Source of the DNA: Escherichia phage VEc74
Reading direction: 5' to 3' (one strand)
DNA length: 64,000 bases
Sequence record: MT932213.1
Positions 1 to 64,000 of this stretch are shown piece by piece (within the stretch, counting starts at the first letter, position 1; the number at the start of each line of letters is the position of its first letter). The notes below the pieces were generated by a model. The model searched no databases, had not been told where the DNA came from, and saw nothing but the letters and a program-made list of their open reading frames with translations. The translations under genes and the position numbers were made by a program.

Positions 1-260
1 GAAATGAAATCAGTAAATTCAACATCAAAATCGCATGTCAATGAATAAATTGATTCAATACTGTTAATAAGTATTCCAGGACGTATTAAAGACTTTTTAC
101 CTCTGGAAAATCTTCCAGAAAGACTTTCATCAGTTTCATATGAAGAACCCCAATAATAATTACGTCCTTCTGCCATGCGTTTAAGAGCATTTAGCAATTG
201 GTCTGGAACATCAACCTGTCTTTGGAACTCTTCAAACATTGAATTGAAATCACTTTGCAT
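1..260 (-). CDS. hypothetical protein, 3'-truncated at window edge (N-terminus MQSDFNSMFEEFQRQVDVPDQLLNALKRMAEGRNYYWGSSYETDESLSGR)
   Basis: Manual minus-strand translation from ATG at 258-260 (alternative ATG 237-239) stays open to position 3; the 3' end lies beyond the window start. Confidence 0.35.
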   Translation of the reverse strand, partial: MQSDFNSMFEEFQRQVDVPDQLLNALKRMAEGRNYYWGSSYETDESLSGRFSRGKKSLIRPGILINSIESIYSLTCDFDVEFTDFI

Positions 261-287
261 TTTCATTCCTATTTACTCCAAGTAATA

Positions 288-301
288 GGGGCCGAAGCCC
301 C
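288..301 (-). terminator. GC hairpin GGGGCTTCGGCCCC (UUCG tetraloop) downstream of ORF 308..901
   Basis: Perfect inverted repeat read directly; no strong T-tract, so it may act as an RNA-stability hairpin rather than a terminator. Confidence 0.45.
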
Positions 302-307
302 TTATCA

Positions 308-901
308 TTATTTCAGAGAATTAATATATTCCTGAACATCGGCAGAGGTAGTTTCAACCCCAGAAATATTACCATTAAAGGTTTCAACTCGAGCAAGAGT
401 ATCTTCAATATCAACCTTAGTTAGCGCTGCGATTTCAACTACATCATCGGCAGTACTAATTCCAAGGGCATTTGCCGCACGAGTTTCACGGATATATTCC
501 AATTTAACTGCAAGTTCTTGGCGAGCATCATCTAACTCAACTACTTTCTTGGCGATTTCAATTCGCATTTCAGCATAACCATCAGCTTTAGTAGTCAACT
601 GTTCAGCTGTTCGACGATATAACAAGCCAAGTTTAGCATGCATTGTTACATCTTGACCTTCGGAAAGAAGCTTGCGAATTTCACGCTCTTTTGATTCGGC
701 TTGCTTATTCTTTTCGACAATAAGTTCACGAATACGCTTTTCTTCATTAATAGATTTAACGGAAGCAGTTTTTAGATCTTTAATCTTATCAAGTAGTTTT
801 GCTGCTGCAGCAGTATACTGTTCTTCAACAGATAGATTTTTAGCCATAGCAGAACCAAGTTTAGTGCGAATAAACTCAACAATTTTCTTCAGTGTGTTCA
901 T
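308..901 (-). CDS. hypothetical early protein, 197 aa
   Basis: Six-frame ORF; AAGGAAA ribosome-binding site and GTTTAC/TATAAT elements upstream (962-968, 941-950); no motif recognised. Confidence 0.65.
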
Positions 902-944
902 AGTATTTCCTTAGGTTGATTAAGATTTAAAATCCGTGAGAGTA

Positions 945-1121
945 TTATACTCCGGATAGTTTGTAAACTATTTCAACATCGCCTTTTGCTGCTTTATAAC
1001 CTTCAGCCCAAGATACAACCGAGTTTTTATCTGAAGATTCAAATTCTGGCATTGGGCTTTCGCCAATGTTCACGCAGTATGTTTCTTCATTTTCGTCGAA
1101 CCAAATAATTAAAGTAGTCAT
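945..1121 (-). CDS. small hypothetical protein, 58 aa (MTTLIIWFDENEETYCVNIGESPMPEF...)
   Basis: Manual translation; GGAGAAATAA ribosome-binding site immediately upstream of ATG at 1119-1121; below the ORF-track size cut-off. Confidence 0.4.
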   Translation of the reverse strand: MTTLIIWFDENEETYCVNIGESPMPEFESSDKNSVVSWAEGYKAAKGDVEIVYKLSGV

Positions 1122-1189
1122 TTATTTCTCCGTTTCTGTATTTGTTTTGATAAGTCTATAATAACACCGTCCTTGGTGTTTGTACACAA

Positions 1190-1453
1190 TTATTTCATAT
1201 TATTGAAATATTCTTCTGCGATTTCGTCGTTATCATGGTAAACTTTAGAAGACAGTTTAACATAACCTTCTGCCGTGAACATATTAATCACAACCTTTAC
1301 AGTATACCACTGACCATCTTCATTACCCATTACTGCATAGGTTTCAAACATCGGATGGTCAGGACCGATAACTTTAATATCATTCACTGTACGACCAAAA
1401 TCTTCTGAAACGCATTTCATAAAGAAGTTGAACAGTTCACCGTAATTATCCAT
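1190..1453 (-). CDS. hypothetical early protein, about 87 aa (start trimmed to MDNYGELF)
   Basis: ORF-track 1190..1516 begins at a TTG inside the promoter; ATG at 1451-1453 sits directly after the conserved leader tttattctcc and the early promoter at 1497-1526. Confidence 0.55.
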   Translation of the reverse strand: MDNYGELFNFFMKCVSEDFGRTVNDIKVIGPDHPMFETYAVMGNEDGQWYTVKVVINMFTAEGYVKLSSKVYHDNDEIAEEYFNNMK

Positions 1454-1496
1454 TTTATTCTCCAAGTTGTTTTCTGTATCAGTAGTTGATAGTTGT

Positions 1497-1526
1497 ATAG
1501 TACCATGGAAGGACAAGGATGTAAAC
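1497..1526 (-). promoter_or_regulatory. T4-type early promoter (GTTTAC, 18-nt spacer, TACTAT) with conserved leader
   Basis: Minus strand reads GTTTAC atccttgtccttccatgg TACTAT; same module repeated upstream of the Ip genes. Confidence 0.6.
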
Positions 1527-1659
1527 TGTTTTGTGAAAAAATTTTTAAAAGTTTTAGGGAATTCTAGGGGCAGGGAGGGGCAATTAAAAGATAGGATAAT
1601 ATATTATAAAGGATAGAAACTAAATGATGCCTAGAGATGTCTGGAAAGGCCTAGATACC

Positions 1660-1687
1660 AAAAAGCCCCAACCTTTCGGTCGGGGCT
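1660..1687 (-). terminator. rho-independent terminator closing the tRNA/small RNA transcription unit
   Basis: Minus strand reads AGCCCCGACCGAAAGGTTGGGGCT followed by TTTTT. Confidence 0.7.
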
Positions 1688-1738
1688 AAGCCTTGCGGCA
1701 ACCTTGTCGGGGTTCCACCTGCTAAGGCAAGTGTTTGT

Positions 1739-1830
1739 ACGAAACGCCGGGATTCGAACCCGGTTATTAAGTAGTTGACGCTACTCAATATTTTTAAAAG
1801 GCCATATCTCGACCATATCCGAACGTTCCG
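1739..1830 (-). ncRNA. tRNA-like element with non-canonical D and anticodon arms (possible degenerate tRNA or small stable RNA)
   Basis: Canonical T-arm CCGGG-TTCGAAT-CCCGG and a 7-bp acceptor pairing (CGGAACG/CGTTTCG with one G-U), but the internal 58 nt do not fold as standard D and anticodon arms. Confidence 0.3.
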
Positions 1831-2003
1831 TCAAAAACGCTACTCGGCTTACGGCAAAGATATTTCCTCGAATCGATAATTCGGTGCGCCGTTTCTGCTG
1901 TGATATAAGGGGACATTAACAAAACATAAAGATTTATTAATGCCAGTCCTTAAACAGGGAACATCAGTCCGACGACTTGCCGGTAGCGACCCGGCTTCTT
2001 GTC

Positions 2004-2079
2004 TGGTCGAGGCAGTAGGGATCGAACCTACGACCCAGGACTTAGAAGGTCCTTGCTCTTCCTTCTGAGCTATGCCTCG
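2004..2079 (-). tRNA. tRNA-Arg (anticodon TCT)
   Basis: Hand-folded cloverleaf: acceptor CGAGGCA/TGCCTCG, D-stem GCTC/GAGC, anticodon loop CTTCTAA, T-arm GTAGG-TTCGATC-CCTAC, CCA encoded. Confidence 0.85.
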
Positions 2080-2083
2080 TATT

Positions 2084-2158
2084 TGGCGGACGTGATAGGA
2101 TTCGAACCTATAACCAATCGCTTAACAGGCGATCGCTCTGCCATTGAGCTACACATCC
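2084..2158 (-). tRNA. tRNA-Asn (anticodon GTT)
   Basis: Hand-folded: acceptor GGATGTG/CACGTCC, D-stem GCTC/GAGC, anticodon loop CTGTTAA, T-arm ATAGG-TTCGAAT-CCTAT, CCA encoded. Confidence 0.8.
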
Positions 2159-2162
2159 AAAT

Positions 2163-2249
2163 TGGTGGGGAGTGGTGGAGTCGAACCACCCGAGTCGCAA
2201 TGACAATGGATTTACAGTCCACACCGCTACCTCTACGGGATAACTCCCC
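2163..2249 (-). tRNA. tRNA-Tyr candidate (anticodon GTA), type II with long variable arm
   Basis: Acceptor GGGGAGT/ACTCCCC, anticodon stem-loop GTGGA-CTGTAAA-TCCAT, T-arm GGTGG-TTCGACT-CCACC, CCA encoded; D-arm pairing is irregular in my manual fold. Confidence 0.55.
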
Positions 2250-2259
2250 CAAATTAATT

Positions 2260-2334
2260 TGGTGGCCCTGGGTGGAATTGAACCACCATCTGGCGATTAT
2301 GAGTCGCTTGCTTGAACCTTCCAGCTACAGGGCC
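2260..2334 (-). tRNA. tRNA with CAT anticodon (Met or Ile2; T4 counterpart is tRNA-Ile)
   Basis: Acceptor GGCCCTG/CAGGGCC, anticodon loop CTCATAA, T-arm GGTGG-TTCAATT-CCACC, CCA encoded; 1-nt spacer to tRNA-Thr. Confidence 0.8.
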
Positions 2335-2335
2335 T

Positions 2336-2411
2336 TGGTGCTGATTGACGGAATCGAACCGCCGACCTTCTCATTACAAGTGAGTTGCTCTACCTACTAA
2401 GCTAAATCAGC
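2336..2411 (-). tRNA. tRNA-Thr (anticodon TGT)
   Basis: Acceptor GCTGATT/AATCAGC, D-stem GCTT/GAGC, anticodon loop CTTGTAA, T-arm GGCGG-TTCGATT-CCGTC, CCA encoded. Confidence 0.85.
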
Positions 2412-2416
2412 AAAAC

Positions 2417-2506
2417 TGGCGGAGGCGATAGGATTTGAACCTATGAGTCGCCGGAGCGACTGCCGGTTTTCAAGACCGGTGCATTAAACCACTCTGCCAC
2501 GCCTCC
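2417..2506 (-). tRNA. tRNA-Ser (anticodon TGA), type II
   Basis: Acceptor GGAGGCG/CGCCTCC, 3-bp D-stem, anticodon stem-loop CCGGT-CTTGAAA-ACCGG, long variable arm, T-arm ATAGG-TTCAAAT-CCTAT, CCA encoded. Confidence 0.85.
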
Positions 2507-2508
2507 AG

Positions 2509-2582
2509 TCTCCGCGGCAGGATTTGAACCTGCGACATTCTGCTCCCAAAGCAGACGCTCTACCAAACTGAGCTACACGGAG
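2509..2582 (-). tRNA. tRNA-Pro (anticodon TGG)
   Basis: Acceptor CTCCGTG/CGCGGAG, D-stem GCTC/GAGC, anticodon stem-loop TCTGC-TTTGGGA-GCAGA, T-arm GCAGG-TTCAAAT-CCTGC; CCA not encoded; 2-nt spacer to tRNA-Ser (dimeric precursor arrangement as in T4). Confidence 0.85.
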
Positions 2583-2592
2583 TAAATTAAAT

Positions 2593-2666
<74 letters not shown>

Positions 2667-2671
2667 AAATT

Positions 2672-2758
2672 TGGTGCGAGAAGTGGGACTCGAACCCACA
2701 AGGAAATCATTCCGCAGCATTTTAAGTGCTGTGCCTTTACCAATTTGGCCATTCTCGC
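2672..2758 (-). tRNA. tRNA-Leu (anticodon TAA), type II
   Basis: Acceptor GCGAGAA/TTCTCGC, 3-bp D-stem, anticodon stem-loop CAGCA-CTTAAAA-TGCTG, long variable arm, T-arm GTGGG-TTCGAGT-CCCAC, CCA encoded. Confidence 0.85.
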
Positions 2759-2764
2759 GCTATA

Positions 2765-3373
2765 TTATTTATTACGTGAAAAAGACTGTTCTATCAATTC
2801 TGGACACTTTCGTTCTATCCATTTTCTAGCTTTTTGTGGGCTTATACCTATTATTTTAGCAGCTTTACTAACCCATCCAAATTTAGAATAATCGATTTTA
2901 ACTAATTCTTCGTAAATTTCATCAGTTAAAATCTTTTCATTAATATTTACCAGTAAATGATATAATTTATTATCATTAGCAATTTTAATGAATCTTTTAT
3001 AGTTTCCGCCTTTACTTAAGCCTAATGAAGTAATTGCAGATGATATAGTAGCCGAATTTAATAGTGCGTTTAAAATTTCTTCATCACTAACATTATAACG
3101 CTTTTTATTATTTTTAATATTTTTACCAGCAAAAGTATCAGTTTGCGAATGGCAGTTTGGACATAATAATCTTAAATTTGATTTAAGATGATTTTTGTTA
3201 TTTCCATCAATATGGTCTAATTGCAGAACAATATGCTTATTTTGCCATTTTGAAATTTTACAAATTGCACACTCATATGGAAAAATATTTTCTTTTATTA
3301 TTTTGTCTTTCAGCTTTCCTGTACTAAAATTTGGATGTTTTCCTTCAAAAATTTCAGCTAATTTAGTATCCAT
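2765..3373 (-). CDS. HNH-family homing endonuclease, about 202 aa
   Basis: Motif LQLDHIDGNNKNHLKSNLRLLCPNCH (His-Asn-His with CxxC) plus upstream CxxC (YECAICK); stop codon 7 nt from the 5' end of tRNA-Leu; start trimmed from the TTG of ORF 2765..3397 to ATG (MDTKL). Confidence 0.75.
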   Translation of the reverse strand: MDTKLAEIFEGKHPNFSTGKLKDKIIKENIFPYECAICKISKWQNKHIVLQLDHIDGNNKNHLKSNLRLLCPNCHSQTDTFAGKNIKNNKKRYNVSDEEILNALLNSATISSAITSLGLSKGGNYKRFIKIANDNKLYHLLVNINEKILTDEIYEELVKIDYSKFGWVSKAAKIIGISPQKARKWIERKCPELIEQSFSRNK

Positions 3374-3472
3374 AATATGATTCCCAATTATTAACAAAGG
3401 CTCTCAAATAAGAACCCTTGATGATAGAGGGTATTAATCAGTGCGGTATGAGTTAATAATAACAAATAATTC

Positions 3473-3997
3473 TTAAAGCAAATTAAACATTTTAACGGTC
3501 GGCAAAACAATTTCTTCTTCTATATAAGAGTATTTAACACTCTCAACTACACGCAAAAAATCATAATCATAATACTCAGAAGCATTACCTAAAATATTAG
3601 TAAGTCCTTCAAGCACTTTATTACCATTCACAAAGAATAAGTCAAATACACGTTCTTCGTCTTCTTCGGATTTATTACCAAGGTCAACTTCTATGTCAAA
3701 GACCTTTTTAATGAATTCTGGATAAAGTTGTTCTGAGAACAGTCCTTCAACCAAGTATTCATAAATAAAAAGCGATTGCTCGCTGAACAAGCCATTACCA
3801 CAATAACGTTCAGCTTTAGTACTAGAATGTCTGCTTTTAAACTTCTTTAAAAGATATTGGAACTGTAAGATTTCATGCTCTTCTACGCCAAACAGTGTTT
3901 TAGTTTTATAATTGTCACCATCATTTTCCCAGGTAGTGACATCAATTACGTAACCCTGCGGAATTGTAGTACCTAAACAAATATTCATTTTCACCAC
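3473..3997 (-). CDS. hypothetical protein, 174 aa
   Basis: Six-frame ORF, overlaps next ORF by 7 nt (operon-like); no motif recognised. Confidence 0.55.
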   Translation of the reverse strand: MVKMNICLGTTIPQGYVIDVTTWENDGDNYKTKTLFGVEEHEILQFQYLLKKFKSRHSSTKAERYCGNGLFSEQSLFIYEYLVEGLFSEQLYPEFIKKVFDIEVDLGNKSEEDEERVFDLFFVNGNKVLEGLTNILGNASEYYDYDFLRVVESVKYSYIEEEIVLPTVKMFNLL

Positions 3998-4281
3998 GCT
4001 GCATTAATATAAGTATATTTAATACATTCAAGACTTAAAGGATTCTTGAAAATATCATATTCAAGAGGACCTTTTTCTGTTTCAATAAAGAAATCAAAAT
4101 TTACTGTATTAAATTTACGGTCTTCCTTCACTAATTTAACCTGAGAAGATGAACGGTCAATGTAAACCTTTTCAACTTCAAAACATGTTAAAATGCCATA
4201 ATCATCAATCAAGGCTTTAGCTGCTTCTTGATCATATTTATATCCATTTTCAACGGATGATACTTTCGCATAAAGAATCAT
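3991..4281 (-). CDS. hypothetical protein, 96 aa
   Basis: Six-frame ORF, tightly packed with neighbours. Confidence 0.5.
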   Translation of the reverse strand: MILYAKVSSVENGYKYDQEAAKALIDDYGILTCFEVEKVYIDRSSSQVKLVKEDRKFNTVNFDFFIETEKGPLEYDIFKNPLSLECIKYTYINAAW

Positions 4282-4283
4282 TA

Positions 4284-4706
4284 TCAGCCTTCATCAACAA
4301 TAGTATGAGTATGGGCATTTACGATTTGCCACCAATCAAAGCGATTAGAACCATACATCGGTTTGTTTTCATTTTCTTTGATAATATCACGGAGTTCATC
4401 TTCGGTAGCGGCTTTCGCGATTAAATCAGCATATCCACCACGAGGATAATAATTATCACCTGCAAAAAGTAAAAAATTTGGTGTAATATTATTGAACTCT
4501 TCAAGAGTAATAACTGTTCCTGATGGTAGTTGAACAATCTCTACATAGTTATATCCTAATTTTTGAGCAGCATCTACTGCTTCAAGCAGAGTATCATGAG
4601 CCCGTCCTATTTGGCAATTTGGCTTTTTAGATGGATTAGCCTGATAATCCGCGTACACTTTATACATTCTATTCACCTTTAGAAATTTTATCCATAACGA
4701 TAGCAA
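4284..4706 (-). CDS. hypothetical protein, 140 aa (possibly 127 aa from MYKVYADYQ)
   Basis: Six-frame ORF; its 5' end overlaps ORF 4669..4854, so the internal ATG at 4665-4667 is a plausible true start. Confidence 0.55.
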   Translation of the reverse strand: MLSLWIKFLKVNRMYKVYADYQANPSKKPNCQIGRAHDTLLEAVDAAQKLGYNYVEIVQLPSGTVITLEEFNNITPNFLLFAGDNYYPRGGYADLIAKAATEDELRDIIKENENKPMYGSNRFDWWQIVNAHTHTIVDEG

Positions 4707-4854
4707 TTAAACCAATTAAAAATGCTACTACAAGTGAAAACACATTTTCTGCTGTAGTTAATAATCCGCATATAAATCCAACAAACATTGAAAAACTAAA
4801 AGCGGAAGCAGAAATTGCAATAGCAGCATTTCGAATTAATTCACAACGTTTCAT
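4669..4854 (-). CDS. small hydrophobic (membrane-like) protein, 61 aa
   Basis: Strongly hydrophobic sequence (AIAISASAFSFSMFVGFICGLL...LVVAFLIGLIAIV); preceded by the conserved leader and early promoter at 4883-4912. Confidence 0.5.
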   Translation of the reverse strand: MKRCELIRNAAIAISASAFSFSMFVGFICGLLTTAENVFSLVVAFLIGLIAIVMDKISKGE

Positions 4855-4882
4855 TTTATTCTCCTCAGTAGTTGATAGGGTA

Positions 4883-4912
4883 ATAGTATCACAACTAAAA
4901 CCCTATGTAAAC
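4883..4912 (-). promoter_or_regulatory. T4-type early promoter with stem-loop leader
   Basis: Minus strand reads GTTTAC, 18 nt, TACTAT, followed by leader ...ctatcaactactgaggagaataaaATG. Confidence 0.6.
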
Positions 4913-4915
4913 AAT

Positions 4916-5140
4916 TTATTCAACACCAGCGGCTTTCAAAAGTTTTTTAAGATTGGCAACACCTTGAGCAGAAAATGTGACCTTGCCACCTTTTTCACTG
5001 ATAGAACCAACCAATTTAGCAAGTTTATCATTAGGAATTTTTTTAAAATCAGACAATGTTCCATCAAAGGTTTTTGAAACAAAAGGCAGTTCGTCTTCGC
5101 GTCTTTTAGCTTCTACAATAAATTCTTTAGATGTTTTCAT
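4916..5140 (-). CDS. internal-protein-like (Ip) protein, 74 aa, N-terminal capsid-targeting sequence MKTSKEFIVE
   Basis: N-terminus matches the T4 internal-protein targeting consensus MKT(Y/F)(Q/K)EFI.E with Glu at a gp21 protease-type cleavage position; own early promoter. Confidence 0.7.
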   Translation of the reverse strand: MKTSKEFIVEAKRREDELPFVSKTFDGTLSDFKKIPNDKLAKLVGSISEKGGKVTFSAQGVANLKKLLKAAGVE

Positions 5141-5168
5141 TTTATTCTCCTCAGTAGTTGATAGGGTA

Positions 5169-5198
5169 ATAATATCACTACCCCATCTAAAAGTAAAC
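5169..5198 (-). promoter_or_regulatory. T4-type early promoter with stem-loop leader
   Basis: Minus strand reads GTTTAC, 18 nt, TATTAT; RBS GAGGAG before the ATG at 5140. Confidence 0.6.
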
Positions 5199-5208
5199 GG
5201 TTTATAAA

Positions 5209-5517
5209 CTATTTTATTCCGCGTGATGCAATTGTGTTCTGCCGTTTAACGCCAGTTTGTTTAAAGTCATGATTGTCGATTTGATCGGTACGAGCAACTC
5301 CGAATGATGATTTGATCTTAGCTTTAGATCCTTTAGTTATAGAAATAAACATCTCGGAAGCCCCTTTCTTAAAGTCCGAGGCGATTACTTCAACGCCGTT
5401 CTTAGCAAGTGACTTCAGAATTGCCTCCGCATACTCATCATCAAGACTCGCCTGAGTATTAATAACGAATGTCTTTGGCGCAGCCGCTTCATTGATAAAT
5501 TCTTTAAATGTTTTCAT
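5209..5517 (-). CDS. internal-protein-like (Ip) protein, 102 aa, N-terminus MKTFKEFINEAA
   Basis: Capsid-targeting-like N-terminus; divergent body; own early promoter. Confidence 0.7.
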   Translation of the reverse strand: MKTFKEFINEAAAPKTFVINTQASLDDEYAEAILKSLAKNGVEVIASDFKKGASEMFISITKGSKAKIKSSFGVARTDQIDNHDFKQTGVKRQNTIASRGIK

Positions 5518-5547
5518 TTTATTTTCCTAATTAATTTTGATGAGATA

Positions 5548-5577
5548 ATAGTATCACTACCCTATTTAAAAGTAAAC
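5548..5577 (-). promoter_or_regulatory. T4-type early promoter
   Basis: Minus strand reads GTTTAC, 18 nt, TACTAT; the -35 overlaps the stop codon of the upstream Ip-like gene. Confidence 0.6.
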
Positions 5578-5850
5578 TCATTTTAAATAAATTGCGTATT
5601 TTTTATAACCCGCTGACTCATGACGAAGACCCTTATCATTAGCAAAACGCTCAATGTTGTTAATTTGATTCTGATCAAGTTCAGAGATGTCAAACACGAA
5701 AAAGTTACGTTTGTTACCAACTGTTATATAGTCAGTTAAATCAATATCATATAGGTAATTGATGTCAGCAATCAAAGTCTTGACAGCTTTGCTAATTTTT
5801 ACTTTTTCGTTAAAAGCAGCTTCAGCAATAAATTCTTGATACGTTTTCAT
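5578..5850 (-). CDS. internal-protein-like (Ip) protein, 90 aa, N-terminus MKTYQEFIAEAAF
   Basis: ORF-track 5578..5910 extends into the promoter; true ATG at 5848-5850 follows the conserved leader; N-terminus matches the T4 IPI-type targeting sequence as I recall it. Confidence 0.7.
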   Translation of the reverse strand: MKTYQEFIAEAAFNEKVKISKAVKTLIADINYLYDIDLTDYITVGNKRNFFVFDISELDQNQINNIERFANDKGLRHESAGYKKYAIYLK

Positions 5851-5878
5851 TTTATTCTCCTCAGTAGTTGATAGGATA

Positions 5879-5908
5879 ATAGTATCACTACTAAAACCCC
5901 GTGTAAAC
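5879..5908 (-). promoter_or_regulatory. T4-type early promoter
   Basis: Minus strand reads GTTTAC, 18 nt, TACTAT. Confidence 0.6.
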
Positions 5909-5920
5909 AACTTTGTGAAA

Positions 5921-6178
5921 TTATTTTAAATCTTCTAATCGTTTCTTCATCTTAGAACCGTTCTTAGCGATTTCGCCTGCATCAGAGCATAATGCTAAAA
6001 GCGCTTTAACTTTAGTTTGGTCTCCTTTAAAAGATGAAGGATCAACAGCAGCAGCAAGTTCTTTAATACGAGAGAAAAGACGCTCAGCTTCAGCTAAAGC
6101 CATTCCAAGCTTTACTTCCATACCGTGGGAAGATTCAGTAATAGTAGTTTTTGTAGCAAACTCTTTGAAAGTTTTCAT
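5921..6178 (-). CDS. internal-protein-like (Ip) protein, 85 aa, N-terminus MKTFKEFATKTTITE
   Basis: Capsid-targeting-like N-terminus; own early promoter. Confidence 0.65.
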   Translation of the reverse strand: MKTFKEFATKTTITESSHGMEVKLGMALAEAERLFSRIKELAAAVDPSSFKGDQTKVKALLALCSDAGEIAKNGSKMKKRLEDLK

Positions 6179-6208
6179 TTTATTTTCCTAATTAATTTTG
6201 ATGAGGTA

Positions 6209-6238
6209 ATAGTATCACTACCTCATCAGCATGTAAAC
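6209..6238 (-). promoter_or_regulatory. T4-type early promoter with hairpin GATGAGGTA...TACCTCATC around the -10
   Basis: Minus strand reads GTTTAC, 18 nt, TACTAT; inverted repeat read directly. Confidence 0.6.
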
Positions 6239-6250
6239 AACTTTGTGAAA

Positions 6251-6935
<685 letters not shown>

Positions 6936-6936
<1 letters not shown>

Positions 6937-7661
6937 TATAGTACCTTTAGTGTATTTTTAATTTTAGAAAAAAGTTCTTCAAGAGAACCATCGTTTGTAA
7001 TTACTAAATCGCCATCACGAATTGGCAATCCAGCTTCTGTAATATGTGTATCATTGGATTTTTGACCAGGACGAACTACATGAATTACTGTAGCACCCAT
7101 CGCCCTAGCCGCATCCATTTCATGATCTTGACGGGTATCAGGAACGATATAATAATCATAACCTGAGTTAAATTTATCAAGATAATCTAAAGCAAATAAT
7201 TTTACCCAGTACATGCGGTCGAAGTTATTAACAATCAAATCCGTACCTAGGGCTTGCATCAGACGACGGACTGACCATTGATCTTCAATATTATTTATAA
7301 CGTCAATAATCTTGTTAAATGCTACGGAATTAACTGATTCTTGTCCTTCGTCATCAAAAACAAACACACCTTTAATTGGGCTTTTACCATTAAGATAGCA
7401 AAATGCTTGTTCCATAATGGTGATTACTTCTAATTTAGTCAGATTTAAATTAGTCTCACGATCATAGTCAATTCCTTCAAACTCTTTACGAGTTAAGCAA
7501 GGATAGTCAGTGTTTGCTGCAAATACTCCCCATGCATAAGCCAATGCATCCTTAATAGGACCAGCAAGTTGGTATTTAATTGCAGAATAATTGCTCATGA
7601 TAAAATCAGCAGTAGTATCTTTTCCACTACGCTTTACACCGCTTAAAAAGATTAGTTTCAT
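6936..7661 (-). CDS. 1: deoxynucleoside monophosphate kinase (gp1), 241 aa
   Basis: N-terminus MKLIFLSGVKRSGKDTTADF with P-loop GVKRSGKDT; start trimmed from ORF 6936..7700. Confidence 0.9.
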
Positions 7662-7710
7662 GTGTTTCTCCTCAAATTTAATTAAGATTATAACACACAA
7701 AACTGAAGCA

Positions 7711-8241
7711 TTAAACTTCTGCTATAATTTTTCCATCTTTTTCTACTTGAAAATAGGTGTAAGGAATCGTTGCTGTACATACTAAAGCCGGGTCTGAATC
7801 TTCTGTGTAGCTAAATTCTACTTCAGACAGGTCAGAAACCCAAGGCTTATAAAAATTTATTGACATCACGATTTCAGTTTTGCTATTATCTAAAATGTAA
7901 AGCGTAATGTATTCAGGACCTGTTTTTTGGGCAGTATTTTCACCTGTAAGATAGTTGCTAGTTCCTAGCATCCATTCATACATTCCTATCCATGACTTAA
8001 GTTCTTCATCAACTATAAATCTCACGATGAGTGGATCGTACTCAAATGTAGCACCTGGACGTTGTGCTCGACCAAGTCCAAACGGCCCAGTCACGGTATC
8101 AGTAACAGGTATTCTAATTCCTGGAATAGGAACTGACTGAGCATTTAAAGTAAAAGCAGATGTAGTATTACTATGTGGTATTGATACTACAAAGTTAGTT
8201 GTATTTGCTTGGTTAAAAATTTGTTGCAGAGCTTGCGACAT
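7711..8241 (-). CDS. 3: tail completion / sheath stabiliser gp3, 176 aa
   Basis: Size and gene order (1-3-2-4) as in T4; start set at MSQALQQ (ATG 8239-8241). Confidence 0.8.
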   Translation of the reverse strand: MSQALQQIFNQANTTNFVVSIPHSNTTSAFTLNAQSVPIPGIRIPVTDTVTGPFGLGRAQRPGATFEYDPLIVRFIVDEELKSWIGMYEWMLGTSNYLTGENTAQKTGPEYITLYILDNSKTEIVMSINFYKPWVSDLSEVEFSYTEDSDPALVCTATIPYTYFQVEKDGKIIAEV

Positions 8242-8347
8242 ATATTCCTCATAATGCTTTATAAATGTTGGTGGTATAATGGGTCTAAGTCCCTTCCATT
8301 CAATTCCATTTAGAACAAACAACAGAAAAGAATGGAAGATAATAGAA

Positions 8348-9172
8348 TTAGATATTTGACCAGACTTTGTTTGCAGAGAAACGTTTTCCTTTTGAAACGA
8401 ACTGCTGAAGTGGCATTAACACAACGTTCGCCCAGTCTTTCGGGGCGATTTCAACTAGGCTACCCATGATATTACCAGGTATATATGCCTTAATCATTTG
8501 GTCTGCACCCCTAAATCCTTTCACTTGACTCCAATCAATTTTTAATTTTGTTTTATTAGTAATAGTAGGTGTATTCGAATATTGCTTTAAAAGCTCTTCT
8601 AGAAATTGCTGACGAGCTTTAGGTGGAATATAGTGCAAGTTCAATCCATACATTAAATTATGTTTACCTAAACCAAGGTAAATTATCAAAGGAAATTTAT
8701 CCCAGTAAGGAAGAGTTTCCTTGTGTTTAGCATCATAAGCAAAAGCATATATTCGTCCCGGCTGCGGGCGAACAACTTTATGCCCTTTTACTTGCTTAAT
8801 AGTTTCAGCAAACCACTTTCTGGTTTTATTATTAATTGCTGCGCCTTCATTACGAATTTTATCGCGCAATGTTTGTCTGAATGAATTTATCATAAGCAGT
8901 TGTCTTTCTTGCTTATTGAGTTTATTCATTGGTTTTGATTCAAGCTTTTGAATCTTTTCAGCTGTTTTAATTCCTGAAGCATATTTTGACATTGCCGAAG
9001 TAAACGTAGAATATTTAATTCCTCTTTCTTCAGCAAATTGCTTTCCTGTCATTCCTTTTGCTTTGGCCTTTTTGTATTCAAGACCTATCTGAATCCATTT
9101 CTTTTCGTTTAATGATTGCTTAACCTTTGGAACTTGGGGAGTGCTTTCATTAATTATTTGAAAAATAGCCAT
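8348..9172 (-). CDS. 2: DNA end protector protein gp2, 274 aa
   Basis: Size and order as in T4; basic protein. Confidence 0.85.
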
Positions 9173-9624
9173 TATGCCCCCTTAAAGCCAAGAGCTCGTA
9201 ATCCATCTTCTGTTAGAATTCTAAATTTTATTCCACGCTTTTCAGCTAAAGATTGCGCTGCTTTCCATTTGTCAGTATTAACTGAATATGTATAAATTTC
9301 ATTCATAAATCTTTTCTTCGCTGCGGTTGTTAGATGTGCTGGTTTAACTGGTGGTTGTGTTTCTTTTTTAGGCTTTATTTCAATAAAAAATTCTTGTCCA
9401 GAAGAATCTTTCATCCAAATATCCATGAAGTATCTACGTTTTTTCCCTTCTGCATTACAAAAATAAGGAATTACTGCTGTTTCACTACCCCATGCAATAA
9501 TTTCTGGATTTTTATCTAACCATTCAAAAAAGAATTTTTCCCAATTTGATCTATACGTAATTTTTTTAGGGTCACCTCTATATTTTGATATATTTTTAGG
9601 AACCCATTTTCCAGAATATGCCAT
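9172..9624 (-). CDS. 4: head completion protein gp4, 150 aa
   Basis: Size and order as in T4; divergent from gene 53 across a bidirectional late promoter region. Confidence 0.85.
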
Positions 9625-9635
9625 TGGATTCTCCT

Positions 9636-9643
9636 TATAAATA
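9636..9643 (+). promoter_or_regulatory. late promoter TATAAATA (for 53/5 operon)
   Basis: Exact T4 late -10 consensus 29 nt upstream of gene 53 ATG. Confidence 0.7.
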
Positions 9644-9650
9644 GATAATA

Positions 9651-9658
9651 TATTTATA
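9651..9658 (-). promoter_or_regulatory. late promoter TATAAATA (for genes 4-2-3)
   Basis: Exact consensus on minus strand upstream of gene 4. Confidence 0.65.
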
Positions 9659-9671
9659 AACAGGAGGGCCC

Positions 9672-10262
9672 ATGCTCTTTACATTTTTTGATCCGATTGA
9701 ATATGCGGCCAAAACGGTGAATAAAAACGCGCCGACTATTCCTATGACAGATATTTTTAGAAACTATAAAGACTATTTTAAACGCGCTCTTGCGGGATAC
9801 CGCTTACGTACTTATTATATCAAAGGTTCACCACGCCCGGAAGAATTAGCAAATACTATATATGGAAATCCACAGTTGTATTGGGTTTTATTGATGTGTA
9901 ATGATAATTATGATCCGTATTATGGATGGATTACTTCACAAGAAGCTGCTTATCAAGCATCTATACAAAAATACAAAAATGTAGGTGGAGACCAAATAGT
10001 ATATCATGTGAATGAGAACGGTGAAAAATTTTATAATTTAATATCATACGATGATAATCCATATGTTTGGTATGATAAAGGCGATAAAGCTAGAAAATAT
10101 CCTCAATATGAAGGAGCACTTGCTGCGGTCGATACGTATGAAGCGGCTGTTCTTGAAAATGAAAAACTTCGTCAAATAAAAATAATAGCAAAATCAGACA
10201 TCAATTCATTTATGAACGACCTTATACGTATAATGGAGAAATCTTATGGAAATGATAAGTAA
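9672..10262 (+). CDS. 53: baseplate wedge protein gp53, 196 aa
   Basis: Size and position ahead of gene 5 as in T4. Confidence 0.9.
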   Translation: MLFTFFDPIEYAAKTVNKNAPTIPMTDIFRNYKDYFKRALAGYRLRTYYIKGSPRPEELANTIYGNPQLYWVLLMCNDNYDPYYGWITSQEAAYQASIQKYKNVGGDQIVYHVNENGEKFYNLISYDDNPYVWYDKGDKARKYPQYEGALAAVDTYEAAVLENEKLRQIKIIAKSDINSFMNDLIRIMEKSYGNDK

Positions 10263-11973
10263 TAACCTTAATTGGTTTGTCGGTGTTGTTGAAGATAGAA
10301 TGGACCCATTAAAATTAGGTCGTGTTCGTGTTCGTGTGGTTGGTCTGCATCCACCTCAAAGAGCACAAGGTGATGTAATGGGTATTCCAACTGAAAAATT
10401 ACCATGGATGTCAGTTATTCAACCTATAACTTCTGCAGCAATGTCAGGAATTGGAGGTTCTGTTACTGGACCGGTAGAAGGAACTAGAGTTTATGGTCAT
10501 TTTTTAGACAAATGGAAAACTAACGGAATTGTCCTTGGCACGTATGGTGGAATAGTTCGCGAAAAACCGAATAGACTTGAAGGATTTTCTGACCCAACTG
10601 GGCAATATCCTAGACGTTTAGGAAATGATACGAACGTGTTAAACCAAGGCGGAGAAGTAGGATATGATTCCTCTTCTAACGTTATTCAAGATAGTAACTT
10701 AGACACCGCAATAAATCCCGATGATAGACCATTATCAGAGATTCCAACCGATGATAATCCAAATATGTCAATGGCTGAAATGCTTCGCCGTGATGAAGGA
10801 TTAAGATTAAAAGTTTATTGGGATACCGAAGGATATCCGACAATTGGTATTGGTCATCTTATCATGAAACAGCCAGTTCGTGATATGGCTCAAATTAATA
10901 AAGTTTTATCAAAACAAGTTGGTCGTGAAATTACAGGAAATCCAGGTTCTATTACAATGGAAGAAGCGACAGCTTTATTTGAGCGTGATTTGGCTGATAT
11001 GCAACGTGACATTAAATCACATTCTAAAGTAGGACCAGTCTGGCAAGCTGTCAACCGTTCTCGTCAAATGGCATTAGAAAATATGGCATTTCAAATGGGT
11101 GTTGGCGGTGTAGCTAAATTTAACACTATGTTAACTGCTATGTTAGCAGGAGATTGGGAAAAAGCATATAAAGCCGGTCGTGATTCATTGTGGTATCAAC
11201 AAACAAAAGGCCGTGCATCCCGTGTTACTATGATTATTCTTACGGGGAATTTGGAATCATATGGTGTTGAAGTGAAAACCCCAGCTAGGTCTCTATCAGC
11301 AATGGCTGCTACTGTAGCTAAATCTTCTGACCCTGCTGACCCTCCTATTCCAAATGACTCGAGAATTTTATTCAAAGAACCAGTTTCTTCATATAAAGGT
11401 GAATATCCGTATGTTCATACAATGGAAACTGAAAGTGGTCATATTCAGGAATTTGATGATACCCCTGGGCAAGAACGATACAGATTAGTTCATCCAACTG
11501 GAACTTATGAAGAAGTATCACCGTCAGGAAGAAGAACAAGAAAAACTGTTGATAATTTGTATGATATAACCAACGCTGATGGTAATTTTTTGGTAGCCGG
11601 TGATAAAAAGACTAACGTCGGTGGATCAGAAATTTATTACAACATGGATAATCGTCTTCACCAAATAGATGGAAGCAACACAATATTTGTCCGTGGCGAT
11701 GAAACTAAGACGGTTGAAGGTAATGGAACTATCCTAGTTAAAGGTAATGTTACTATTGTAGTTGAAGGTAATGCTGACATTACAGTTAAAGGGGATGCTA
11801 CCACTTTAGTTGAAGGAAATCAGACTAATACAGTAAATGGAAATCTTTCTTGGAAAGTTGCTGGGACAGTTGATTGGAACGTTGGTGGTGATTGGACAGA
11901 AAAAATGGCATCTATGAGTTCTATTTCATCTGGTCAATACACAATTGATGGATCGAGGATTGACATTGGCTAA
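10246..11973 (+). CDS. 5: baseplate hub / cell-puncturing protein with lysozyme domain gp5, 575 aa
   Basis: N-terminus MEMISNNLNWFVGVVEDRMDPLKLGRVRVRVVGLHP; C-terminal VxGxxxxx beta-helix repeats (VEGNGTILVKGNVTIVVEGNADITVKGDATTLVEGN). Confidence 0.95.
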   Translation: MEMISNNLNWFVGVVEDRMDPLKLGRVRVRVVGLHPPQRAQGDVMGIPTEKLPWMSVIQPITSAAMSGIGGSVTGPVEGTRVYGHFLDKWKTNGIVLGTYGGIVREKPNRLEGFSDPTGQYPRRLGNDTNVLNQGGEVGYDSSSNVIQDSNLDTAINPDDRPLSEIPTDDNPNMSMAEMLRRDEGLRLKVYWDTEGYPTIGIGHLIMKQPVRDMAQINKVLSKQVGREITGNPGSITMEEATALFERDLADMQRDIKSHSKVGPVWQAVNRSRQMALENMAFQMGVGGVAKFNTMLTAMLAGDWEKAYKAGRDSLWYQQTKGRASRVTMIILTGNLESYGVEVKTPARSLSAMAATVAKSSDPADPPIPNDSRILFKEPVSSYKGEYPYVHTMETESGHIQEFDDTPGQERYRLVHPTGTYEEVSPSGRRTRKTVDNLYDITNADGNFLVAGDKKTNVGGSEIYYNMDNRLHQIDGSNTIFVRGDETKTVEGNGTILVKGNVTIVVEGNADITVKGDATTLVEGNQTNTVNGNLSWKVAGTVDWNVGGDWTEKMASMSSISSGQYTIDGSRIDIG

Positions 11974-12502
11974 TATACTTCCAATGAGCGCTGATTTAGG
12001 AGAATCCATGGAAGGTTCTTCTATCGACGTCACCTTTACCGCTCAATTAGAAACAGGTGAAACGTTAGTATCTATAAATATAACTAGTTACGAAGAAACT
12101 CCTGGGGTTTTAGTAGAAGAAAATCGCTTATATGGAACATATGAATCTGTATTTGGTTTCGGAAATGACGCGTTGAAATATCGTTTAGGCGATGAATTTA
12201 AAACTGCTGCTTCATGGGAAGAACTTCCTACTGATTCTGATACTCAGTTGTATTTGTGGAAAGCTCCTCAAAATCTCCAGAAGACATTCACTTACGAAGT
12301 AACATTAATATATGACTACCAAGAACAAAGTGAATCCGGTGGTTCTGGCAGTAATTCTAGGTCATCTTCTGATACTACTGAACCAACGAATCCTCCAGCT
12401 CCAATAAGAAAAACTCTAGTTAAAAATTACACAAAAACTATAGTTGGAAATTGGAGTCGTTGGGCTAATAAATTAAGAAGCTATGTGTATGAGAGGCCAT
12501 AA
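11945..12502 (+). CDS. 5.1: gp5.1-like protein, 185 aa (start uncertain; ATG at 11984 would avoid overlap with gene 5)
   Basis: Six-frame ORF between 5 and 5.4. Confidence 0.55.
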
Positions 12503-12796
12503 ATGTCAGGATTAAGTTATGATAAGTGTGTTACTGCTGGCCATGAAGCGTGGCCTCCAACAGTTGTGAATGCTACACAAAGTAAAGTATTCACTGGAGG
12601 AATTGCTGTTCTAGTAGCAGGCGATCCAATTACAGAACATACAGAAATTAAAAAGCCATATGAAACACATGGCGGAGTGACACAACCCAGAACTTCTAAG
12701 GTATATGTCACTGGAAAGAAAGCTGTTCAAATGGCTGATCCAATATCATGTGGTGATACTGTGGCTCAGGCATCATCTAAAGTATTCATTAAATAG
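12503..12796 (+). CDS. 5.4: PAAR-repeat spike tip protein gp5.4, 97 aa
   Basis: 97 aa, position between 5 and 6; sequence recognised as T4 gp5.4. Confidence 0.85.
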
Positions 12797-12804
12797 GATT
12801 TAAA

Positions 12805-14787
12805 ATGGCAAATACCCCTGTAAATTATCAATTAACAAGAACAGCAAATGCTATTCCCGAGATATTCGTCGGGGGTACGTTTGCTGAAATAAAACAAAAC
12901 CTCATTGAATGGCTTAATGGCCAAAATGAATTTTTGGATTATGATTTTGAAGGCTCAAGATTAAACGTTCTGTGTGACCTTTTAGCTTATAATACATTAT
13001 ACATTCAGCAGTTTGGTAATGCTGCTGTGTATGAAAGCTTTATGCGTACTGCTAACTTACGAAGTTCAGTTGTTCAAGCTGCACAAGATAACGGATATTT
13101 ACCTACTTCAAAATCCGCTGCGCAGACCGAAATTATGTTAACATGCACCGACGCATTGAATAGGAATTACATTACTATTCCTCGCGGAACTCGCTTTTTA
13201 GCATATGCAAAAGATACTTCTGTTAATCCATATAACTTCGTTTCTACCGAAGACGTTATTGCTATTCGTGATAAAAATAACCAATATTTTCCGCGTTTAA
13301 AATTGGCCCAGGGACGTATAGTAAGAACTGAAATCATTTATGATAAATTAACACCTATTATCATTTATGATAAAAATATTGATAGAAACCAGGTTAAATT
13401 ATACGTTGATGGAGCGGAATGGATTAACTGGACGAGAAAGTCAATGGTTCATGCTGGTTCAACATCAACGATTTACTATATGCGTGAAACTATTGATGGA
13501 AACACTGAATTCTATTTTGGCGAAGGTGAAATTTCTGTTAATGCTTCTGAAGGAGCTTTGACCGCTAATTATATCGGAGGTCTTAAACCTACCCAGAACT
13601 CTACGATTGTTATTGAGTACATCAGTACTAACGGTGCAGATGCGAATGGCGCAGTCGGATTTTCATATGCAGATACATTAACAAATATAACTGTCATCAA
13701 TATTAATGAAAATCCAAACGATGACCCAGATTTTGTTGGTGCTGATGGTGGTGGTGATCCAGAAGATATTGAACGTATTCGCGAATTGGGTACTATTAAG
13801 CGTGAAACTCAGCAGCGATGTGTAACTGCGACAGATTATGATACATTTGTCTCAGAAAGATTTGGTTCTATTATTCAAGCCGTTCAGACTTTCACTGATT
13901 CTACTAAACCTGGTTATGCATTTATTGCTGCTAAACCTAAATCAGGATTGTATTTAACTACTGTGCAGCGTGAAGATATTAAAAATTATCTCAAAGATTA
14001 TAATTTAGCACCTATTACACCATCAATTATTTCTCCTAATTATCTTTTCATTAAGACTAATTTAAAAGTCACATATGCTTTAAATAAGCTACAAGAATCT
14101 GAACAGTGGCTTGAAGGTCAAATAATTGATAAAATTGACCGCTATTATACTGAAGATGTAGAAATTTTTAACTCATCTTTCGCTAAGTCTAAGATGTTAA
14201 CTTATGTAGATGATGCAGATCATTCTATCATTGGTTCATCAGCGACTATTCAAATGGTTCGTGAAGTACAAAACTTCTATAAAACGCCTGAAGCTGGTAT
14301 TAAATACAATAATCAAATAAAAGACCGTTCTATGGAATCTAATACGTTTTCATTTAATTCTGGACGAAAAGTTGTAAATCCTGATACTGGTTTAGAAGAA
14401 GATGTATTATACGATGTTCGTATAGTATCAACAGACCGAGATTCTAAAGGAATTGGTAAAGTTATTATCGGTCCATTTGCTTCTGGCGATGTTACAGAAA
14501 ATGAAAATATTCAGCCATACACAGGAAATGATTTTAACAAATTAGCAAACTCCACAGGACGTGACAAATACTATGTTATCGGTGAAATAAACTATCCAGC
14601 TGACACAATTTACTGGAATATCGCTAAAATTAATTTAACATCTGAAAAATTTGAAGTTCAGACTATTGAATTATATTCTGACCCAACCGATGATGTTATC
14701 TTTACTCGCGATGGTTCACTGATTGTATTTGAAAATGACTTACGTCCACAATACTTAACTATCGATTTGGAGCCTATATCACAATGA
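12805..14787 (+). CDS. 6: baseplate wedge protein gp6, 660 aa
   Basis: Size and order as in T4. Confidence 0.95.
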   Translation: MANTPVNYQLTRTANAIPEIFVGGTFAEIKQNLIEWLNGQNEFLDYDFEGSRLNVLCDLLAYNTLYIQQFGNAAVYESFMRTANLRSSVVQAAQDNGYLPTSKSAAQTEIMLTCTDALNRNYITIPRGTRFLAYAKDTSVNPYNFVSTEDVIAIRDKNNQYFPRLKLAQGRIVRTEIIYDKLTPIIIYDKNIDRNQVKLYVDGAEWINWTRKSMVHAGSTSTIYYMRETIDGNTEFYFGEGEISVNASEGALTANYIGGLKPTQNSTIVIEYISTNGADANGAVGFSYADTLTNITVININENPNDDPDFVGADGGGDPEDIERIRELGTIKRETQQRCVTATDYDTFVSERFGSIIQAVQTFTDSTKPGYAFIAAKPKSGLYLTTVQREDIKNYLKDYNLAPITPSIISPNYLFIKTNLKVTYALNKLQESEQWLEGQIIDKIDRYYTEDVEIFNSSFAKSKMLTYVDDADHSIIGSSATIQMVREVQNFYKTPEAGIKYNNQIKDRSMESNTFSFNSGRKVVNPDTGLEEDVLYDVRIVSTDRDSKGIGKVIIGPFASGDVTENENIQPYTGNDFNKLANSTGRDKYYVIGEINYPADTIYWNIAKINLTSEKFEVQTIELYSDPTDDVIFTRDGSLIVFENDLRPQYLTIDLEPISQ

Positions 14788-17700
14788 CAGTAAAAGCACC
14801 TTCAGTCACTAGTCTCAGAATTTCCAAGTTATCCGCAAATCAGGTGCAAGTACGCTGGGATGACGTTGGTGCTAATTTCTACTATTTTGTAGAAATCGCT
14901 GAGACAAAAACAGACTCGGGGGAAAATCTCCCGAGTGATCAATATCGTTGGATTAATTTAGGGTATACAGCAAATAATAGTTTCTTTTTTGATGATGCTG
15001 ATCCACTGACATCATATGTTATTAGAGTAGCTACGGCGGCTCAAGATTTTGAGCAGTCTGACTGGATTTATACCGAAGAGTTTGAAACTTTTGCTACGAA
15101 TGCTTACACATTTCAAAATATGATTGAAATGCAATTAGCTAATAAATTCATTCAGGAAAAGTTCACTCTTAATAATTCTGATTATGTTAATTTTAATAAT
15201 GACACCATAATGGCTGCATTGATGAATGAATCGTTTCAATTCAGCCCATCATATGTTGATGTTTCATCAATCAGTAATTTTATTATTGGTGAAAATGAGT
15301 ATCATGAAATACAAGGTTCTATTCAGCAAGTATGTAAGGATATTAACCGAGTTTATTTGATGGAATCAGAAGGGATTCTATATCTTTTTGAGCGCTATCA
15401 ACCCGTAGTTAAAGTATCCAATGATAAAGGACAAACTTGGAAAGCTGTAAAGCTCTTCAATGACCGCGTAGGATATCCTTTATCTAAGACTGTATATTAC
15501 CAATCTGCGAACACTACATACGTTCTAGGATACGACAAGGTCTTCTATGGCCGTAAATCGACTGACGTTAGATGGTCAGCAGATGATGTCAGATTCAGTT
15601 CACAGGATATAACATTTGCTAAATTAGGAGACCAACTTCATTTAGGATTCGATGTTGAAATCTTCGCTACTTATGCTACTTTACCAGCGAATGTATACCG
15701 CATTGCAGAAGCTATTACTTGTACCGATGATTACATTTACGTTGTCGCCAGAGACAAAGTTAGATACATAAAAACGAGTAATGCACCTATAGATTCTGAT
15801 CCATTATCTCCGACATATTCGGAAAGACTTTTTGAACCTGATACTATGACTATAACCGGAAATCCTAAAGCAGTATGCTATAAAATGGATTCTATTGGTG
15901 ATAAAGTTTTTGCTCTTATTATTGGTGAAGTTGAAACATTAAATGCCAATCCGAGAACTTCAAAAATAATTGATTCTGCTGATAAAGGAATATATGTTTT
16001 AAATCATGACGAAAAAACATGGAAAAGAGTTTTTGGCAACACTGAAGAAGAAAGAAGACGTATTCAACCCGGATATGCGAATATGTCAACTGATGGTAAA
16101 TTAGTTTCTCTATCATCGAGTAATTTTAAATTTTTAAGCGATAATGTTGTTAATGACCCTGAAACTGCAGCAAAATATCAGTTAATTGGCGCTGTTAAAT
16201 ATGAATTTCCTCGTGAATGGTTAGCTGATAAGCATTATCATATGATGGCATTTATAGCTGATGAAAAATCTGATTGGGAGACTTTTACTCCTCAACCAAT
16301 GAAATACTACGCAGAACCGTTCTTTAACTGGTCTAAAAAATCTAACACGCGTTGTTGGATAAACAACTCCGATAGGGCTGTAGTAGTTTATGCTGATTTA
16401 AAATACACCAAAGTTATAGAAAATATTCCGGAAACATCACCAGATAGATTAGTTCATGAATACTGGGATGATGGTGATTGCACTATAGTAATGCCAAATG
16501 TTAAATTCACTGGATTTAAAAAATATGCGTCTGGGATGCTTTTCTATAAAGCCTCCGGTGAAATAATTTCTTACTATGATTTTAACTATCGTGTGAGAGA
16601 TACAGTAGAAATTATTTGGAAGCCGACTGGAGTATTTTTAAAAGCATTTTTACAAAACCAAGAGCATGAGACTCCTTGGTCACCAGAAGAAGAGCATGGA
16701 TTAGCTGATCCTGATTTAAGACCATTGATTGGCACAATGATGCCTGATTCTTATTTGCTACAGGATTCGAATTTTGAGGCATTTTGCGAAGCGTATATTC
16801 AGTATCTTTCTGATGGATATGGAACTCAGTATAACAATTTACGAAATTTAATTCGTAATCAGTATCCACGAGAAGAGCATGCATGGGAATATTTGTGGTC
16901 AGAGATATATAAAAGAAACATTTATTTAAATGCTGACAAACGTGATGCTGTTGCGAGATTCTTTGAATCACGTAGCTATGATTTTTATTCTACTAAAGGA
17001 ATTGAAGCATCATACAAGTTTCTTTTTAAAGTTCTTTATAATGAAGAAGTTGAAATTGAAATTGAATCTGGGGCTGGTACTGAATATGACATAATCGTTC
17101 AATCTGATTCTTTAACTGAAGATTTAGTAGGACAAACGATTTATACAGCCACAGGAAGATGTAATGTTACTTATATAGAAAGAAGTTATTCTAATGGTAA
17201 ATTGCAATGGACCGTAACTATTCATAATCTTTTGGGAAGATTAATTGCTGGTCAAGAAGTTAAAGCAGAAAGACTCCCTAGTTTTGAAGGCGAAATTATT
17301 CGTGGAGTTAAAGGAAAGGATTTGCTTCAAAACAATATAGACTATATTAATAGAAGCAGATCATACTATGTAATGAAAATTAAATCCAATTTACCTTCTT
17401 CCCGCTGGAAATCTGACGTTATTCGTTTTGTTCATCCAGTAGGATTTGGATTTATAGCAATTACCCTTTTAACTATGTTTATTAATGTTGGTTTAACTCT
17501 TAAACATACAGAGACTATAATTAATAAATACAAAAACTATAAATGGGATTCTGGATTACCTACTGAATATGCTGATAGAGTAGCTAAATTAACTCCAACC
17601 GGTGAAATTGAGCATGATTCAGTAACAGGCGAAGCAATTTATGAGCCTGGCCCAATGGCTGGTGTAAAATATCCTCTTCCTGATGACTATAATGCTGAAA

Positions 17701-17882
17701 ATAATAATTCAATGTTTCAAGGTCAATTGCCGTCTGAACGACGTAAATTAATGAGTCCTCTATTTGATGCTTCTGGAACAACATTTGCGCAATTTAGAGA
17801 TTTAGTTAATAAACGTCTAAAAGATAATATAGGAAATCCAAGAGACCCTGAAAATCCAACACAGGTTAAAATAGATGAATGA
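14784..17882 (+). CDS. 7: baseplate wedge protein gp7, 1032 aa
   Basis: Size and order as in T4. Confidence 0.95.
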   Translation: MTVKAPSVTSLRISKLSANQVQVRWDDVGANFYYFVEIAETKTDSGENLPSDQYRWINLGYTANNSFFFDDADPLTSYVIRVATAAQDFEQSDWIYTEEFETFATNAYTFQNMIEMQLANKFIQEKFTLNNSDYVNFNNDTIMAALMNESFQFSPSYVDVSSISNFIIGENEYHEIQGSIQQVCKDINRVYLMESEGILYLFERYQPVVKVSNDKGQTWKAVKLFNDRVGYPLSKTVYYQSANTTYVLGYDKVFYGRKSTDVRWSADDVRFSSQDITFAKLGDQLHLGFDVEIFATYATLPANVYRIAEAITCTDDYIYVVARDKVRYIKTSNAPIDSDPLSPTYSERLFEPDTMTITGNPKAVCYKMDSIGDKVFALIIGEVETLNANPRTSKIIDSADKGIYVLNHDEKTWKRVFGNTEEERRRIQPGYANMSTDGKLVSLSSSNFKFLSDNVVNDPETAAKYQLIGAVKYEFPREWLADKHYHMMAFIADEKSDWETFTPQPMKYYAEPFFNWSKKSNTRCWINNSDRAVVVYADLKYTKVIENIPETSPDRLVHEYWDDGDCTIVMPNVKFTGFKKYASGMLFYKASGEIISYYDFNYRVRDTVEIIWKPTGVFLKAFLQNQEHETPWSPEEEHGLADPDLRPLIGTMMPDSYLLQDSNFEAFCEAYIQYLSDGYGTQYNNLRNLIRNQYPREEHAWEYLWSEIYKRNIYLNADKRDAVARFFESRSYDFYSTKGIEASYKFLFKVLYNEEVEIEIESGAGTEYDIIVQSDSLTEDLVGQTIYTATGRCNVTYIERSYSNGKLQWTVTIHNLLGRLIAGQEVKAERLPSFEGEIIRGVKGKDLLQNNIDYINRSRSYYVMKIKSNLPSSRWKSDVIRFVHPVGFGFIAITLLTMFINVGLTLKHTETIINKYKNYKWDSGLPTEYADRVAKLTPTGEIEHDSVTGEAIYEPGPMAGVKYPLPDDYNAENNNSMFQGQLPSERRKLMSPLFDASGTTFAQFRDLVNKRLKDNIGNPRDPENPTQVKIDE

Positions 17883-18879
17883 TTCAAGTGTTATCTATCG
17901 TGCGATAGTTACTTCAAAATTTAGAACAGAAAAAATGTTGAATTTTTATAATTCAATTGGAAGTGGTCCGGATAAAAACACTATCTTTATCACATTTGGA
18001 AGATCAGAACCGTGGTCATCAAATGAAAATGAGGTGGGCTTTGCCCCACCTTATCCAACCGATTCTGTATTAGGAGTAACTGACATGTGGACGCATATGA
18101 TGGGAACAGTAAAAGTTCTTCCATCAATGCTTGATGCAGTTATTCCTCGTCGAGATTGGGGAGATACTAGATATCCGGATCCGTATACATTTAGAATTAA
18201 CGATATTGTAGTGTGTAACTCAGCTCCTTACAACGCTACTGAATCAGGCGCAGGCTGGTTAGTATATCGTTGTTTAGATGTTCCTGATACCGGAATGTGC
18301 TCAATAGCATCTTTAACTGATAAGGATGAATGCCTTAAATTAGGCGGAAAATGGACACCTTCTGTTAGGTCAATGACTCCTCCTGAAGGTCGAGGAGATG
18401 CTGAAGGAACAATTGAACCTGGGGACGGGTATGTATGGGAATATCTTTTTGAGATTCCGCCTGATGTATCTATAAATAGATGCACGAATGAATATATCGT
18501 GGTTCCTTGGCCTGAGGAATTAAAAGAAGACCCGACTAGATGGGGATATGAAGATAATCTCACTTGGCAACAAGATGATTTTGGATTAATTTACCGTGTT
18601 AAGGCAAATACTATCCGTTTTAAAGCATATTTAGATTCAGTTTATTTTCCTGAAGCTGCATTGCCAGGAAATAAAGGATTTAGACAAATATCAATAATCA
18701 CGAATCCTCTTGAAGCTAAAGCTCATCCAAATGACCCAAACGTTAAAGCTGAAAAGGATTATTATGACCCAGAAGATTTAATGAGGCATTCGGGCGAAAT
18801 GATTTATATGGAAAATAGGCCACCTATTATTATGGCAATGGATCAAACAGAAGAAATCAATATTCTGTTTACATTTTAA
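17875..18879 (+). CDS. 8: baseplate wedge protein gp8, 334 aa
   Basis: Size and order as in T4. Confidence 0.95.
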   Translation: MNDSSVIYRAIVTSKFRTEKMLNFYNSIGSGPDKNTIFITFGRSEPWSSNENEVGFAPPYPTDSVLGVTDMWTHMMGTVKVLPSMLDAVIPRRDWGDTRYPDPYTFRINDIVVCNSAPYNATESGAGWLVYRCLDVPDTGMCSIASLTDKDECLKLGGKWTPSVRSMTPPEGRGDAEGTIEPGDGYVWEYLFEIPPDVSINRCTNEYIVVPWPEELKEDPTRWGYEDNLTWQQDDFGLIYRVKANTIRFKAYLDSVYFPEAALPGNKGFRQISIITNPLEAKAHPNDPNVKAEKDYYDPEDLMRHSGEMIYMENRPPIIMAMDQTEEINILFTF

Positions 18880-18884
18880 ATTAA

Positions 18885-18910
18885 GGGAGCCCATGGGCTC
18901 CCTTTTTTTC
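18885..18910 (+). terminator. rho-independent terminator after gene 8
   Basis: Hairpin GGGAGCCCATGGGCTCCC followed by TTTTTTT. Confidence 0.75.
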
Positions 18911-18912
18911 TT

Positions 18913-18920
18913 TATAAATA
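18913..18920 (+). promoter_or_regulatory. late promoter TATAAATA upstream of gene 9
   Basis: Exact consensus 25 nt before the ATG. Confidence 0.7.
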
Positions 18921-18944
18921 TTATAAACTCATAAGGAAACCGCT

Positions 18945-19811
18945 ATGTTCATTCAAGAACCAAAGAAATTGATTGATACCGGCGAAATTGGTAACGCTTC
19001 TACTGGTGATATCTTATTCGACGGTGGTAATAAAATTAATAGTGATTTTAACGCAATTTATAATGCGTTTGGCGATCAGCGTAAAATGGCAGTAGCAAAT
19101 GGCACCGGAGCTGATGGTCAAATTATCCATGCTACTGGATATTATCAAAAACACTCTATTGCTGAGTATGCAACTCCAGTAAAAGTTGGCACTAGACATG
19201 ATATTGATACCTCTACTGTAGGTGTTAAAGTTATTATTGAAAGAGGAGAACTTGGCGATTGTGTTGAATTCATTAACTCTAATGGATCAATATCAGTTAC
19301 TAATCCTTTAACGATTCAGGCTATTGATTCAATTAAAGGTGTTTCAGGTAATTTAGTAGTAACTACTCCATATAGTAAAGTTACTTTACGCTGTATTTCA
19401 TCTGATAATTCTACGTCGGTTTGGAATTATTCTATTGAAAGCATGTTTGGTCAAAGGGAATCACCAGCTGAAGGTACATGGAATATTTCTACATCCGGAT
19501 CAGTTGATATTCCACTATTTCATCGCACTGAATACAATATGGCTAAATTGTTAGTTACATGCCAGTCAGCAGATGGAAGAAAAATTAAAACAGCAGAAAT
19601 AAATATTCTTGTAGATATTATTAATTCAGAGGTCATTTCTTCTGAATATGCTGTCATGCGAGTTGGGAATGAAACCGAAGAAGACGAAATCGCTAATATT
19701 GCATTTAGTATTAAAGAAAATTATGTAACGGCGACTATAAGTTCTTCAACTGTCGGTATGAGAGCAGCAGTTAAAGTTATCGCTACGCAGAAAATCGGGG
19801 TGGCTCAATAA
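18945..19811 (+). CDS. 9: baseplate wedge / long-tail-fibre socket protein gp9, 288 aa
   Basis: Size and order as in T4. Confidence 0.95.
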   Translation: MFIQEPKKLIDTGEIGNASTGDILFDGGNKINSDFNAIYNAFGDQRKMAVANGTGADGQIIHATGYYQKHSIAEYATPVKVGTRHDIDTSTVGVKVIIERGELGDCVEFINSNGSISVTNPLTIQAIDSIKGVSGNLVVTTPYSKVTLRCISSDNSTSVWNYSIESMFGQRESPAEGTWNISTSGSVDIPLFHRTEYNMAKLLVTCQSADGRKIKTAEINILVDIINSEVISSEYAVMRVGNETEEDEIANIAFSIKENYVTATISSSTVGMRAAVKVIATQKIGVAQ

Positions 19812-21616
19812 TGAAACAAAATATTAATATCGGTAATGTTGTAGATGATGGTACCGGTGACTACCTGCGTAAAGGTGGTATAAAAATAAATGAAAACTTT
19901 GATGAGCTTTATTACGAGCTTGGTGACGGTGATGTTCCATATTCAGCTGGTGCCTGGAAAACTTATAATGCTTCATCAGGACAAACACTAACAGCAGAAT
20001 GGGGAAAATCATATGCCATTAACACTTCATCTGGAAGAGTAACTCTACAACTTCCTAAAGGAACCGTTAATGATTATAATAAAGTAATTAAAGCTAGGGA
20101 TGTATTTGCAACATGGAATGTTAATCCAGTTACTCTAGTAGCCGCTTCTGGCGATACTATTAAAGGATCATCGTCATCAGTTGAAATTAATGTTCAATTT
20201 AGCGATTTAGAGTTAGTTTATTGTGCTCCAGGACGTTGGGAATATGTCAAAAACAAGCAAATTGACAAAATTATTAGTTCAGATATTAGTAATGTAGCAC
20301 GTAAAGAATTTTTAGTCGAAGTTCAAGGACAAACAGACTTTTTAGATGTTTTCCGTGGAACTAGCTATAATGTTAATAACATCCGAGTAAAACACCGCGG
20401 TAATGAATTATATTATGGCGATGTATTTAGTGAAAACAGTGACTTTGGCTCTCCTGGGGAAAATGAAGGAGAATTGATTCCTCTTGATGGATTTAATATT
20501 AGGTTAAGACAGCCTTGTAATATTGGTGACACTGTTCAAATTGAAACATTTATGGATGGTGTATCACAATGGAGAAGTTCATATACAAGACGCCAAATAA
20601 AAGTATTAGATTCAAAATTAACGTCAAAAACTTCTTTAGAAGGAAGTATTTACGTTACTGATTTATCAACAATGAAATCAATTCCATTCTCTGCATTTGG
20701 ATTAATTCCTGGAGAACCTATTAATCCTAATTCTCTTGAAGTTCGTTTTAATGGAATTTTACAACAACAAGCTGGAACAGCCGGATATCCTCTGTTTTTG
20801 TGTGAAGGTGCTAATTCAGATACGCAAGCAGGATGTATATCTCTTGGTGGTGAATGGAAAGAATCGAATACAGATTATTCTATAGAATATGAAGATGGAA
20901 AACCTGTCAGTCTTTTATTTGATAGAAAATTTGAATCTGGCGATATAATCGTTATAACATGGTTCAATAATGATTTAGGAACTCTTTTAGAAAAAGATGA
21001 CATTATTGAATTAACTGATGACCGTTATGTTAGTAAAGGATCATCTACTGAAGTTACTGGTGATGTAGCCTTAACAGATTTTGATAAAATCGGTTGGCCA
21101 AATGTTGAAAAAGTTGATTCTTATACTAGAACGTATAATTCAATATCATCTATTTTCGATAGCATTTATCCTGTTGGTTCAATTTATGAAAATGCTATAA
21201 ATCCAAATAATCCAGTGACTTATATGGGATTTGGTTCATGGAAATTATTTGGTAAAGGGCAGGTTTTAGTAGGATGGAATGATGATGTTACAGATCCAAA
21301 CTTTGCATTAAACAATAATGATTTAGATTCTAGCGGAAATCCTTCACATACCGCCGGTGGAACAGTTGGTACAACATCAGTAACGCTTGAAAACGCAAAT
21401 CTTCCTGCGACTAAAACTGATGAAAGAGTTTTAATTGAAGACGAAAATGGATCAGTTATTATTGGAGGATGTCAATATGACCCAGACGAAACTGGTCCTA
21501 TATATACAAAATATCGTGAAGACTACGCAACAACAAACTCTTCACATACTCCTCCTGCTAATATTAGTAATATTCAACCGTCTATTACTGTATACCGTTG
21601 GATAAGGATTGCATAA
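19811..21616 (+). CDS. 10: baseplate wedge protein gp10, 601 aa
   Basis: Size and order as in T4. Confidence 0.95.
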
Positions 21617-22275
21617 TGAGTTTACTTAATAATAAAGCGGGAGTTATTTCCCGCTTAGCAGATTTTCTTGGTTTTAGAACTAAGAAAAATGATATTTCGG
21701 TTATGAATAATCAGCCGGTAGGCGCTGTAACAATTTCACAAATAGCAAAAGGTTTTTATGACCCAAATGTAGAATCTGCTATCAATGATGTTAGAAATAT
21801 GGCAGAGCAACAGGTTGGAGCTGTATTAATTAATATAAGCGGCGTATCTCCTACTGGAGTGCAACAAACAGACTATTGGTCATTTGAAGGAACTGTTACT
21901 GATACTTCAGCCAAACCAGGTGACCCAGTTATTGTTAACATGTTTGGTATTCCAGTTAAAGCTACTAACGGAATGACTTCAATTGAATTTACCAGTGCCG
22001 TTAGAATAGCTCTACAGGAAATGGTTGCAAAATTTATTGCAATTGATTCATTTGAAGACCATCCTACAATAGGAAATAAAATACAAGTTAAGTATTTAGA
22101 TAACCAAGAACATATCTTAGAGCAATACTCTGATAAAGGAATTACTTTCAAACAAGAAATAATTTCTCCTTCTAAACCTGGATATGGAACTTGGCAATTA
22201 TTAGGTGCGCAAACTGTCACGTTAGATAGTCACACACAACCTACAGTATTTTATTATTTTGAGAGAATAGCATGA
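21616..22275 (+). CDS. 11: baseplate wedge protein gp11, 219 aa
   Basis: Start set at [20 protein letters not shown] (TAATG overlap with gene 10 stop) rather than the upstream ATG of ORF 21598..22275. Confidence 0.9.
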
Positions 22276-23828
22276 GTAATAATACATATCAGCACGTATC
22301 AAATGAATCAAAATATGTTAAATTCGATCCAGTAGGATCGAATTTTCCTGACACTGTTACGACGGTGCAATCTGCATTATCAAAAATAAGTAATATCGGC
22401 GTAAATGGTATTCCTGATGCAACTATGGAAGTTAAAGGAATAGCAATGATTGCATCAGAGCAAGAGGTTTTAGATGGAACAAATAATTCTAAAATCGTTA
22501 CACCAGCTACATTAGCAACAAGATTATTGTATCCAAATGCTACTGAAACTAAATATGGTTTAACGCGCTATTCAACAAATGAAGAAACATTAGAAGGCTC
22601 AGATAATAATTCATCAATAACACCACAAAAACTGAAATATCACACTGATGATGTGTTCCAAAATAGATATTCGTCTGAGTCATCAAACGGGGTTATTAAA
22701 ATATCATCTACGCCTGCAGCTTTAGCTGGTGTTGATGATACTACGGCGATGACTCCGTTGAAAACCCAAAAACTTGCAATAAAATTAATTTCACAAATAG
22801 CTCCTTCAGAAGACACTGCAACAGAATCCGTGAGAGGAGTAGTTCAATTATCTACTGTTGCACAAACTCGTCAAGGAACTCTCCGTGAAGGATATGCAAT
22901 TTCCCCGTATACCTTTATGAATTCTGTTGCAACACAAGAATATAAGGGTATTATACGTCTAGGAACACAAGCAGAAATTAATAATAATTTGGGGGATGTT
23001 GCAGTAACAGGTGAAACACTAAATGGTCGAGGAGCTACCGGTTCTATGCGTGGGGTAGTAAAATTAACGACGCAAGCTGGTATTGCTCCTGAAGGTGATA
23101 GCTCTGGGGCATTAGCCTGGAACGCAGATGTAATTAATACTCGTGGTGGACAAACTATTAATGGTTCTTTAAATTTAGATCATCTCACAGCAAATGGAAT
23201 TTGGTCGCGCGGCGGAATGTGGAAAAATGGCGATCAACCTGTTGCCACTGAAAGATATGCGTCCGAACGGGTTCCGGTTGGAACTATTATGATGTTTGCG
23301 GGTGATTCAGCACCTCCAGGTTGGATTATGTGTCATGGTGGAACTGTGTCAGGAGATCAATATCCTGATTATAGAAACACGGTTGGAACAAGATTTGGTG
23401 GGGATTGGAATAATCCAGGGATTCCTGATATGCGAGGTCTTTTTGTTAGAGGAGCGGGCACCGGCGGTCATATTTTAAATCAACGAGGACAAGATGGTTA
23501 TGGGAAGGATAGACTTGGTGTAGGATGTGATGGAATGCATGTTGGTGGTGTTCAAGCACAACAAATATCATACCATAAACATGCTGGTGCCTGGGGGGAA
23601 AATGGAAATAACAGAGGTTATGCACCGTTTGGCGCATCTAATGGCAATGGATATTTGGGCAATGGTAGAAGCGCCGACTGGGACAACCATTTGTTCTTTA
23701 CTAATGACGGATTTGAAATGGGTGGTCCTCGTGACTCGTTCGGCACGTTAAATCGCGAAGGATTAATTGGTTATGAAACTAGACCATGGAATATATCATT
23801 AAACTATATTATTAAAATTCATTACTAA
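22272..23828 (+). CDS. 12: short tail fibre protein gp12, 518 aa
   Basis: Size and order as in T4. Confidence 0.95.
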
Positions 23829-23837
23829 GGATTACAA

Positions 23838-25295
23838 ATGATTGAATTAAAAGATTTACCTTTTGTTGATAGCGTTCCTGGCGAAGGTCAGGAACGTATT
23901 TCATGGATTAAAAATGGTGAAGAAATACTAGGAGCTAGTACTAAGTATGGAAACGATGGATCAATGAATAGACCAACTGTTTCCGTGTTTAAAAATGTCG
24001 AAGTTCTTGATGAAAATGTGGGAATTCTTAAAACTGCCGTTGAAACATCACAGGAAGATATTAAAACAATTCAAGGCATTTTAGATGTATCAGGAGATAT
24101 AGAAGCACTATCGCAGATCAGCGTTAATAAAAATGATATATCAAATTTAAAGACGCTTACAAATGAACACACTGATATATTAAATGGTACAAATAACACA
24201 GTTGACCGCATTCTTTCTGATATAGGTCCATTTAATGAGCAAGCAAATTCAGTTTATAGAACGATTAGAAATGATTTGCTGTGGATTAAAAGGGAATTAG
24301 GACAATATGCTGGACAAGATATTAATGGTCTTCCTGTTGTAGGAAATAGCAGCACGGGAATGAAGCATCGTATCATTAATAATACGGATGCTATAACTTC
24401 GCAAGGAATACGTCTAAGTGATTTGGAAGAAAAATTTATTGAATCTGATGTAGGTTCGCTTACAATCGAAGTAGGAAATCTTAGACAGGAATTAGGACAA
24501 AGACCATCTTCATTTAGTGAAAGCATATATTCGCGTGTGCATAATTTAGATCAAGCACAAATTGATCTAAATTCTGAAATTAAATTTATAAAAACTTCTA
24601 TTGGATATCCAGGAAATACTTCAATAATCACAGATGTCAATGTCAATAGTCAAGAAATTTCAGCTTTAAATGATGAACTAAATAAAAGCGGAGGTGTTAA
24701 ACAACGATTAACTATTATTGAAACATCGATTGGTTCAGATGATATTCCTTCTAGTATTAAAGGTCGAATTAAAGATAATACTACTTCTATTGAATCTTTA
24801 AATGGAATTGTAGGTGAAAACACCTCGTCTGGTTTAAGAGCTAATGTTTCATGGTTAAACCAAATTGTTGGAACTGATTCTAGCGGTGGACAACCTTCTC
24901 CTCCTGGGTCTCTTTTAAATAGAATTTCAACAGTTGAAACTTCCGTTAATAGATTGAACAATGATGTTCAAAACTTACAAGTTGAAATTGGTAATAACAA
25001 TTCCGGAATTAAAGGACAAGTTGTAGCATTAAATCAATTAGTAAATGGAACAAATCCAAATGGCTCAACTGTCGAAGAACGCGGATTGACTAATTCAATA
25101 AAAGCTAATGAGACTAACATTGCTTCAATTAATCAAGAGATTCGTAGCATTAAAAGCGATGTATCTTCATTACAAAGGGATGTCCAGACTTTACAGGAAG
25201 CCGGTTATATTCCTGAAGCACCAAGAGATGGGCAAGCTTACGTTCGTAAAGACGGCGAATGGGTATTGCTTTCTACCTTTTTATCACCAGCATAA
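23838..25295 (+). CDS. wac: fibritin (whisker antigen control), 485 aa
   Basis: C-terminal foldon [27 protein letters not shown] recognised; coiled-coil body. Confidence 0.95.
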
Positions 25296-25298
25296 CAT

Positions 25299-25314
25299 GG
25301 GGCCGCAAGGCCCC
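25299..25314 (+). terminator. GC hairpin GGGGCCGCAAGGCCCC after wac
   Basis: Perfect inverted repeat directly after the stop; weak T-tract. Confidence 0.5.
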
Positions 25315-25326
25315 AAAGGATTTTAA

Positions 25327-27028
<1,702 letters not shown>

Positions 27029-27069
27029 TAAATATTATAAACTAATTAAAGCCCAGATTAGGAGAAATC

Positions 27070-30210
<3,141 letters not shown>

Positions 30211-30238
30211 TATTAAAGCATATTAAAGAGGATTAAAA

Positions 30239-32218
30239 ATGACTTTATTATCTCCGGGCATTGAGCTCAAAGAAACTACGGTTCAAAGCACCGTGGTTAA
30301 TAACTCTACTGGTACAGCAGCTTTGGCCGGTAAATTCCAGTGGGGTCCTGCTTTTCAGATTAAACAGGTTACAAATGAAGTAGATTTAGTTAATACTTTT
30401 GGTCAACCAACCGCTGAAACTGCTGACTATTTTATGTCTGCGATGAATTTCTTGCAGTACGGAAATGACTTACGAGTAGTTCGTGCTGTTGATAGAGATA
30501 CCGCTAAAAACTCATCTCCGATTGCTGGTAATATTGAATACACAATTTCTACCCCAGGTAGTAACTATGCAGTTGGAGATAAAATCACGGTCAAATATGT
30601 TTCAGATGATATTGAAACTGAAGGTAAAATTACTGAAGTAGACGCAGATGGAAAAATTAAGAAAATTAATATTCCTACTGCAAAAATTATCGCTAAAGCG
30701 AAAGAAGTCGGTGAATATCCGGAATTAGGTTCTAACTGGACTGCGGAAATTTCTTCGTCTTCCTCTGGTTTAGCTGCAGTAATAACTCTTGGAAAAATTA
30801 TTACTGATTCTGGTATTTTATTAGCTGAAATTGAAAATGCTGAAGCTGCTATGACAGCGGTTGACTTTCAAGCAAATCTCAAAAAATACGGAATTCCAGG
30901 AGTAGTAGCTCTTTATCCAGGCGAATTAGGCGATAAAATTGAAATTGAAATCGTATCTAAAGCTGACTATGCAAAAGGAGCTTCTGCATTACTCCCAATT
31001 TATCCAGGTGGTGGTACTCGTGCATCTACTGCTAAAGCAGTGTTTGGATATGGACCACAAACTGATTCACAGTATGCTATTATAGTTCGTCGTAATGATG
31101 CTATTGTTCAAAGCGTTGTTCTTTCAACTAAGCGTGGTGAAAAAGATATTTACGATAGTAACATCTATATCGATGACTTTTTCGCAAAAGGTGGTTCAGA
31201 ATATATTTTTGCAACTGCACAAAACTGGCCAGAAGGCTTCTCTGGAATTTTAACTCTGTCTGGTGGATTATCATCAAATGCTGAAGTAACAGCAGGAGAT
31301 TTGATGGAAGCTTGGGACTTCTTTGCTGACCGTGAATCTGTTGACGTTCAACTGTTTATTGCGGGTTCTTGTGCCGGTGAATCTTTAGAAACAGCATCTA
31401 CTGTCCAAAAACACGTCGTTTCAATTGGGGATGCTCGCCAAGATTGCTTAGTATTGTGCTCTCCTCCGCGTGAAACTGTAGTTGGAATTCCTGTAACTCG
31501 TGCAGTAGATAATTTAGTTAACTGGAGAACTGCGGCAGGTTCATACACTGATAATAACTTTAATATCAGTTCAACCTACGCAGCAATTGATGGTAACTAT
31601 AAGTATCAGTATGACAAATATAATGATGTGAATCGTTGGGTTCCATTAGCAGCTGATATTGCTGGTTTATGCGCAAGAACTGATAACGTATCTCAGACTT
31701 GGATGTCTCCAGCTGGTTATAATCGTGGTCAGATTCTTAATGTTATTAAACTTGCTATTGAAACTCGCCAGGCTCAGCGCGACCGTTTATACCAAGAAGC
31801 TATCAACCCGGTAACCGGTACAGGCGGTGATGGTTACGTATTGTATGGTGATAAAACAGCTACTTCTGTTCCTTCTCCATTTGATCGTATTAACGTTCGT
31901 CGTCTGTTTAATATGTTAAAAACGAATATCGGACGTAGTTCAAAATATCGTTTGTTCGAATTAAACAACGCGTTTACTCGTTCATCATTCCGCACAGAAA
32001 CTGCCCAGTACTTACAGGGAATTAAAGCTCTCGGTGGAATTTATGAATATCGTGTAGTTTGCGATACAACAAATAATACTCCGTCAGTAATTGATAGAAA
32101 TGAGTTTGTTGCAACATTCTACATCCAACCGGCTCGTAGTATAAATTATATCCAACTTAATTTCGTCGCAACTGCTACTGGTGCAGATTTTGATGAGTTA
32201 ACTGGTCTTGCAGGTTAA
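30239..32218 (+). CDS. 18: tail sheath protein gp18, 659 aa
   Basis: Size and order as in T4. Confidence 0.95.
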   Translation: MTLLSPGIELKETTVQSTVVNNSTGTAALAGKFQWGPAFQIKQVTNEVDLVNTFGQPTAETADYFMSAMNFLQYGNDLRVVRAVDRDTAKNSSPIAGNIEYTISTPGSNYAVGDKITVKYVSDDIETEGKITEVDADGKIKKINIPTAKIIAKAKEVGEYPELGSNWTAEISSSSSGLAAVITLGKIITDSGILLAEIENAEAAMTAVDFQANLKKYGIPGVVALYPGELGDKIEIEIVSKADYAKGASALLPIYPGGGTRASTAKAVFGYGPQTDSQYAIIVRRNDAIVQSVVLSTKRGEKDIYDSNIYIDDFFAKGGSEYIFATAQNWPEGFSGILTLSGGLSSNAEVTAGDLMEAWDFFADRESVDVQLFIAGSCAGESLETASTVQKHVVSIGDARQDCLVLCSPPRETVVGIPVTRAVDNLVNWRTAAGSYTDNNFNISSTYAAIDGNYKYQYDKYNDVNRWVPLAADIAGLCARTDNVSQTWMSPAGYNRGQILNVIKLAIETRQAQRDRLYQEAINPVTGTGGDGYVLYGDKTATSVPSPFDRINVRRLFNMLKTNIGRSSKYRLFELNNAFTRSSFRTETAQYLQGIKALGGIYEYRVVCDTTNNTPSVIDRNEFVATFYIQPARSINYIQLNFVATATGADFDELTGLAG

Positions 32219-32226
32219 TTGATTAT

Positions 32227-32240
32227 GGGGCTTCGGCCCC
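32227..32240 (+). terminator. GC hairpin GGGGCTTCGGCCCC (UUCG tetraloop) after gene 18
   Basis: Perfect inverted repeat 9 nt after the gene 18 stop. Confidence 0.55.
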
Positions 32241-32305
32241 TATTCTCGAGGAATCAAGTGATTATTTCTAAGTTTGTTACAATAAAACCAAGAAATCATT
32301 CAAAA

Positions 32306-32863
32306 ATGTGGTCGACAATTCTGGGATATAAAGTATTATATCATGATACAGTATCTGTTCCAATAGAATTAATGCCAAAGAATAGTAATAAAATAGTTGA
32401 CGCTAAATGTGATTTATGTGGTATTAAATTTAGTAGAAGCATTCAGCTTTTAAATAGAACACCCACGCATGCATGTAGAAAATGTAGCATTAAACAAGTT
32501 GCTATTAAAAATTCGGAAGTTCAATCTGGAATAAGTAGACCATGGCAAAGAGGTGATAAACATCCTCGATGGACTGGTAAAAGAAAAGAGTTTGCATTAT
32601 ATGCTAGTAGAGTTCATTCTATAACTAAGTCAGCTAAAATAAGAAAAATCTGGTCAAAATGGCCGAATGCTGATAAAATAGGAGTGTGTGGCGTAGAAGG
32701 TGCTTACCAACTCGATCATAAAGTATCTATCAAATATGGATTTGATAATTTAATTCCGCCGGAAATTATAGCAAGCGTAAAAAATTTAGAAATAATCACT
32801 TGGGAATCTAACCGAGAAAAGTCAAAAAGAAATAGCGTAGATCTTTGGGATTTACTAGAATGA
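32306..32863 (+). CDS. HNH-family homing endonuclease inserted between genes 18 and 19, about 185 aa (start uncertain; the ORF is open from 32219)
   Basis: Motifs CDLCGIKF...ACRKC (zinc-ribbon CxxC pairs) and YQLDHKVSIKYGFDN...NLEIITWESNREKSKRN (His-Asn-His); first ATG after the hairpin taken as start. Confidence 0.7.
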   Translation: MWSTILGYKVLYHDTVSVPIELMPKNSNKIVDAKCDLCGIKFSRSIQLLNRTPTHACRKCSIKQVAIKNSEVQSGISRPWQRGDKHPRWTGKRKEFALYASRVHSITKSAKIRKIWSKWPNADKIGVCGVEGAYQLDHKVSIKYGFDNLIPPEIIASVKNLEIITWESNREKSKRNSVDLWDLLE

Positions 32864-32870
32864 TTCTAAA

Positions 32871-32888
32871 GGCCTGTTTCGGCAGGCC
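32871..32888 (+). terminator. hairpin GGCCTGTTTCGGCAGGCC after the HNH gene
   Basis: Inverted repeat read directly. Confidence 0.45.
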
Positions 32889-32889
32889 A

Positions 32890-32897
32890 TATAAATA
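32890..32897 (+). promoter_or_regulatory. late promoter TATAAATA (first of two upstream of gene 19)
   Basis: Exact consensus immediately after the hairpin. Confidence 0.55.
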
Positions 32898-32948
32898 CAC
32901 TATATCCTTAATTCTTTAATTCTATATGCCCTAGGTTAAACATAGGGA

Positions 32949-32956
32949 TATAAATA
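32949..32956 (+). promoter_or_regulatory. late promoter TATAAATA upstream of gene 19
   Basis: Exact consensus 15 nt before the ATG. Confidence 0.65.
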
Positions 32957-32970
32957 CTACAGAGGCTAAT

Positions 32971-33462
32971 ATGTTTGTAGATGATGTAACACGAGCGTTT
33001 GAATCTGGTGATTTTGCTCGACCTAACTTATTCCAAGTAGAAATTTCTTATCTTGGACAAAATTTTACGTTTCAATGTAAAGCCACTGCTTTACCAGCTG
33101 GTATTGTAGAAAAAATTCCAGTCGGATTTATGAACCGTAAAATTAACGTAGCAGGCGATCGTACATTCGATGACTGGACTGTTACAGTAATGAACGATGA
33201 AGCTCATGATGCTCGCCAGAAGTTTGTTGATTGGCAAAGCATTGCTGCGGGGCAAGGAAACGAAATTACTGGTGGAAAACCTGCAGAGTATAAAAAGAGC
33301 GCTATCGTCCGTCAATATGCTCGTGACGCTAAAACAGTAACAAAAGAAATTGAAATTAAAGGTCTGTGGCCTACTAACGTGGGTGAACTTCAATTAGATT
33401 GGGATTCAAACAATGAAATCCAAACATTTGAAGTAACTCTTGCTCTCGATTATTGGGAATAA
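32971..33462 (+). CDS. 19: tail tube protein gp19, 163 aa
   Basis: Size and position as in T4. Confidence 0.95.
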   Translation: MFVDDVTRAFESGDFARPNLFQVEISYLGQNFTFQCKATALPAGIVEKIPVGFMNRKINVAGDRTFDDWTVTVMNDEAHDARQKFVDWQSIAAGQGNEITGGKPAEYKKSAIVRQYARDAKTVTKEIEIKGLWPTNVGELQLDWDSNNEIQTFEVTLALDYWE

Positions 33463-33469
33463 AATGAAT

Positions 33470-33483
33470 GGGGAGAAATCCCC
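33470..33483 (+). terminator. hairpin GGGGAGAAATCCCC after gene 19
   Basis: Inverted repeat read directly. Confidence 0.45.
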
Positions 33484-33494
33484 ATCCTGCTTAA

Positions 33495-35119
<1,625 letters not shown>

Positions 35120-35120
<1 letters not shown>

Positions 35121-35362
35121 TGGAAGGTTTAATTGAAGCTATTAAATCAAACGACCTCGTAGCCGCTCGTAAATTATTTGCTGAAGCCATGGCTGCAAGA
35201 ACGATTGATTTAATTAAAGAAGAAAAAATCGCTATCGCTCGTAATTTCTTAATCGAAGGTGAAGAACCTGAAGACGAGGATGAAGATGATGATGACGAAG
35301 ATAGCGATGATAAAGACGACAAAAAAGACAAAGACTCTGACGAAGACGAGGATGATGAATAA
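35120..35362 (+). CDS. 67: prohead core protein gp67, 80 aa, acidic C-terminus
   Basis: Sequence [22 protein letters not shown]... and poly-Asp/Glu tail recognised. Confidence 0.9.
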
Positions 35363-35787
35363 TGCTTCTGATCCCTGAAACTCATGAATTAGTTCTCGAG
35401 AATGTCGAAGCACTTATTCCTGAAGCACAGGGTCGCTTTGACGAATTGTCTTCTGCTTTAAATAAAGACGATATAAATACAATTGTCGAGAATATGCTTG
35501 ATGATGAAACTGATTTAGCGGTTGCATTAGCTTCTATTAATGAAAATATGCCGTTAAATGAATTCATCGTTAAACATGTTTCTGCCCGTGGTGAAATTAC
35601 TCGCACTAAAGATCGCAAAACCCGCGAACGAAATGCATTTCAAACCACTGGGCTGTCTAAAGCAAAACGTAGACAAATTGCTCGTAAAGCTACCAAAACG
35701 AAGATTGCCAATCCAGCAGGTCAATCTCGTGCTCAGCGTAAGCGTAAAAAAGCTCTTAAACGCCGTAAAGCATTAGGATTAAGCTAA
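35362..35787 (+). CDS. 68: prohead core protein gp68, 141 aa
   Basis: Size and position between 67 and 21. Confidence 0.9.
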
Positions 35788-36425
35788 TGAATGAACCCCA
35801 ATTACTAATTGAAACTTGGGGTCAACCTGGCGAAATTATTGATGGCGTACCAATGCTTGAATCTCATGATGGAAAAGACTTAGGTTTAAAACCGGGTTTA
35901 TACATCGAAGGAATATTCATGCAAGCGGAAGTCGTCAATAGAAATAAACGTCTTTATCCAAAACGTATATTAGAAAAAGCGGTAAAAGACTATATTAATG
36001 AGCAAGTTTTAACTAAACAAGCTCTCGGAGAATTAAATCATCCTCCACGCGCTAATGTTGACCCGATGCAAGCCGCTATCATTATAGAAGATATGTGGTG
36101 GAAAGGAAATGACGTATACGGACGAGCTCGTGTTATTGAAGGTGACCATGGTCCTGGAGATAAATTAGCAGCTAATATTCGTGCCGGATGGATTCCAGGA
36201 GTTTCTTCTCGTGGATTAGGTTCATTGACTGACACAAATAAAGGTTATCGTATCGTAAACGAAGGATTCAAATTAACTGTAGGTGTTGATGCAGTATGGG
36301 GTCCAAGTGCTCCAGATGCATGGGTAACTCCTAAGGAAATTACCGAATCACAGACGGCGGAAGCCGATACAAGTGCCGATGACGCCTATATGGCTCTCGC
36401 AGAGGCCATGAAAAAAGCGTTATAA
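35787..36425 (+). CDS. 21: prohead core protease gp21, 212 aa
   Basis: Size and order as in T4. Confidence 0.95.
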   Translation: MNEPQLLIETWGQPGEIIDGVPMLESHDGKDLGLKPGLYIEGIFMQAEVVNRNKRLYPKRILEKAVKDYINEQVLTKQALGELNHPPRANVDPMQAAIIIEDMWWKGNDVYGRARVIEGDHGPGDKLAANIRAGWIPGVSSRGLGSLTDTNKGYRIVNEGFKLTVGVDAVWGPSAPDAWVTPKEITESQTAEADTSADDAYMALAEAMKKAL

Positions 36426-36428
36426 ATA
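36421..36428 (+). promoter_or_regulatory. late promoter TATAAATA upstream of gene 22
   Basis: Exact consensus overlapping the gene 21 stop. Confidence 0.65.
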
Positions 36429-36455
36429 TTATTATCTAAACAACAGGACTACAAA

Positions 36456-37265
36456 ATGCTTAAAGAACAACTGATTGCCGAAGCGCAGAAAATTGATGCT
36501 TCCGTTGCTCTTGATAGTATTTTCGAATCAGTTAATATTTCTCCGGAAGCAAAAGAAACTTTCGGCACTGTATTCGAAGCTACCGTCAAGCAGCACGCCG
36601 TTAAATTAGCTGAATCTCATATCGCTAAAATTGCTGAAAGGGCAGAAGAAGAAGTAGAAAAAAATAAAGAAGAAGCCGAAGAAAAAGCTGAGAAGAAAAT
36701 CGCTGAGCAAGCTTCTAAATTCATTGACCATCTTGCGAAAGAATGGCTCGCTGAAAATAAATTAGCAGTTGATAAAGGCATCAAAGCCGAACTGTTTGAA
36801 TCCATGCTTGGTGGATTAAAAGAGCTCTTTGTTGAACACAACGTTGTTGTTCCAGAAGAATCAGTTGATGTTGTGGCTGAAATGGAAGAAGAGCTGCAAG
36901 AACATAAAGAAGAATCAGCTCGTCTGTTCGAAGAACTCAATATGCGCGACGCATATATTAATTATGTGCAGCGTGAAGTGGCATTGAGCGAAAGTACTAA
37001 AGATCTGACTGAGTCTCAAAAAGAAAAAGTCTCTGCTCTGGTCGAAGGTATGGATTATTCAGATGCATTCTCAAGTAAATTGAGTGCAATCGTAGAAATG
37101 GTGAAGAAATCTAATAAAGATGAAAGCACTATTACTGAGAGTATAAATACTCCTGATACTGAAGCAGCCGGACTGAATTTCGTCACTGAAGCTGTAGAAG
37201 ATAAAGCTGCACAGGGTGCAGAAGATATTGTAAGTGTATATGCGAAAGTCGCATCTCGTTTCTAA
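36456..37265 (+). CDS. 22: prohead core scaffold protein gp22, 269 aa
   Basis: Glu/Lys-rich coiled-coil; size and order as in T4. Confidence 0.95.
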   Translation: MLKEQLIAEAQKIDASVALDSIFESVNISPEAKETFGTVFEATVKQHAVKLAESHIAKIAERAEEEVEKNKEEAEEKAEKKIAEQASKFIDHLAKEWLAENKLAVDKGIKAELFESMLGGLKELFVEHNVVVPEESVDVVAEMEEELQEHKEESARLFEELNMRDAYINYVQREVALSESTKDLTESQKEKVSALVEGMDYSDAFSSKLSAIVEMVKKSNKDESTITESINTPDTEAAGLNFVTEAVEDKAAQGAEDIVSVYAKVASRF

Positions 37266-37283
37266 TTTTAAAGGTTAACACAA

Positions 37284-38849
37284 ATGACTATCAAAACTAA
37301 AGCTGAACTTTTGAACAAATGGAAGCCATTACTGGAAGGTGAAGGTTTACCGGAAATTGCTAATAGCAAACAAGCGATTATCGCTAAAATCTTTGAAAAC
37401 CAGGAAAAAGATTTCCAGACAGCTCCGGAATATAAAGACGAAAAAATTGCTCAGGCATTCGGTTCTTTCTTAACAGAAGCTGAAATCGGCGGTGACCACG
37501 GTTACAATGCTACTAACATCGCTGCAGGTCAGACTTCTGGCGCAGTAACTCAGATTGGCCCAGCTGTTATGGGTATGGTACGTCGTGCTATTCCTAACCT
37601 GATTGCTTTCGATATTTGTGGTGTTCAGCCGATGAACAGCCCGACTGGCCAGGTATTCGCACTGCGCGCAGTATATGGTAAAGATCCGGTGGCTGCCGGT
37701 GCTAAAGAAGCATTCCACCCAATGTATGGTCCAGATGCAATGTTCTCTGGTCAGGGTGCTGCTAAGAAATTCCCAGCTCTGGCTGCTAGCACGCAAACCG
37801 TTGTAGGTGATATCTATACTCACTTCTTCCAGGAAACTGGTACCGTGTATCTGCAAGCTTCCGCTGTAGTAACAATCGATGCTGGTGCGACTGATGCTGC
37901 TAAATTAGATGTCGAAGTTAAGAAACAAATGGAAGCTGGTGTACTGGTAGAAATCGCTGAAGGTATGGCTACTTCTATCGCTGAACTCCAGGAAGGTTTC
38001 AATGGTTCTACCGATAACCCATGGAATGAAATGGGCTTCCGTATCGATAAACAAGTTATCGAAGCTAAATCTCGCCAGCTGAAAGCTGCTTACTCTATTG
38101 AATTAGCACAAGACCTCCGCGCTGTTCACGGTATGGATGCTGATGCTGAACTGTCTGGTATTCTGGCTACAGAAATTATGCTGGAAATCAACCGTGAAGT
38201 TGTTGATTGGATTAACTACTCCGCTCAGGTTGGTAAATCTGGTATGACCCTGACTCCGGGTTCTAAAGCTGGTGTATTTGACTTCCAGGACCCAATCGAT
38301 ATTCGTGGTGCTCGCTGGGCAGGTGAATCCTTTAAAGCTCTGTTGTTCCAGATTGACAAAGAAGCAGTTGAAATTGCTCGTCAGACCGGTCGTGGTGAAG
38401 GTAACTTCATTATCGCTTCCCGTAACGTAGTTAACGTTCTGGCTTCAGTTGATACCGGCATTTCTTATGCTGCACAGGGTCTGGCTACCGGATTTAACAC
38501 TGATACTACCAAGTCAGTATTTGCTGGTGTTCTGGGTGGTAAATACCGCGTATATATCGACCAGTATGCTAAACAGGATTATTTCACTGTAGGTTATAAA
38601 GGTCCGAACGAAATGGATGCTGGTATTTACTATGCTCCATATGTAGCTCTGACTCCGCTGCGTGGTTCCGATCCGAAGAACTTCCAACCGGTAATGGGAT
38701 TCAAAACTCGTTACGGTATCGGTATCAACCCATTTGCAGAATCCGCTGCTCAGGCTCCGGCTTCTCGCATCCAGAGCGGTATGCCTTCTATTCTGAATAG
38801 CCTTGGTAAAAACGCTTACTTCCGCCGTGTATATGTTAAAGGTATCTAA
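37284..38849 (+). CDS. 23: major capsid protein gp23, 521 aa
   Basis: Size, high-expression codon usage, position after gene 22. Confidence 0.97.
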   Translation: MTIKTKAELLNKWKPLLEGEGLPEIANSKQAIIAKIFENQEKDFQTAPEYKDEKIAQAFGSFLTEAEIGGDHGYNATNIAAGQTSGAVTQIGPAVMGMVRRAIPNLIAFDICGVQPMNSPTGQVFALRAVYGKDPVAAGAKEAFHPMYGPDAMFSGQGAAKKFPALAASTQTVVGDIYTHFFQETGTVYLQASAVVTIDAGATDAAKLDVEVKKQMEAGVLVEIAEGMATSIAELQEGFNGSTDNPWNEMGFRIDKQVIEAKSRQLKAAYSIELAQDLRAVHGMDADAELSGILATEIMLEINREVVDWINYSAQVGKSGMTLTPGSKAGVFDFQDPIDIRGARWAGESFKALLFQIDKEAVEIARQTGRGEGNFIIASRNVVNVLASVDTGISYAAQGLATGFNTDTTKSVFAGVLGGKYRVYIDQYAKQDYFTVGYKGPNEMDAGIYYAPYVALTPLRGSDPKNFQPVMGFKTRYGIGINPFAESAAQAPASRIQSGMPSILNSLGKNAYFRRVYVKGI

Positions 38850-38864
38850 TCTTTGACGATTTAA

Positions 38865-38892
38865 GGGACCTTCGGGTCCCTTTAGTTGTTTT
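38865..38892 (+). terminator. rho-independent terminator after gene 23
   Basis: Hairpin GGGACCTTCGGGTCCC followed by a T-rich tract. Confidence 0.75.
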
Positions 38893-38897
38893 TATGG

Positions 38898-38905
38898 TAT
38901 AAATA
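38898..38905 (+). promoter_or_regulatory. late promoter TATAAATA upstream of gene 24
   Basis: Exact consensus. Confidence 0.7.
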
Positions 38906-38932
38906 AATCATATAAACCAAAAGGAAAGCGCA

Positions 38933-40216
38933 ATGGCTAAAATCAACGAACTTCTGCGCGAATCAACCACAACGAATAGCAACTCAATCGGTCGCCCAAA
39001 TCTCGTTGCTTTGACTCGCGCTACCACTAAATTAATATATTCTGACATTGTAGCAACACAAAGAACTAATCAACCTGTTGCTGCTTTTTATGGTATCAAA
39101 TACCTTAACCCAGACAATGAATTTACATTTAAAACTGGTGCTACTTACGCTGGCGAAGCTGGATATGTAGACCGAGAACAAATCACAGAATTAACAGAAG
39201 AGTCTAAATTAACTCTCAATAAAGGCGATTTATTCAAATATAATAATATCGTTTATAAAGTATTAGAAGATACTCCATTTGCTGATATTGAAGAAAGCGA
39301 CTTAGAGTTAGCTCTTCAGATTGCAATTGTTCTTTTAAAGGTTCGTCTATTTTCTGATGCAGCATCAACAAGTAAATTTGAAAGCTCCGATAGCGAAATT
39401 GCGGATGCTAGATTCCAGATTAATAAATGGCAAACCGCAGTTAAATCTCGCAAACTTAAAACTGGTATCACAGTTGAATTAGCACAAGATTTAGAAGCAA
39501 ATGGATTCGATGCTCCTAATTTCTTGGAAGATTTGCTTGCAACTGAAATGGCAGATGAAATTAATAAAGATATTCTGCAGTCTTTGATTACAGTGTCAAA
39601 ACGCTATAAAGTTACAGGAATTACTGATAGTGGATTCATCGATTTGAGTTATGCATCTGCTCCTGAAGCTGGTCGTTCATTATACCGAATGGTATGTGAA
39701 ATGGTTTCGCATATCCAAAAAGAATCAACTTATACAGCAACGTTCTGTGTTGCTTCAGCTCGTGCTGCTGCGATTCTTGCTGCATCAGGTTGGTTAAAAC
39801 ATAAACCAGAAGATGATAAATATCTTTCACAAAATGCCTACGGGTTCTTAGCTAATGGTTTACCGCTTTATTGCGATACTAACAGCCCATTAGATTATGT
39901 AATCGTTGGCGTAGTAGAAAATATCGGTGAAAAAGAAATTGTTGGATCAATTTTCTATGCGCCATATACAGAAGGTCTCGACTTAGATGACCCTGAACAT
40001 GTAGGTGCATTTAAAGTTGTTGTTGACCCAGAAAGCTTACAACCGTCTATCGGTTTATTAGTTAGATATGCTTTATCAGCAAATCCTTATACCGTAGCAA
40101 AAGATGAAAAAGAAGCAAGAATAATTGACGGTGGAGACATGGATAAAATGGCGGGTCGTTCAGATTTGTCTGTTTTATTAGGTGTTAAATTACCAAAAAT
40201 TATTATCGATGAATAA
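38933..40216 (+). CDS. 24: capsid vertex protein gp24, 427 aa
   Basis: Size and position after gene 23; no endonuclease gene between 23 and 24 in this genome. Confidence 0.95.
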   Translation: MAKINELLRESTTTNSNSIGRPNLVALTRATTKLIYSDIVATQRTNQPVAAFYGIKYLNPDNEFTFKTGATYAGEAGYVDREQITELTEESKLTLNKGDLFKYNNIVYKVLEDTPFADIEESDLELALQIAIVLLKVRLFSDAASTSKFESSDSEIADARFQINKWQTAVKSRKLKTGITVELAQDLEANGFDAPNFLEDLLATEMADEINKDILQSLITVSKRYKVTGITDSGFIDLSYASAPEAGRSLYRMVCEMVSHIQKESTYTATFCVASARAAAILAASGWLKHKPEDDKYLSQNAYGFLANGLPLYCDTNSPLDYVIVGVVENIGEKEIVGSIFYAPYTEGLDLDDPEHVGAFKVVVDPESLQPSIGLLVRYALSANPYTVAKDEKEARIIDGGDMDKMAGRSDLSVLLGVKLPKIIIDE

Positions 40217-40221
40217 AACAA

Positions 40222-40243
40222 AGGGACCGAAAGGTCCCTTTTT
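40222..40243. terminator. bidirectional terminator between gene 24 (+) and rnlB (-)
   Basis: Hairpin GGGACCGAAAGGTCCC flanked by A-tract and T-tract. Confidence 0.75.
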
Positions 40244-40245
40244 AT

Positions 40246-41250
40246 TTAGCTCACCAACTCAATCCAAGCTGGACGAAGTACATCTTGCACCATTTTAACT
40301 AATTCCTTTTTAATCAAAGAAGGATTATCTGCTTGAGTTAGAGTAATACCTTCACGAGAAGTTTCTTCCAAAATATCTTGAACAGTTAACCCCATCACCT
40401 TTCCAAAATCCTTTGGACCAATTTCGCCAATTTTAGAAATAACGTTATTTACGCGGTTCAGTGTAACGTAACAAGCTAAAATTCCAACCAATTTGTTATC
40501 AGCTTCTGATAGCTCAACTTTAGCTTTAATAGGCTTATCAGACTTTTTCTTTTCACTAAATTTGGAATTCTTGCATTTGATGGCTACACGATTTCCATTA
40601 TGAAGCCAAGAAGGATAACACGGTTTCAATACATATCCTTCGGCAGTAAATACTTCACCTTTTGCTTCGGCATTCCAAACGCATTTATTTGCATCAACTA
40701 ATCCAGCATGGTCTACTGTAAAATTATAATCTTGGACGACAGAATCTAAATCATTTGGCAATTTAATAAGCTCTTCAAATTTACCGCGACCTAAAAGTGG
40801 AGCCATTTTAAATTTAAATGTATTACAGAATGATTCCATCATATAATCGTCGACATAAGTCACATCACCACTTTCTGTAGTGACAATAATGTCAAATACA
40901 TAAAAATCTTTATCGCCATAATCAACATTCTTCTGAATGCCAGGTCCAGCGAATTCGCCAAAGACTTGATAAGATACAACCGCTGAGGTTTCCATAATAT
41001 CTTGTACTGCTTTAATGGAATCAGCGTAATTCTTTAAAATAATTTCATACCCAAAGAAATCTTCAGCGGGAAGAATCGGTCCAGTACGTTTAGCGCAAGT
41101 TACTTTATCACGCTCAATAATCAATGAGAAATTTGTACCGTGAATCTTTTCACGAGCTACCCACTCCCCACCAGTCAATCCCAAGCTATAAAGTTTTTCA
41201 ATAAATTTAGAGTTGTAATGATTTTCAAGACTGCTATACTTTTTAAACAT
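40246..41250 (-). CDS. rnlB: RNA ligase 2 (Rnl2), 334 aa
   Basis: N-terminus [16 protein letters not shown] with nucleotidyltransferase lysine motif KIHGTN. Confidence 0.9.
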
Positions 41251-41259
41251 AATTAATCC

Positions 41260-41538
41260 TCAAAACGTAATTTCTAACCAATCACCATCACGCTGATCAC
41301 TATTGACTTTAAAGCTAAATCCTTCTTTTCTCAGCCAATCACCAATTTCTTCAGTAATCAATTTATCACGAGCAATACAATAATAACTAAAATGTGTTTT
41401 ACCTTGTTCAGCTGCTTTATTAGCAAGTTCCGAAAAATCTTTAATAAAGCACTCTAGTTTAAACTGTTTACTTTTGAATGCTTTTTCGCGTAATTGATTA
41501 GCAAAAGATTCATTTTCATAAAGATCATACTGTTCCAT
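41260..41538 (-). CDS. 24.2: hypothetical protein, 92 aa (24.2 position)
   Basis: Six-frame ORF in the T4 24.2 position. Confidence 0.5.
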   Translation of the reverse strand: MEQYDLYENESFANQLREKAFKSKQFKLECFIKDFSELANKAAEQGKTHFSYYCIARDKLITEEIGDWLRKEGFSFKVNSDQRDGDWLEITF

Positions 41539-41740
41539 TTTTCACCTTTTTATTGATATGTCTTTTTCTATAGACAACTTTTTCTCGAGTTTCAAATTTA
41601 TTCTTAGCAGTCATAGCTCGAGCCCATAATACAGCCACTTCTTTTGCCTGTAAGTTTAATTCACGAGCAATTTCAATGAATGACTTTCCAGACTCATGAA
41701 GAGTAAACACCACAACCTCAGTTCTCATAATCAATCTCAT
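41525..41740 (-). CDS. 24.3: hypothetical protein, 71 aa (24.3 position)
   Basis: Six-frame ORF in the T4 24.3 position. Confidence 0.5.
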   Translation of the reverse strand: MRLIMRTEVVVFTLHESGKSFIEIARELNLQAKEVAVLWARAMTAKNKFETREKVVYRKRHINKKVKNGTV

Positions 41741-41808
41741 GTTATCGAGTTGGTGCCATTATATACATCATTTTCTGATTGTGTTTTGTGTGCTTTCAAA
41801 ACGAAGAA

Positions 41809-41822
41809 AGGGGCCGAAGCCC
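41809..41822 (-). terminator. GC hairpin GGGGCTTCGGCCCC downstream of hoc
   Basis: Perfect inverted repeat. Confidence 0.5.
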
Positions 41823-41829
41823 CTTATGA

Positions 41830-43248
41830 TTATGGATAGGTATAGATGATACCAGTTTCTAAAGCAGTTTTATGAATGATGTATCCATTACGCGATTCTT
41901 GGACATCAACTTCTGGATAATCTTTCATCATCTTCTGAAGAGTGTAACGATGCAGGTAGTATTTACTATCTGGATCTTCAGTTTTCCAATCTTTACCTTC
42001 TTCAGTCATTTTTTGAATTTCATCCATAACCCACCAACCACACCAGATGTAAGCTGAGCTACGGTGTGGAAGAGGATGAACATAAGGTAATTCACCTTCT
42101 GGTTCTGGAGCAACTTTATCAGTTACCTGAACTTGACCTTCTGCCGTAATAGTTTTGCTATCATAATCAGCAGCAGTAACAGTTGCAGTAACTTCAATAG
42201 TTTGACTTCCAATAGATGAGGTATCAACGGTATATACATTAGTTGACCCTTCTACAGGAGAAGAATCTTTCTTCCATGAATATTCAATTTGCGCTTCTTC
42301 TGGAGCATCAGTGACATTAGCAGTAAATGTAGCCGAAGCATCTTGTTGAACGTTAATAGAAGGAGGAGTCAATGTAACCTGTGGATTCATTGTCTTCTTA
42401 TTAACCGTTAATGATACTTCATTAGAAGTAACTTCCTTTTCATTGTAATTTTCAGCAGTTACTTGAGCTACGCATTTAATTCTTTTTACTCCACTTGTAG
42501 TTGGAGTATAGTTAAATGTAGAGTTAGTTTCTCCACCAACTTGTGAATCATCTACATACCACTGATACGTAGCAGATGCTCCATCAGGTTGAGAAGCTAA
42601 GGCAGCAGTAAATTGAACTGGGGTTCCGATAACTCCCGCTGGAGGACTATCAGGAGTTACTGCCAAAGTAGTTGTCTGCTCCTTTTTATTAACAGTCAGT
42701 GATACTTCATTAGAAGTAACTTCTTTTGCATCATAATCTGTCGCGGTTACTTGAGCCACACACTTAATTGTTTTAACTCCGCTTGTGGTAGGAGTGTAAT
42801 TGAATGTAGCAGAAGTTGCTTCGCCCACAGGAGAACCGTCAACGTGCCATTGATACGTAGCAGATGCACCTGGTGGCTGCGAAGTTAAGGCAGCGGTAAA
42901 TTCAACAGCTGTTCCAATCACTCCAGCAGCAGGACTATCAGGAGTTACAGCTAAGGTGGTCGTTTGTGTCTTATTTTGAACTGTGATAGTTGTAGTAGCT
43001 TCTGCTGTTTCAGCATCAGTATCTGGGACTGGGTTTGTTGCAACTACTTTAATAGTCTTTTGACCGGCAGGTCCTTTTAGTACATAATTAAAAGTTGCTT
43101 CAGCTCCATCTTGTGGAACATCATCTACAGTCCAAGCATATGTAATAGGTCCATCTCCAGTTTGACCACTGGGTGTAGCAGTAAACTGCTGAGTCTGATC
43201 TATAACTCCAGTAGGTGTTTTAGGAGTTATATCAACTGTAAAAGCCAT
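41830..43248 (-). CDS. hoc: highly immunogenic outer capsid protein Hoc, 472 aa, with an extra Ig-like domain
   Basis: N-terminus MAFTVDITPKTPTGVIDQTQQF and C-terminus ...GIIYTYP recognised; contains two near-identical about 96-aa Ig-like repeats. Confidence 0.9.
   Translation of the reverse strand: MAFTVDITPKTPTGVIDQTQQFTATPSGQTGDGPITYAWTVDDVPQDGAEATFNYVLKGPAGQKTIKVVATNPVPDTDAETAEATTTITVQNKTQTTTLAVTPDSPAAGVIGTAVEFTAALTSQPPGASATYQWHVDGSPVGEATSATFNYTPTTSGVKTIKCVAQVTATDYDAKEVTSNEVSLTVNKKEQTTTLAVTPDSPPAGVIGTPVQFTAALASQPDGASATYQWYVDDSQVGGETNSTFNYTPTTSGVKRIKCVAQVTAENYNEKEVTSNEVSLTVNKKTMNPQVTLTPPSINVQQDASATFTANVTDAPEEAQIEYSWKKDSSPVEGSTNVYTVDTSSIGSQTIEVTATVTAADYDSKTITAEGQVQVTDKVAPEPEGELPYVHPLPHRSSAYIWCGWWVMDEIQKMTEEGKDWKTEDPDSKYYLHRYTLQKMMKDYPEVDVQESRNGYIIHKTALETGIIYTYP
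42382..42957 (-). repeat. tandem direct repeat (2 x 288 bp) encoding duplicated Ig-like domains of Hoc
   Basis: Protein segments starting TLAVTPDSPAAGVIG and TLAVTPDSPPAGVIG are roughly 85 percent identical by eye over about 96 aa. Confidence 0.8.
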
Positions 43249-43257
43249 AAGTTATCC

Positions 43258-43938
43258 TTATTTTAATGTTACGAAAGAAGAATTGCGTGTTTCACGAATT
43301 AAAACTGATCCGTCACGGTTAATGTAATAAATTAAGCTAAATAAAGTTTGGTGTGCTGACGCATGCTCAAAACTTGTTGGGTGAGATTTCCAATCCGGAG
43401 TTTCAGCGATCCATTGATAAATCCACCAAGGAACAGTGCAGAATCCTGGATTTTTTCCAATCAGCTGAAGATTCGGACTAAAGTTTTCCGGAAGAGTAAA
43501 TACAGACGGCTTTTCAGATTCAATAATCTCAGCTACAGCCTGTTCGAATTTTTCTTCAACAAAAGGAGTATCTTCAATCAAAACATCGGTATTTTCAGGA
43601 ATTTTATCCGTTTCTACTACTTCAATTTTAATGTCAGATTTAACTGGAGAATCAATCAGAAGTACTGCTTCTGGATTGACTTCTTCATCGTCATATTTTA
43701 ATCCCTCTGCGGCATCAGCAGCATCAATTAAGTCTTTAATAGATAACCCATCAGTCTCTGGCATAGGTTCACTAGCGAGCTTCTGGAGGGCTTCTTCAAT
43801 ATCAACAACGATATTATCAAAAGATTTATTCTTTTTGACCTTTATACCAAACTGTTCAGCATATTCAGCTAATTTAGCTTTAGCTTCTTTATTATCATCA
43901 AGAGCCTTCAGCTCTGCAATATAATCTTTATCTATCAT
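43258..43938 (-). CDS. inh: Inh-like prohead protease inhibitor, 226 aa
   Basis: Position between hoc and segE as in T4; size match. Confidence 0.6.
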   Translation of the reverse strand: MIDKDYIAELKALDDNKEAKAKLAEYAEQFGIKVKKNKSFDNIVVDIEEALQKLASEPMPETDGLSIKDLIDAADAAEGLKYDDEEVNPEAVLLIDSPVKSDIKIEVVETDKIPENTDVLIEDTPFVEEKFEQAVAEIIESEKPSVFTLPENFSPNLQLIGKNPGFCTVPWWIYQWIAETPDWKSHPTSFEHASAHQTLFSLIYYINRDGSVLIRETRNSSFVTLK

Positions 43939-43951
43939 AATATTTCCTCAG

Positions 43952-43959
43952 TATAAATA
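43952..43959 (+). promoter_or_regulatory. late promoter TATAAATA upstream of the GIY-YIG endonuclease gene
   Basis: Exact consensus 29 nt before the ATG. Confidence 0.55.
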
Positions 43960-43987
43960 TAGATATATTTATTACTCGGAAAATAGT

Positions 43988-44605
43988 ATGTACCACTTTG
44001 TATATGAAACAACAAATCTAATAAACGGTAAAAAGTATATAGGAAAACACTCTACTGATGACTTGAATGATGGTTACCTTGGTTCCGGTAAGGCAATTCA
44101 GCAGGCTATAAAGAAATATGGTGAAAACAATTTCTCTAGAACAATACTAAAAGAGTTTAAAACTTCCGAAGAAGCGTACATGTATGAAGAAGAAATTATA
44201 ACTCCTGAAATAATAAAAAGCAAAAATTATTATAATATGAAACCTGGTGGAATTGGTGGAATTGTTATGACTACAGAGGTTATAGCAAAGATGAAAGAAT
44301 CTTCCGCTAAGAGATTTGAAAACTCACCGGGCACGGTATTAGGTACAACTTGTTACACTAATGGAACTAAAAATATTTTTATTAAACCTGGAGAACTTGT
44401 TCCAGAAGGATTTGTAAAAGGAATGGTTCATCCTAATAGAAAGTCCAGAAAAGGATGTAAAGTCAAACCGACTACCACAGGAACTTTTTGGGTCAATAAC
44501 GGTGCAATAAATAAATTAATACAACCAGACGGTATTATTCCCGACGGATTTATTAAAGGTCGTCTCATGAAAAGAGATTCTAAAGGCAAATTTAGTAAGG
44601 CATAA
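43988..44605 (+). CDS. segE: GIY-YIG homing endonuclease (SegE-like), 205 aa
   Basis: N-terminal GIY-YIG module (HFVYETTNLINGKKYIGKHS...YLGSGK); position between inh and uvsW. Confidence 0.8.
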   Translation: MYHFVYETTNLINGKKYIGKHSTDDLNDGYLGSGKAIQQAIKKYGENNFSRTILKEFKTSEEAYMYEEEIITPEIIKSKNYYNMKPGGIGGIVMTTEVIAKMKESSAKRFENSPGTVLGTTCYTNGTKNIFIKPGELVPEGFVKGMVHPNRKSRKGCKVKPTTTGTFWVNNGAINKLIQPDGIIPDGFIKGRLMKRDSKGKFSKA

Positions 44606-44607
44606 TT

Positions 44608-46116
44608 ATGGATATTAAAGTACATTTTCACGACTTCAGCCATGTACGCATCGATTGTGAAGAGAGCACGTTCCACGAATTAAGAGATTTCTTTTCGTTT
44701 GAGGCCGATGGATATAGGTTTAATCCTCGCTTCAGATATGGCAACTGGGATGGACGAATCCGTCTTTTAGATTATAATCGTCTTCTTCCATTCGGCTTAG
44801 TCGGGCAAATTAAAAAGTTCTGTGATAATTTTGGCTATAAAGCCTGGATTGACCCGCAAATTAACGAAAAAGAAGAATTATCAAGAAAAGATTTTGATGA
44901 ATGGCTTTCTAAATTAGAAATCTATTCAGGAAATAAAAGAATTGAACCGCACTGGTATCAAAAAGATGCAGTGTTCGAAGGATTAGTTAATCGTCGTAGA
45001 ATTCTTAATCTTCCAACATCTGCAGGTAAATCTTTAATTCAAGCTTTGCTTGCGCGATATTATTTGGAAAATTATGAAGGTAAAATTCTTATCATTGTTC
45101 CAACAACTGCTCTGACAACTCAGATGGCTGATGACTTCGTTGACTATCGTTTATTCAGTCATGCAATGATAAAGAAAATTGGCGGCGGAGCATCAAAAGA
45201 TGATAAATATAAAAATGATGCACCAGTCGTTGTTGGTACATGGCAAACTGTAGTTAAACAACCAAAAGAATGGTTCTCACAGTTTGGAATGATGATGAAT
45301 GATGAATGCCATCTTGCTACAGGAAAAAGTATTTCATCTATCATATCAGGTTTAAACAACTGCATGTTTAAATTTGGTCTATCAGGTTCATTACGTGATG
45401 GCAAAGCCAATATCATGCAGTATGTTGGAATGTTTGGTGAAATATTTAAACCAGTAACGACTTCTAAATTAATGGAAGATGGACAAGTAACTGAGCTAAA
45501 AATTAATAGTATTTTTCTTCGCTATCCCGATGAGTTCACTACTAAATTAAAGGGAAAAACTTACCAAGAAGAAATAAAAATTATTACTGGGCTTAGTAAA
45601 AGAAATAAATGGATCGCTAAATTAGCTATTAAGCTTGCGCAAAAAGATGAAAACACTTTTGTCATGTTTAAACATGTATCACATGGTAAAGCTATTTTCG
45701 ATTTAATTAAAAATGAATACGATAAAGTTTATTACGTATCAGGGGAAGTTGATACCGAAACCCGCAATATAATGAAAACCTTAGCTGAAAATGGTAAAGG
45801 AATAATTATAGTAGCTAGTTATGGTGTATTTTCTACTGGTATTTCAGTTAAAAATCTGCATCACGTTGTTTTAGCGCACGGTGTTAAATCAAAAATCATT
45901 GTATTACAAACAATCGGTCGTGTATTACGTAAGCATGGTTCTAAGACAATAGCAACCGTCTGGGACCTCATAGATGATTGTGGTGTTAAGCCAAAATCTG
46001 CTAATACGAAAAAGAAATATGTTCATTTGAATTATCTTTTAAAACACGGCATTGATCGTATTCAGCGCTACGCAGATGAAAAATTTAATTACGTAATGAA
46101 AACAGTTAATTTATAA
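44608..46116 (+). CDS. uvsW: UvsW RNA-DNA and DNA-DNA helicase, 502 aa
   Basis: Helicase motifs (LPTSAGKS Walker A, DECH box); size and position as in T4. Confidence 0.95.
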   Translation: MDIKVHFHDFSHVRIDCEESTFHELRDFFSFEADGYRFNPRFRYGNWDGRIRLLDYNRLLPFGLVGQIKKFCDNFGYKAWIDPQINEKEELSRKDFDEWLSKLEIYSGNKRIEPHWYQKDAVFEGLVNRRRILNLPTSAGKSLIQALLARYYLENYEGKILIIVPTTALTTQMADDFVDYRLFSHAMIKKIGGGASKDDKYKNDAPVVVGTWQTVVKQPKEWFSQFGMMMNDECHLATGKSISSIISGLNNCMFKFGLSGSLRDGKANIMQYVGMFGEIFKPVTTSKLMEDGQVTELKINSIFLRYPDEFTTKLKGKTYQEEIKIITGLSKRNKWIAKLAIKLAQKDENTFVMFKHVSHGKAIFDLIKNEYDKVYYVSGEVDTETRNIMKTLAENGKGIIIVASYGVFSTGISVKNLHHVVLAHGVKSKIIVLQTIGRVLRKHGSKTIATVWDLIDDCGVKPKSANTKKKYVHLNYLLKHGIDRIQRYADEKFNYVMKTVNL

Positions 46117-46128
46117 GGGCTTCGGCCC
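46117..46128 (+). terminator. GC hairpin GGGCTTCGGCCC after uvsW
   Basis: Perfect inverted repeat overlapping the uvsW stop. Confidence 0.45.
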
Positions 46129-46141
46129 TTTGGAGAAAAAG

Positions 46142-46372
46142 ATGTTACTAGAATTTAAACAATTTCTTTATGAAGCTTCTATTGATGAATTTATGGGTAA
46201 AATTGCCTCTTGTCAAACATTAGAAGGTTTAGAAGAACTTGAAGCTTATTATAAGAAAAGAGTCAAAGAAACTGAATTAAAAGATACTGATGACATCTCT
46301 GTGAGAGATGCTTTGGCAGGAAAAAGAGCTGAATTAGAAGATTCAGACGATGAAGTAGAAGAAAGCTTTTAA
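46142..46372 (+). CDS. uvsW.1: UvsW.1 small acidic protein, 76 aa
   Basis: Start set at MLLEFKQFLYEASIDEF; follows uvsW. Confidence 0.7.
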   Translation: MLLEFKQFLYEASIDEFMGKIASCQTLEGLEELEAYYKKRVKETELKDTDDISVRDALAGKRAELEDSDDEVEESF

Positions 46373-46427
46373 ATTAAAAAAGGCCCAACCAAAAAGGAAG
46401 GGCCAAAACTATAGACTAAAGGTCACA

Positions 46428-46595
46428 CTATAGCAAAAGTTGTGTTTCATTTAATTGTTCTTCCGAACTTTCTGAAACTGGTAGTTCTTTAATGTAATTA
46501 TAGCAAGGCCCAGGATGTACAGGACCTTTGTCTGTTTCAACAACCAATGCAGAATCGATTGGAGTTTTACAGACAACACAAATCTTATCTGACAT
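46428..46595 (-). CDS. uvsY.-2: small CxxC protein, 55 aa (uvsY.-2 position); MSDKICVVCKTPIDSALVVETDKGPVHPGPCYNY...
   Basis: Manual translation; GGAG ribosome-binding site 7 nt before the ATG; below ORF-track cut-off. Confidence 0.5.
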   Translation of the reverse strand: MSDKICVVCKTPIDSALVVETDKGPVHPGPCYNYIKELPVSESSEEQLNETQLLL

Positions 46596-46718
46596 GATTG
46601 TCTCCTCTGAATTATATATCTATTTATAACCCCATCTTAAAACGCATTTCTTGTACACGCTTTAAACATGCTTCCATTTCTGCTAAAAGTCTAAATACTT
46701 CTTTATAATTTGTCATAT

Positions 46719-46946
46719 TTACCCCATATCTCTCATATGCATATCAATGCCCATATCTTTAGAATAAAAATATTCATCAAGATATCCGGCAAATTTTCCT
46801 TTAATATAAAGGACATCTTCACCACACGGGTGGTCGGCCAGGATACGAATATCCTGACGCTTGAGATTATACTTTTTCATTAAGAATTGAATTTCCGTTT
46901 CAAATTCTTCTTCATAATTAAAAGCATCATCAATGCTATATCTCAT
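46719..46946 (-). CDS. uvsY.-1: hypothetical protein, 75 aa (uvsY.-1 position)
   Basis: Six-frame ORF abutting uvsY. Confidence 0.65.
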   Translation of the reverse strand: MRYSIDDAFNYEEEFETEIQFLMKKYNLKRQDIRILADHPCGEDVLYIKGKFAGYLDEYFYSKDMGIDMHMRDMG

Positions 46947-47359
46947 TATTTTCCAGCCTCAAATGCTCGCATGTCTTGAATATGCTTAATAGCAAATCCA
47001 CGTGATTTAATAGCATCAAGAGCTCCGCTACAGAAATCTAATAAAATCCCCCAATACTGTAACGAGGTATCAACCTTTAAAACATCCTTATCAGCTGATA
47101 GAACTGTCTTCATTTCTGATTTCTCGTAACGATCCATACTAAATTCATCACCATCTCCTCGTCCCGAGTAGTAGTCTAATTTAGCTTTAAGAGCAACTTT
47201 TTTCTGTGCTTCAATTCTAAGCATTTCCTTTTTAATACTTGAATGCTTATTAAGCCATTTACTATATAACATCACATTATTAGCTGCTTCATATTGTAAT
47301 TTAGTCGAATCTATAAACACATCTTTCTTCAATTCTTCTTGAAGATCTTCTAATTTCAT
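46946..47359 (-). CDS. uvsY: UvsY recombination mediator protein, 137 aa
   Basis: Sequence MKLEDLQEELKKDVFIDSTKLQYEAANNVMLYSKWLNKH recognised; 137 aa. Confidence 0.95.
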   Translation of the reverse strand: MKLEDLQEELKKDVFIDSTKLQYEAANNVMLYSKWLNKHSSIKKEMLRIEAQKKVALKAKLDYYSGRGDGDEFSMDRYEKSEMKTVLSADKDVLKVDTSLQYWGILLDFCSGALDAIKSRGFAIKHIQDMRAFEAGK

Positions 47360-47399
47360 ACTGTTCTCTATTCAATTGTTATTGGATGGACTTAGATTC

Positions 47400-47428
47400 A
47401 TTATACCACGTTTATACGTGAAGCATTA
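47400..47428 (-). promoter_or_regulatory. MotA-dependent middle promoter for uvsY
   Basis: Minus strand reads aTGCTTCA (Mot box), 13 nt, TATAAT, about 40 nt upstream of the uvsY ATG. Confidence 0.6.
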
Positions 47429-47824
47429 TACTCTATTACTGGAAGCCAGTTGCAGTTTTATCTGCTCAATATCATCAGGGTTATCAATGACCGAAAAGCG
47501 TATTTCTACTATCAGAGTATAATCATCATAAACCGGTATTACATTAACTGCTAATTTATCAATACGTGGCTCATAGTTTCTTACTGCGCTTTCGATATTG
47601 CGCTCGACTGTGTCAGCAGTAAGAGGAGTCATATTTTCAAAAAGCTGGTCTGATAAATCACATCCAAATTCAGGGTCAAACGGTCTTGAACCTTTTCTTG
47701 TTGTAATAATTCCCAAAAGACTGTTTTTAATTGACCTTAATCCAAGCGATCTGGAAACGTCTTTGTTCCAATCCATTTTCATTTCCGGGTCAATATCAGA
47801 ATAAAGCTTATTAATATTTGCCAT
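47426..47824 (-). CDS. 25: baseplate wedge protein gp25, 132 aa
   Basis: Size and order as in T4. Confidence 0.95.
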   Translation of the reverse strand: MANINKLYSDIDPEMKMDWNKDVSRSLGLRSIKNSLLGIITTRKGSRPFDPEFGCDLSDQLFENMTPLTADTVERNIESAVRNYEPRIDKLAVNVIPVYDDYTLIVEIRFSVIDNPDDIEQIKLQLASSNRV

Positions 47825-48450
47825 TATAGTAACTCAAAGAACTCTTTGAGGCCTCTTATTACGTGAGCATGGGTTTTTCCACACTCTGGACACTTAATTG
47901 GAACAGCCAAATAAACGGTAGGCTTTAAAAGCATATCTTTTATAGCTACAATATCTGACTCTGTGATGATAGAATATAAATCTTCTAGTTCCTTTTCATT
48001 TAAGTCTTCAACTGGAATGCTTTCCCCGTTAGCATGAATCGTTTCTATGCATGATACTATCATGTGGGCTATATTTTTATCATCAAAAATTTTAGGGTAT
48101 CGGAATTTAATTTTAATGTCACCCAGTGTATACCAGAGGTCTTCTGGTGCATCTATTTGTGTATGTAATAGATTTATATGGGTTGGTATTTCAGTTCCAC
48201 AGGTGCACTTCCAGGAGTTTTCGTGATTAACTTCACCGAGAGAATGTGCCCATAAATGAATCAACAATAGTTCTGATTCTTGGCGGTTTAAATCTTTTGC
48301 ATTTGTGCAGTCTTTGATTAGCTTTTTAACAATTACTTCTACGGAACCATTATTTTTGGCAGTAATAAGTTCTAGATATTCTTTAAGCGTGAATGCGCGA
48401 CAATTGATTATTTTAGAACCAACTCTCACGTCAAATTTGTATTCATACAT
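47824..48450 (-). CDS. 26: baseplate hub protein gp26, 208 aa
   Basis: Size and order as in T4. Confidence 0.9.
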
Positions 48451-48471
48451 ATTTAGCTCCTTTATTTATCA

Positions 48472-48483
48472 TATTTATAAATA
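48472..48483. promoter_or_regulatory. overlapping divergent late promoters (TATAAATA on both strands) between genes 26 and 51
   Basis: Plus TATAAATA at 48476-48483 and minus TATAAATA at 48472-48479. Confidence 0.65.
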
Positions 48484-48500
48484 GAATAAAAGGAGCATCT

Positions 48501-49250
48501 ATGGCAAACATTATTCGTTGTAAATTACCAGATGGTGTTCATCGTTTTAAACCATTTACGGTAGAAGATTATCGAGATTTTTTGTTAGTTCGAAACGATA
48601 TAGAACATCGGTCACCACAAGAACAAAAAGAAATAATTACTGATTTAATTGATGATTATTTTGGAGACTATCCGAAGACTTGGCAACCATTTATATTTTT
48701 GCAGGTATTTGTAGGGTCGATAGGTAAAACTAAAGTACCGGTCACATTTGTATGTCCAAAATGTAAAAAAGAAAAGACAGTTCCATTTGAAATATACCAA
48801 AAAGAATTAAAGGAACCTGTTTTTGATGTAGCTAATGTTAAAATTAAATTAAAGTTTCCTTCTGAGTTTTATGAAAATAAAGCAAAGATGATTACTGAAA
48901 ATATTCATTCTGTTCAAGTAGATGAAATTTGGTATGATTGGAAGGAAATTAGTGAATCAAGCCAAATAGAACTTGTTGATGCCATCGAGATAGAAACATT
49001 AGAAAAAATTCTCGATGCAATGAATCCTATTAATTTAACTCTACATATGTCATGTTGTAATAAGTACATTAAAAAATACACTGATATAGTAGACGTGTTT
49101 AAGCTATTAGTTAACCCGGATGAGATATTTACTTTTTATCAAATTAATCACACACTCGTAAAAAGTAATTATAGCTTAAATTCAATAATGAAAATGATTC
49201 CTGCCGAGCGCGGATTCGTATTAAAACTGATTGAGAAGGATAAACAATAA
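48501..49250 (+). CDS. 51: baseplate hub assembly protein gp51, 249 aa
   Basis: Size and order as in T4. Confidence 0.9.
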
Positions 49251-50425
49251 TGAGTATGTTGCAACGCCCCGGATATCCAAATCTCAGCGTTAAATTATTT
49301 GATAGCTACGACGCTTGGAGTAATAATAGATTTGTTGAATTAGCTGCTACTATTACCACATTAACTATGCGGGATTCTCTTTATGGCCGAAATGAAGGAA
49401 TGCTGCAGTTTTATGATTCTAAAAACATCCATACAAAAATGGATGGAAATGAAATAATTCAGATTTCTGTAGCTAATGCAAATGATATTAATAATGTTAA
49501 AACACGAATTTATGGATGTAAGCATTTTTCCGTGTCAGTAGATTCAAAAGGTGATAACATCATTGCTATTGAATTAGGAACTATTCATTCTATAGAAAAT
49601 CTTAAATTCGGTAGACCATTTTTCCCTGATGCAGGTGAATCTATAAAGGAAATGCTTGGCGTCATTTATCAGGATCGCACATTATTAACTCCAGCAATAA
49701 ATGCTATAAATGCTTATGTTCCTGATATTCCATGGACTAGCACATTTGAAAACTATTTGTCATATGTAAGAGAAGTTGCTCTAGCTGTAGGAAGCGACAA
49801 ATTTGTATTTGTATGGCAAGACATCATGGGAGTTAACATGATGGACTATGATATGATGATAAATCAAGAACCATATCCAATGATTGTCGGTGAGCCATCT
49901 TTAATAGGTCAATTTGTCCAAGAATTAAAATATCCATTAGCATATGATTTCGTTTGGTTGACTAAATCGAATCCTCACAAACGTGACCCAATGAAAAATG
50001 CTACTATCTATGCTCATTCATTTTTAGATTCTTCACTGCCAATGATTACTACAGGAAAGGGTGAAAACTCTATTGTAGTGTCAAGGTCAGGTGCTTATTC
50101 TGAAATGACTTATAGGAATGGATATGAAGAAGCTATTCGTCTTCAAACTATGGCACAATATGACGGCTATGCTAAATGTTCTACTGTCGGTAATTTTAAC
50201 TTGACTCCTGGTGTTAAAATTATTTTTAATGATAGTAAAAACCAATTTAAAACAGAATTTTACGTTGATGAAGTTATCCATGAATTATCCAATAATAATT
50301 CAGTAACTCATCTATATATGTTCACTAATGCAACGAAACTGGAAACAATAGACCCAGTTAAGGTTAAAAATGAATTTAAATCTGATACTACCACTGAAGA
50401 AAGTAGTTCTTCCAATAAGCAATAA
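49250..50425 (+). CDS. 27: baseplate hub protein gp27, 391 aa
   Basis: Size and order as in T4. Confidence 0.95.
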
Positions 50426-50903
50426 AGAAGTTTCTATTCCTAAAATGGGTCTTAAACATTATAACATTTTAAAAGATGTTAAAGGTCCTGATGAAAATTT
50501 AAAACTTCTTATTGATTCTATTTGTCCGAATTTATCACCGGCAGAAGTTGATTTCGTTTCTATTCATTTATTGGAATTTAATGGAAAGATTAAATCTCGT
50601 AAAGAAATAGATGGTTATACTTATGACATTAATGATGTTTATGTGTGCCAAAGATTAGAATTTCAATACCAAGGAAATACATTTTATTTTAGACCTCCTG
50701 GAAAATTTGAACAATTTTTAACGGTGAGCGATATGTTATCTAAATGCTTACTTAGGGTCAACGATGAAGTTAAAGAAATTAATTTTCTTGAGATGCCAGC
50801 ATTCGTTTTAAAATGGGCAAATGATATTTTTACAACTTTAGCAATTCCTGGCCCTAATGGTCCAATAACTGGAATTGGCAATATTATTGGATTATTTGAA
50901 TGA
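50370..50903 (+). CDS. 28: baseplate hub distal protein gp28, 177 aa
   Basis: Size and order as in T4; 56-nt overlap with gene 27. Confidence 0.85.
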
Positions 50904-52672
50904 AAAAGCCACAAGAAATGCAAACGATGCGTAGAAAAGTTATTTCAGATAATAAACCAACACAGGAAGCGGCTAAATCCGCTTCTAACACTTTATCTGG
51001 ACTTAATGATATATCTACGAAATTGGATGATGCTCAAGCTGCTTCTGAATTAATAGCTCAAACTGTCGAAGAAAAATCGAATGAAATAGTTGGAGCAATT
51101 GGTAACGTAGAAAGCGCAGTGAGTGATACTACTGCTGGTTCTGAGTTAATTGCTGAAACTGTTGAAATTGGCAACAATATTAATAAAGAAATAGGTGAAT
51201 CGCTCGGAAGCAAATTAGATAAATTAACAAGTTTACTAGAGCAAAAAATTCAGACAGCTGGAATTCAACAGACAGGAACCAGTTTAGCCACTGTTGAAAG
51301 CGCTATTCCTGTTAAAGTCGTTGAGGATGATACTGCCGAATCTGTGGGTCCTTTATTACCAGCTCCTGAAGCAGTTAATAATGATCCTGACGCTGATTTT
51401 TTCCCTACCCCTCAACCAGTTGAACCCAAACAAGAATCGCCAGAAGAAAAACAGAAAAAAGAAGCATTTAACTTAAAATTATCTCAAGCTTTAGATAAAT
51501 TAACAAAGACTGTTGATTTTGGATTTAAGAAATCTATTTCAATTAGTGATAAAATATCAAGCATGTTATTTAAGTACACCATCAGTGCTGCTATTGAAGC
51601 CGCTAAAATGACTGCAATGATATTGGCTGTTGTTGTTGGAATAGATCTGCTGATGGTTCACTTTAAATATTGGTCAGATAAATTTTCAAAAGCCTGGGAT
51701 TTATTTAATACTGACTTTACTAAATTCTCTAGCGAAACCGGAACATGGGGTCCTTTATTACAGAGCATCTTTGATTCTATTGATAAAATTAAACAACTTT
51801 GGGAAGCGGGAGATTGGGGCGGATTGACAGTAGCTATTGTTGAAGGGCTTGGAAAGGTTCTTTATAATTTAGGAGAACTTATTCAATTAGGTATGGCTAA
51901 ATTATCTGCGGCAATTCTTCGAGTTATTCCTGGAATGAAAGATACCGCTGATGAAGTAGAAGGAAGAGCGCTGGAAAATTTCCAAAATACTACAAATGCT
52001 TCTCTTAGCAAAGAAGATCAAGAAAAAGTTGCAAATTATCAATATAAAAGAATGAATGGCGATCTTGGTCCAATAGCAAAAGGATTAGACAAAATTGCGA
52101 ACTGGAAAACTCGTGCTTCTAACTGGATTCGTGGTGTTGATAATAAAGAAGCACTAACGACTGATGAAGAGAGAGCAGAGGAAGAAGAAAAATTAAAGCA
52201 ACTTTCTCCGGAAGAAGCTAAAATTGCTTTAATGAAAGCTAATGAAGCTCGTGCTGCTATGAATCGTTTTGAACAATATGCCGATTCAGCTGATATGAGT
52301 AAAGACTCAACAGTTAAATCAGTTGAATCTGCCTATGAAGACCTTAAAAAACGGATGGATGACCCGGATTTAAATAATTCACCGGCAGTTAAAAAAGAAC
52401 TTGCTTCTAGATTTGCTAAAATTGATGCTACTTATCAAGAGCTCAAGAAAAATCAGCCTAATGCCAAACCTGAAACTTCTGCTAAATCACCAGAAGCGAA
52501 ACAGGTTCAGGTGATTGAAAAGAACAGAGCACAGCAAGCTCCTGTTCAACAAGCATCTCCTTCAATCAATAATACTAATAATGTTATTAAGAAAAATACT
52601 GTCGTTCATAATATGACACCTGTCACAAGCACAACTGCTCCTGGTGTATTTGGCGCGACTGGAGTTAATTAA
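50900..52672 (+). CDS. 29: tail tape-measure / hub protein gp29, 590 aa
   Basis: Size and order as in T4. Confidence 0.95.
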   Translation: MKKPQEMQTMRRKVISDNKPTQEAAKSASNTLSGLNDISTKLDDAQAASELIAQTVEEKSNEIVGAIGNVESAVSDTTAGSELIAETVEIGNNINKEIGESLGSKLDKLTSLLEQKIQTAGIQQTGTSLATVESAIPVKVVEDDTAESVGPLLPAPEAVNNDPDADFFPTPQPVEPKQESPEEKQKKEAFNLKLSQALDKLTKTVDFGFKKSISISDKISSMLFKYTISAAIEAAKMTAMILAVVVGIDLLMVHFKYWSDKFSKAWDLFNTDFTKFSSETGTWGPLLQSIFDSIDKIKQLWEAGDWGGLTVAIVEGLGKVLYNLGELIQLGMAKLSAAILRVIPGMKDTADEVEGRALENFQNTTNASLSKEDQEKVANYQYKRMNGDLGPIAKGLDKIANWKTRASNWIRGVDNKEALTTDEERAEEEEKLKQLSPEEAKIALMKANEARAAMNRFEQYADSADMSKDSTVKSVESAYEDLKKRMDDPDLNNSPAVKKELASRFAKIDATYQELKKNQPNAKPETSAKSPEAKQVQVIEKNRAQQAPVQQASPSINNTNNVIKKNTVVHNMTPVTSTTAPGVFGATGVN

Positions 52673-52680
52673 GGAATAAT

Positions 52681-53775
52681 ATGGCAATTGTTAAAGAAAT
52701 AACTGCTGATTTAATTAAAAAGTCTGGTGAGAAAATTTCAGCCGGACAGAGTACTAAATCGGAAGTAGGAACTAAAACATACACTGCCCAGTTTCCAACT
52801 GGGCGTGCTAGTGGTAATGACACTACAGGGGACTTCCAGGTAACAGATCTGTATAAGAATGGATTATTATTTACTGCATACAATATGTCATCTAGGGATT
52901 CTGGAAGTCTTAGATCGATGAGATCTAACTACTCTTCTTCATCTTCGAGTATTTTACGTACAGCAAGAAACACTATTAGTAGTACAGTATCAAAACTATC
53001 AAATGGATTAATATCAAATAATAATTCAGGAACAATAAGTAAAGCTCCTATCGCAAACATTCTTTTACCGAGATCTAAATCTGATGTTGATACATCATCA
53101 CATAGATTTAATGATGTTCAAGAAAGCCTTATCAGTAGAGGCGGAGGTACTGCTACTGGAGTGCTAAGTAATATTGCTTCAACCGCAGTATTTGGGGCGC
53201 TGGAAAGTATAACACAAGGTATAATGGCTGATAATAATGAACAGATTTATACGACAGCCAGAAGTATGTATGGTGGTGCTGAAAATAGAACTAAAGTGTT
53301 TACATGGGATTTGACTCCACGTTCAACAGAAGATTTAATGGCTATTATTAATATCTATCAATATTTTAATTATTTTTCTTATGGTGAAACGGGTAAATCT
53401 CAATATGCTGCTGAAATAAAGGGGTATTTAGATGATTGGTATCGTTCTACGTTAATTGAACCTTTATCTCCGGAAGACGCAGCTAAAAATAAAACACTAT
53501 TTGAGAAAATGACATCGAGTTTAACTAACGTTCTAGTAGTTTCAAACCCGACAATTTGGATGGTGAAAAACTTTGGTGCAACATCTAAGTTTGATGGAAA
53601 AACGGAAATATTTGGCCCATGTCAAATCCAGAGTATCAGATTTGATAAAACACCCAATGGTAACTTTAACGGATTAGCTATTGCTCCAAACCTCCCTAGT
53701 ACATTTACTCTCGAGATTACTATGAGAGAAATTATCACGTTAAACCGTGCTTCTTTATATGCGGGGACTTTTTAA
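52681..53775 (+). CDS. 48: baseplate-tail tube junction protein gp48, 364 aa
   Basis: Size and order as in T4. Confidence 0.95.
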   Translation: MAIVKEITADLIKKSGEKISAGQSTKSEVGTKTYTAQFPTGRASGNDTTGDFQVTDLYKNGLLFTAYNMSSRDSGSLRSMRSNYSSSSSSILRTARNTISSTVSKLSNGLISNNNSGTISKAPIANILLPRSKSDVDTSSHRFNDVQESLISRGGGTATGVLSNIASTAVFGALESITQGIMADNNEQIYTTARSMYGGAENRTKVFTWDLTPRSTEDLMAIINIYQYFNYFSYGETGKSQYAAEIKGYLDDWYRSTLIEPLSPEDAAKNKTLFEKMTSSLTNVLVVSNPTIWMVKNFGATSKFDGKTEIFGPCQIQSIRFDKTPNGNFNGLAIAPNLPSTFTLEITMREIITLNRASLYAGTF

Positions 53776-54740
53776 TGTATTCTTTAGAGGAATTTAATAA
53801 TCAAGCAATAAACGCAGATTTCCAACGTAATAATATGTTTAGCTGCGTTTTTGCAACAACTCCATCAACTAAAAGCTCTTCGTTGATAAGTTCAATTAGC
53901 AACTTTTCTTATAATAACTTGGGCCTAAATTCAGATTGGTTAGGATTAACTCAAGGCGATATTAATCAGGGAATTACCACGCTAATTACAGCTGGCACAC
54001 AAAAACTGATAAGAAAATCAGGGGTTAGTAAATATCTTATTGGTGCCATGAGTCAACGTACAGTTCAAAGTTTATTAGGCTCATTTACAGTTGGTACATA
54101 TTTAATTGACTTCTTTAACATGGCATATAACTCATCTGGATTGATGATATACTCTGTAAAAATGCCAGAGAATAGATTATCATATGAAACTGACTGGAAC
54201 TATAATTCTCCTAATATTCGTATAACTGGGAGAGAATTAGACCCTTTGGTTATTTCATTTAGAATGGACTCAGAAGCTTGTAACTATCGTGCAATGCAAG
54301 ACTGGGTTAACTCTGTTCAAGACCCAGTAACTGGATTACGTGCTTTGCCACAAGATGTCGAGGCAGATATTCAGGTTAATCTTCATTCTCGTAATGGATT
54401 GCCTCATACTGCGGTGATGTTCACCGGATGCATTCCAATATCAGTTAGCGCTCCTGAGTTATCATATGATGGAGATAACCAAATAACTACATTTGATGTT
54501 ACTTTTGCGTACAGAGTGATGCAGGCTGGAGCAGTTGATAGGCAAGCTGCGCTTGAATGGCTTGAATCTGCTGCTATAAATGGTATTCAAAGCGTTCTCG
54601 GAAATAGTGGAGGTGTTACTGGACTATCTAATTCGCTTTCACGACTCAGTAGATTAGGGGGAACTGCAGGAAGCATTTCAAACATTAATACTATGACAGG
54701 AATTGTCAATTCGCAAAGTAAAATATTAGGAGCAATATAA
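53775..54740 (+). CDS. 54: baseplate-tail tube initiator gp54, 321 aa
   Basis: Size and order as in T4. Confidence 0.95.
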   Translation: MYSLEEFNNQAINADFQRNNMFSCVFATTPSTKSSSLISSISNFSYNNLGLNSDWLGLTQGDINQGITTLITAGTQKLIRKSGVSKYLIGAMSQRTVQSLLGSFTVGTYLIDFFNMAYNSSGLMIYSVKMPENRLSYETDWNYNSPNIRITGRELDPLVISFRMDSEACNYRAMQDWVNSVQDPVTGLRALPQDVEADIQVNLHSRNGLPHTAVMFTGCIPISVSAPELSYDGDNQITTFDVTFAYRVMQAGAVDRQAALEWLESAAINGIQSVLGNSGGVTGLSNSLSRLSRLGGTAGSISNINTMTGIVNSQSKILGAI

Positions 54741-54744
54741 CAAT

Positions 54745-54772
54745 GGGGACCGAAAGGTCCCCATATTTTTAT
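54745..54772. terminator. bidirectional terminator between gene 54 (+) and the minus-strand alt block
   Basis: Hairpin GGGGACCGAAAGGTCCCC flanked by A-rich and T-rich tracts. Confidence 0.75.
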
Positions 54773-55059
54773 TTACGGAATGAAATGAAAGCAGCAACTG
54801 AAGCAACTAAACTGTCTTCAATATAAACTTCAATTTTTACCGGAGCTTCTGACTCAAATTTACCTGTTACTACACCCTGGAAAATACTTTCAGTCTGTTC
54901 TGGCTTTGAAAAATTTTCAGAAGGAAAAATTCCGAACTTTTTATCTGTTCCAAAAATTTTAATAAATTCATCGTAAACTGCTTCATTAAAAGCGTTATCA
55001 GCAGGAATAACGCCTTCAACTACAAGTTCTTGACCTAAAAAGCGCAAAGAAGATTTCAT
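54769..55059 (-). CDS. hypothetical protein, 96 aa
   Basis: Six-frame ORF downstream of the Alt-like pair. Confidence 0.55.
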   Translation of the reverse strand: MKSSLRFLGQELVVEGVIPADNAFNEAVYDEFIKIFGTDKKFGIFPSENFSKPEQTESIFQGVVTGKFESEAPVKIEVYIEDSLVASVAAFISFRK

Positions 55060-55119
55060 TTTGTGTTCCTCATGTTATGTCAGTAAGACTACTATAACAC
55101 AACATAAGGAACTTGTAAA

Positions 55120-57177
55120 CTACATTTTGAACTTTTTAGACATTCCGTTGATGTTAACCAAAGAAGCTAAGATTTGAGAAACTTCGTTTTCCTCTTCTTT
55201 TGATTCTTCTACAAGGAATTGATTAAATCCAACCATTGGACGAACTTCACCAGTTTCCATTAGATGGTCGCCATCATATACTGATTCTTCTAATTGTTCA
55301 GAAGGAGGAACGATTGTACCTTCGATTAGATACTTGTTATAAGCCGTTTCTTTCATAAAGTACGTACTTACTTTATTAATCTTCAGTAAAATTCCACGAG
55401 GTAGAATAACTTCAGCTTCTGATGGAAATCCTGATAAATGACCTGGAACGATAACTTTGATTCGCTCAGCTCCTTTAATTACCATACCCACGCTAGTTTC
55501 AGCATCTTCATTGGCATATGTAGAATGACTACCCATATGCATCAAATGTTCTGCATCAACGGAACCTTCTCCTTCACCAGAAAATACTGCGCCGGAATCA
55601 TCTAGAGCCATATAGTTTTTACCATGCTCACCGAAGATATTTGGTTTAAGCGATGTCGATACGAAGTTCTTGAAATAGAACATTTTGTTTTCAATGTTAT
55701 GACGCAAAGTTTTAAAGGTAACTTCTTGTCCACGGTAAAGTGTAGTTCCTGGAGGAAGAACTGAACCTTTAGCGAATGCAGAATCCAACGTCTCGATGTG
55801 CTTAATAGCTCGTTCCATATATTCTTCACGGGTAGAATCTGGTTTACCCAAAAGGAACGAGTTCATTTCAACATATGAATCTGCACAATAATCTTCAATT
55901 ACATCAGACTCAGCCTGAGTCAGTCCTTTTGGAGTTACTTCAGTACTTGCATATTCATATGCCTGAGCAGCAGATTCATTAATCAATTTATAAATGCCAT
56001 TCATGACAAATTGAATAATAGCTGTCTTTTCATCTGGCGTAGCATTAGAACCTTTAACCAAATCATTGATAATTTTCTTAATAACATCAAAGCTATTAGA
56101 AATATTAATGTCAGCAAGATCGCTTAAAATTTTATCAGTTTTATAATCAAAGAATTCTTTATTCTTTAAATATTCTTGAGAACCTTGATATGTTATATCG
56201 CTTTGCAACTTGATAGATGGATCACGTAAACGTGCATGGGCTAATGCAATATGATTTCGGAAGTTTTCTAGTTCATAATCGCTAGATTTAAAACGAGAAG
56301 CACTTCTCATACCACCAATAGCTCCTTTGTTGAAGTTTGAACCAATCTGAATAACGCCAGAGTTCATTGGTCCTTCTGCTTTATATACCGGAACTTTAGA
56401 TTCAAACTCTTGATATTTCTTAGCAGCGAAGCTATCACCCTGAAGTGAAGCATCAACAGTAGAATATTGAGCTTGTGCTGCTAATCGACGACTAATTTTA
56501 GTTTTCTGAATAACAGCTTGATCCGTGCGCTTATCATTTTCTAAAGCAATAGAAGCAGCAACAGCGACAGCTTTAGGAACAGCATTACCTGTTTTAACGT
56601 CTACATAAACATCACCGACCTTTGATTCAACTTTTGTGAATAACTCAGTTGAAATAGGAGGTACACCTGGAATGTCTTCTAAATTGGCATTTTTACGGTA
56701 AACCATAATATATGCGTACTTTTTATCATAGTCCCAGATTTCCTTTAAAAGAACATATCGACCTGCTCCTTTAGTACGTACTAAACGGTCAGCAATAACT
56801 TGCATTTGACGAGCTGCGCCATTTGTTTTACTTTTTAGTACGCGGAATAAGCATGCGTCGATTTTATACTGCTTCATTGTTTGAAGAGCAGTATCAAAAA
56901 CCGCATTAATGACGCCAATTGGATTTCCACCCAAGTTTCTAAGCTTAACCAGCGATAATTTCTCGTTGACGCCTATCATTACGATATGCATCATTTTGTC
57001 GCCTGGCTTAACGTTTTTATTTGTATCACCGCCAGAGGTGTATGTACAAAATCTAAATCCAGGAAGCACACTTTCTTCGCCGGCTTGAATAGCAAAAATT
57101 TGTGGTATTTTATGCTTAGGATTTAAGTTAACAACCGGCGCCGAAGCGCCGTCAAATAATTCTGTAATAAGTTCCAT
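55120..57177 (-). CDS. Alt-family ADP-ribosyltransferase paralogue, 685 aa
   Basis: N-terminus MELITELFDGASAPVVNLNPKHKIPQIF parallels the adjacent copy; C-terminal R-S-ExE signature (YRGQE, FVSTSL, SEAEVILPRG). Confidence 0.85.
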   Translation of the reverse strand: MELITELFDGASAPVVNLNPKHKIPQIFAIQAGEESVLPGFRFCTYTSGGDTNKNVKPGDKMMHIVMIGVNEKLSLVKLRNLGGNPIGVINAVFDTALQTMKQYKIDACLFRVLKSKTNGAARQMQVIADRLVRTKGAGRYVLLKEIWDYDKKYAYIMVYRKNANLEDIPGVPPISTELFTKVESKVGDVYVDVKTGNAVPKAVAVAASIALENDKRTDQAVIQKTKISRRLAAQAQYSTVDASLQGDSFAAKKYQEFESKVPVYKAEGPMNSGVIQIGSNFNKGAIGGMRSASRFKSSDYELENFRNHIALAHARLRDPSIKLQSDITYQGSQEYLKNKEFFDYKTDKILSDLADINISNSFDVIKKIINDLVKGSNATPDEKTAIIQFVMNGIYKLINESAAQAYEYASTEVTPKGLTQAESDVIEDYCADSYVEMNSFLLGKPDSTREEYMERAIKHIETLDSAFAKGSVLPPGTTLYRGQEVTFKTLRHNIENKMFYFKNFVSTSLKPNIFGEHGKNYMALDDSGAVFSGEGEGSVDAEHLMHMGSHSTYANEDAETSVGMVIKGAERIKVIVPGHLSGFPSEAEVILPRGILLKINKVSTYFMKETAYNKYLIEGTIVPPSEQLEESVYDGDHLMETGEVRPMVGFNQFLVEESKEEENEVSQILASLVNINGMSKKFKM

Positions 57178-57180
57178 GAT

Positions 57181-59271
57181 TTATCCTTGAACGAACTTGT
57201 AAGGCATGTTTGTAATATCTATGCAAGACGCAATAATTCCAAGAGATGATTCTACTTTCTGTTTAACATTTGATGAAACAAATGATGCAAAGTCAACTCT
57301 ATCTTCTATATCACCTGTCATTGTAACCAATTCACCAGTTTCCATTAAATGGTCTCCGTCATAGATTACCGATTCAGTGAGTTCTTCTGTGGTCATAACT
57401 TCAGCTTGAATGAGTTTTGTATTATTAGACGTGGTTCCGTCATTATTAGAAGCATCAATTATTTTATTAACTTTGACCATCAATCCGCGCGGTAGAATAA
57501 CTTCAGCTTCTGTTGCTATTCCGAGACTTCCTGGATATACAACATTAACTTTATGAGCTCCATCAATTGCCCATCCTATTTGAACTTTAACGTATTCAGG
57601 ATTTTCTTTATACGCTCTTATTTCGTTTGGATTAATAGTTATTCCTTCTTCATTTTTATCAACTGTTAATTCATTACGAGCTTCTGGTTCTAAAAGACCA
57701 ATACCAGCATGTGTAATTCCAAAACGTCCAAAAATGATAGGAGTTAAAGAAGTAGATACAAAATTTCTGAAATAGAACACTTTATTTTTAACTAGTGCTT
57801 CGTATATAGGAGCAGTCATACTTTGAGCACGATAAACTGTAATGCCTTCCGGTATGCGGTCACCATTTTCAAAAGCTGAATCTAAATTATTTATAGCAGA
57901 TTCAATTTCTTTTTCACTCATTACATCATATCGTTCTGGATTGTAACGACCTAAAAGAAGATTATTAATGTCTGTATATCCTGAACCGCAATATTCTCTA
58001 ATGCCACGCTTTTGTGATGGAGTATATTTAGAACCATCACGGGCAATAGTAATATCAATCATTGGACCAGCACCAATTCCAGAAAAGCTATAAATCATTC
58101 GTTTGAGGAATTTAGTTTTTGCTGCATTCCAGGCATTTTTAGTTATTTCTCCCCAGACTTCATCTGGCTGCCCTTTACGAGTTTTATTATGTTTATCAAG
58201 CCAATTATCTTTATATTCTTCAAAGAGTTGATTAACAGCTGCTGCGTATTTCTCTAAACATTTTATTGAAGTAGTTGGTTCATTTTTAATCGCATTAAGA
58301 ATTACATCTTTAATTTTTTCAGAAACTTCATCAACCTCACTTTTTGAAAAGAATTTATATTCATAGTGAAGTTCATTTGCAGTTCCTTCAGCAATAATTT
58401 TTGCTGCCTTAGTTTTAGAAGCTAATGAATTAATTCCAAGCTTCATTTCTTCTGCTTCGGGAATTAAAGGAGCAGTAGCAGGTTTATTAAAATTAGCTGC
58501 GGTAGATTCATACTTCTGGAATAATTCACTTTCAAATCTAGAAGATTCTAATGATTGACTTTGCGCAATTGCTCTACGGGAAATTTTAACTTTAACGATT
58601 ACAGCTTGATCAGAACGTTTATCATTTTCTTGCGCAATAGATGCTGCAATTGCCTCATTTTTAGTTACTTGAGCTCCAGTATCTTTATTGATATAAACAT
58701 CACCGACCTTCGATTCAACTTTAGTAAAGAGTTCGGTACTAATTTCCGGAACTCCTGGAATGTCTTCTAGTGATACATTTTTGCGATGTATAAGAATATA
58801 TGCATACTTTTTATCATAATCCCAGAGTTCCTTAAGAAGGACGTATCTGCCACCTGAACGACTACGGATAAGTCTATCAGCAATAACTTGAATTTGTCGA
58901 GCTTGACCAGCAGTTTTAGACTTAAGAATACGGAGCATACAAGCATCAATTTTATATTGACGCATTGTTTGCATTGCAACAGTAAAAACTGAATTGATAT
59001 AATTAATTGGACTTGGACCAAGACCTTTCAATTTAGCAATTGAACCTTTAGCAGTTAATGTAAAAGGAACAATATGCATCATTTTATCGCCCATCTTTAA
59101 ATCACGATTAGTATCACCTCCAGATGTATAGGTACATAAACGAAAGCCTGGTTGTTCAATTGCATCATCAACGTGAACTGAAAAAATTTGCGGTATTTTC
59201 TTCTTTGGATTTAAGTTTGTAATCGGAAGAGTAGTATCTTCGTCAAATAATTCTGTAATGAGTTCCATCAT
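57181..59271 (-). CDS. alt: Alt ADP-ribosyltransferase (injected head protein), 696 aa
   Basis: N-terminus MELITELFDEDTTLPITNLNPKKKIPQIF; R-S-ExE signature (YRAQS, FVSTSL, ATEAEVILPRG); late promoter upstream. Confidence 0.85.
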   Translation of the reverse strand: MMELITELFDEDTTLPITNLNPKKKIPQIFSVHVDDAIEQPGFRLCTYTSGGDTNRDLKMGDKMMHIVPFTLTAKGSIAKLKGLGPSPINYINSVFTVAMQTMRQYKIDACMLRILKSKTAGQARQIQVIADRLIRSRSGGRYVLLKELWDYDKKYAYILIHRKNVSLEDIPGVPEISTELFTKVESKVGDVYINKDTGAQVTKNEAIAASIAQENDKRSDQAVIVKVKISRRAIAQSQSLESSRFESELFQKYESTAANFNKPATAPLIPEAEEMKLGINSLASKTKAAKIIAEGTANELHYEYKFFSKSEVDEVSEKIKDVILNAIKNEPTTSIKCLEKYAAAVNQLFEEYKDNWLDKHNKTRKGQPDEVWGEITKNAWNAAKTKFLKRMIYSFSGIGAGPMIDITIARDGSKYTPSQKRGIREYCGSGYTDINNLLLGRYNPERYDVMSEKEIESAINNLDSAFENGDRIPEGITVYRAQSMTAPIYEALVKNKVFYFRNFVSTSLTPIIFGRFGITHAGIGLLEPEARNELTVDKNEEGITINPNEIRAYKENPEYVKVQIGWAIDGAHKVNVVYPGSLGIATEAEVILPRGLMVKVNKIIDASNNDGTTSNNTKLIQAEVMTTEELTESVIYDGDHLMETGELVTMTGDIEDRVDFASFVSSNVKQKVESSLGIIASCIDITNMPYKFVQG

Positions 59272-59292
59272 ATCCTCTCTAGTGTTTATTCT

Positions 59293-59300
59293 ATTTATAA
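59293..59300 (-). promoter_or_regulatory. late promoter TATAAATA upstream of alt
   Basis: Minus strand TATAAATA about 20 nt before the alt ATG. Confidence 0.65.
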
Positions 59301-59307
59301 AATTAAA

Positions 59308-59319
59308 GGCCCGAAGGCC
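59308..59319 (-). terminator. hairpin GGCCTTCGGGCC downstream of ORF 59321..59509
   Basis: Perfect inverted repeat with flanking AAA/TTT. Confidence 0.5.
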
Positions 59320-59320
59320 T

Positions 59321-59509
59321 TTAATAATCTATAGGTAAGAGAGTACGATATATTTCAAACTTTGGACCTTTTTCATAAGCATCAAAAGTTTCTGTGAATT
59401 TATTATAAGCATATGCATCGATAAATTCAATCATGATTTGTGATACAGAAGTAGAAACATCTCCACCTTCTTTTTGAGCCACGACAATTGTTTCTAAGTA
59501 AGCTTTCAT
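59321..59509 (-). CDS. hypothetical protein, 62 aa
   Basis: Six-frame ORF, ATGA overlap with the ligase stop. Confidence 0.5.
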   Translation of the reverse strand: MKAYLETIVVAQKEGGDVSTSVSQIMIEFIDAYAYNKFTETFDAYEKGPKFEIYRTLLPIDY

Positions 59510-60969
59510 AAACCAGTTACCTCATGAAAATCACCAAATACATCTTCGAACGTATTAGCTTTAGTTTTATCTTCGCGTAAACGAATCGCAATTGGAAGAA
59601 ATAATTTAACGTAATCAGTGCGGCCATCAGATTTTAACCAACCGTTGCATTCGCACTCTAGAATTTTTCCAATATAATAATTTTGGTTTTCCATAATGCG
59701 AGTACGGTCAAGTTCATGCGATTTTACACCGGCTTTATCTTTTAAGCCTGAACCAGCATTTACTTTAATTTTTCCACACTCTGACTCAAGAATAAATCCA
59801 CCTGCTTTAGTAGGGTCTTTACGGTGAGGATAAATTCCTACAATTTTTAAATCAACATCAATTACTTCTTTAAATTTATAGAGATTTTTTGAACGAGCAT
59901 TTTCCCATAATCCATCGATATTTTTGAGAATAATACCTTCAAGACCTTGGTCAATATACTTTTTATAAATTACCTTAGCTTCATCTAGGTTATTTACTAC
60001 CTGGTTTTCAATTAAAATTACTTTATCATATCCCGATGTCATTTGTTCTAGTTTAGAAAAACGTACATCATATTTCAAACGAAATGCTGGAAGACCGTAT
60101 ATTTCTACTAATGGAACATAATCCCAGACCTGAAACTTCATGCATTGTGCTTCTTTTTCTGAAATAGTTCCCTTTAAAGATTTATTGGCGATTCCATTAG
60201 AAGCAGTACGTGATTCAGCTACTTCAGCGAATTCTTTAACTTTACTGTTTTCAGGATGAGCATCAAAAAGAAAATCTAGGCCTTCTGGCTCCTTTTTAAC
60301 TTGCTCATGGTATACCAATTCGCCATCAATTAACACACCTTCTGGATGAATCTGGCGGGCTTCAGCGGTCATTTTGATTAACTCTTCTTTAAGAAGATCT
60401 AATCCTAGATATTCATTACCAGCTCGTGATAAAAGACGAACATCATCTAATTCATCGCCTCGGACTTCAGCAAAACACCGAGCTCCATCAGCTTTTAACT
60501 GCGCAAAAGCTGGAAACTTGATATTCTTACTAATGCCTTTTTCATCATAAGAACTTGCCAGCATTTGAGGTTGTTCAGGAATTAAACCTGGCCAAACTTT
60601 GTTTGCAATAGATACTGAAGCACCGCATTCAAGGTCTCGCATCATCACTCGACGCAAAACTTCAACATCATCTTTTTTACCATCGGTGATATATCCAGTT
60701 AATTCCTCAATTGCTGCATTTCCAGTCAATTTCCGAGTAGCTAATGTAAATTCAATGAAGTCAAGCATATCGGTAAGAGTCAACATTCCAAAACTCTGGG
60801 TAGCAATACCCGGTTTAGGCCATTTCTTGATATAATACTGTAACCCACGAGAATAAGTCAGACGATATACTCGTTTAAGCAATTCATTATCTTTATTCTT
60901 TTCAAGAATTGCTTGCTTCTGCTTAGTTGAACCAATAGATGCTATTTCGTTCAGAATTTTAAGAATCAT
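59506..60969 (-). CDS. 30: ATP-dependent DNA ligase (gp30), 487 aa
   Basis: Adenylation motif LKADGARC (KxDG); N-terminus MILKILNEIASIGSTKQKQAILEKNKDNELLKRVYRLTY. Confidence 0.95.
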   Translation of the reverse strand: MILKILNEIASIGSTKQKQAILEKNKDNELLKRVYRLTYSRGLQYYIKKWPKPGIATQSFGMLTLTDMLDFIEFTLATRKLTGNAAIEELTGYITDGKKDDVEVLRRVMMRDLECGASVSIANKVWPGLIPEQPQMLASSYDEKGISKNIKFPAFAQLKADGARCFAEVRGDELDDVRLLSRAGNEYLGLDLLKEELIKMTAEARQIHPEGVLIDGELVYHEQVKKEPEGLDFLFDAHPENSKVKEFAEVAESRTASNGIANKSLKGTISEKEAQCMKFQVWDYVPLVEIYGLPAFRLKYDVRFSKLEQMTSGYDKVILIENQVVNNLDEAKVIYKKYIDQGLEGIILKNIDGLWENARSKNLYKFKEVIDVDLKIVGIYPHRKDPTKAGGFILESECGKIKVNAGSGLKDKAGVKSHELDRTRIMENQNYYIGKILECECNGWLKSDGRTDYVKLFLPIAIRLREDKTKANTFEDVFGDFHEVTGL

Positions 60970-61235
60970 TGTTCATCCTTTAGAGTTTGGTTTACAGCTC
61001 TATTATAAATCAATTCATCATTAAGCTCAGTCAAAGACCTGTGGTACGTGGTTCTAACTTTATTTCCTTGCATCCAGTGCTTGACGTAAATGAAACCTTG
61101 CTCTACACATTTTTTAAAAATTCGTTCGTCTTTTTGAGCTCGGAATTCTGGATTGCATCTAAAAAATTGATTTACGTGACCGTAATCACGTGTAGTATTA
61201 CCTTCATTTTCATAAATAGTATGAACGACAAACAT
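60966..61235 (-). CDS. hypothetical protein, 89 aa
   Basis: Six-frame ORF, ATGA overlaps on both sides (operon). Confidence 0.55.
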   Translation of the reverse strand: MFVVHTIYENEGNTTRDYGHVNQFFRCNPEFRAQKDERIFKKCVEQGFIYVKHWMQGNKVRTTYHRSLTELNDELIYNRAVNQTLKDEQ

Positions 61236-62089
61236 TAGAATGCTCCTTGGAAAATATTATCACCACTACCACTAGTAAGTCTATTAAAATACCCTGCGTC
61301 GCCAGGCTTAATATAACTCCACGTATGGAATGGATGCATCTGATGTGAGTGTGTATAATATGGATGATATGGATTATAAGGATTAAATCCAGGAGTTCTC
61401 CAGGTAGTGTTCCAACGAAAAGAATCATTTTTAATCATCTTTTCAATTACATCTTTTATAGCTTTTTCACTATCAAAACTTTCTTTATTTTCCTTCGGTG
61501 AAAAAAGCTTATTCTCTACATCGTTCCATGTATAAACTCGCTGAGCGATTTTTGGAATACTGTCACGTTCCCCTCGAGCCATCCAATACACAGGAACACG
61601 TAATATTTCACTCGCATGATCGCAGTGGTGAGCGAGATCGTCAATATAACAAATTACGTTATATTTCTCTTTTGCCTTTTTGAACAACTCTTCTTTTGAA
61701 GAATCATGACCACACATCATTACTTCTGAGAAGGCACCAGGAAAAAGAGCATTCAAATTAAATTGGCGATTCAACAGAGCGTCAATAGAATCACCCAATG
61801 CTGTAACAGCTACAAAATTATAATCTTCTTTTAATTTGTTAATTACACACAGAGCATCTTTATATGGAGACAAGTAACGAATAAAATCTGATCGATTGTA
61901 TTTTTCAATTAACTTGACGCCAAGTTCTTCATCACAGTTAAAGAGTTTACCAGGAGAAATAAATTTCTCATCCTGGATCATTTTTAAAATATGTTCTAAC
62001 GGAAGATTATATTTCTGAGCAAAATAAGGAAGGCCTGATTGCCAGCTTAAACATACTCCATCAATATCAGTTAAAATAGTAGGCTTCAT
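61235..62089 (-). CDS. HAD-superfamily hydrolase-like protein, 284 aa
   Basis: N-terminal motif I LTDIDGV (DxDG[TV]) and a later YIDD motif. Confidence 0.6.
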   Translation of the reverse strand: MKPTILTDIDGVCLSWQSGLPYFAQKYNLPLEHILKMIQDEKFISPGKLFNCDEELGVKLIEKYNRSDFIRYLSPYKDALCVINKLKEDYNFVAVTALGDSIDALLNRQFNLNALFPGAFSEVMMCGHDSSKEELFKKAKEKYNVICYIDDLAHHCDHASEILRVPVYWMARGERDSIPKIAQRVYTWNDVENKLFSPKENKESFDSEKAIKDVIEKMIKNDSFRWNTTWRTPGFNPYNPYHPYYTHSHQMHPFHTWSYIKPGDAGYFNRLTSGSGDNIFQGAF

Positions 62090-62550
62090 AGAGAGTCTCT
62101 TAATAGGTTTAACACATCAATAAATTCAGCTTCGGTTAGTATTGTATCATCTTTTGTTAGACCACTAGCCATGCTGTGCTTCAAAACTTTTCCTTTCGAG
62201 GCTTGTAATGCATCACGAAAGCCCTTGTTTTGGATCGCTGCTTCAAAATATGCATTTGTGTATAATTCTTTCCACGCTGGGGAGTATCTTGAAAACGGAA
62301 CTCCAAGCCAGAAGAGGGTCCCACGGTCCTGAGCTCTAGCATAAGACCTTCCAGCTTGTTGGGCGGCAAGCCCGGATAACCCAAATATACGACGTTGTTG
62401 TTCAACATTTTTCACCTTACACCCTTGGAGGAATCCTTCGAGACCTCCAAATTGAATACCATCCATAACGAAAGGCCAATGGGCGAAATTACTTAATGCG
62501 CATGATGGCCATCTAAAATTGCTTCTAATCTCTAACTCAGACATTTTCAA
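62086..62550 (-). CDS. NADAR (YbiA/DUF1768)-like protein, 154 aa
   Basis: Motif block LSNFAHWPF...MDG...GLEGFLQ resembles the YbiA/NADAR FSNFxxWP signature as I recall it. Confidence 0.55.
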   Translation of the reverse strand: MKMSELEIRSNFRWPSCALSNFAHWPFVMDGIQFGGLEGFLQGCKVKNVEQQRRIFGLSGLAAQQAGRSYARAQDRGTLFWLGVPFSRYSPAWKELYTNAYFEAAIQNKGFRDALQASKGKVLKHSMASGLTKDDTILTEAEFIDVLNLLRDSL

Positions 62551-62743
62551 TGCTTATAATTTCAACATCAGCCCAATGACCATAGCAAGGAAGACGAAAT
62601 TCAACTGGCCAGTCACTGCCTTTTTCTAATATAATAGACTTAACTTGTGGTTCTTCGTGTTCATCGGTATACGGATTTTTATCTGTTACTTTATATGTGA
62701 CCTTAATGTACTGAATTCCAAAAATCTTATTAATTATATTCAT
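62537..62743 (-). CDS. hypothetical protein, 68 aa
   Basis: Six-frame ORF in overlapping operon. Confidence 0.45.
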   Translation of the reverse strand: MNIINKIFGIQYIKVTYKVTDKNPYTDEHEEPQVKSIILEKGSDWPVEFRLPCYGHWADVEIISIENV

Positions 62744-62937
62744 ACTAATTCCTTTAATCCGTAAATAGGAGATAATTCATCACCCATACGAAGGTCTTCA
62801 TTTCCATCTACCCAGGAAACAATATAAGCCTCTTTTATTTGAATACCACTCCATTTAAATGGAGGTAGAACCTTAGAAATTAATCCAGGTATACCAACTC
62901 CCTTTAATTCAACAGTTTGACCTAAAAAGAATTTCAT
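62740..62937 (-). CDS. hypothetical protein, 65 aa
   Basis: Six-frame ORF in overlapping operon. Confidence 0.45.
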   Translation of the reverse strand: MKFFLGQTVELKGVGIPGLISKVLPPFKWSGIQIKEAYIVSWVDGNEDLRMGDELSPIYGLKELV

Positions 62938-63224
62938 TAGAACCTCATCTGAAAACCGTGCGATTTAACATTACCGCCGCCAATATCAGAAATGTTAATT
63001 TCACGCGCAATTGAAGGGTCAATGTCAATTTCGCGATTGAGTTTAGTGATAGCTAAAGTATCACGCCCATTTACTGTACGGAATTCTAAAGGACAAACCA
63101 CATCAACGTAGTTTTTAATCGATTCGCTAGTAGGTTGCAAATGTGCAGGAAGGTCTTTAGGTGCCTTTGAGAAAACCACTTCACAGAAATTTTTGCGGGT
63201 ATCAAAATAAGTAGTCATAAACAT
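62937..63224 (-). CDS. hypothetical protein, 95 aa
   Basis: Six-frame ORF; GC hairpin upstream. Confidence 0.5.
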   Translation of the reverse strand: MFMTTYFDTRKNFCEVVFSKAPKDLPAHLQPTSESIKNYVDVVCPLEFRTVNGRDTLAITKLNREIDIDPSIAREINISDIGGGNVKSHGFQMRF

Positions 63225-63241
63225 AATATTTTCCTCAGTAA

Positions 63242-63255
63242 GGGGCCGAAGCCCC
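63242..63255 (-). terminator. GC hairpin GGGGCTTCGGCCCC
   Basis: Perfect inverted repeat between ORFs. Confidence 0.45.
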
Positions 63256-63265
63256 TCATTTATTT

Positions 63266-63631
63266 TTAAATATCAAATTCGTTAAGAACTACATCAAAGA
63301 TTGCTTCAAGATGCTCAGGTTTAGCTCTGTTACTCAGAATATGACGAATCCAAGTTTTAACTAAGAGTTTACGATTAACACCATTCCAGCAAGGATGAGT
63401 CCCTAAATCACGTTGACGGAAATCATCATCCAGAGCGATTTTAAAGTTGGAACCTTCCATCGTGATTGAAACCGTGATACCGTTTTCAAATCGCATATAA
63501 ACGTAGTTAGGAATCATATACTGTTCAATTTCGCATACTGATCCGTTTTGATGTTTCCAGAGGCAAATAGTATCAATAGAACCTGCAATACCATTAGAAA
63601 CATATTTACGTTCAAAGTTGATGTAGTTCAT
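63266..63631 (-). CDS. hypothetical early protein, about 121 aa
   Basis: Start trimmed to the ATG at 63629-63631 that follows the conserved leader tttattctcc. Confidence 0.55.
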   Translation of the reverse strand: MNYINFERKYVSNGIAGSIDTICLWKHQNGSVCEIEQYMIPNYVYMRFENGITVSITMEGSNFKIALDDDFRQRDLGTHPCWNGVNRKLLVKTWIRHILSNRAKPEHLEAIFDVVLNEFDI

Positions 63632-63666
63632 TTTATTCTCCAAGATGTTTAATTACGGTACAGGTA

Positions 63667-63696
63667 TATAATATCATATCCTGTACCAAAGTAAAC
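63667..63696 (-). promoter_or_regulatory. T4-type early promoter with hairpin GGTACAGG...CCTGTACC
   Basis: Minus strand GTTTAC, about 17 nt, TATTAT, and an inverted repeat around the -10. Confidence 0.55.
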
Positions 63697-63698
63697 AA

Positions 63699-63965
63699 TT
63701 ATTTTACTACTTTCCAATGCTGCATGTCAAGTTTACCAACTTTTTTCATCTTCTCAATTAAGCGTTCGGCACGTTGGCGAGCTGTAACATAATACCATTC
63801 ACCTAATTCATTTTGTTCAATTTTTCCAACGATTACTGTATTCAATTCATAAATCCAACCAGTAAAGAAATTATGAACTTGAATTGTAAAGGTGAAATCT
63901 GTTCCCATACCTTCTGTTGTTTCTACTTCAATAATATCACCTTCAACCGCCATTAAGAACCACAT
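63699..63965 (-). CDS. hypothetical protein, 88 aa
   Basis: Six-frame ORF at the window edge. Confidence 0.45.
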   Translation of the reverse strand: MWFLMAVEGDIIEVETTEGMGTDFTFTIQVHNFFTGWIYELNTVIVGKIEQNELGEWYYVTARQRAERLIEKMKKVGKLDMQHWKVVK

Positions 63966-64000
63966 AGTTTCATCATATTTACCATTGAAGCATTTAGTTT

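Follow-up and report, generated by a model that had tools for sequence, protein, structure and literature searches.

Why does one early promoter with its leader recur before gene after gene in a T-even-type phage, and do the copies also serve as the linkers through which those genes are exchanged? The question arises from an initial annotation of the window (the whole 64,000-nt stretch of Escherichia phage VEc74 analysed here, record MT932213.1), which described a module of about 60 nt at seven sites, delimiting variable genes like recombination breakpoints. The pattern GTTTAC-N16-20-TAYTAT does have exactly seven matches in the 64 kb, every one on the minus strand and upstream of the ATGs at 6178, 5850, 5517, 5140, 4854, 1453 and 63631, against 0.18 expected, and seven were reached in 0 of 100 shuffles. 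A profile built from these copies recovers all seven (E 1e-10 to 2e-19) and adds only one weak eighth copy. The -35 is GTTTAC at 7/7 sites, TG precedes the -10 at all six sites scanned, and the spacer, annotated as 18 nt, has that length at six sites but is 17 nt at 63631. These promoters fit the published T4 early consensus, in which GTTTAC spans -36 to -31, the stretch 5' of -12 is GT-rich and the UP region is A-rich (PMC1524935, PMC2988021). In Yersinia phages fPS-2 and fPS-90 the homologous site carries the annotation 'promoter'.

Extended identity is confined to five tandem copies (6238-4852), where the repeat is longer than had been proposed, about 110-130 bp, and runs into the flanking codons. 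An independent repeat search gave, between 4500 and 6400, three families of direct repeats of 69-81 nt that overlap one another. Upstream the repeat reaches into the preceding gene's final codons (27/30 between the ends of 57B and ip5) and downstream into the first 10-15 codons (27-29/36 over the first 10-12 among ip9, ip7 and ip8), its downstream end encoding the capsid-targeting sequence of Ip5, Ip9, Ip7 and Ip8. The tandem copies carry two leader versions, A (5850, 5140, 4854) and B (6178, 5517). The supposedly common leader, ACTACTGAGGAGAATAAAATG, is exact only at the three A sites; TCATCAAAATTAATTAGGAAAATAAAATG is common to the two B sites (24/24 identical), and other leaders stand at 1453 and 63631. 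The copies before e.8 (1453) and 30.7 (63631) share consensus elements alone.

On sequence grounds the region is, with good confidence, the hyperplastic ipI locus of a T-even (Tequatrovirus) phage, diversified by recombination of its cassettes. Four internal-protein genes lie in tandem on the minus strand between 57B/acb1 and tRNA.4, and the top database match of the locus is the ip5-ip9-ip7-ip8 record of phage RB15 (Z35082, 1994; 96.5% identity), from which the names are taken: ip5 (5921..6178, 85 aa; PHROG 3499, E 1e-49), ip9 (5578..5850, 90 aa; PHROG 7673, E 4e-55), ip7 (5209..5517, 102 aa; PHROG 2667, E 2e-41) and ip8 (4916..5140, 74 aa; PHROG 8765, E 8e-23). All four products match PHROG internal head or virion protein families (head for the first three, virion for Ip8) and bear the capsid-targeting motif MKT[F/Y/S][K/Q]EF..E at their N-termini; neither the internal head proteins nor the targeting codons inside the repeat had been spotted in the initial annotation. 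Otherwise diverse internal proteins carry one conserved capsid-targeting sequence (PMC3012670), and T4 Ip1, Ip2 and Ip3 each block one distinct GmrSD-type restriction enzyme (PMC12373910). The conserved left flank is 57B (6251..6709, minus strand), an Acb1-type anti-CBASS protein (Pfam Acb1, E 2.7e-60) 99-100% identical to 57B of T4, T2 and RB32, in whose final codons (GATTTAAAATAA) the first repeat starts. The conserved right flank is tRNA.4 (4669..4854, minus strand; PHROG 1692), a predicted membrane protein of 61 aa with 97-98% identity in Tequatrovirus genomes and 82-84% in Dhakavirus and Mosigvirus genomes.

The five modules, all on the minus strand, differ in detail. Module 1 (57B>ip5, 6134..6250) has an AT-rich tract, the -35 GTTTAC at 6238-6233, TGn, the -10 TACTAT at 6214-6209 (TTTACA-17-TACTAT with TG in a promoter scan), a 13-bp hairpin at 6228-6199, leader B with Shine-Dalgarno AGGAAA, and the ATG at 6178 with targeting codons MKTFKEFATKTTITE. 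Module 2 (ip5>ip9, 5821..5920) has its -35 at 5908-5903, its -10 at 5884-5879, a weak hairpin at 5900-5873 and leader A with GGAGAATAAAA, ahead of the ATG at 5850 and MKTYQEFIAE. In module 3 (ip9>ip7, 5488..5577) a -35 at 5577-5572 and a -10 at 5553-5548, without significant hairpin, are followed by leader B, the ATG at 5517 and MKTFKEFINE. Module 4 (ip7>ip8, 5111..5208) combines a -35 at 5198-5193, the -10 TATTAT at 5174-5169 and a 12-bp hairpin at 5187-5160 with leader A, again with GGAGAATAAAA, the ATG at 5140 and MKTSKEFIVE. Module 5 (ip8>tRNA.4, 4852..4915), with -35 at 4912-4907, -10 at 4888-4883, hairpin at 4906-4875 and the same leader A and GGAGAATAAAA, ends at the ATG at 4854, after which no targeting codons follow.

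The copies outside the array are ordinary T4-type early promoters. At e.8 (1451..1537, minus strand; -35 1526-1521, -10 1502-1497, no hairpin) the leader is longer, with ACTACTGA, 15 inserted nt that the other copies lack and then GGAGAATAAA, and ends in GGAGAATAAAA; T4 has near-identical promoters at 70696 and 27080, and the e.8 promoter belongs to the general T4 early class, outside the ip repeat family. At 30.7 (63629..63706, minus strand; Pfam Gp30.7) a -35 at 63696-63691 and a -10 at 63673-63668 accompany a strong hairpin of unrelated arm sequence (about 63688-63656) and GGAGAATAAAA, and the leader has just GGAGAATAAAATG in common with the other copies. No breakpoint role was found for either copy, and near e.8 the one indel examined (phage RB14) has terminator-like GGGCTTTTT repeats at its boundaries, not the promoter. 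The weak eighth copy, missed initially (1126..1197, minus strand; nhmmer E 0.027; promoter scan 1186-1158), reads GTGTAC-N-TATTAT with TG and leader ATCAAAACAAA...GGAGAAATAAATG, and precedes a 58-aa ORF at 945-1121.

Comparison among the tandem copies and among related phages supports the reading of the cassettes as recombination linkers. Compared segment by segment (copies named after the gene that follows), the five have shifting best partners: ip5 and ip9 in the upstream 30 nt (27/30), ip9 and tRNA.4 or ip7 and ip8 in the spacer (16/18 each), and in the leader ip5 and ip7 (24/24) or ip9, ip8 and tRNA.4 (22/22), while in the core all five match one another at 14-17/18. Nineteen related genomes present 10 different gene arrays with nearly all junctions inside the repeat, and novel junctions are chimeric, joining two parental modules exactly. 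Across this survey spacer type tracks the upstream gene (ip7 17/17, ip9 15/15, ip5 6/6, ipI 5/5) and leader type the downstream gene (ip7 17/17, tRNA.4 18/18, ipI 6/6, ip5 4/4). It is this diversity of arrays, the position of the junctions and the tracking of neighbours by the module halves that support the initial reading, for the five tandem copies and not for e.8 or 30.7.

Individual genomes illustrate the exchanges. RB32 follows the window as far as 5135 and rejoins it at 4895, and therefore lacks ip8; its GenBank record annotates a '43 bp direct repeat' at the breakpoint. T2 is without ip9, its match picking up again at 5560, and in T4, UFV-AREG1 and KIT06 ipI replaces the ip5 body between the targeting codons and ATTTCACAAAGTTGTTTAC. 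Mosigvirus genomes encode Ip9 and Ip7 89-96% identical to those of the window, flanked by 57B and tRNA.4 at 82-86%, and the gene bodies occur in far fewer phage records (ip5 251, ip9 52, ip7 120, ip8 43) than the flanks (about 700-780). The crossover implied by five 57B>ip9 junctions lies upstream of the -35, outside the core. WG01 has the order ip8-ip9-ip7, with no promoter present at its ip8>ip9 junction. Relative order is alike in 18/19 arrays, so that deletions from a longer ancestral array could explain most of the diversity without cassette insertion.

Could the copies instead be alike through separate selection on early promoter, ribosome-binding site and targeting peptide, the array changes being unrelated illegitimate events? 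T4 early promoters share consensus well past the hexamers (PMC2988021), and two dispersed ones, at 70696 and 27080, are near-identical over 65 nt; the targeting sequence is under functional constraint (PMC3012670), and e.8 and 30.7 have only consensus elements in common with the rest. The identities in spacers and leaders fall, however, at positions without known consensus role, and neither the shift of best partner, nor exact two-parent chimeras, nor repeat-bounded loss and gain of units, as in RB32, is what such selection predicts; we regard it as quite improbable.

Recombination between cassettes would work as follows. Each composite module combines an AT-rich tract with an early promoter of the T4 type (GTTTAC, an 18-nt spacer, TG-extended TAYTAT), as a rule an inverted repeat, and a short leader, either A or B, with a strong Shine-Dalgarno sequence; at ip genes 10-15 targeting codons follow. 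Each cassette is predicted to be transcribed separately by host sigma-70 RNA polymerase, and its product to be routed into the capsid, to lose the targeting sequence by cleavage in the prohead and to be injected along with the DNA. The modules lie in direct orientation every 286-379 bp and would thus offer 43-110 bp of portable homology to phage homologous recombination, a role that the comparative evidence supports; T4 recombination reportedly needs under 50 bp of homology (PMC2839356), and T4 amplifications and deletions via recombination have been shown experimentally (PMC9391042). Crossovers would fall mainly in the core GTGATAYTATTAYCYYATCAA, so that the -35/spacer half goes with the gene before the module and the -10/leader/targeting half with the gene after it. 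A complete promoter would be restored in every recombinant, and cassettes could therefore be lost, duplicated, replaced or put in a new order and still be expressed. Related phages would in this way gain, lose and swap internal-protein genes by recombining within promoter copies.

The clustering of inferred crossovers in the core, which is also the hairpin loop and 3' arm, raises the alternative of structure- or site-directed exchange, akin to an integron without integrase, in which a hairpin extruded in single-stranded or supercoiled DNA is cut or used for template switching (for instance by endonuclease VII or at a stalled fork). [quoted passage not shown] The core is, however, also the longest uninterrupted identity, so that homologous recombination predicts the same clustering; junctions also lie in the upstream repeat and targeting codons, recombination at the ip9>ip7 module (T2, ZCEC14) takes place although no stable hairpin forms there, and neither the ORF list nor the family searches showed a recombinase in the locus. 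We consider such directed exchange very improbable.

The inverted repeat around the -10, annotated at all seven sites, is clear at only four: 6178 (-17.4 kcal/mol, z -3.9), 5140 (-16.1, z -2.4), 4854 (-14.2, z -2.0) and 63631 (-20.1, z -3.8, unrelated arm sequence) fold well, 5850 weakly (z -1.0), and 5517 and 1453 not (z +0.8). The -10 lies within the loop and 3' arm, and chimeric junction modules have weaker hairpins. The ip7 and e.8 modules, without stable hairpin, indicate that it is not required. An incidental, functionless origin in AT-rich promoter sequence and shared ancestry would agree with these two modules, with the 14/22 T4 sites lacking notable folding, and with the covariation, in which 86.7% of cells pair against 33-70% in slid controls but both sides vary at a single pair, and 31/500 shuffles reach the observed score. 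We nevertheless think it unlikely: ancestry hardly explains why at least nine unrelated arms (z <= -3.7) occupy a single position with respect to the -10, and z < -2 folding occurs at 8/22 T4 early-promoter-like sites (36%) against 9/150 random windows (6%; Fisher p = 2e-4).

The hairpin might attenuate transcription, protect 3' ends after RegB cleavage, or take part in recombination. Its 5' arm precedes the inferred transcription start, so that it would fold only in read-through RNA or single-stranded DNA. Action in read-through RNA, by attenuation or termination as a PeSL insulator or as a barrier after a RegB cut, can be entertained tentatively. In the RegB version the cut would fall at GG*AG, 12-15 nt further downstream within the Shine-Dalgarno sequence, and exonucleases would degrade the RNA back as far as the hairpin, so that the upstream mRNA stays stable and the downstream cistron is inactivated. 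The position of the arm, the hairpins 10-25 nt past the upstream stop codon and their enrichment at early-promoter-like sites are consistent with this, as is one RB49 PeSL stem-loop that cut reporter expression like a strong terminator (PMC2839356). The invariant GGAGAATAAAA fits at 5/7 sites the published strong RegB/S1 consensus GGAGRAYARAA (PMC3014915), which occurs five times in the window, always at module Shine-Dalgarno sequences, a match that adds a detail to the known description of the locus. Against an action in RNA, two modules lack a hairpin and two lack GGAG, and the array contains no consensus late promoter TATAAATA, the nearest on the same strand being at 7299-7292; if late head-protein synthesis is read-through from there, the hairpins are not efficient terminators.

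Neither the arrangement, described for the ipI locus in 1994, nor the reading of promoter/stem-loop cassettes as recombination linkers here is new. The likeness to promoter-early stem-loops (PeSLs) seen in the initial annotation is well founded, as the authors who defined PeSLs cite this locus (Repoila et al.) as PeSL-like. The PeSL definition includes a terminator half, however, and the hairpins here, none followed by a U-run and none resembling an intrinsic terminator, do not fit that half.

By gene order, window positions 1-7000 (minus strand) are the tRNA/57A neighbourhood of a T-even phage. Along that strand 57A (6706-6936) and 57B (6251-6709; Pfam Acb1, anti-CBASS, E 2.7e-60) are followed by four small genes starting at 6178, 5850, 5517 and 5140, a 61-residue membrane ORF (tRNA.4) starting at 4854, three further ORFs, an HNH endonuclease ORF, nine tRNAs and e.8, which starts at 1453; gene 30.7 starts at 63631, also on the minus strand. 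A megablast search with 4600-6300 matched 779 phage records, led by the RB15 Ip5/Ip9/Ip7/Ip8 sequence (GenBank Z35082, 96.5% identity) with RB32/RB33 and T2 next, and it is in this RB15 record that the four small genes are named ip5, ip9, ip7 and ip8. Their products belong to the PHROG internal head/virion families 3499, 7673, 2667 and 8765 (E 1e-23 to 4e-55), while a Pfam search gave no match for any of the four Ip proteins. The array lies directly downstream of a second anti-defence gene, 57B (Acb1), still called 'RNA ligase' in several GenBank records. The tRNA cluster (2004-2758, minus strand) comprises tRNAs for Arg, Asn, Tyr, Met, Thr, Ser, Pro, Gly and Leu and none for Gln; the position directly upstream of tRNA-Leu, occupied in T4 and T2 by tRNA-Gln, is taken by the 202-residue HNH ORF (2765-3373, minus strand), which shares 99.5% identity with an HNH endonuclease annotated in phage Pu-Krd-SF5.

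The initial annotation had described a module of about 60 nt, an early promoter with an inverted repeat and a leader, recurring with high identity upstream of the genes starting at 6178, 5850, 5517, 5140, 4854, 1453 and 63631. The repeat is real and far beyond chance. GTTTAC-N16-20-TAYTAT has seven matches in the 64 kb, all on the minus strand at these sites (0.18 expected, no shuffle reaching seven), and an independent repeat search of the window against itself returned three overlapping direct-repeat families of 69-81 nt within 4500-6400. A profile built from the seven copies re-finds all of them and adds a single weak copy at 1197-1126 (E 0.027), besides a marginal match at 55130-55057 which is a GTTTAC-N18-TATAGT promoter. 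The copies are nevertheless less uniform than described, since leaders, spacer and hairpin differ between sites. The leader as originally quoted is exact at 5850, 5140 and 4854 (leader A) but not at the other four: 6178 and 5517 have leader B, TCATCAAAATTAATTAGGAAAATAAA, in common (24/24 identical), the copy at 1453 carries a 15-nt insertion relative to the others, and that at 63631, whose spacer is 17 nt, has no more than GGAGAATAAAATG in common with the rest. Invariant in 7/7 copies is GGA(G/A)AATAAAATG, with the Shine-Dalgarno and start codon at the 3' end. A length of 60 nt also proves too short for the five tandem copies, which occupy the 60-72 nt intergenic gaps between 57B, ip5, ip9, ip7, ip8 and tRNA.4 and whose identity extends both ways, upstream to the last codons of the preceding gene (27/30 between the ends of 57B and ip5) and downstream to the first 10-12 codons (27-29/36 among ip9, ip7 and ip8). 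The window averages 64% AT; in the 25 nt upstream of the -35 the AT content is 84% at four sites and 76% at a fifth, and the remaining two have 60-68%. An exact-pattern scan of IMG/VR with core plus leader A retrieved three contigs only.

At the level of sequence all seven sites fit the published T4 early-promoter consensus, as TTTACW-17-TAYTAT with TG; that consensus places GTTTAC at -36 to -31, a GT-rich or TGn element before the -10 and an A-rich UP region upstream (PMC1524935), and these promoters have been reviewed as 'uber' UP/-35/TGn/-10 promoters with additional consensus regions (Hinton 2010, PMC2988021). The modules are accordingly assigned predicted early promoters of the sigma-70 type; a consensus scan scores the sites within 1-8000 at 9 of 12, with TG. 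No T4 map of transcription starts or termination that covers these sites turned up in a literature search. A late promoter inside the modules was considered and rejected, there being no TATAAATA on the minus strand between 4243 and 7291; the nearest consensus late promoter on that strand is at 7299-7292. Missed by the pattern first used is the T4-type early promoter at 55057-55130 (minus strand; GTTTAC-N18-TATAGT), where the 3' arm of a hairpin, AACATGAGG, covers the Shine-Dalgarno, so that only transcripts begun at its own promoter would be freely translatable; the same design occurs at T4 denV, 62797 and 8218. The T4 early promoters at 70696 (upstream of e.8) and about 27080 are nearly identical over about 65 nt, TTTTTTCACAAAAC-GTTTACA...CCATGGTACTATACAACTATCAACTACTGATA, and the e.8 promoter of the window is in this subfamily, outside the ip-locus family.

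At five of the seven sites the Shine-Dalgarno block fits the strong RegB/S1 cleavage consensus, GG*AGRAYARAA (PMC3014915), and part of the leader identity noted initially is thus a predicted copy of a known post-transcriptional signal. The sequence GGAGAATAAAA, found by pattern match at 1453-1463, 4854-4864, 5140-5150, 5850-5860 and 63631-63641 (all minus strand), agrees at 11/11 positions; GGAGRAYARAA has just these five matches in the 64 kb (0.42 expected), all of them Shine-Dalgarno blocks of those five early genes. The ip5 (6178) and ip7 (5517) sites have GGAAAATAAAA instead, without the fourth-position G/U, and the two leader versions may, to judge from this substitution, differ in RegB sensitivity.

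The four ip genes begin alike, with MKTFKEFATKTTITE in ip5, MKTYQEFIAE in ip9, MKTFKEFINE in ip7 and MKTSKEFIVE in ip8, and the shared first codons are the capsid-targeting sequence of T-even internal proteins. We take the endings of these N-terminal motifs to be (I/L)xE sites of the T4 prohead protease; the targeting sequence of T4 IpI ends ...STITE, 19 residues in, which agrees with the published 76-residue mature form. As read from its layout, the module would provide the expression signals and the packaging signal of the ip genes together. The T4 proteins Ip1, Ip2 and Ip3 inhibit GmrSD-type restriction enzymes, a different one each (PMC12373910), and the variable genes of the array are candidates for injected anti-restriction proteins. 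The second internal-protein locus of T4 (upstream of ipIII and ipII, T4 66415-66525 and 65718-65830) also combines a GTTTAC promoter with an inverted repeat spanning the -10 and the start MKTYQEFIAEA; its spacers, arms and leaders are unrelated, so that the two T4 loci share little DNA homology outside the targeting codons.

When the copies are divided into five segments and the best partner is judged segment by segment, the partners change. In the upstream 30 nt ip5 pairs best with ip9; over GTTTAC and the spacer ip9 resembles tRNA.4 (16/18) and ip7 resembles ip8 (16/18); the core, which includes the -10, is similar in all five (14-17/18); and in the leader ip5 equals ip7 while ip9, ip8 and tRNA.4 are the same. 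This switching points to exchange among the copies, as independent selection for promoter strength would not yield such incongruence.

The prediction that related genomes would show cassette-bounded swaps is borne out by the interval from 57B to tRNA.4, which was taken from 18 other phages and presents, with the window, ten arrays among 19 genomes, most junctions falling inside the module. The order ip5-ip9-ip7-ip8 is found in the window and RB15, ip5-ip9-ip7 in RB32, ip5-ip7 in T2, ipI-ip9-ip7-ip8 in UFV-AREG1, KIT06 and EP01, ipI alone in T4, ip9-ip7-ip8 in F13076, ECO07P1 and 310Ecol104PP, ip9-ip7 in five phages and ip7-ip8 in ZCEC14, while CM8 has ip5-ipI, a duplicated 57B'-ip5-ipI block and then ip8, and WG01 has the different order ORF147-ip8-ip9-ip7. 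The blastn discontinuities against the window sit inside the module: RB32 is collinear to 5135 and its match restarts at 4895, that of T2 restarts at 5560, and the ipI phages diverge past the targeting codons (about 6144) and rejoin at ATTTCACAAAGTTGTTTAC. The GenBank note of RB32 describes ip9 and ip7 as 'flanked by 43 bp direct repeat'. Over about 70 junctions the spacer type tracks the upstream gene, whatever gene lies downstream (ip7 17/17, ip9 15/15, ip5 6/6, ipI 5/5), and the leader tracks the downstream gene (ip7 17/17, tRNA.4 18/18, ipI 6/6, ip5 4/4), with two leader alleles each for ip8 and ip9. Crossovers would thus have occurred mostly in the core, GTGATAYTATTAYCYYATCAA, and each promoter appears to be a join of two halves from different cassettes. 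There are exceptions to this rule: at five 57B>ip9 junctions the implied crossover lies in the upstream repeat, the choice of FK or YQ at targeting codons 4-5 does not follow the gene body, and the ip8>ip9 junction of WG01 has no promoter, the ip8 stop (GAATAA) abutting the ip9 ATG. WG01 (L012, 1216-2368; an Escherichia phage of the genus Dhakavirus) also carries the extra gene ORF147 before the cassettes, with the targeting-like start MKTYNEFLTE.

The gene bodies are patchily distributed (ip5 in 251 records, ip9 in 52, ip7 in 120 and ip8 in 43, against about 700-780 for the flanks). In the Mosigvirus phages S143_2 (L023) and SQ17 (L024), Ip9 and Ip7 are 89-96% identical to those of the window and the flanking 57B and tRNA.4 82-86%, and for the ip7 body there are, in addition, matches in 23 Enterobacter-phage records (90-95% nucleotide identity). 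That the Mosigvirus cassettes are closer than their flanks, together with the Enterobacter-phage matches, suggests cassette transfer between genera. In Shigella phage CM8 (L010, 649-2240) a 974-bp block, made up of the 3' end portion of 57B with ip5 and ipI, is duplicated in tandem, giving the order 57B-ip5-ipI-57B'-ip5-ipI-ip8; its first ipI copy runs into the start of an ip8-type leader, ATCAAAACAAACACTCA, and then into the partial 57B copy. This duplication resembles the segmental amplifications selected experimentally in T4, and could be an assembly artefact.

The initial annotation had likened all the copies to recombination breakpoints bounding each gene. This description suits the ip modules, at which indel and replacement junctions are found, but not the e.8 copy, which on comparison with RB14 marks no indel and was rejected as an indel marker. 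The nearby insertion in RB14 (L014, 405-1059, against window 1657-1684) is bounded by terminator-like repeats; it comprises 655 bp with one ORF starting MKTY, lies directly past the terminator hairpin that follows two small stable RNAs (rnaC/rnaD in T4) and has GGGCTTTTT terminator-like hairpins at both ends. Terminators may constitute a further class of repeated linker.

An inverted repeat around the -10, noted initially for all seven sites, is clear on RNA folding at four: 6178 (-17.4 kcal/mol, z -3.9), 5140 (-16.1, z -2.4), 4854 (-14.2, z -2.0) and 63631 (-20.1, z -3.8), the last with unrelated arm sequence. It is weak at 5850 (z -1.0) and absent at 5517 and 1453 (z +0.8). Transcription usually starts about 7 nt past the -10, which places the 5' arm upstream of the start, so that the hairpin would fold only in read-through RNA or single-stranded DNA. 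The hairpins were rejected as intrinsic terminators, as none is followed by a U-run and a terminator scan, in which the true terminators at 1687-1664 and 287-302 are detected, reports none of them; moreover, if late head-protein synthesis proceeds by read-through from 7299-7292, they could not be efficient terminators.

At least nine unrelated arm sequences occupy the one position with z <= -3.7 in the modules of relatives, 30.7 and T4 ipII; they include GATGAGGTA/TACCTCATC, ATAGGGT/ACCCTAT in two registers, TAGGACTA/TAGTCCTA in S143_2, AGGATGAT/ATCATCCT in SQ17, GGTCTATAG/CTATAGACC in WG01, GGTACAGG/CCTGTACC in 30.7 and CCTAGAATTGTGA/TCACAATTCTAGG in T4 ipII. Recombinant junction modules with arms of different parents fold worse (-8.1 for T2 ip7, -7.2 for 310Ecol104PP ip9), and in T4 1-75,500 z is below -2 at 8/22 GTTTAC-type sites against 9/150 random windows (Fisher p = 2e-4). 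We count the varied arms, the weaker recombinants and the T4 enrichment together as evidence of a selected structure. Against selection we count the fold of the ip7 module, which is weak in every phage examined; a covariation test on 15 distinct module copies found high pairing, with a score not clearly above shuffles. A hairpin without function, to which these last results would be congenial, is in our estimate rather unlikely. A role at the RNA level, either attenuation or protection of the 3' end after RegB cleavage, would call for folding in read-through RNA and can be entertained tentatively as the likeliest of the three possibilities, whereas a role at the DNA level, in recombination, which would draw on folding of single-stranded DNA, seems very improbable. 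The hairpin might also be selected for both, focusing DNA crossovers between promoter halves and processing RNA together with the RegB site while the leaders sort the genes, a combination that we consider unlikely. At the DNA level, the -35 half would then be that of the upstream cassette and the -10/leader half that of the downstream one, in an integrase-free cassette system embedded in promoters; at the RNA level, the hairpin and a RegB site 12-15 nt downstream would cut polycistronic read-through RNA in two, the upstream mRNA being protected and the downstream one inactivated. Were this dual role true, GGAG and GGAA leaders would sort the injected-protein genes into RegB-sensitive and RegB-resistant ones.

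Since the T4 internal proteins are injected with the DNA and each disarms one GmrSD-type enzyme, the content of the array helps to set the hosts of a T-even phage, and the repeated promoter/targeting module makes that content easy to change, any exchange within it being expected to leave a gene that is expressed and packaged. The observations bear on reading phage host range and on engineering T4-type phages, and they confirm an established picture: the finding is genuine and its first interpretation essentially right, and both locus and mechanism are already known from a literature that began in 1994 and was restated in 2010 and 2014. Modest additions are the half-promoter linkage rule across 19 genomes, the diversity of hairpin arms at one fixed position, and the conserved Shine-Dalgarno block, which matches the RegB/S1 consensus exactly and divides the leaders into two classes.

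The closest known system is the RB15 ipI locus itself (Z35082; Repoila, Tetart, Bouet & Krisch 1994, EMBO J 13:4181), which at 96.5% identity is the same locus with the same genes in the same order, each with the same early promoter and targeting start; it differs in that RB15 ip8 has a third leader, ATCAAAACAAAACACCCAAATGGAAACTAAA, in place of leader A, and in several targeting codons. The idea that the set of internal proteins is shuffled is attributed to that study in later papers, and according to one of them (PMC2839356) the 1994 work saw sequences like promoter-early stem-loops (PeSLs) at the two T-even internal-protein loci. The integron presents a more distant likeness, with tandem small adaptive genes, a repeated hairpin-capable element between them and combinatorial content among relatives. 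An integron cassette array was rejected, as each cassette has its own promoter and ordinary homology explains the exchange; an integrase search of the flanking genes (57B, tRNA.4 and the ORFs at 2765-4667) gave no match. The promoters of T4 e, soc, 49 and I-TevI (PMC3014915) lie within an inverted repeat, as in the ip modules, so that upstream transcripts can fold and promoter-started ones lack the 5' arm. In those genes, however, it is a late promoter that lies inside, and the Shine-Dalgarno or AUG is itself sequestered by the hairpin, whereas the ip-module hairpin ends 10-13 nt before the Shine-Dalgarno; the occluding arrangement does occur in the window, at 55130-55057, as well as at several early sites of T4. 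With the T4 early promoter class (Liebig & Ruger 1989; PMC2988021) the window copies share the GTTTAC -35, the TGn-extended -10, an upstream stretch rich in A/T and further conserved positions. Plain membership of this class is the best description of the e.8 and 30.7 copies, while the five ip-locus copies share far more, namely spacers, leaders and first codons.

Arbiol et al. (2010, PMC2839356) defined PeSLs in RB49/phi1 as a composite of an AT-rich tract and a sigma-70 promoter with a stem-loop, ending in the Shine-Dalgarno and ATG; Comeau et al. (2014, PMC4122927) described them for two further pairs, PST/T4 and nt-1/KVP40. The resemblance proposed initially holds in layout and in association with indels, and the PeSL authors themselves cite the T-even ip loci as PeSL-like: the modules have the same composite layout, with the stem-loop clear at four of the seven sites, lie between small non-essential genes of a hyperplastic region as a repeat of about 100 bp and accompany indels between close relatives, and the published PST/T4 consensus TTTACW-N17-TAYWAT fits 7/7 window sites. 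Among the commonest RB49 layouts are those whose stem-loop overlaps the -10 or lies between the hexamers, and RB49 mini-circle crossovers were mapped inside the loop (PMC2839356). The PST/T4 stem-loop, by contrast, is drawn just upstream of the promoter and not across the -10, and in the window, unlike in PeSLs, the repeat runs on into coding sequence through the targeting codons. The RB49/phi1 elements have a TTGACA -35 and polyG/polyC stems where the window modules have GTTTAC and AT-rich stems, which argues against homology; the T-even elements have likewise been called analogs, not homologs, of PeSLs, with T4 early promoters and weaker AT-rich stems (PMC2839356). On these features the modules should be filed as putative T4-type early promoters of the ipI locus that would work like PeSLs, outside the RB49 family.

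Follow-up and report, generated by a model that had tools for sequence, protein, structure and literature searches.

Two stable RNA genes at the 3′ end of a phage tRNA operon: orthologues of T4 rnaD and rnaC and their predicted folds

The interval between the last tRNA gene and the terminator of a tRNA operon in Escherichia phage VEc74 almost certainly contains two separate stable non-coding RNA genes, which alignment to the annotated T4 genome identifies as orthologues of rnaD and rnaC. The stretch of DNA analysed here, referred to as the window, comprises 64,000 nucleotides of sequence record MT932213.1, and its source is a T4-like phage (Tequatrovirus). Both rnaC and rnaD are small stable RNAs known since the 1970s, and because they are textbook T4 features the gene pair is already known and no new element is added here. 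Comparison of their homologues very probably yields folds for both RNAs that are supported by covariation.

The locus is organised as follows, in order of transcription, with the transcript ends for this phage transferred from the T4 annotation:

2004–2079, minus strand: tRNA-Arg (UCU), the final tRNA of the cluster (ARAGORN; Rfam tRNA model, 65.8 bits)
1883–2002, minus strand: rnaD (species 2 RNA) orthologue, 120 nt, placed by pairwise alignment to the T4 misc_RNA rnaD
1877–1882, minus strand: A/U-rich spacer GAAUUA, 6 nt, between rnaD and rnaC, corresponding to the gap between the two annotated T4 RNAs
1738–1876, minus strand: rnaC (species 1 RNA) orthologue, 139 nt, predicted to be tRNA-shaped, placed by pairwise alignment to T4 rnaC
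1688–1737, minus strand: structured, conserved 3′ trailer that includes the hairpin CACUUGC-CUUA-GCAGGUG (fold z = −3.71)
1659–1687, minus strand: intrinsic terminator of the tRNA/rnaD/rnaC operon (terminator scan)

The tRNA-Arg gene, which had correctly been taken to flank the interval, is the last of nine minus-strand tRNA genes at 2758–2004 (Leu, Gly, Pro, Ser, Thr, Met, Tyr, Asn and Arg; ARAGORN and Rfam), and G2003 is the sole nucleotide between its end at 2004 and the start of rnaD at 2002. It is an isoacceptor of the T2L/RB3 type, and only 38 of 76 positions are identical to the tRNA-Arg of T4. A strong terminator had been predicted at the other end of the interval, and the scan found it at 1687–1664, where a 10-bp stem with seven G-C pairs and a GAAA loop is followed by a T run to 1659; this is the G+C-rich hairpin plus U run (TTTTT) of an intrinsic terminator, and it is also annotated in phages NBG2 and e11/2. 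Among the neighbouring open reading frames one is an HNH endonuclease by PHROGs, and a search of Pfam gave no matches to them.

The features annotated under the match in T4 (NC_000866.4) are tRNA-Arg, rnaD ('small, stable RNA; species 2 RNA') and rnaC ('species 1 RNA'). Pairwise alignment shows rnaC to be identical to its T4 counterpart at 138 of 139 positions over the full length, and rnaD to be identical in 102 of 121 alignment columns, with invariant flanks; the 50-nt trailer and the terminator together match T4 at 94 of 98 positions. Synteny is likewise as in T4, with rnaC on the strand of the tRNA cluster, 3′ of rnaD and 5′ of the operon terminator. When positions 1640–2010 were compared by blastn with 50,697 phage records, 801 matched, nearly all of them T4-like phages of enterobacteria, and the nearest was phage vB_EcoM_NBG2, 99.5% identical across the whole query. 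Phage NBG2 carries exactly the rnaD allele of the window, and RB3 and RB6 have alleles 99% identical to it. A covariance model for rnaC (R1, described below) scores the window copy at 161 bits and finds it only once in the 64-kb window. The original prediction, that small stable RNAs akin to species 1 and 2 of T4, one or two in number, may be encoded in the interval, is thus borne out base for base, in the same order and context; its division of the interval into a 92-nt tRNA-like element and a further 170 nt is replaced by units of 120 nt (rnaD), 6 nt (spacer) and 139 nt (rnaC).

Automated 'hypothetical protein' annotations overlap this region in many GenBank records, raising the alternative that the interval encodes small proteins. 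We regard this as extremely improbable: in agreement with the earlier statement that no open reading frame is present, the only frames are TTG-start frames of 34–45 aa, the insertions and deletions among homologues are not in multiples of three (lengths are 139–143 nt for rnaC and 115–122 nt for rnaD), and substitutions in the stems are compensatory.

Searches against known families returned no conventional tRNA within the interval. At gathering thresholds Rfam reported only the nine tRNAs of the cluster and no RF00005 hit in 1738–2003, and at permissive thresholds there was only noise in the interval, the top match being to tRNA-Sec, whose 17 bits fall below the gathering score of 47 (E = 1.5), a weak match that is carried by the rnaC T arm. 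With default settings ARAGORN called no tRNA in the interval, in rnaC, or in rnaC minus its long hairpin, and with relaxed settings it gave degenerate calls only, such as a tRNA at rnaC positions 46–140. A canonical tRNA has a free 7-nt anticodon loop on a 5-bp stem; rnaC has in this place a 10-bp stem and a 6-nt loop that is predicted to be paired. The other canonical elements tested, a T arm of 5 bp with a UUCGAAU-type loop and a 7-bp acceptor stem that joins the two ends, are both found in rnaC.

Folding of rnaC gives a minimum free energy of −50.2 kcal/mol (z = −4.56), and all of the rnaC homologues, folded singly, give a common architecture. Numbering rnaC from its 5′ end, such that position 1 is window nucleotide 1876, the elements of this architecture are:

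1869–1875, minus strand: 5′ strand of the acceptor-type stem (positions 2–8, CGAUUCG), pairing with 1746–1740
1799–1868, minus strand: long hairpin of 70 nt (positions 9–78) in the place of the D arm, with the GATATGG repeat on its 3′ side
1829–1834, minus strand: loop 1 (positions 43–48, UUGACG), the apical loop of the long hairpin and putative kissing partner of 1780–1775
1765–1790, minus strand: hairpin 2 (positions 87–112) in the position of the anticodon arm, with a 10-bp stem and the 6-nt loop CGUCAA (1780–1775)
1747–1763, minus strand: T arm (positions 114–130, CCGGG-UUCGAAU-CCCGG), matching the T arm of the Rfam tRNA-Sec model
1740–1746, minus strand: 3′ strand of the acceptor-type stem (positions 131–137, CGUUUCG), followed by U1739 and A1738

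With covariance model R1, built on 16 sequences, we aligned 21 rnaC homologues, 20 of them distinct and representing nine genera (Tequatro-, Dhaka-, Gapriver-, Karam-, Kagamiyama-, Moon-, Teguna-, Gelderland- and Marfavirus). Folding with covariation across related phages, which had been proposed as a check, gave supported folds for both RNAs. In the 20 distinct rnaC sequences standard pairs occupy 91.5% of cells, as against 38–47% when the partners are slid by one to three columns, and changes on both sides are seen at 32 of 53 pairs (shuffle mean 18.7); none of 500 shuffles reached the observed values, although these nested-pair counts favour the model because the alignment was fitted to it.

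The individual elements contribute as follows. In the acceptor-type stem the A4-U135 pair becomes G-C in 13 of the 20 sequences, and the two U·U mismatches of the T4-type stem are replaced by U-A and C-G in Yersinia phage TG1, in which the stem is perfect. The long hairpin begins with a three-pair helix (9–11 with 76–78), and its helices 3–5 have changes on both sides at 19 of 22 pairs, with 91–95% of cells paired; in other genera its sequence cannot be aligned, yet the same hairpin forms. It is followed by an A-rich linker at positions 79–86 and then by hairpin 2, in which 8 of 10 pairs are changed on both sides. The T arm, whose perfect form at 1763–1747 had been recognised from the outset, is paired in 100% of cells, with two covarying pairs. 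Immediately 3′ of the stem the flank is kept as U-N-C-A-A (U-CCA in Marfavirus, U-ACA in the T4 type), and this fits descent from a tRNA-like ancestor. The model thus describes an RNA that we are confident is tRNA-shaped, with a 7-bp acceptor-type stem formed from both ends, a canonical T arm and a four-way junction.

A different acceptor stem had been put forward, ACGGAAC (1831–1825) with GUUUCGU (1745–1739), that is, rnaC positions 46–52 with 132–138. These segments are complementary in the window, but there is no double change between them in the 20 distinct homologues, the pairing scores below shuffles, its fourth pair is broken in 11 of the 20, and it clashes with both the covarying apical stem and the kissing loop. 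The conserved partner of the 3′ strand is instead the 5′ end of the RNA (1875–1869 with 1746–1740). The direct repeat of GATATGG is present as described in two copies, at 1819–1813 and 1808–1802 on the minus strand, although the spacer is 4 nt (TCGA) and not seven; as a functional repeat it was rejected, since the copies pair with different 5′ segments and are not kept in other genera.

Loop 1 and the loop of hairpin 2 appear to be in contact with each other. UUGACG (43–48) is complementary to CGUCAA (97–102) in all 20 distinct rnaC sequences, and the two loops change in concert twice, to UUGAUG and CAUCAA in TG1 and to UUGGCG and CGCCAA in the Marfavirus group. Because this contact is absent from the model R1 used for alignment, it provides an independent test, and both variant loops were found by blastn and not by a pattern in which the loop was fixed. 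The loop is kept in Gelderlandvirus, Marfavirus and some Moonvirus and Karamvirus phages, despite a long-hairpin stem that cannot be aligned, and the predicted duplex energies range from −7.5 to −9.4 kcal/mol (−7.5 for the window rnaC). A kissing interaction between the apical loop of the long hairpin and the loop in the anticodon position is therefore supported by the comparison, as two independent events only; since all six bases of the hairpin 2 loop would pair with loop 1, rnaC would have no free anticodon and could not decode.

Matches to rnaC were found in 747 phage records, 417 of them at 99% identity or above and a further 263 at 95–99%. Matches to rnaD occur in 734 records with identities from 100% to below 80%, so that rnaC is strongly conserved while the adjoining rnaD and tRNA-Arg diverge. 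The more distant rnaC homologues are in phages of the Karamvirus, Kagamiyamavirus, Moonvirus, Tegunavirus, Gelderlandvirus and Marfavirus genera, with hosts that include Enterobacter, Klebsiella, Cronobacter, Citrobacter, Salmonella and Yersinia. Most of these genomes have rnaC inside a tRNA array and without an adjoining rnaD, 4–8 nt from tRNA-Trp, tRNA-Phe or tRNA-Gly (for example tRNA-Trp, 4–6 nt, rnaC, 5 nt, tRNA-Gly); in Marfavirus and in NM4.3, a Citrobacter phage, its neighbours are at least in part annotated open reading frames and not tRNA genes. Scanning IMG/VR, metagenomes from JGI/ENA and 185,579 genomes of bacteria and archaea with unbiased patterns placed true rnaC only on T4-like or Marfavirus-like contigs; most matches in these scans were chance ones that contained tRNAs, and two hits in bacterial MAGs failed the rnaC model.

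This pattern of conservation bears on the suggestion that rnaC is a decayed tRNA gene, broken by an insertion and still transcribed and processed while having no function. Such a relic would have a canonical T arm, an acceptor-type stem and a location in tRNA arrays, all of which rnaC has; the degenerate tRNA of relaxed ARAGORN at positions 46–140 points the same way, and the tRNA region of T4 is non-essential in laboratory hosts (PMC2330249). However, conservation in the region is highest in rnaC (138 of 139 positions shared with T4, against 38 of 76 in tRNA-Arg), and 680 of the 747 records are at least 95% identical. The pseudo-tRNA pairing, chosen by relaxed ARAGORN and proposed earlier, is without covariation, whereas the 'inserted' hairpin and the loop-loop contact have been kept by compensatory changes across nine genera. 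We thus consider a functionless relic very unlikely; a tRNA disrupted by an insertion survives only as a possible evolutionary origin, the 'insertion' itself being conserved and covarying.

The second RNA, rnaD, presents a different picture. Its first feature is a short hairpin, P1:

1979–1995, minus strand: rnaD hairpin P1 (GCCGG-GUCGCUA-CCGGC, rnaD positions 8–12 with 20–24), containing the hairpin reported earlier

The hairpin CCGGGTCGCTACCGG had been reported and is indeed present on the minus strand at 1994–1980, extending to GCCGG/CCGGC at 1995–1979. We compared 15 distinct rnaD sequences, which have invariant flanks and a differing central hairpin, and found standard pairing in 97.6% of cells, as against 31–52% with the partners slid (RNAalifold and pair counts), and six pairs with changes on both sides. 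P1 is invariant in the 15 homologues, and its closing pair covaries between A-U and G-C. Downstream of it a closing helix, P2 (27–33 with 112–119), is followed by an invariant internal loop, GACUGA opposite GAAA, and by P3 (40–43 with 104–107), in which U40-A107 becomes A-U in three sequences; beyond P3 are P4 and then a variable apical hairpin. In all likelihood, then, rnaD is not tRNA-like, and the model has it as a 5′ hairpin and a long irregular stem that has an invariant purine-rich internal loop and a variable cap.

The central hairpin exists as at least four mutually unalignable alleles, the window/T6, T4, T2 and JS98/SP18 types, each of which folds to the common outline. The sequence of the apical hairpin has thus been replaced wholesale between close relatives with the pairing kept, and the variable segment is almost wholly base-paired in every allele. 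The internal loop is likely to be a site of protein binding or tertiary contact. It resembles a box C/D kink-turn (UGAUG opposite CAGA), but we rejected this reading by inspection on the grounds of geometry: a kink-turn has a 3-nt bulge and then tandem sheared G·A pairs, the opposite-strand GA lying directly against the canonical helix, whereas here two additional A residues (A110 and A111) intervene between GA and helix P2, and four bases are unpaired on the bulged strand.

A published adaptation experiment bears on the apical hairpin. When phage BW-1 was adapted to host ECOR34, all three lines acquired a sole convergent SNP, a T to C change at 164264, and virulence went up from 0.17 to 0.98; the study assigned the SNP to rnaD and called it 'regulatory', and drew no structural conclusion (PMC12685909). 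Base 164264 of GenBank OR125554.1 is a T, corresponding on the RNA strand to A76 of a T2-type rnaD allele; this mapping assumes that the paper's coordinates are those of OR125554.1, with which both the identity of the base and the range given for the RNAs are consistent. The apical stem reads CACAG...CUAUG in BW-1 and CACAG...CUGUG in T2 and related phages, so the A76G change would restore a C-G pair of this stem. The change lowers the minimum free energy of rnaD from −25.9 to −31.0 kcal/mol, and the predicted fold returns to the family consensus. We note also that the BW-1 rnaD has a U·U at the single covarying pair of P3. The SNP suggests, in terms of the predicted fold, that the structure of the rnaD apical hairpin matters for infection of a particular host.

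The same observations may be read in another way, with rnaD, and perhaps rnaC, acting as a base-pairing regulatory RNA on host or phage mRNAs and the variable hairpin of rnaD as its specificity determinant. The single-stranded 5′ leader of rnaD, the segment that differs between close relatives, and the 'regulatory' label given to the BW-1 SNP (PMC12685909) agree with such a role. It is nonetheless distinctly unlikely, given that the variable segment is almost entirely paired in every allele and that the adaptive SNP strengthens pairing and does not alter exposed sequence; moreover, a review in 2010, which gave the biological roles of RNAC and RNAD as unknown, stated that T4 had no functionally characterised regulatory RNA acting in trans (PMC3014915).

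Each of the two RNAs occurs without the other, and they are thus independent modules. Dhakaviruses JS98 and CLB_P2 have rnaD, the trailer and the terminator and lack rnaC, the deletion in JS98 being precise, and the Dhakavirus WG01 carries both. These distributions are informative for the proposal that rnaC and rnaD work solely in cis, the two being structured 3′ modules whose nuclease entry sites or exonuclease blocks would steer or safeguard maturation of the tRNA operon transcript. The position of both RNAs at the operon 3′ end in Tequatrovirus, beside a conserved trailer and terminator, and the A/U-rich spacers would be expected of such modules. But in six other genera rnaC lies in or beside a tRNA array with neither a T4-type trailer and terminator downstream nor an adjoining rnaD, and JS98 and CLB_P2 have kept rnaD and trailer with no rnaC. 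It is also the case that the BW-1 SNP is in the apical hairpin of rnaD, far from the processing junctions, and that both RNAs are discrete species late in T4 infection; an omics study in 2022 confirmed the two T4 RNAs by northern blot (with a probe for RNAC, a discrete stable RNA of about 140 nt), as late species 'of yet unknown functions' (PMC9697503). A purely cis-acting role therefore seems unlikely. All four alternatives (relic, cis modules, base-pairing regulators and small proteins) are less consistent with the evidence than the reading preferred here, because of the strong constraint on rnaC, its varied positions within or beside tRNA arrays of other genera, the paired state of the rnaD variable segment, and the patterns of indels and substitutions.

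Species 1 RNA was reportedly sequenced by Paddock and Abelson in the 1970s; it was an early in vitro substrate of RNase III, and its precursor served as a substrate of RNase E. A literature search for the RNase E substrate 'p2Sp1' returned nothing relevant. In its terminal stem and T arm rnaC is tRNA-like, in other genera its spacing is that of tRNAs, and the spacers are A/U-rich; these features suggest that the host enzymes of tRNA maturation would release rnaC and rnaD from the operon transcript. RNase P would cleave at the rnaC acceptor stem, an endonuclease would cleave within the A/U-rich spacers, with GAAUUA as the presumed cleavage zone, and exonucleases would trim back to the terminal helices; we consider this processing route reasonably probable.

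What the mature RNAs might do is more speculative, and our literature search returned no paper assigning a function to either rnaC or rnaD. In T4 the mature 3′ end is annotated as ...GUA and not ...CCA, and rnaC would therefore not readily be taken for a substrate of EF-Tu or of aminoacylation. It could act in trans as a non-decoding tRNA mimic, occupying a protein that recognises the acceptor/T-arm 'elbow', and rnaD could use its conserved core together with the structured hairpin at its apex to engage a host-specific factor; we offer these decoy and host-interaction functions as tentative possibilities. A more specific version, in which the two are counter-defence or host-interaction RNAs, one a decoy with a masked anticodon and the other bearing an arms-race hairpin, is a rather doubtful proposition. 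Were it true, the host factor titrated by rnaC would be one that recognises tRNA, for instance a defence nuclease directed at tRNAs or an enzyme of processing or modification, and the hypervariable apical hairpin of rnaD would be evolving in competition with a factor specific to the host strain; that the BW-1 SNP repairs the rnaD hairpin and unlocks ECOR34 suggests such a role for rnaD.

Some 50 years after they became known, neither rnaC nor rnaD has an Rfam family, and many phage records mis-annotate both as hypothetical proteins. The comparison gives concrete handles on their function: a fold for rnaC with a loop-loop contact that can be tested, two independent modules with different distributions, and a link between a SNP and a base pair in rnaD, with BW-1 on ECOR34 as an assayable phenotype for an RNA that had none.

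Several families of RNA mimic tRNA, including the tRNA-like domain of tmRNA, the bacterial YrlA/Y RNAs and the tRNA-like structures of plant viruses, and such non-coding RNAs keep acceptor and T-arm features for tRNA-processing and tRNA-binding proteins without decoding. The mimic families in Rfam have no match to the interval above noise and no sequence or model similarity to rnaC, and to our knowledge a kissing-loop architecture is not a feature of the tmRNA, YrlA/Y RNA or plant-virus families. Compared with a canonical tRNA (RF00005), rnaC is alike in its 7-bp terminal stem, its UUCGAAU T arm, its predicted four-way junction, and its location and spacing inside tRNA gene arrays; it differs in that a 70-nt hairpin replaces the D arm and that the T4 type encodes no CCA. 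The closest counterparts are those of T4 itself, although the upstream tRNA set is unlike that of T4, the window phage having a segB-less Met-Tyr-Asn-Arg arrangement. T4 rnaD (T4s002) lies at the same site directly after tRNA-Arg and has an identical 5′ hairpin, closing helix and internal loop, but carries another allele of the central hairpin, such that the two are about 85% identical overall. T4 rnaC (T4s001) is the same gene on the same strand with the same neighbours, rnaD upstream and the trailer and terminator downstream, and differs by a single substitution, a U in T4 where the window has C65.

Three features lie near the two stable RNA genes of the window, rnaD (species 2 RNA) and rnaC (species 1 RNA):
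2765-3397, minus strand: HNH endonuclease ORF, 210 aa (PHROG 14736, E = 6e-124)
2004-2079, minus strand: tRNA-Arg (UCU)
1688-1737, minus strand: structured trailer running from rnaC to the terminator (fold z = -3.71)

Within the trailer, a CCCCGAC motif occurs in duplicate and the sequence CACUUGC-CUUA-GCAGGUG forms a hairpin. The first ~40 nt at its 5′ end hardly vary among relatives, including those phages that have no rnaC; a processing signal and alternative pairing with the terminator are both candidate roles for it. Two Dhakavirus phages, JS98 (L118 1509-1725) and CLB_P2 (L120), have rnaD and lack rnaC, and in JS98 the conserved trailer and terminator directly adjoin rnaD, so the deletion of rnaC is a precise one. 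Both RNA genes are present in WG01, also a Dhakavirus phage.

The rnaC homologues in four Marfavirus-like Klebsiella phages (L115, L116, L129 and L142) are followed by U-CCA, a discriminator with a genuine CCA, where T4-type rnaC has U-ACA; the Klebsiella phage versions might be CCA-terminated. Four IMG/VR contigs (L010, L014, L046 and L053) were chance matches in the first rnaC pattern scan and score only ~15 bits with the rnaC model, and they share a conserved arrangement unlike that of rnaC, TTGATGAAAATA[A/T]TAA[C/G] ... ACTAACATCAA ... GGTTCGAATCC, which may be a further structured RNA whose 3′ end resembles a tRNA.

In rnaD, a convergent host-adaptation SNP reported in phage BW-1 (L145; PMC12685909), at position 164264 of OR125554.1, corresponds to A76G, taking the published coordinates to be those of the GenBank record; the change regains a C-G pair of the apical stem, matching T2-type alleles. 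Many deposited T4-like genomes carry a 'hypothetical protein' annotation in GenBank across rnaC and rnaD, with 'Early E3 16 kDa glycoprotein' and 'head vertex protein' each in a single record, and these protein labels are likely to be annotation artefacts on non-coding RNA genes.

At the other end of the cluster, the 210-aa ORF has no Pfam match and ends 7 nt upstream of tRNA-Leu. The tRNA-Gln found ahead of tRNA-Leu in T4 and in NBG2 (the closest record) is missing from the window, so a homing endonuclease gene appears to occupy the head of its tRNA cluster. The window tRNA-Arg shares its anticodon with that of T4, but only 38/76 positions are identical, and together with tRNAs Met, Tyr and Asn it constitutes a segB-less cluster of the T2L/RB1/RB3 type, the type that is replaced through SegB homing in crosses with T4 (PMC2330249).

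Follow-up and report, generated by a model that had tools for sequence, protein, structure and literature searches.

[quoted passage not shown] In T-even phages, the free-standing endonuclease genes are represented by SegA–G and MobA–E (PMC2988022). The T4 segB gene is located inside the tRNA operon, which has the order Gln-Leu-Gly-Pro-Ser-Thr-Ile-segB-Arg, and its product is a GIY-YIG endonuclease. SegB targets tRNA gene sequence, recognising a tRNA T-arm motif; in T4 × T2L crosses, its inheritance is ~100%, and the tRNA markers of the recipient are lost (PMC2330249). Expression of segB was proposed to be limited by tRNA processing at the end of the gene, and the same was mentioned for the T5 F-Tfl genes (PMC2330249). 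A broad association of SegB with tRNA genes was documented in a 2026 study, in which phage tRNA genes are viewed as counter-measures to host tRNA-cutting enzymes and SegB is tied to their amplification (PMC13096335).

The stretch of Escherichia phage VEc74 DNA analysed here (64 kb of record MT932213.1; hereafter, the window) is of the genus Tequatrovirus. To judge from the junctions described below, an HNH gene has overwritten tRNA-Gln(UUG) at the head of its T-even tRNA operon. The region has matches in more than 1000 phage records; none of them is identical to it, and the best one shows ~96% identity over 94% of the first 25 kb. ARAGORN found nine tRNA genes at 2004-2758 (-) in the transcription order Leu, Gly, Pro, Ser, Thr, Met(CAT), Tyr, Asn, and Arg. 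The first of them in the window is tRNA-Leu(UAA), 2672..2758 (-), identified by ARAGORN and Rfam (64 bits), and the same two tools place Gly, Pro, Ser, Thr, Ile(CAU), Tyr, Asn, and Arg at 2004..2666 (-). The tRNA-Ile(CAU) is the gene called Met by ARAGORN, and its name follows the annotations of T4, Lutter, and KarlGJung. The end of the operon (1664..1999) consists of rnaD (1999..1883 (-), 86% identity to T4), rnaC (1876..1738 (-), 99% identity to T4), and a hairpin resembling an intrinsic terminator (1687..1664 (-)).

The initial annotation had noticed the absence of tRNA-Gln from this cluster, and the tRNA scan that it proposed as a check gave the same result: ARAGORN finds no tRNA-Gln across the whole 64-kb window. 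The Rfam scan of positions 1-8000 (E<=0.1) added no tRNAs to the ARAGORN set, and a BLAST comparison of the T4 tRNA-Gln with the window gave only chance matches of 10–15 nt. The T4 arrangement against which the absence had been judged, given as tRNA-Gln before tRNA-Leu and a GIY-YIG gene, segB, in the tRNA region, agrees with the T4 gene order given above.

The place of tRNA-Gln is occupied by an HNH endonuclease ORF, 2765..3373 (-), encoding 202 aa plus the stop codon. The longest form of the ORF (2765..3397 (-)) begins with a TTG codon. This start at 3397 was rejected, as it falls in the leader sequence shared by HNH-less relatives. Translation almost certainly starts with the ATG at 3373, which gives a protein of 202 aa; it was chosen because of the annotation of relatives and the alignment of PHROG 14736 with residues 1-202 of 202. 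The stop codon TAA lies at 2767..2765 and the 5' end of tRNA-Leu at 2758, so that the ORF indeed adjoins tRNA-Leu, as had been reported from the sequence; the gap between them is 6 nt (TATAGC) and not the 7 nt stated originally.

The manner in which the gene entered the operon can be seen from an alignment, read in the direction of transcription, of the HNH-carrying window, teqhad, and CM8 with the HNH-less Sf23 and T4. The alleles are alike through the leader and TGGGAAT(T/C)A, which is the first 9 nt of tRNA-Gln, and then diverge. The likeness resumes at AG-C-GCGAGAATGG, where AG is the 3' end of tRNA-Gln (2 nt), C is the 1-nt spacer, and the rest belongs to tRNA-Leu. Thus, a 5' scar is located at 3378..3386 (-) (the first 9 nt of tRNA-Gln, TGGGAATCA in the window and TGGGAATTA in T4 and teqhad), and a 3' scar at 2759..2761 (-), composed of the last two nucleotides of tRNA-Gln (AG, 2761..2760) and the Gln-Leu spacer (C, 2759). 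Positions 50-58 of the T4 query, corresponding to the 5' scar, match the HNH-carrying records at 100%, and homology to this query picks up again at positions 121-123, at the 3' scar. The inserted cassette between the scars, 2762..3377 (-), is 616 nt long and stands for nucleotides 10-71 (62 nt) of tRNA-Gln; its GC content is 26%, as against 35.9% for the window. In HNH carriers, 62 of the 73 nt of tRNA-Gln are therefore deleted, which would remove a nuclease target situated in tRNA-Gln.

The acceptor-arm nucleotides retained at the 5' side have no complementary 3' arm in the HNH allele. Such scars make sense only as a remnant, which makes tRNA-Gln the ancestral state. An alignment with T4 and T-even tRNA loci had been proposed initially, together with the suggestion of a distinct endonuclease invasion, possibly linked to the loss or displacement of tRNA-Gln. 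The one-for-one replacement, the scars, and the minority status of the HNH allele speak for this suggestion, and the alignment places tRNA-Gln, not the HNH gene, as the original occupant of the site.

Two alleles of the site can be distinguished among phages. The cassette with the HNH ORF was found in 63 phage records, one copy in each, at 97.9–99.8% nucleotide identity, and the window-allele query covers both junctions within a single alignment piece in the same 63 records. About 450 other records match only the two flanks of this query, within a 187-bp span annotated as tRNA-Gln / tRNA-Leu. Conversely, the query with the T4 tRNA-Gln/Leu junction is fully covered in 448 records, whereas in HNH carriers it matches the flanks only, breaking exactly at 58 and 121. 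The HNH allele thus makes up 63 of the 514 matching records (~12%) and the tRNA-Gln allele ~448, counts that include GenBank/RefSeq duplicates and are not those of independent phages. The body of tRNA-Gln is retained in none of the 63 HNH records. The allele statistics were taken from the GenBank phage collection; a scan of IMG/VR with the conserved 22-mer of the left flank gave three loci, all with tRNA-Gln alleles, which are too few for such statistics.

The site is therefore a single fixed one, with presence or absence of the cassette polymorphic among close relatives, a precise empty-site allele, and identical junctions. When six HNH-carrying phages are compared with the window, the identity of the cassette is 97.9–99.8%, and that of the neighbouring trna.2 and trna.3 genes is 85–97%. 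The window trna.2 shows 99.0% identity to that of the HNH-less phage Sf23 versus 93.5% to that of the HNH-carrying phage phiD1. These comparisons indicate that the presence of the cassette does not go with the flanking haplotype. Judging by the sequences, a mobile element would be expected to behave in this way, although the same pattern could arise by ordinary recombination. In particular, the cassette might owe its high identity to one recent acquisition, with ordinary recombination thereafter. Co-conversion tracts were also sought in the Tequatrovirus alignment, and none is visible, the leader and tRNA-Leu flanks being too conserved.

The surroundings of the gene vary among its carriers. 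The phrog_2290 ORF upstream is present or absent, and tRNA-His is present in teqhad and KarlGJung. Phage HY03 has a T4-type segB alongside the HNH gene, CM8 has a SegB-like gene in the tRNA-Pro slot, and Lutter has a 160-aa ORF in the tRNA-Thr slot, from nt 17 of tRNA-Thr onward.

Many cassette copies are 100% identical at the protein level, and identical proteins are annotated in GenBank as 'HNH endonuclease', 'HNH homing endonuclease', or 'F-TflIV'. The Pfam HNH match of the protein scores 17.3 bits, below the gathering threshold of 21.4. This score points to a divergent subfamily, because PHROG 14736 'HNH endonuclease' matches the protein over its full length (E=5e-124); 13 further HNH PHROGs match its N-terminal part. 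In alignments of 21 and 40 homologues, the zinc ligands C35, C38, C71, and C74, which form two CxxC pairs, are invariant, as are H54, N66, N73, and H75. D53 is conserved in at least 90% of the sequences and completes the catalytic set D53-H54, N66, and H75. A C-terminal segment, G166-W167...P179-Q180, is also conserved among the homologues.

The AlphaFold model (mean pLDDT 90.7) contains a beta-beta-alpha core at residues 51-75 and two small helical HTH-like domains at ~97-134 and ~151-189. The catalytic residues, the zinc CxxC pairs, and the predicted beta-beta-alpha-metal fold are those of the HNH / His-Me finger nucleases of the PF01844 type. A nuclease domain is combined with DNA-binding modules in the model, and free-standing homing endonucleases are usually built in this way. 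A Foldseek search of the whole chain against the PDB revealed no significant full-length match, and the best hit of the PDB sequence search was spurious (E=0.39). The class of the enzyme, HNH, had been recognised in the initial annotation; the intact motif residues and the full-length PHROG 14736 match bear this out, and no GIY-YIG match was found in the protein, while T4 SegB and the CM8 SegB-like protein both match PF01541.

The closest characterised homologue is the F-TflIV (hegA) protein of T5, with 34.7% identity over residues 16-184 (84% of the query, E=5e-15). The two proteins share the HNH core motif and the C-terminal W/HTH-like segment. F-TflIV differs in having an extra N-terminal HTH-like extension and in lacking the middle domain. 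Its gene is likewise free-standing and located in a tRNA cluster, its start lying 24 nt downstream of tRNA-Ile2; however, T5 is a siphovirus of another family, and the replacement of a tRNA is established here for the window gene, not for F-TflIV.

T4 SegB is encoded in the same operon, between tRNAs, where relatives carry Tyr and Asn, whereas the window HNH gene occupies the Gln slot. Both ORFs end where the following tRNA is processed. SegB is a GIY-YIG enzyme with experimentally proven homing, while the window protein is an HNH enzyme predicted from its sequence. The similarity of the two proteins by BLASTP is not significant (E=2.8). A short C-terminal HTH motif of the window protein resembles that of the CM8 SegB-like protein (12 of 24 residues).

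The T4 MobA–E proteins belong to the same superfamily group, the His-Me finger of the PF01844 type (PMC5714182), and their genes are likewise free-standing between genes and patchy among T-even phages (PMC2988022). The mob genes lie between protein-coding genes, and none of them replaces a tRNA. A tblastn search (E<=1e-3) with the window protein matched 252 phage records, far below the >1000 Tequatrovirus-like records that carry mob genes, which indirectly suggests that the window protein has no detectable similarity to T4 MobA–E.

Outside Tequatrovirus, the nearest relatives in a collection of 5.8 billion proteins show 68% and 58% identity over the full length. Three such relatives are located at the head of the tRNA cluster in T4-like contigs, with genes 2, 3, 1, 57A, 57B, and trna.4–trna.2 upstream of them. 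The 68% homologue is encoded by a Marfavirus-like Klebsiella phage (L008), in which the order is Met-Gln-HNH versus Met-Gln-Asn in the HNH-less phage PWKp18. In the alignment, tRNA-Asn is precisely replaced by the HNH gene, a second tRNA replacement event. The L008 tRNA-Gln adjoining the HNH gene has diverged far more strongly than its surroundings, which are ~97% identical, as is expected of a tract co-converted from a divergent donor. For two further loci (L009 and L010), no HNH-less relatives close enough to define the empty site were found. Given the location of the 58–68% homologues at the tRNA-cluster head in other T4-like genera, the tie of this HNH family to that position is old, though the Tequatrovirus allele is derived.

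Five homologues at about 40–49% identity were looked up. The stop codons of two of them (P0007 and P0008) overlap a tRNA-Lys gene by 10 nt, and the third (P0023) is located between tRNA-Gln and tRNA-Asp, 6 nt from the latter. The tRNAs lie ~500 nt downstream of the fourth (P0080), and there is no tRNA near the fifth (P0035). The homologues whose stop codon overlaps the following tRNA or falls no more than 6 nt from it, all in tRNA arrays, are those of 40–45% identity. Embedding in a tRNA array was noted for the window, T5, L008, L009, L010, L017, L019, L020, and L024, with the exception of L022/L023, which have no tRNA nearby. Several tblastn matches in T5-like and Gordonia phages overlap tRNA annotations. 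Since homologues are repeatedly found in or next to tRNAs, abutting a tRNA is a family trait and not a quirk of the window.

The expression signals upstream of the gene include a promoter-like element of the tRNA operon at 3456..3482 (-), consisting of a MotA-box-like TTTGCTTTA (3482..3474), a 12-nt spacer, and a -10-like TATTAT (3461..3456). The combination of TTTGCTTTA, the 12-nt spacer, and TATTAT fits the T4 middle-promoter pattern, a MotA box plus a -10 element. The identical 27 nt carry a 'promoter' annotation in phage Lutter (L013, 2892-2918), the coincidence being exact. The promoter call is made from the MotA-box match and the Lutter annotation, and the promoter function is inferred; a scan with the sigma-70 consensus gave no useful match at the HNH/tRNA locus. 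The element is common to HNH-less alleles, and its position upstream of the gene would put the HNH gene first in the tRNA operon.

Between the element and the gene, the 5' leader hairpin (3396..3419 (-), AAGGGUUCUUAUUUGAGAGCCUUU) has an 11-bp stem in both the MFE and centroid folds. It is also found 5' of tRNA-Gln in HNH-less phages, and the alignment reveals variants of its loop region between phages. The fold of the whole leader is no more stable than that of shuffled sequence (z=-0.52), and no significance is claimed for the hairpin; unlike the case of segB and I-TevI, sequestration of the ribosome-binding site by a hairpin is not claimed for the window gene. The GGGA of the tRNA-Gln scar is located 8 nt upstream of the ATG at 3373 and may serve as a weak Shine–Dalgarno sequence for it.

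From these data, the feature is probably a free-standing HNH homing endonuclease gene, which would be expressed from the promoter of the tRNA operon and would convert tRNA-Gln alleles in co-infection. The operon would have the HNH gene as its first cistron, under the middle-type promoter that normally serves tRNA-Gln. RNase P would cut at the 5' end of tRNA-Leu, releasing an mRNA that ends 6 nt past the stop codon, and without a protective 3' structure its expression would probably be low. In a cell co-infected with a relative bearing tRNA-Gln, the enzyme would nick or cut the DNA of this relative in or beside tRNA-Gln, and recombinational repair off the HNH-carrying genome would copy the cassette in and delete tRNA-Gln. 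The HNH-carrying genome would be immune, its target being gone, if the target lies in the deleted 62 nt. SegB provides an experimental precedent in the same operon for the proposed homing, and its proposed limitation by tRNA processing is a precedent for the low expression.

The same distribution of alleles might be produced by a passive or defunct endonuclease gene, which entered once by illegitimate recombination and has since been spread by general recombination, or which is carried along when other endonucleases of the cluster, such as SegB, introduce breaks (trans-homing). This is rather unlikely, but several observations can be accommodated by it. SegB cleaves many tRNA genes of the cluster and thereby causes the region as a whole to be co-converted (PMC2330249), and HY03 has both segB and the HNH gene. 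Trans-homing has been documented in T4 (MobE for I-TevIII) (PMC2790892). The translation signals of the HNH gene are weak, with a poor Shine–Dalgarno sequence and no 3' stabiliser. Against a passive gene, all 63 copies are full length and keep all catalytic and zinc residues, and the homologues at 40–68% identity are likewise intact and located in tRNA arrays. This speaks for an active protein that has been under selection for a long time.

It is very improbable that the nuclease was co-opted for a non-self function of the phage, such as competitor exclusion, host DNA degradation, or a role in the tRNA operon, with the loss of tRNA-Gln being incidental. Homing endonucleases of T-even phages do cause marker exclusion (PMC2330249, PMC2988022), and SegB has been connected with counter-defence by way of the amplification of tRNA genes (PMC13096335); however, the HNH gene is absent from ~88% of the related records and is thus dispensable, and nothing beyond a nuclease and DNA binding is seen in the sequence. 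Hardly any credence can be given to the reverse history, in which the HNH gene is ancestral at the site and tRNA-Gln was gained later by most Tequatroviruses. The 58–68% homologues at the cluster head in other T4-like genera would fit it, but it is effectively refuted by the scars, a 9-nt 5' end and a 3' AG with no complementary acceptor strand. In addition, the GC content of the cassette is foreign, and the homologue in the Klebsiella phage adjoins an intact tRNA-Gln and replaces a different tRNA.

The probable homing HNH gene at tRNA-Gln adds one more member to a known kind, to which T4 SegB and the T5 F-Tfl enzymes belong. As the gene is moreover annotated in dozens of GenBank records, the locus is a useful example and not a surprise. 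No description of the exchange of tRNA-Gln for an HNH gene was found by a full-text literature search, whose coverage left out most subscription journals. In the locus, a force opposite to the SegB-linked amplification of tRNA genes can be seen: a selfish nuclease gene would delete a tRNA gene while spreading.

Single-tRNA slots of the operon are taken in several phages: the Gln slot by the HNH gene, the Pro slot by the SegB-like gene (CM8), the Thr slot by the 160-aa ORF (Lutter), and the Tyr-Asn slot by segB (T4). Three of these proteins have a similar C-terminal HTH motif. It is possible, though this is a tentative generalisation, that cassettes of the HNH, GIY-YIG, and a third N-terminal type with a related C-terminal HTH targeting module are specialised for phage tRNA arrays and erase tRNA genes singly, leaving 5' scars. 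If so, the tRNA content of T4-like phages would be determined in large part by selfish endonucleases rather than by codon usage or host range, and this erasure would oppose the selection that retains tRNA genes in phages to counter the anticodon nucleases of the host. The two-allele site offers a natural test system for HNH homing in glucosyl-HMC DNA and for target recognition in tRNA genes, and it also suits the measurement of the fitness cost of tRNA loss in phages. The HNH carriers include the BASEL phage Bas37/KarlGJung, which is publicly available.

A gene of the endonuclease type occupies a single tRNA slot in Shigella phage CM8 and in phage Lutter, two relatives that carry the HNH gene. 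In CM8, the 202-aa SegB-like GIY-YIG ORF (3355–3963; PF01541 and NUMOD3), matching window positions 2508–2582, is located exactly in the slot held by tRNA-Pro in the window and in T4; tRNA-Ser begins approximately 9 nt past the ORF end. Therefore, both tRNA-Gln and tRNA-Pro have been lost to endonuclease genes in the CM8 genome. In Lutter, tRNA-Thr keeps only its first 16 nt; from nt 17 onward, the gene is replaced by an ORF encoding a 160-aa protein (4005–4487, matching window 2336–2411) assigned to phrog_16521 ("unknown function").

The C-terminal 110 residues of this Lutter protein are 33% identical to the C-terminus of the SegB-like protein of CM8 (E = 1e-15); their N-termini differ, and that of the Lutter protein is unassigned. 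A similar C-terminal HTH motif is present in three tRNA-cluster cassette proteins, namely the window HNH protein (residues 161–184; window 2822–2893), the SegB-like protein (residues 171–194), and the Lutter protein (C-terminus), whereas their nuclease domains differ. The motif of the HNH protein, DYSKFGWVSKAAKIIGISPQKARK, and that of the SegB-like protein, DFSKRGELSKYAKHIGVSHTQAKR, are identical at 12 of 24 positions. The sequence comparison hints that the motif may be a shuffled DNA-targeting module.

More distant HNH homologues were found in metagenomic tRNA arrays (L017/L018, 2501–3936; L019, 2501–3135; L020/L021, 2390–3252); their stop codons overlap the next tRNA by 10 nt or abut it (6 nt). 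In L017, the homologue is followed by a SegE-like GIY-YIG ORF, with tRNA-His 1 nt beyond the ORF end, so that endonuclease genes alternate with tRNAs, as in T5. In a Marfavirus-like Klebsiella phage contig (L008), a 68% HNH homologue has replaced tRNA-Asn, and tRNA-Gln adjoins it. Compared with the HNH-less locus L011 (tRNA-Gln at 1613–1685), this tRNA-Gln (3911–3986) has many differences, including those in the anticodon stem and the T arm; the DNA around it is about 97% identical between the two loci. The diverged tRNA-Gln likely represents a co-conversion tract.

Two alleles of tRNA-Gln(UUG) were observed in HNH-less Tequatroviruses, one in T4 (6459–6531) and the other in Sf23 (3319–3391). 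The anticodon stem of the T4 type reads TAGCA/TGCTA and that of the Sf23 type CTGGA/TCCAG; the two are wholly different, and the substitutions are fully compensatory. When the T4 tRNA-Gln/tRNA-Leu junction was compared with phage records, the class with about 93% identity was the majority (323 records). Escape from an endonuclease and escape from an anticodon nuclease are both possible causes of the stem difference.

In the rest of the window's tRNA operon, position 11 of tRNA-Leu (window 2748) is C, while T is present in four aligned relatives (teqhad, CM8, Sf23, and T4). On our reading of the D stem, this would convert a U11–G24 wobble into a Watson–Crick pair; the change is probably neutral. 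The tRNA-Met(CAT) predicted by ARAGORN at 2260–2334 (minus strand) matches the gene annotated as tRNA-Ile(CAU) in T4, Lutter, and KarlGJung. Also on the minus strand are homologues of rnaC (T4 species 1 RNA; 1738–1876) and rnaD (1883–1999), 99% and only 86% identical to T4, respectively, and, 3' of them, an intrinsic-terminator-like hairpin (1687..1664). Rfam has no family for rnaC or rnaD.

Four small ORFs are located in a row at 4916–6178 (minus strand), and their products begin with MKT(S/F/Y)(K/Q)EF, the sequence by which T4 internal proteins (IPI-like) are targeted to the capsid. This run marks an expanded, variable internal-protein locus in the trna.4 to 57B interval.

Follow-up and report, generated by a model that had tools for sequence, protein, structure and literature searches.

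A T4-type block of accessory genes beside the tRNA array of Escherichia phage VEc74, with a swapped domain in trna.3 and a gene of the RB69ORF151c type

In bacteriophage T4, the three small genes trna.2, trna.3 and trna.4 (NP_049746, NP_049747 and NP_049748) lie between the locus of the internal-protein (Ip) genes and the tRNA array. They have been conserved hypothetical ORFs since the description of the T4 genome. In a literature search they were not discussed by name and were present solely in supplementary tables. T4-like phages have shuffling cassettes termed PeSL (promoter-early stem-loop), an early-promoter repeat that flanks each Ip gene (Arbiol 2010; Comeau 2014, PMC4122927), and the consensus TTTACW-N17-TAYWAT was published for T4/PST (Comeau 2014, PMC4122927). 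The neighbourhood also includes 57B, which is Acb1, a proven counter-defence gene (PMC9117128), and genes in the Ip slot act as inhibitors of type IV restriction (HIDEN-SEQ paper).

The window analysed here is the whole stretch of 64,000 nucleotides from Escherichia phage VEc74 (MT932213.1). At positions 3473–4854 it holds a minus-strand block of four ORFs, which the earlier note placed between an HNH endonuclease gene on one side and an Ip array on the other, as is indeed the case. Judging from sequence comparison, the block consists of the T4 genes trna.4, trna.3 and trna.2, in this order from the promoter, followed by a gene of the RB69ORF151c type, here called ORF171; all of these are long annotated and already known. 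The earlier note did not recognise the three as named T4 ORFs. The three trna genes have the same order, strand and slot as in T4. Unlike VEc74, T4 has neither ORF171 nor an HNH gene at the locus, and has kept tRNA-Gln.

Gene starts, flanks and transcription of the block

The ORFs had been listed as 174, 96, 140 and 61 aa in length. All four are present, but two starts were corrected by alignment with homologues. The 174-aa ORF begins at the ATG at 3988 (MNICLG...) and encodes 171 aa, and the 140-aa ORF, which was opened by a TTG, begins at the ATG at 4667 (MYKVY...) and encodes 127 aa. The corrected sizes are therefore 171 (ORF171), 96 (trna.2), 127 (trna.3) and 61 aa (trna.4), with spacers of 1–2 nt within the block. 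Each protein has a full-length match to one PHROG (E 1e-33 to 1e-69), namely 2023 for trna.2, 1411 for trna.3, 1692 for trna.4 and 2290 for ORF171. Pairwise dN/dS with the orthologues of CM8, RB32, Killian, T4 and RB69 is 0.07–0.36 for the four genes, some of the pairs having a dS of 0.7–1.3. All four genes are under purifying selection, and these values together with the full-length PHROG matches indicate that the ORFs are real genes and not chance occurrences.

The absence of recognisable functional motifs, as first reported, held up in broader searches. Scans of the four proteins with Pfam, NCBIfam and PADLOC gave nothing above noise, and searches of the PDB with single sequences and with profiles returned no matches. 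Homologues of trna.2 and trna.3 carry the Pfam tags PF27001 and PF26894 in the protein database. No Rfam match was found in the block.

Directly upstream of trna.4, a promoter scan and a pattern search located a T4-early-type sigma-70 promoter (4883–4912, minus strand) with the sequence GTTTAC-N17(TG)-TACTAT, which fits the published T4/PST consensus. The early promoter claimed for the block is real at the level of sequence. It belongs to a PeSL-like promoter/RBS cassette present in five copies, which is repeated before each Ip gene with 76–91% identity and whose last copy heads trna.4. The only terminator-like sites that a scan found in the block are two weak stem-loops within ORF171 (3771–3792). 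This single promoter would drive trna.4, trna.3, trna.2 and ORF171, and the transcript probably extends across the HNH insertion and into the tRNA genes, as no other terminator is predicted. The spacers of 1–2 nt suggest translational coupling. Early expression and co-transcription with the tRNAs are inferred from the consensus matches and from classical work on T4, the 1985 study of Broida and Abelson reportedly supporting an active promoter whose transcripts extend into the tRNAs.

Downstream, the block is followed by an untranslated leader (3387–3472, minus strand), recognised by DNA alignment, which is near-identical in T4 and RB32 regardless of the gene upstream of it. Next comes the HNH homing-endonuclease gene (2765–3373, minus strand; 202 aa; phrog_14736, E 6e-124, with a weak Pfam HNH match). 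Alignment with T4 and RB32 indicates that it replaces exactly tRNA-Gln, of which a 7-nt stub of the 5′ end is left at 3380–3386. An array of nine tRNA genes follows (2004–2758, minus strand; ARAGORN and Rfam). ORF171 adjoins the HNH gene both here and in CM8, and both genes are variably present, as would be expected if ORF171 were cargo of the endonuclease in a selfish mobile cassette. This is barely credible, however, as RB32 and RB69 carry ORF171 without the HNH gene, Bas37 carries the HNH gene without ORF171, and the HNH insertion is sharply bounded, replacing tRNA-Gln only. The independent presence and absence of the two genes contradicts the cargo idea.

On the other side of the block, four Ip genes (4916–6178, minus strand), recognised by PHROG families of internal head or virion proteins and by the repeats, each follow a copy of the promoter/RBS cassette. 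The first of them was considered as an anti-McrBC protein of the Bas37_0260 type and rejected, since the common part is the N-terminal capsid-targeting sequence only.

Distribution and dispensability

Each of the four genes is found in 570–800 phage records, and T2 and RB69 have the full set of four. The block occurs mainly in Tequatrovirus and Mosigvirus, and in about 780 of the 1556 phage records that carry a dNMP kinase gene. Within Tequatrovirus and Mosigvirus, trna.2, trna.3 and trna.4 are in essentially all records, which, with the purifying selection, could mark them as part of the conserved core, or housekeeping, gene set of T4-like phages. That reading is very improbable. The three trna genes are classed as 'Non-essential' in both T4 and Bas37 in the HIDEN-SEQ transposon tables consulted, roughly half of the kinase-bearing phages lack the block, ORF171 shows presence/absence polymorphism and is missing from T4 and Bas37, and no homology to a known function was found. 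Core membership, that is, being both essential and universal in T4-like phages, is contradicted by the same transposon tables. The main text of the HIDEN-SEQ paper never mentions the trna genes and reports no conditional phenotype for them, and no significant conditional phenotype was present in those of its comparison tables that were examined. As far as these tables go, the data bear out the earlier description of the genes as accessory.

The gene trna.2 (3991–4281, minus strand) encodes an acidic protein of 96 aa (pI 4.8; phrog_2023, E 3e-48) that is 93% identical to its T4 counterpart over the full length and occupies the same slot. It is carried by 798 phage records, with a mean column identity of 87% and a dN/dS of 0.08–0.25, and it matched nothing in the PDB by sequence or profile. 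The strong conservation of trna.2 and trna.4 is unlike that of typical arms-race proteins, which counts against the reading favoured below.

The gene trna.4 (4669–4854, minus strand) encodes a homologue of 61 aa that matches phrog_1692 over residues 1–61 of 61 (E 1e-33). It is 98% identical to T4 trna.4, in a syntenic position. Among the 778 phage records that carry it, 503 have it at 95–99% identity, and its dN/dS is 0.07–0.30. The strong hydrophobicity that had been pointed out is confirmed by a GRAVY of 1.18 and a maximum 19-residue Kyte–Doolittle mean of 2.35, and two hydrophobic segments (about 10–32 and 38–54) are predicted to be membrane segments. From the positive-inside rule, trna.4 is predicted to be a two-helix hairpin of the inner membrane with cytoplasmic N- and C-termini.

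The earlier note also proposed that this protein could be a superinfection-exclusion or immunity factor. Such a protein would act at the inner membrane like T4 Imm, preventing lysis from without or the entry of DNA. Short early proteins with predicted membrane helices, T4 Imm among them, are found in T-even phages generally, and trna.4 is highly conserved and is the first gene after the early-type promoter. Yet Imm has no sequence relationship to trna.4: the only family matched is phrog_1692, and searches of PHROG and Pfam returned no homology to a characterised exclusion protein (Imm, Sp and similar) and no family with such an annotation. In T4, superinfection exclusion and immunity are already provided by Imm and Sp, and a membrane hairpin of 61 aa is compatible with many unrelated functions. 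The gene is also non-essential and without a reported phenotype in the transposon tables consulted. An exclusion role is quite unlikely, with nothing in its favour beyond small size, hydrophobicity, conservation and gene position.

A swapped domain in trna.3 and the proposed role of the block

The gene trna.3 (4284–4667, minus strand; 127 aa; phrog_1411, E 4e-55) is made of two parts that differ in conservation. The C-terminal domain (residues 64–127 and the stop codon; 4284–4478, minus strand) is conserved, with the motifs NFLLFAGDNYYPxGGY...FDWWQIVNA, in which NFLLFAGDNYYPxGG...WWQIVNA is invariant, and in some Salmonella phages it makes up a protein by itself. The N-terminal domain (residues 1–63; 4479–4667, minus strand) is hypervariable, as judged from nucleotide identity, protein alignment and dS. 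Compared with T4, RB32 and Killian, its nucleotide identity is 28–55%, against 95–100% in the flanks, with a sharp boundary, and dS reaches about 1.0 at trna.3 against 0.05–0.17 for the adjacent genes. At least two types of N-domain were distinguished by protein alignment. T4 trna.3, which is similar over its full length and lies in the same slot, has a C-domain about 90% identical and an N-domain of a different allele, so that the whole protein is 57% identical. The N-domain is a cassette exchanged between phages. This pattern of allele swapping is typical of host-interaction genes, and the sharply bounded, swappable domain points to a host-specific interaction surface.

An internal duplication of trna.3 was considered, both halves of the model being beta-beta-alpha-beta-beta. 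It is not supported by sequence, as hhalign gave a probability of 0.03 between the profiles of the N- and C-domains.

By a narrow balance, we favour the view that the block forms the 5′, protein-coding portion of a T4-type tRNA transcription unit, and that its non-essential accessory products bind host components early in infection. In this scheme trna.4 would be the two-helix hairpin of the inner membrane, and trna.3 a two-domain cytoplasmic protein with a conserved C-domain and an exchangeable N-domain, the latter providing the surface that determines specificity. The products would most likely act by stoichiometric binding of host components in early infection, for host takeover or counter-defence, rather than by catalysis. 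Roles of the four genes in anti-defence or host takeover, as proposed in the earlier note, are plausible: the accessory nature of the genes stands and the swapping of the trna.3 N-domain fits an interaction with the host. ORF171 and trna.3 showed no homology or fold similarity to known anti-defence proteins with solved structures (such as Acr, Dmd, Ocr and sponge proteins), and no known fold was found for either of them.

The counter-defence neighbours, 57B/Acb1 and the Ip-slot genes, speak in favour of this reading. Lying between these two proven counter-defence loci, the block would be worth including in screens against panels of defence systems.

ORF171, its family and the tRNA arrays

ORF171 (3473–3988, minus strand) encodes an acidic protein of 171 aa of the RB69ORF151c/RB32ORF135c type (phrog_2290, E 7e-69). 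It belongs to phrog_2290 by full-length similarity, a W-E-N-D-G/A-D hairpin and an R-V motif before the last strand. These motif residues are invariant in 54 diverse family members, and WENDGD forms the tip of a beta-hairpin. The family is phage-only, with more than 1000 clusters, and has neither a Pfam model nor a solved structure. A search of BFVD with the ORF171 fold returned uncharacterised phage proteins only. A degenerate DNA motif scan of a collection of cellular genomes gave 15 stretches, of which three are clear family members; all three sit on metagenome-bin contigs. E21, N22, D23, D25, N65 and R146 make up an invariant polar cluster. This cluster could serve in catalysis or in binding a metal, which would speak against stoichiometric binding.

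The surroundings of the family were examined in IMG/VR loci, the lineages being clustered at 50% identity (n = 48). The tRNA genes lie within 5 kb in 23 of the 48 lineages, always on the same strand, and within 600 nt in 13. Twelve of the 23 are without any T4 syntenic marker, and the gene may precede the array, follow it or lie within it, depending on the lineage. By comparison, no tRNA lay within about 5 kb of any of 120 positions drawn at random from IMG/VR, and 57B, the protein-coding gene most often found nearby, accompanies the family in just 10 lineages. No conserved protein partner other than the T4 syntenic genes was found when same-strand ORFs were clustered over 80 loci. Of the three clear relatives in the cellular collection, one, on a MAG contig, follows an array of 10 tRNAs at a distance of about 1.9 kb on its downstream side. 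For the non-T4 lineages, the binomial P ranges from 6e-5 to 6e-3 if the background rate is set at 9–15%, but the signal is not significant at a rate of 25%. Small accessory ORFs are known to accumulate in the tRNA regions of large phages, and the true background rate may therefore be higher.

These associations suggest that the function of ORF171 is tied to tRNAs: the gene would travel with phage tRNA islands, and its product would protect tRNAs from host nucleases or toxins, or aid their expression or maturation, the acidic WENDGD hairpin being an active or nucleic-acid-mimicking element. The idea is tentative, at a low probability. It is countered by the 25 of 48 lineages that have no tRNA within 5 kb, by the count of only four non-T4 lineages with a tRNA within 600 nt, and by the tRNA arrays of T4 and Bas37, which are expressed without ORF171; no RNA-binding or nuclease fold was found for the protein. 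A more elaborate proposal is rather doubtful. In it, a large family confined to phages and working with tRNA islands would have ORF171 as its founding member, with a new structure; the WENDGD hairpin could, for example, shield tRNAs from anticodon nucleases or other tRNA-directed defences. The product of trna.3 would serve in counter-defence as a modular protein, with its exchangeable N-domain setting the host target. Binding of host components by the products of the block, as set out above, is the preferred reading.

As the genes are dispensable in the laboratory, long annotated and uncharacterised, the finding is correct but mostly ordinary. It matters little as such, near-identical copies being present in hundreds of phages; its value lies in specific testable leads in place of unknown ORFs. 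The new details are the predicted hairpin of trna.4, the swapped N-domain of trna.3, and an ORF171 family with an invariant WENDGD, often in or beside tRNA arrays. This family is very large, almost phage-only and without a known fold, and its statistical link to tRNA arrays could be informative about the means by which large phages protect their translation supply from tRNA-targeting immunity.

Among known systems, the PeSL-flanked genes of T4-like phages resemble the Ip genes of VEc74 in that the early-promoter repeat accompanies each of them. The four genes of the block differ in having no individual cassettes, forming a single unit behind the last one. The acidic protein p56 of phi29/VMY22, an inhibitor of uracil-DNA glycosylase, compares with ORF171, also acidic, in that the core of the ORF171 model, a three-stranded sheet and a helix, superposes on nearly the whole of the 56-residue p56 (r.m.s.d. 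of 2.3–3.1 Å over 50–53 residues). The closest relatives of ORF171 are those of the RB69ORF151c/RB32ORF135c/44RRORF127c family, of which it is a full-length homologue. It is 83–97% identical to the RB69 and RB32 proteins, whose genes likewise lie between trna.2 and the tRNAs, and shows no material difference from the family.

Gene content and distribution of the block

The window derives from a Tequatrovirus, one of the T4-like phages. A sequence search with positions 2700-5600 matched 886 phage records, of which Shigella phage CM8, Escherichia phage MLF4 and Yersinia phage phiD1 were the best (~97% identity). The classical T4 order is kept, all on the minus strand: tRNA array, block, internal protein (Ip) genes, 57B, 57A, and genes 1, 3 and 2. 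The four ORFs previously delineated at 3473-4854 are present, on the minus strand, but two of their starts had to be corrected by alignment with homologues. ORF171 starts at the ATG at 3988 (MNICLG...), giving 171 residues instead of 174, and trna.3 at the ATG at 4667 (MYKVY...), giving 127 residues instead of the 140 of the TTG version. With these starts, the spacers are 1-2 nt, in keeping with the tight packing noted earlier, and the Shine-Dalgarno-like sequence of each gene sits within the preceding gene. Judged by their coding sequences, the four ORFs are real genes, since comparison with their CM8, RB32, Killian, T4 and RB69 orthologues gives pairwise dN/dS values of 0.07-0.36, a range that takes in RB69 comparisons with nearly saturated synonymous sites. 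A scan for terminator-like sites in the block found none except two weak stem-loops inside ORF171 (3771-3792), and no Rfam family matched within it.

Annotated relatives identify three genes as T4 trna.4 (61 aa), trna.3 and trna.2. The fourth, ORF171, is a member of the RB32ORF135c/RB69ORF151c family and has no counterpart in T4. Each product matches over its full length a PHROG of unknown function (1692 for trna.4, 1411 for trna.3, 2023 for trna.2 and 2290 for ORF171). In the phage collection, trna.2, trna.3 and trna.4 were found in 798, 760 and 778 records, respectively, and ORF171 in 572, against 1556 for the core dNMP kinase (gene 1), 685 of them at ≥60% identity. By this comparison, the three trna genes are near-universal in Tequatrovirus and Mosigvirus, and roughly half of the T4-like phages at large lack them. 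The distribution of ORF171 among close relatives is patchy: T2 and RB69 have it, T4 and Bas37 do not. It nonetheless reaches T4-like phages of Klebsiella, Enterobacter and Aeromonas as well as jumbo phages such as GAP32.

The supplementary transposon tables of HIDEN-SEQ, a 2025 preprint (10.1101/2025.11.20.689424), class T4 trna.2, trna.3 and trna.4 as 'Non-essential', and likewise the Bas37 homologues bas37_0257, 0258 and 0259; the three genes are unmentioned throughout its main text. The alternative that would have refuted the earlier note, core housekeeping genes of T4-like phages, is therefore ruled out by the class given in these tables for both phages.

Products of the trna genes

The AlphaFold2 model of trna.3 on the family alignment is confident (pLDDT 84.9) and, together with the alignment, divides the protein into two domains. 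The C-terminal domain (residues 64-127) shows almost no variation and contains the motifs NFLLFAGDNYYPxGGY...FDWWQIVNA. Some Salmonella phages carry it alone as a 70-aa protein, and weakly related sequences occur in three other PHROGs and in phages of Pectobacterium, Bacillus and Brevundimonas. The N-terminal domain exists as at least three alleles. In a sliding-window comparison with T4, RB32 and Killian, nucleotide identity is 95-100% over trna.4, falls abruptly to 28-55% at 4479-4667, which encodes the N-terminal domain, and returns to 80-93% in the C-terminal domain and 95-100% in trna.2. Copies of trna.3 less than 60% identical to that of the window make up 452 of 760 records. Such a swapped domain inside near-identical flanks would be expected of a surface tracking a variable host target, and makes the strongest individual case for a putative role in host interaction. 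An internal duplication as the origin of the two domains was unsupported by profile comparison.

The 61-aa product of trna.4 is strongly hydrophobic, as had been stated (GRAVY 1.18). A short polar turn (TTAEN) lies between its two hydrophobic stretches (~10-32 and 38-54), with a basic N-terminus (MKR...R8) before them and a charged C-terminus after; by the positive-inside rule, it may form a membrane hairpin with both termini inside. It shares 98% identity with its T4 counterpart, and 503 records have copies at 95-99%. The suggestion that it is a superinfection-exclusion or immunity factor found no specific support; no link to a known family of either kind emerged. The trna.2 product is an acidic protein of 96 aa with a mean column identity of 87% over 16 cluster representatives.

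The four products gave no hits in Pfam, NCBIfam or PADLOC, consistent with the earlier reading that they hold no recognisable motifs, and neither the single proteins nor their family profiles found a sequence match in the PDB. In the protein database, homologues of trna.3 and trna.2 are tagged PF26894 and PF27001, respectively; ORF171 homologues bear no Pfam tag. The ORF171 model, also built on its family alignment, is confident (pLDDT 88.0, pTM 0.83). Fold comparison of the trna.3 and ORF171 models was treated as giving no match for either; p56, the uracil-DNA glycosylase inhibitor of phi29/VMY22, would be a weak lead at most, for ORF171. A BFVD search with the ORF171 model returned uncharacterised phage proteins only.

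The ORF171 family and its tRNA neighbours

A profile search of 1.84 billion representatives retrieved 1085 clusters at 50% identity (E≤1e-3), the matches listed all being single-domain proteins of ~120-200 aa. The 54 members sampled were all assigned to phrog_2290, and a Pfam domain was found in none of them. Residues E21, N22, D23 and D25 are invariant, and W20, G12, G34, F50, G64, N65, R146 and V147 nearly so; the WENDGD motif forms the tip of an N-terminal β-hairpin in the model. The family is essentially absent from cellular genomes: scanning 185,579 species genomes for a degenerate motif yielded 15 stretches, of which only three are clear members, all on metagenome-bin contigs. One 43-kb contig binned as a 'Bacilli' genome (L102, 1427-6958) carries a member ~1.9 kb downstream of a 10-tRNA array, and is probably a mis-binned phage contig. 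In six lineages, ORF171 homologues have nearby on the same strand an ORF (L013, 6881-7324, and relatives) that, on our reading of its sequence, resembles NADAR/YbiA.

A function linked to tRNAs was considered for ORF171. When 80 IMG/VR loci with family members were clustered at 50% identity into 48 lineages, tRNA genes lay within 5 kb in 23, always on the same strand, and within 600 nt in 13. The arrangements vary: the gene is upstream of the array in Tequatrovirus, inside it in Klebsiella/Enterobacter T4-like phages, GAP32-like jumbo phages and a 183-kb contig, and just downstream of a tRNA in contigs of 200 and 97 kb. No T4 syntenic marker is nearby in 12 of the 23, and 57B, the protein-coding gene met most often nearby, is present in only 10 lineages. 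A crude control found a tRNA within ~5 kb at 0 of 120 random IMG/VR positions; the proper background is large tRNA-bearing phages, for which geometry suggests 7-15%. Over about that range, the binomial P for non-T4 lineages is 6e-5 to 6e-3, and the association is not significant at a 25% background for small accessory ORFs. As 25 lineages have no tRNA nearby and T4 manages without the gene, a tRNA-linked function is a real possibility, though an improbable one. On a 139-kb viral contig (L068, 5396-5713), a predicted phage-encoded tmRNA comes directly after the family gene, and 11 tRNA genes lie around it.

Flanking loci and proposed role

The tRNA array (2004-2758) comprises nine genes: Arg, Asn, Tyr, Met(CAU), Thr, Ser, Pro, Gly and Leu. 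Compared with T4, Asn and Tyr are gained, and Gln and the internal segB are missing. Within 2759-3386, an HNH homing-endonuclease gene (2765-3373) exactly replaces the tRNA-Gln present there in T4 and RB32; a 7-nt stub of its 5′ end persists at 3380-3386, between flanks near-identical to T4. VEc74 therefore lost tRNA-Gln to a mobile endonuclease. The ~86-nt untranslated leader 5′ of the array (3387-3472) is almost identical in the window, T4 and RB32 despite different upstream genes (ORF171 in the window and RB32, trna.2 in T4), and could contain a site for tRNA processing or an additional tRNA promoter. On the other side, the first Ip gene (4916-5140, 74 aa, 'Ip8' in the CM8 annotation) occupies the slot of bas37_0260, the anti-McrBC protein of Bas37. 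A 77-aa Killian protein has the same slot and length as bas37_0260; the first Ip shares with this Killian protein only the N-terminal capsid-targeting sequence (MKTxKEFIxE). The 57B homologue (6251-6709) is labelled 'RNA ligase' in PHROG and RefSeq, a propagated annotation error.

The block would be a translationally coupled early operon that serves the tRNA transcription unit as its coding leader, and its products are four non-essential accessory proteins that most probably work by binding host components. This role is suggested by the acidic soluble proteins among them, the lack of enzyme signatures, the swappable specificity domain of trna.3, and the position of the block between two loci of proven counter-defence function, namely the Ip genes and 57B, which in T4 is the anti-CBASS nuclease Acb1 (PMC9117128). 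The description in the earlier note is right, and its anti-defence reading is reasonable but unproven. As catalogued genes with many near-identical copies elsewhere, the four make an ordinary finding, of which the mosaic structure of trna.3 and the family of ORF171 most deserve further study.

A perfect T4 late-promoter core (TATAAATA) occurs at 4235-4242 on the minus strand, inside trna.2 and ~250 nt upstream of ORF171. It is probably fortuitous, as the codons it overlaps (GYKYD) vary in other alleles (GYESD). The early promoter proposed upstream of the block was confirmed at the sequence level as a T4-early-type GTTTAC-N17 with TG-TACTAT at 4883-4912, directly 5′ of trna.4. It is part of a 70-80-nt promoter/RBS cassette that is repeated before each of the four Ip genes with 76-91% identity, making five copies with that of trna.4 (4822-4912, 5108-5198, 5485-5577, 5818-5908 and 6158-6238); the first codons (ATGAAA) of each downstream gene fall within the repeat. 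The cassette promoter fits the published T4/PST 'PeSL' (promoter-early stem-loop) consensus, TTTACW-N17-TAYWAT (PMC4122927).

Follow-up and report, generated by a model that had tools for sequence, protein, structure and literature searches.

The ipI locus of Escherichia phage VEc74: four internal-protein genes behind repeated early-promoter cassettes

The four small genes arrayed at 4916-6178 of the window (the whole 64 kb stretch of DNA that was analysed) are ip5, ip9, ip7 and ip8, internal-protein genes that already have names, and together they make up the ipI locus of a T-even phage (Tequatrovirus). Each unit of the array is composed of a T4-type early promoter, an inverted repeat that overlaps it, a short leader, approximately 10-15 targeting codons and a small basic body that is unrelated to the others. 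We consider it likely that these units are ipI-locus cassettes whose products are packaged in the head, trimmed by the gp21 protease and injected as nuclease inhibitors, and that the units are shuffled by means of their repeats. Packaging, cleavage, injection and nuclease inhibition by the four proteins are proposed by analogy with IPI, IPII and IPIII of T4. The principle, the locus, the four genes and the shuffling mechanism have all been published earlier. An initial reading of the window, made from the letters alone and referred to here as the sequence-only reading, had implied that the array was new. This did not hold, since a deposition of 1994 already contains exactly this set of genes, and the ip4-10 set that was screened in 2025 against several GmrSD enzymes includes them. 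What the window contributes is a further naturally occurring cassette combination of a known kind. The small addition made here is that the Ip9 domain was found in two further contexts, untagged in a siphophage and as part of a large Kuttervirus protein.

The ip locus and its promoter cassettes

The four consecutive minus-strand ORFs that the sequence-only reading had picked out were confirmed, with lengths of 85 aa (ip5, 5921-6178), 90 aa (ip9, 5578-5850), 102 aa (ip7, 5209-5517) and 74 aa (ip8, 4916-5140). The start of ip9 was taken as the ATG behind the Shine-Dalgarno sequence, which gives the 90-aa product; the mechanical ORF list instead starts it at a TTG (5910). The upstream boundary of the locus is 57B (6251-6709, minus strand), a member of the Acb1 anti-CBASS family (Pfam PF23474, E 2.7e-60), and the downstream boundary is trna.4 (4669-4854, minus strand), which encodes a 61-aa hydrophobic protein without a targeting sequence. 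The gene order 1-57A-57B-(ip)-trna.4-trna.3 is syntenic with T4 and RB32, and by synteny with T4, RB32 and UFV-AREG1 the position between 57B and trna.4 is one of the two polymorphic ip loci.

A block of about 70 bp is repeated upstream of each ip gene. It is present in five copies with 60-91% mutual identity, at this locus only, and its core (GTTTAC-N14-GTGATAYTAT) has exactly five matches in the 64 kb, always on the minus strand, at 6238, 5908, 5577, 5198 and 4912. The sequence-only reading had assigned to each of the four genes a private GTTTAC/TACTAT early promoter and a near-identical leader. Each gene does have its own promoter, but there are five cassettes rather than four, the fifth of which drives trna.4, and instead of a single leader there are two classes. 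The class A leader (...TCATCAAAATTAATTAGGAAAATAAAATG) is found upstream of ip5 and ip7 and is almost identical to the upstream region of T4 ipI, while the class B leader (...CTATCAACTACTGAGGAGAATAAAATG) is found upstream of ip9, ip8 and trna.4.

All five cassettes lie on the minus strand. Cassette 1 (6179-6250), which precedes ip5, has GTTTAC at 6238-6233, the -10 element TACTAT at 6214-6209 with a 13-bp inverted repeat across it, and a class A leader with a Shine-Dalgarno sequence; as a whole it is nearly identical to the sequence upstream of T4 ipI. In cassette 2 (5851-5920, ip9), GTTTAC at 5908-5903 and a -10 element ending at 5879 are accompanied by a stem-loop and a class B leader with a GAGGAG Shine-Dalgarno sequence. 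Cassette 3 (5518-5577, ip7) consists of GTTTAC at 5577-5572, TACTAT at 5553-5548, a weak stem-loop and a class A leader, and its promoter scores just under the threshold of a generic promoter scanner. Cassette 4 (5141-5208, ip8) has GTTTAC at 5198-5193, a TATTAT -10 element ending at 5169, a stem-loop and a class B leader, and cassette 5 (4855-4915, trna.4) has the same promoter core, a stem-loop and again a class B leader. An inverted repeat lies across the -10 element in all five. The predicted hairpins have energies of -17.4, -10.3, -4.4, -16.1 and -14.2 kcal/mol, with a z-score of -2.9 or lower in three of the five cassettes. The sequence-only reading had made no mention of the inverted repeat at the -10 element.

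Since the repeated block starts inside the preceding gene, 57B and ip5 end alike. The last codons and the stop codon of 57B fall within the block, and the two genes agree from their final codons (...DLK) over the stop codon to 20 nt behind it. No copy of the TATAAATA late-promoter motif was found inside the array, the nearest minus-strand copies being at 7299 and 4242. The absence of this motif means that the supply of Ips for late assembly is not explained by the sequence alone.

Targeting sequences and mature bodies

The N-termini of the four proteins are MKTFKEFATKTTITE (Ip5), MKTYQEFIAE (Ip9), MKTFKEFINE (Ip7) and MKTSKEFIVE (Ip8). In the six-frame translation of the window the pattern MKT..EF has exactly four matches, all of which are the starts of these genes. 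The sequence-only reading had taken the shared MKT(F/Y/S)(K/Q)EF...E start for a capsid-targeting sequence of the T4 type and had proposed an alignment with T4 IPI, IPII and IPIII as a check. In that alignment M1, K2, T3, E6 and F7 are unchanged in all seven proteins, which, together with the presence of a gp21-type (I/L)xE site in each of the four, supports the assignment. The site is IAE, INE and IVE at positions 8-10 of Ip9, Ip7 and Ip8, respectively, and ITE at positions 13-15 of Ip5. The propeptide of Ip9 is the same as that of T4 IPII and IPIII, and the propeptide of Ip5 is of the longer IPI type that ends in ITE. Mutational work on IPIII has linked positions 4 and 7 to targeting and positions 8 and 10 to processing by gp21; three of these four positions (F7, I8 and E10) are retained in Ip9, Ip7 and Ip8. 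Position 4 of Ip8 is Ser and not aromatic and, since this position is reported to matter for targeting, this counts against the packaging of Ip8.

The window also encodes the machinery to which such a signal would be addressed. The prohead protease gene 21 (35787-36425, plus strand; Pfam Peptidase_S77, E 1.5e-111) is followed by the scaffold gene 22 (T4_CASP) and the capsid gene 23 (Gp23), the trio spanning 35787-38849, and removal of the propeptides would be the task of this gp21.

The repeat is continuous over the promoter, the leader and some 30 nt at the beginning of each gene. The common N-terminus could thus be a by-product of repeated DNA that is kept for recombination or expression, and the proteins could be early cytoplasmic products that are never injected. 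The early-type promoters of all the genes, together with the lack of a late-promoter motif noted above, are consistent with this, as is the report that IPIII, which is required for infecting ECOR17, is still active if a version that lacks the targeting sequence is made in the host cytoplasm. However, trna.4 has the same cassette and begins differently (MKRCEL...), which means that the repeat does not force the motif on the gene behind it. Distant relatives of Ip9 hold the pattern at the protein level with other residues (MKFNEFLTEA and MKSFKEYLTES), and the start of Ip8 differs in DNA between the window and phage RB15 (MKTSKEFIVE and MKTYQKFIVE, respectively), yet F7, I8 and E10 are kept. Furthermore, a tag of just the first ten IPIII residues is sufficient to package foreign proteins. 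We therefore regard it as unlikely that the motif is a mere artefact of the DNA repeat, and the larger proposal, of cytoplasmic proteins that are never injected, as very improbable.

Behind the propeptides the four proteins have no recognisable sequence similarity. When the propeptides were removed, pairwise blastp among the four gave no significant match (best E = 0.064), bearing out the earlier statement that the bodies are mutually unrelated, and blastp of the mature parts against T4 IPI or IPII gave no significant match either. Each protein instead matches a PHROG family of its own that is annotated as an internal head or virion protein: Ip5 matches phrog_3499 ("internal head protein", E 1e-49), Ip9 phrog_7673 (E 4e-55), Ip7 phrog_2667 (E 2e-41) and Ip8 phrog_8765 ("internal virion protein", E 8e-23). 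By tblastn the mature body of Ip5 was found in 494 phage records, that of Ip7 in 283, that of Ip9 in 193 and that of Ip8 in 107, many of them at 95% identity or above; the hosts of these phages include Escherichia, Shigella, Klebsiella, Enterobacter, Salmonella, Citrobacter and Yersinia. The Pfam search returned sub-threshold noise only, with no family for any of the four, and PDB sequence searches returned nothing meaningful for Ip5, Ip9, Ip7 or Ip8. The AlphaFold model of Ip9 (pLDDT 75) has the order alpha-beta-beta-alpha-beta-beta, and the model of Ip7 has a beta-alpha-beta-beta-alpha core with a C-terminal tail that is conserved yet modelled at low confidence.

Proposed function and cassette shuffling

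By analogy with T4, the N-terminal targeting sequence would bind the scaffolding core so that the protein becomes part of the prohead. The gp21 protease would then cut after the (I/L)xE site, at E10 in Ip9, Ip7 and Ip8 and, as predicted from its longer propeptide, at E15 in Ip5, to leave mature proteins of 64-92 residues. These would stay with the packaged DNA, enter the cell together with it and be able to act at once, ahead of phage gene expression. Inside the cell they may serve as binding inhibitors of the host nucleases that attack modified T-even DNA, each perhaps specific for one enzyme subtype. Since injected proteins precede phage gene expression, they would be the first answer to host nucleases and would help to set the host range, a role that is relevant to the selection and engineering of therapeutic T4-like phages.

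The idea that the four are injected anti-defence effectors, as the sequence-only reading proposed, matches the published view, which has been demonstrated for T4 Ip1, Ip2 and Ip3 and is extended to the four proteins themselves by analogy. IPI* inhibits the GmrSD enzyme of E. coli CT596, and T4 IPII and IPIII inhibit those of ECOR21 and ECOR17, respectively (Silas et al. 2025; Srikant et al. 2022). In the work of Silas et al. (2025), the GmrSD enzyme that was inhibited differed between Ip1, Ip2 and Ip3, and there was no cross-protection among the three. Since all three characterised Ips act on that family, the type IV restriction enzymes of the GmrSD family are the most likely targets of the four proteins as well. 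In the same study, ip4-10 gave no reproducible inhibition of the further active GmrSD variants, and signs of inhibition that were first seen with ip7 (CLS_011) and with ip8 (CLS_018-019) were lost on repetition.

This last result would also suit proteins that have no specific host target at all. The four could be generic basic proteins of the head core, or counterions of the DNA, with a part in assembly or packing, and their diversity could reflect weak constraint. The mature parts are indeed basic, with a pI of 8.2-9.8, as are IPI* and IPII. Each T4 internal protein is present at ~300 copies and binds DNA when the salt concentration is low, lysines of internal proteins touch DNA phosphates in the head, and the loss of IPIII slows head assembly. 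We nevertheless think this explanation rather improbable. Specific enzyme targets have been found for three of three T4 internal proteins, and the conservation of each body as its own family in 107-494 records points to purifying selection on specific folds. An untagged Ip9 body encoded in the early region of a siphophage could not have a head-core role there, and the presence or absence of whole cassettes among near-identical phages is better suited to host-range genes.

The siphophage in question is CR01 (Guernseyvirinae), which encodes a stand-alone Ip9 homologue of 72 aa without a propeptide (50% identity; phrog_7673, E 3e-27). Its gene heads a run of small genes that is divergent from the genes beside the replicative helicase. 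In Kuttervirus, an Ip9-related domain forms the C-terminal part of a protein of ~755-860 aa, and the gene for the 755-aa protein adjoins putative structural genes. Word-indexed homologue searches found close T4-like relatives only, and an exhaustive HMMER search with the Ip9 body against 1.84 billion representative proteins found just eight relatives, some with the variant propeptides quoted above and others of 66-71 aa without a propeptide. Since the Ip9 body is also found untagged in other phage families, it fits a view of the Ips as two-part proteins, in which a targeting tag precedes a self-contained effector domain. A further step would be to regard the Ip bodies as portable effector domains that are delivered in several ways, with one or more of the four inhibiting a defence other than GmrSD. 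The failure of ip4-10 against all the GmrSD variants that were assayed raises this possibility, which we put forward only tentatively and hold to be somewhat doubtful; with a non-GmrSD target, injected proteins would have a role that goes further than type IV restriction.

Whatever their targets, the genes appear to move as cassettes. In the proposed mechanism the repeated promoter and leader blocks act as patches of homology, through which recombination could swap, add or delete cassettes between phages, and close relatives would then hold different gene sets at the same site. T4 has ipI there, T2 has ip5-ip7, RB32 and RB33 have ip5-ip9-ip7 and UFV-AREG1 has ipI-ip9-ip7-ip8. KIT06 has a 95-aa Ip, two ORFs of ip9 and ip7 length and a 42-aa ORF in the position of ip8, and phiE142 (Carettavirus) has two other Ips. 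At least 80% of the locus is covered in six of the 812 matching phage records. Phage OLB35 encodes a hybrid protein with the front of Ip7 and the back of Ip9.

In RB15, the stretch from 57B to trna.4 has an identical set and order of ip genes, with 97-99% DNA identity in these genes (ip5 99.2%, ip9 98.9%, ip7 99.0% and ip8 96.9%, the last beyond the first 30 nt). Although the genes around them are this similar, cassettes 4 and 5 reach just 75-78% identity (78% for cassette 4), the leaders before ip8 and trna.4 having been replaced in the window by class B, as is found upstream of ip9. Near-identical genes combined with diverged ip8 and trna.4 cassettes support shuffling through the repeats, which is thus in part shown by these comparisons and in part inferred from them.

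Comparison with known systems

As credited by later papers that cite it, the study of Repoila et al. (EMBO J 1994) described two polymorphic ip loci and named at least ten Ips that are recognised by a common N-terminal signal, and it proposed that the ~70-bp promoter-containing repeats on both sides may confine shuffling to the ip loci; according to these papers it already put forward a host-range role for the Ips. By 2010 more than 30 Ip variants were known (Arbiol et al. 2010).

The array in the window is a composite of early promoter and stem-loop repeated around accessory genes, and in this it resembles the PeSL cassettes of RB49 and phi1, in which a promoter and a stem-loop likewise surround small accessory genes that are shuffled as modules (Arbiol et al. 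2010; Comeau et al. 2014). The two are analogues and not homologues according to Arbiol et al. (2010), who describe the IP-associated elements as based on the T4 early promoter with weaker, AT-rich stems. The PeSL consensus of RB49 and phi1 is a sigma-70-like promoter with a GGGG...CCCC terminator stem. In the cassettes of the array the stem overlaps the -10 element and has no T-run after it.

Phage P1 likewise has head-packaged anti-restriction proteins that are injected with the DNA, namely the Dar proteins DarA, DarB and Hdf. The Dar proteins are large, belong to an unrelated phage with another packaging hierarchy and do not come in a shuffling cassette array.

T4 IPII and IPIII are closer in kind, being injected, dispensable and subtype-specific, and they have the same propeptide as Ip9. 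Their genes lie outside the window, in the neighbourhood of denV and e, where the second ip locus is situated, and their bodies are unrelated to those of the four proteins. The virion proteome of a Klebsiella T4-like phage includes "internal virion proteins"; since the genes for these adjoin the lysozyme gene, they probably belong to that other ip locus.

Finally, the mature parts of the four proteins have no sequence similarity to T4 IPI*. With T4 IPI/IPI* the genes nevertheless have in common the same genomic slot, a nearly identical upstream cassette and the same targeting logic, and their products are of similar size and charge.

A hybrid, possible allelic types and relatives of the Ip bodies

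The matches to the Ip5 body (the part that follows the propeptide) in the phage collection were bimodal in identity, with 268 records reaching at least 90%, 226 below 60% and none between. Since the distribution is split in this way, it suggests that the Ip5 body exists as two discrete allelic types rather than as a product of gradual divergence. A 77-aa protein of Escherichia phage OLB35 (P0017), annotated as "ip7 protein", is a natural Ip7/Ip9 hybrid of which the front half aligns with Ip7 and the last ~35 residues with Ip9. Recombination has therefore taken place inside the Ip bodies too, and not in the promoter-leader cassettes alone.

The mature domain of Ip9 was also found in two other settings. 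In the Guernseyvirinae siphophage CR01 it forms a stand-alone gene of 72 aa that lacks the capsid-targeting sequence (L005:2501-2719), and in Kuttervirus aagejoakim it is the C-terminal domain of a 755-aa protein (L007:467-2734) whose gene is adjoined by putative structural genes. In Ip7, the structure prediction is of low confidence for the C-terminal ~30 residues (residues 73-102; window 5209-5300, minus strand; pLDDT below 50), but residues 83-102 are almost invariant, even in homologues down to 67% overall identity. This C-terminal region could be a conserved binding tail.

Leader classes and trna.4

The gene trna.4 (4669-4854, minus strand), which encodes a 61-aa hydrophobic protein, has the same cassette of promoter, stem-loop and leader as the ip genes but lacks the targeting sequence. 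Its leader (4855-4874) belongs to class B together with those of ip9 (5851-5870) and ip8 (5141-5160), all on the minus strand. The Shine-Dalgarno sequence of the class B leaders is GAGGAG and thus includes GGAG, at which the RegB endoribonuclease of T4 cleaves according to the T4 annotation, while that of the class A leaders (ip5 and ip7) is AGGAAA. Since the RegB motif is present in class B and AGGAAA in class A, the leader sequences raise the idea that the survival time of the early mRNA might differ between the two classes.

Neighbouring and distant genes in comparison with T4

Directly upstream of the ip array, 57B (6251-6709, minus strand) matches the Acb1 anti-CBASS family in Pfam (PF23474, E 2.7e-60), although it is labelled "RNA ligase" in RefSeq records. 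The array thus has a known counter-defence gene as its immediate neighbour. Alt is a further protein that is packaged and injected by T4, and the window carries two tandem Alt-like ADP-ribosyltransferase genes (55120-57177 and 57181-59271, minus strand) that are 41% identical to each other over their full length.

The tRNA cluster and an accompanying ORF region occupy 2004-2758 and 2765-3397 on the minus strand. No tRNA-Gln gene was found beside tRNA-Leu in the window; in its place is an ORF of at most 210 aa, for which Pfam gave no match. Whereas T4 has eight tRNA genes, Gln and Ile among them, the window has nine (Arg, Asn, Tyr, Met-type CAT, Thr, Ser, Pro, Gly and Leu).
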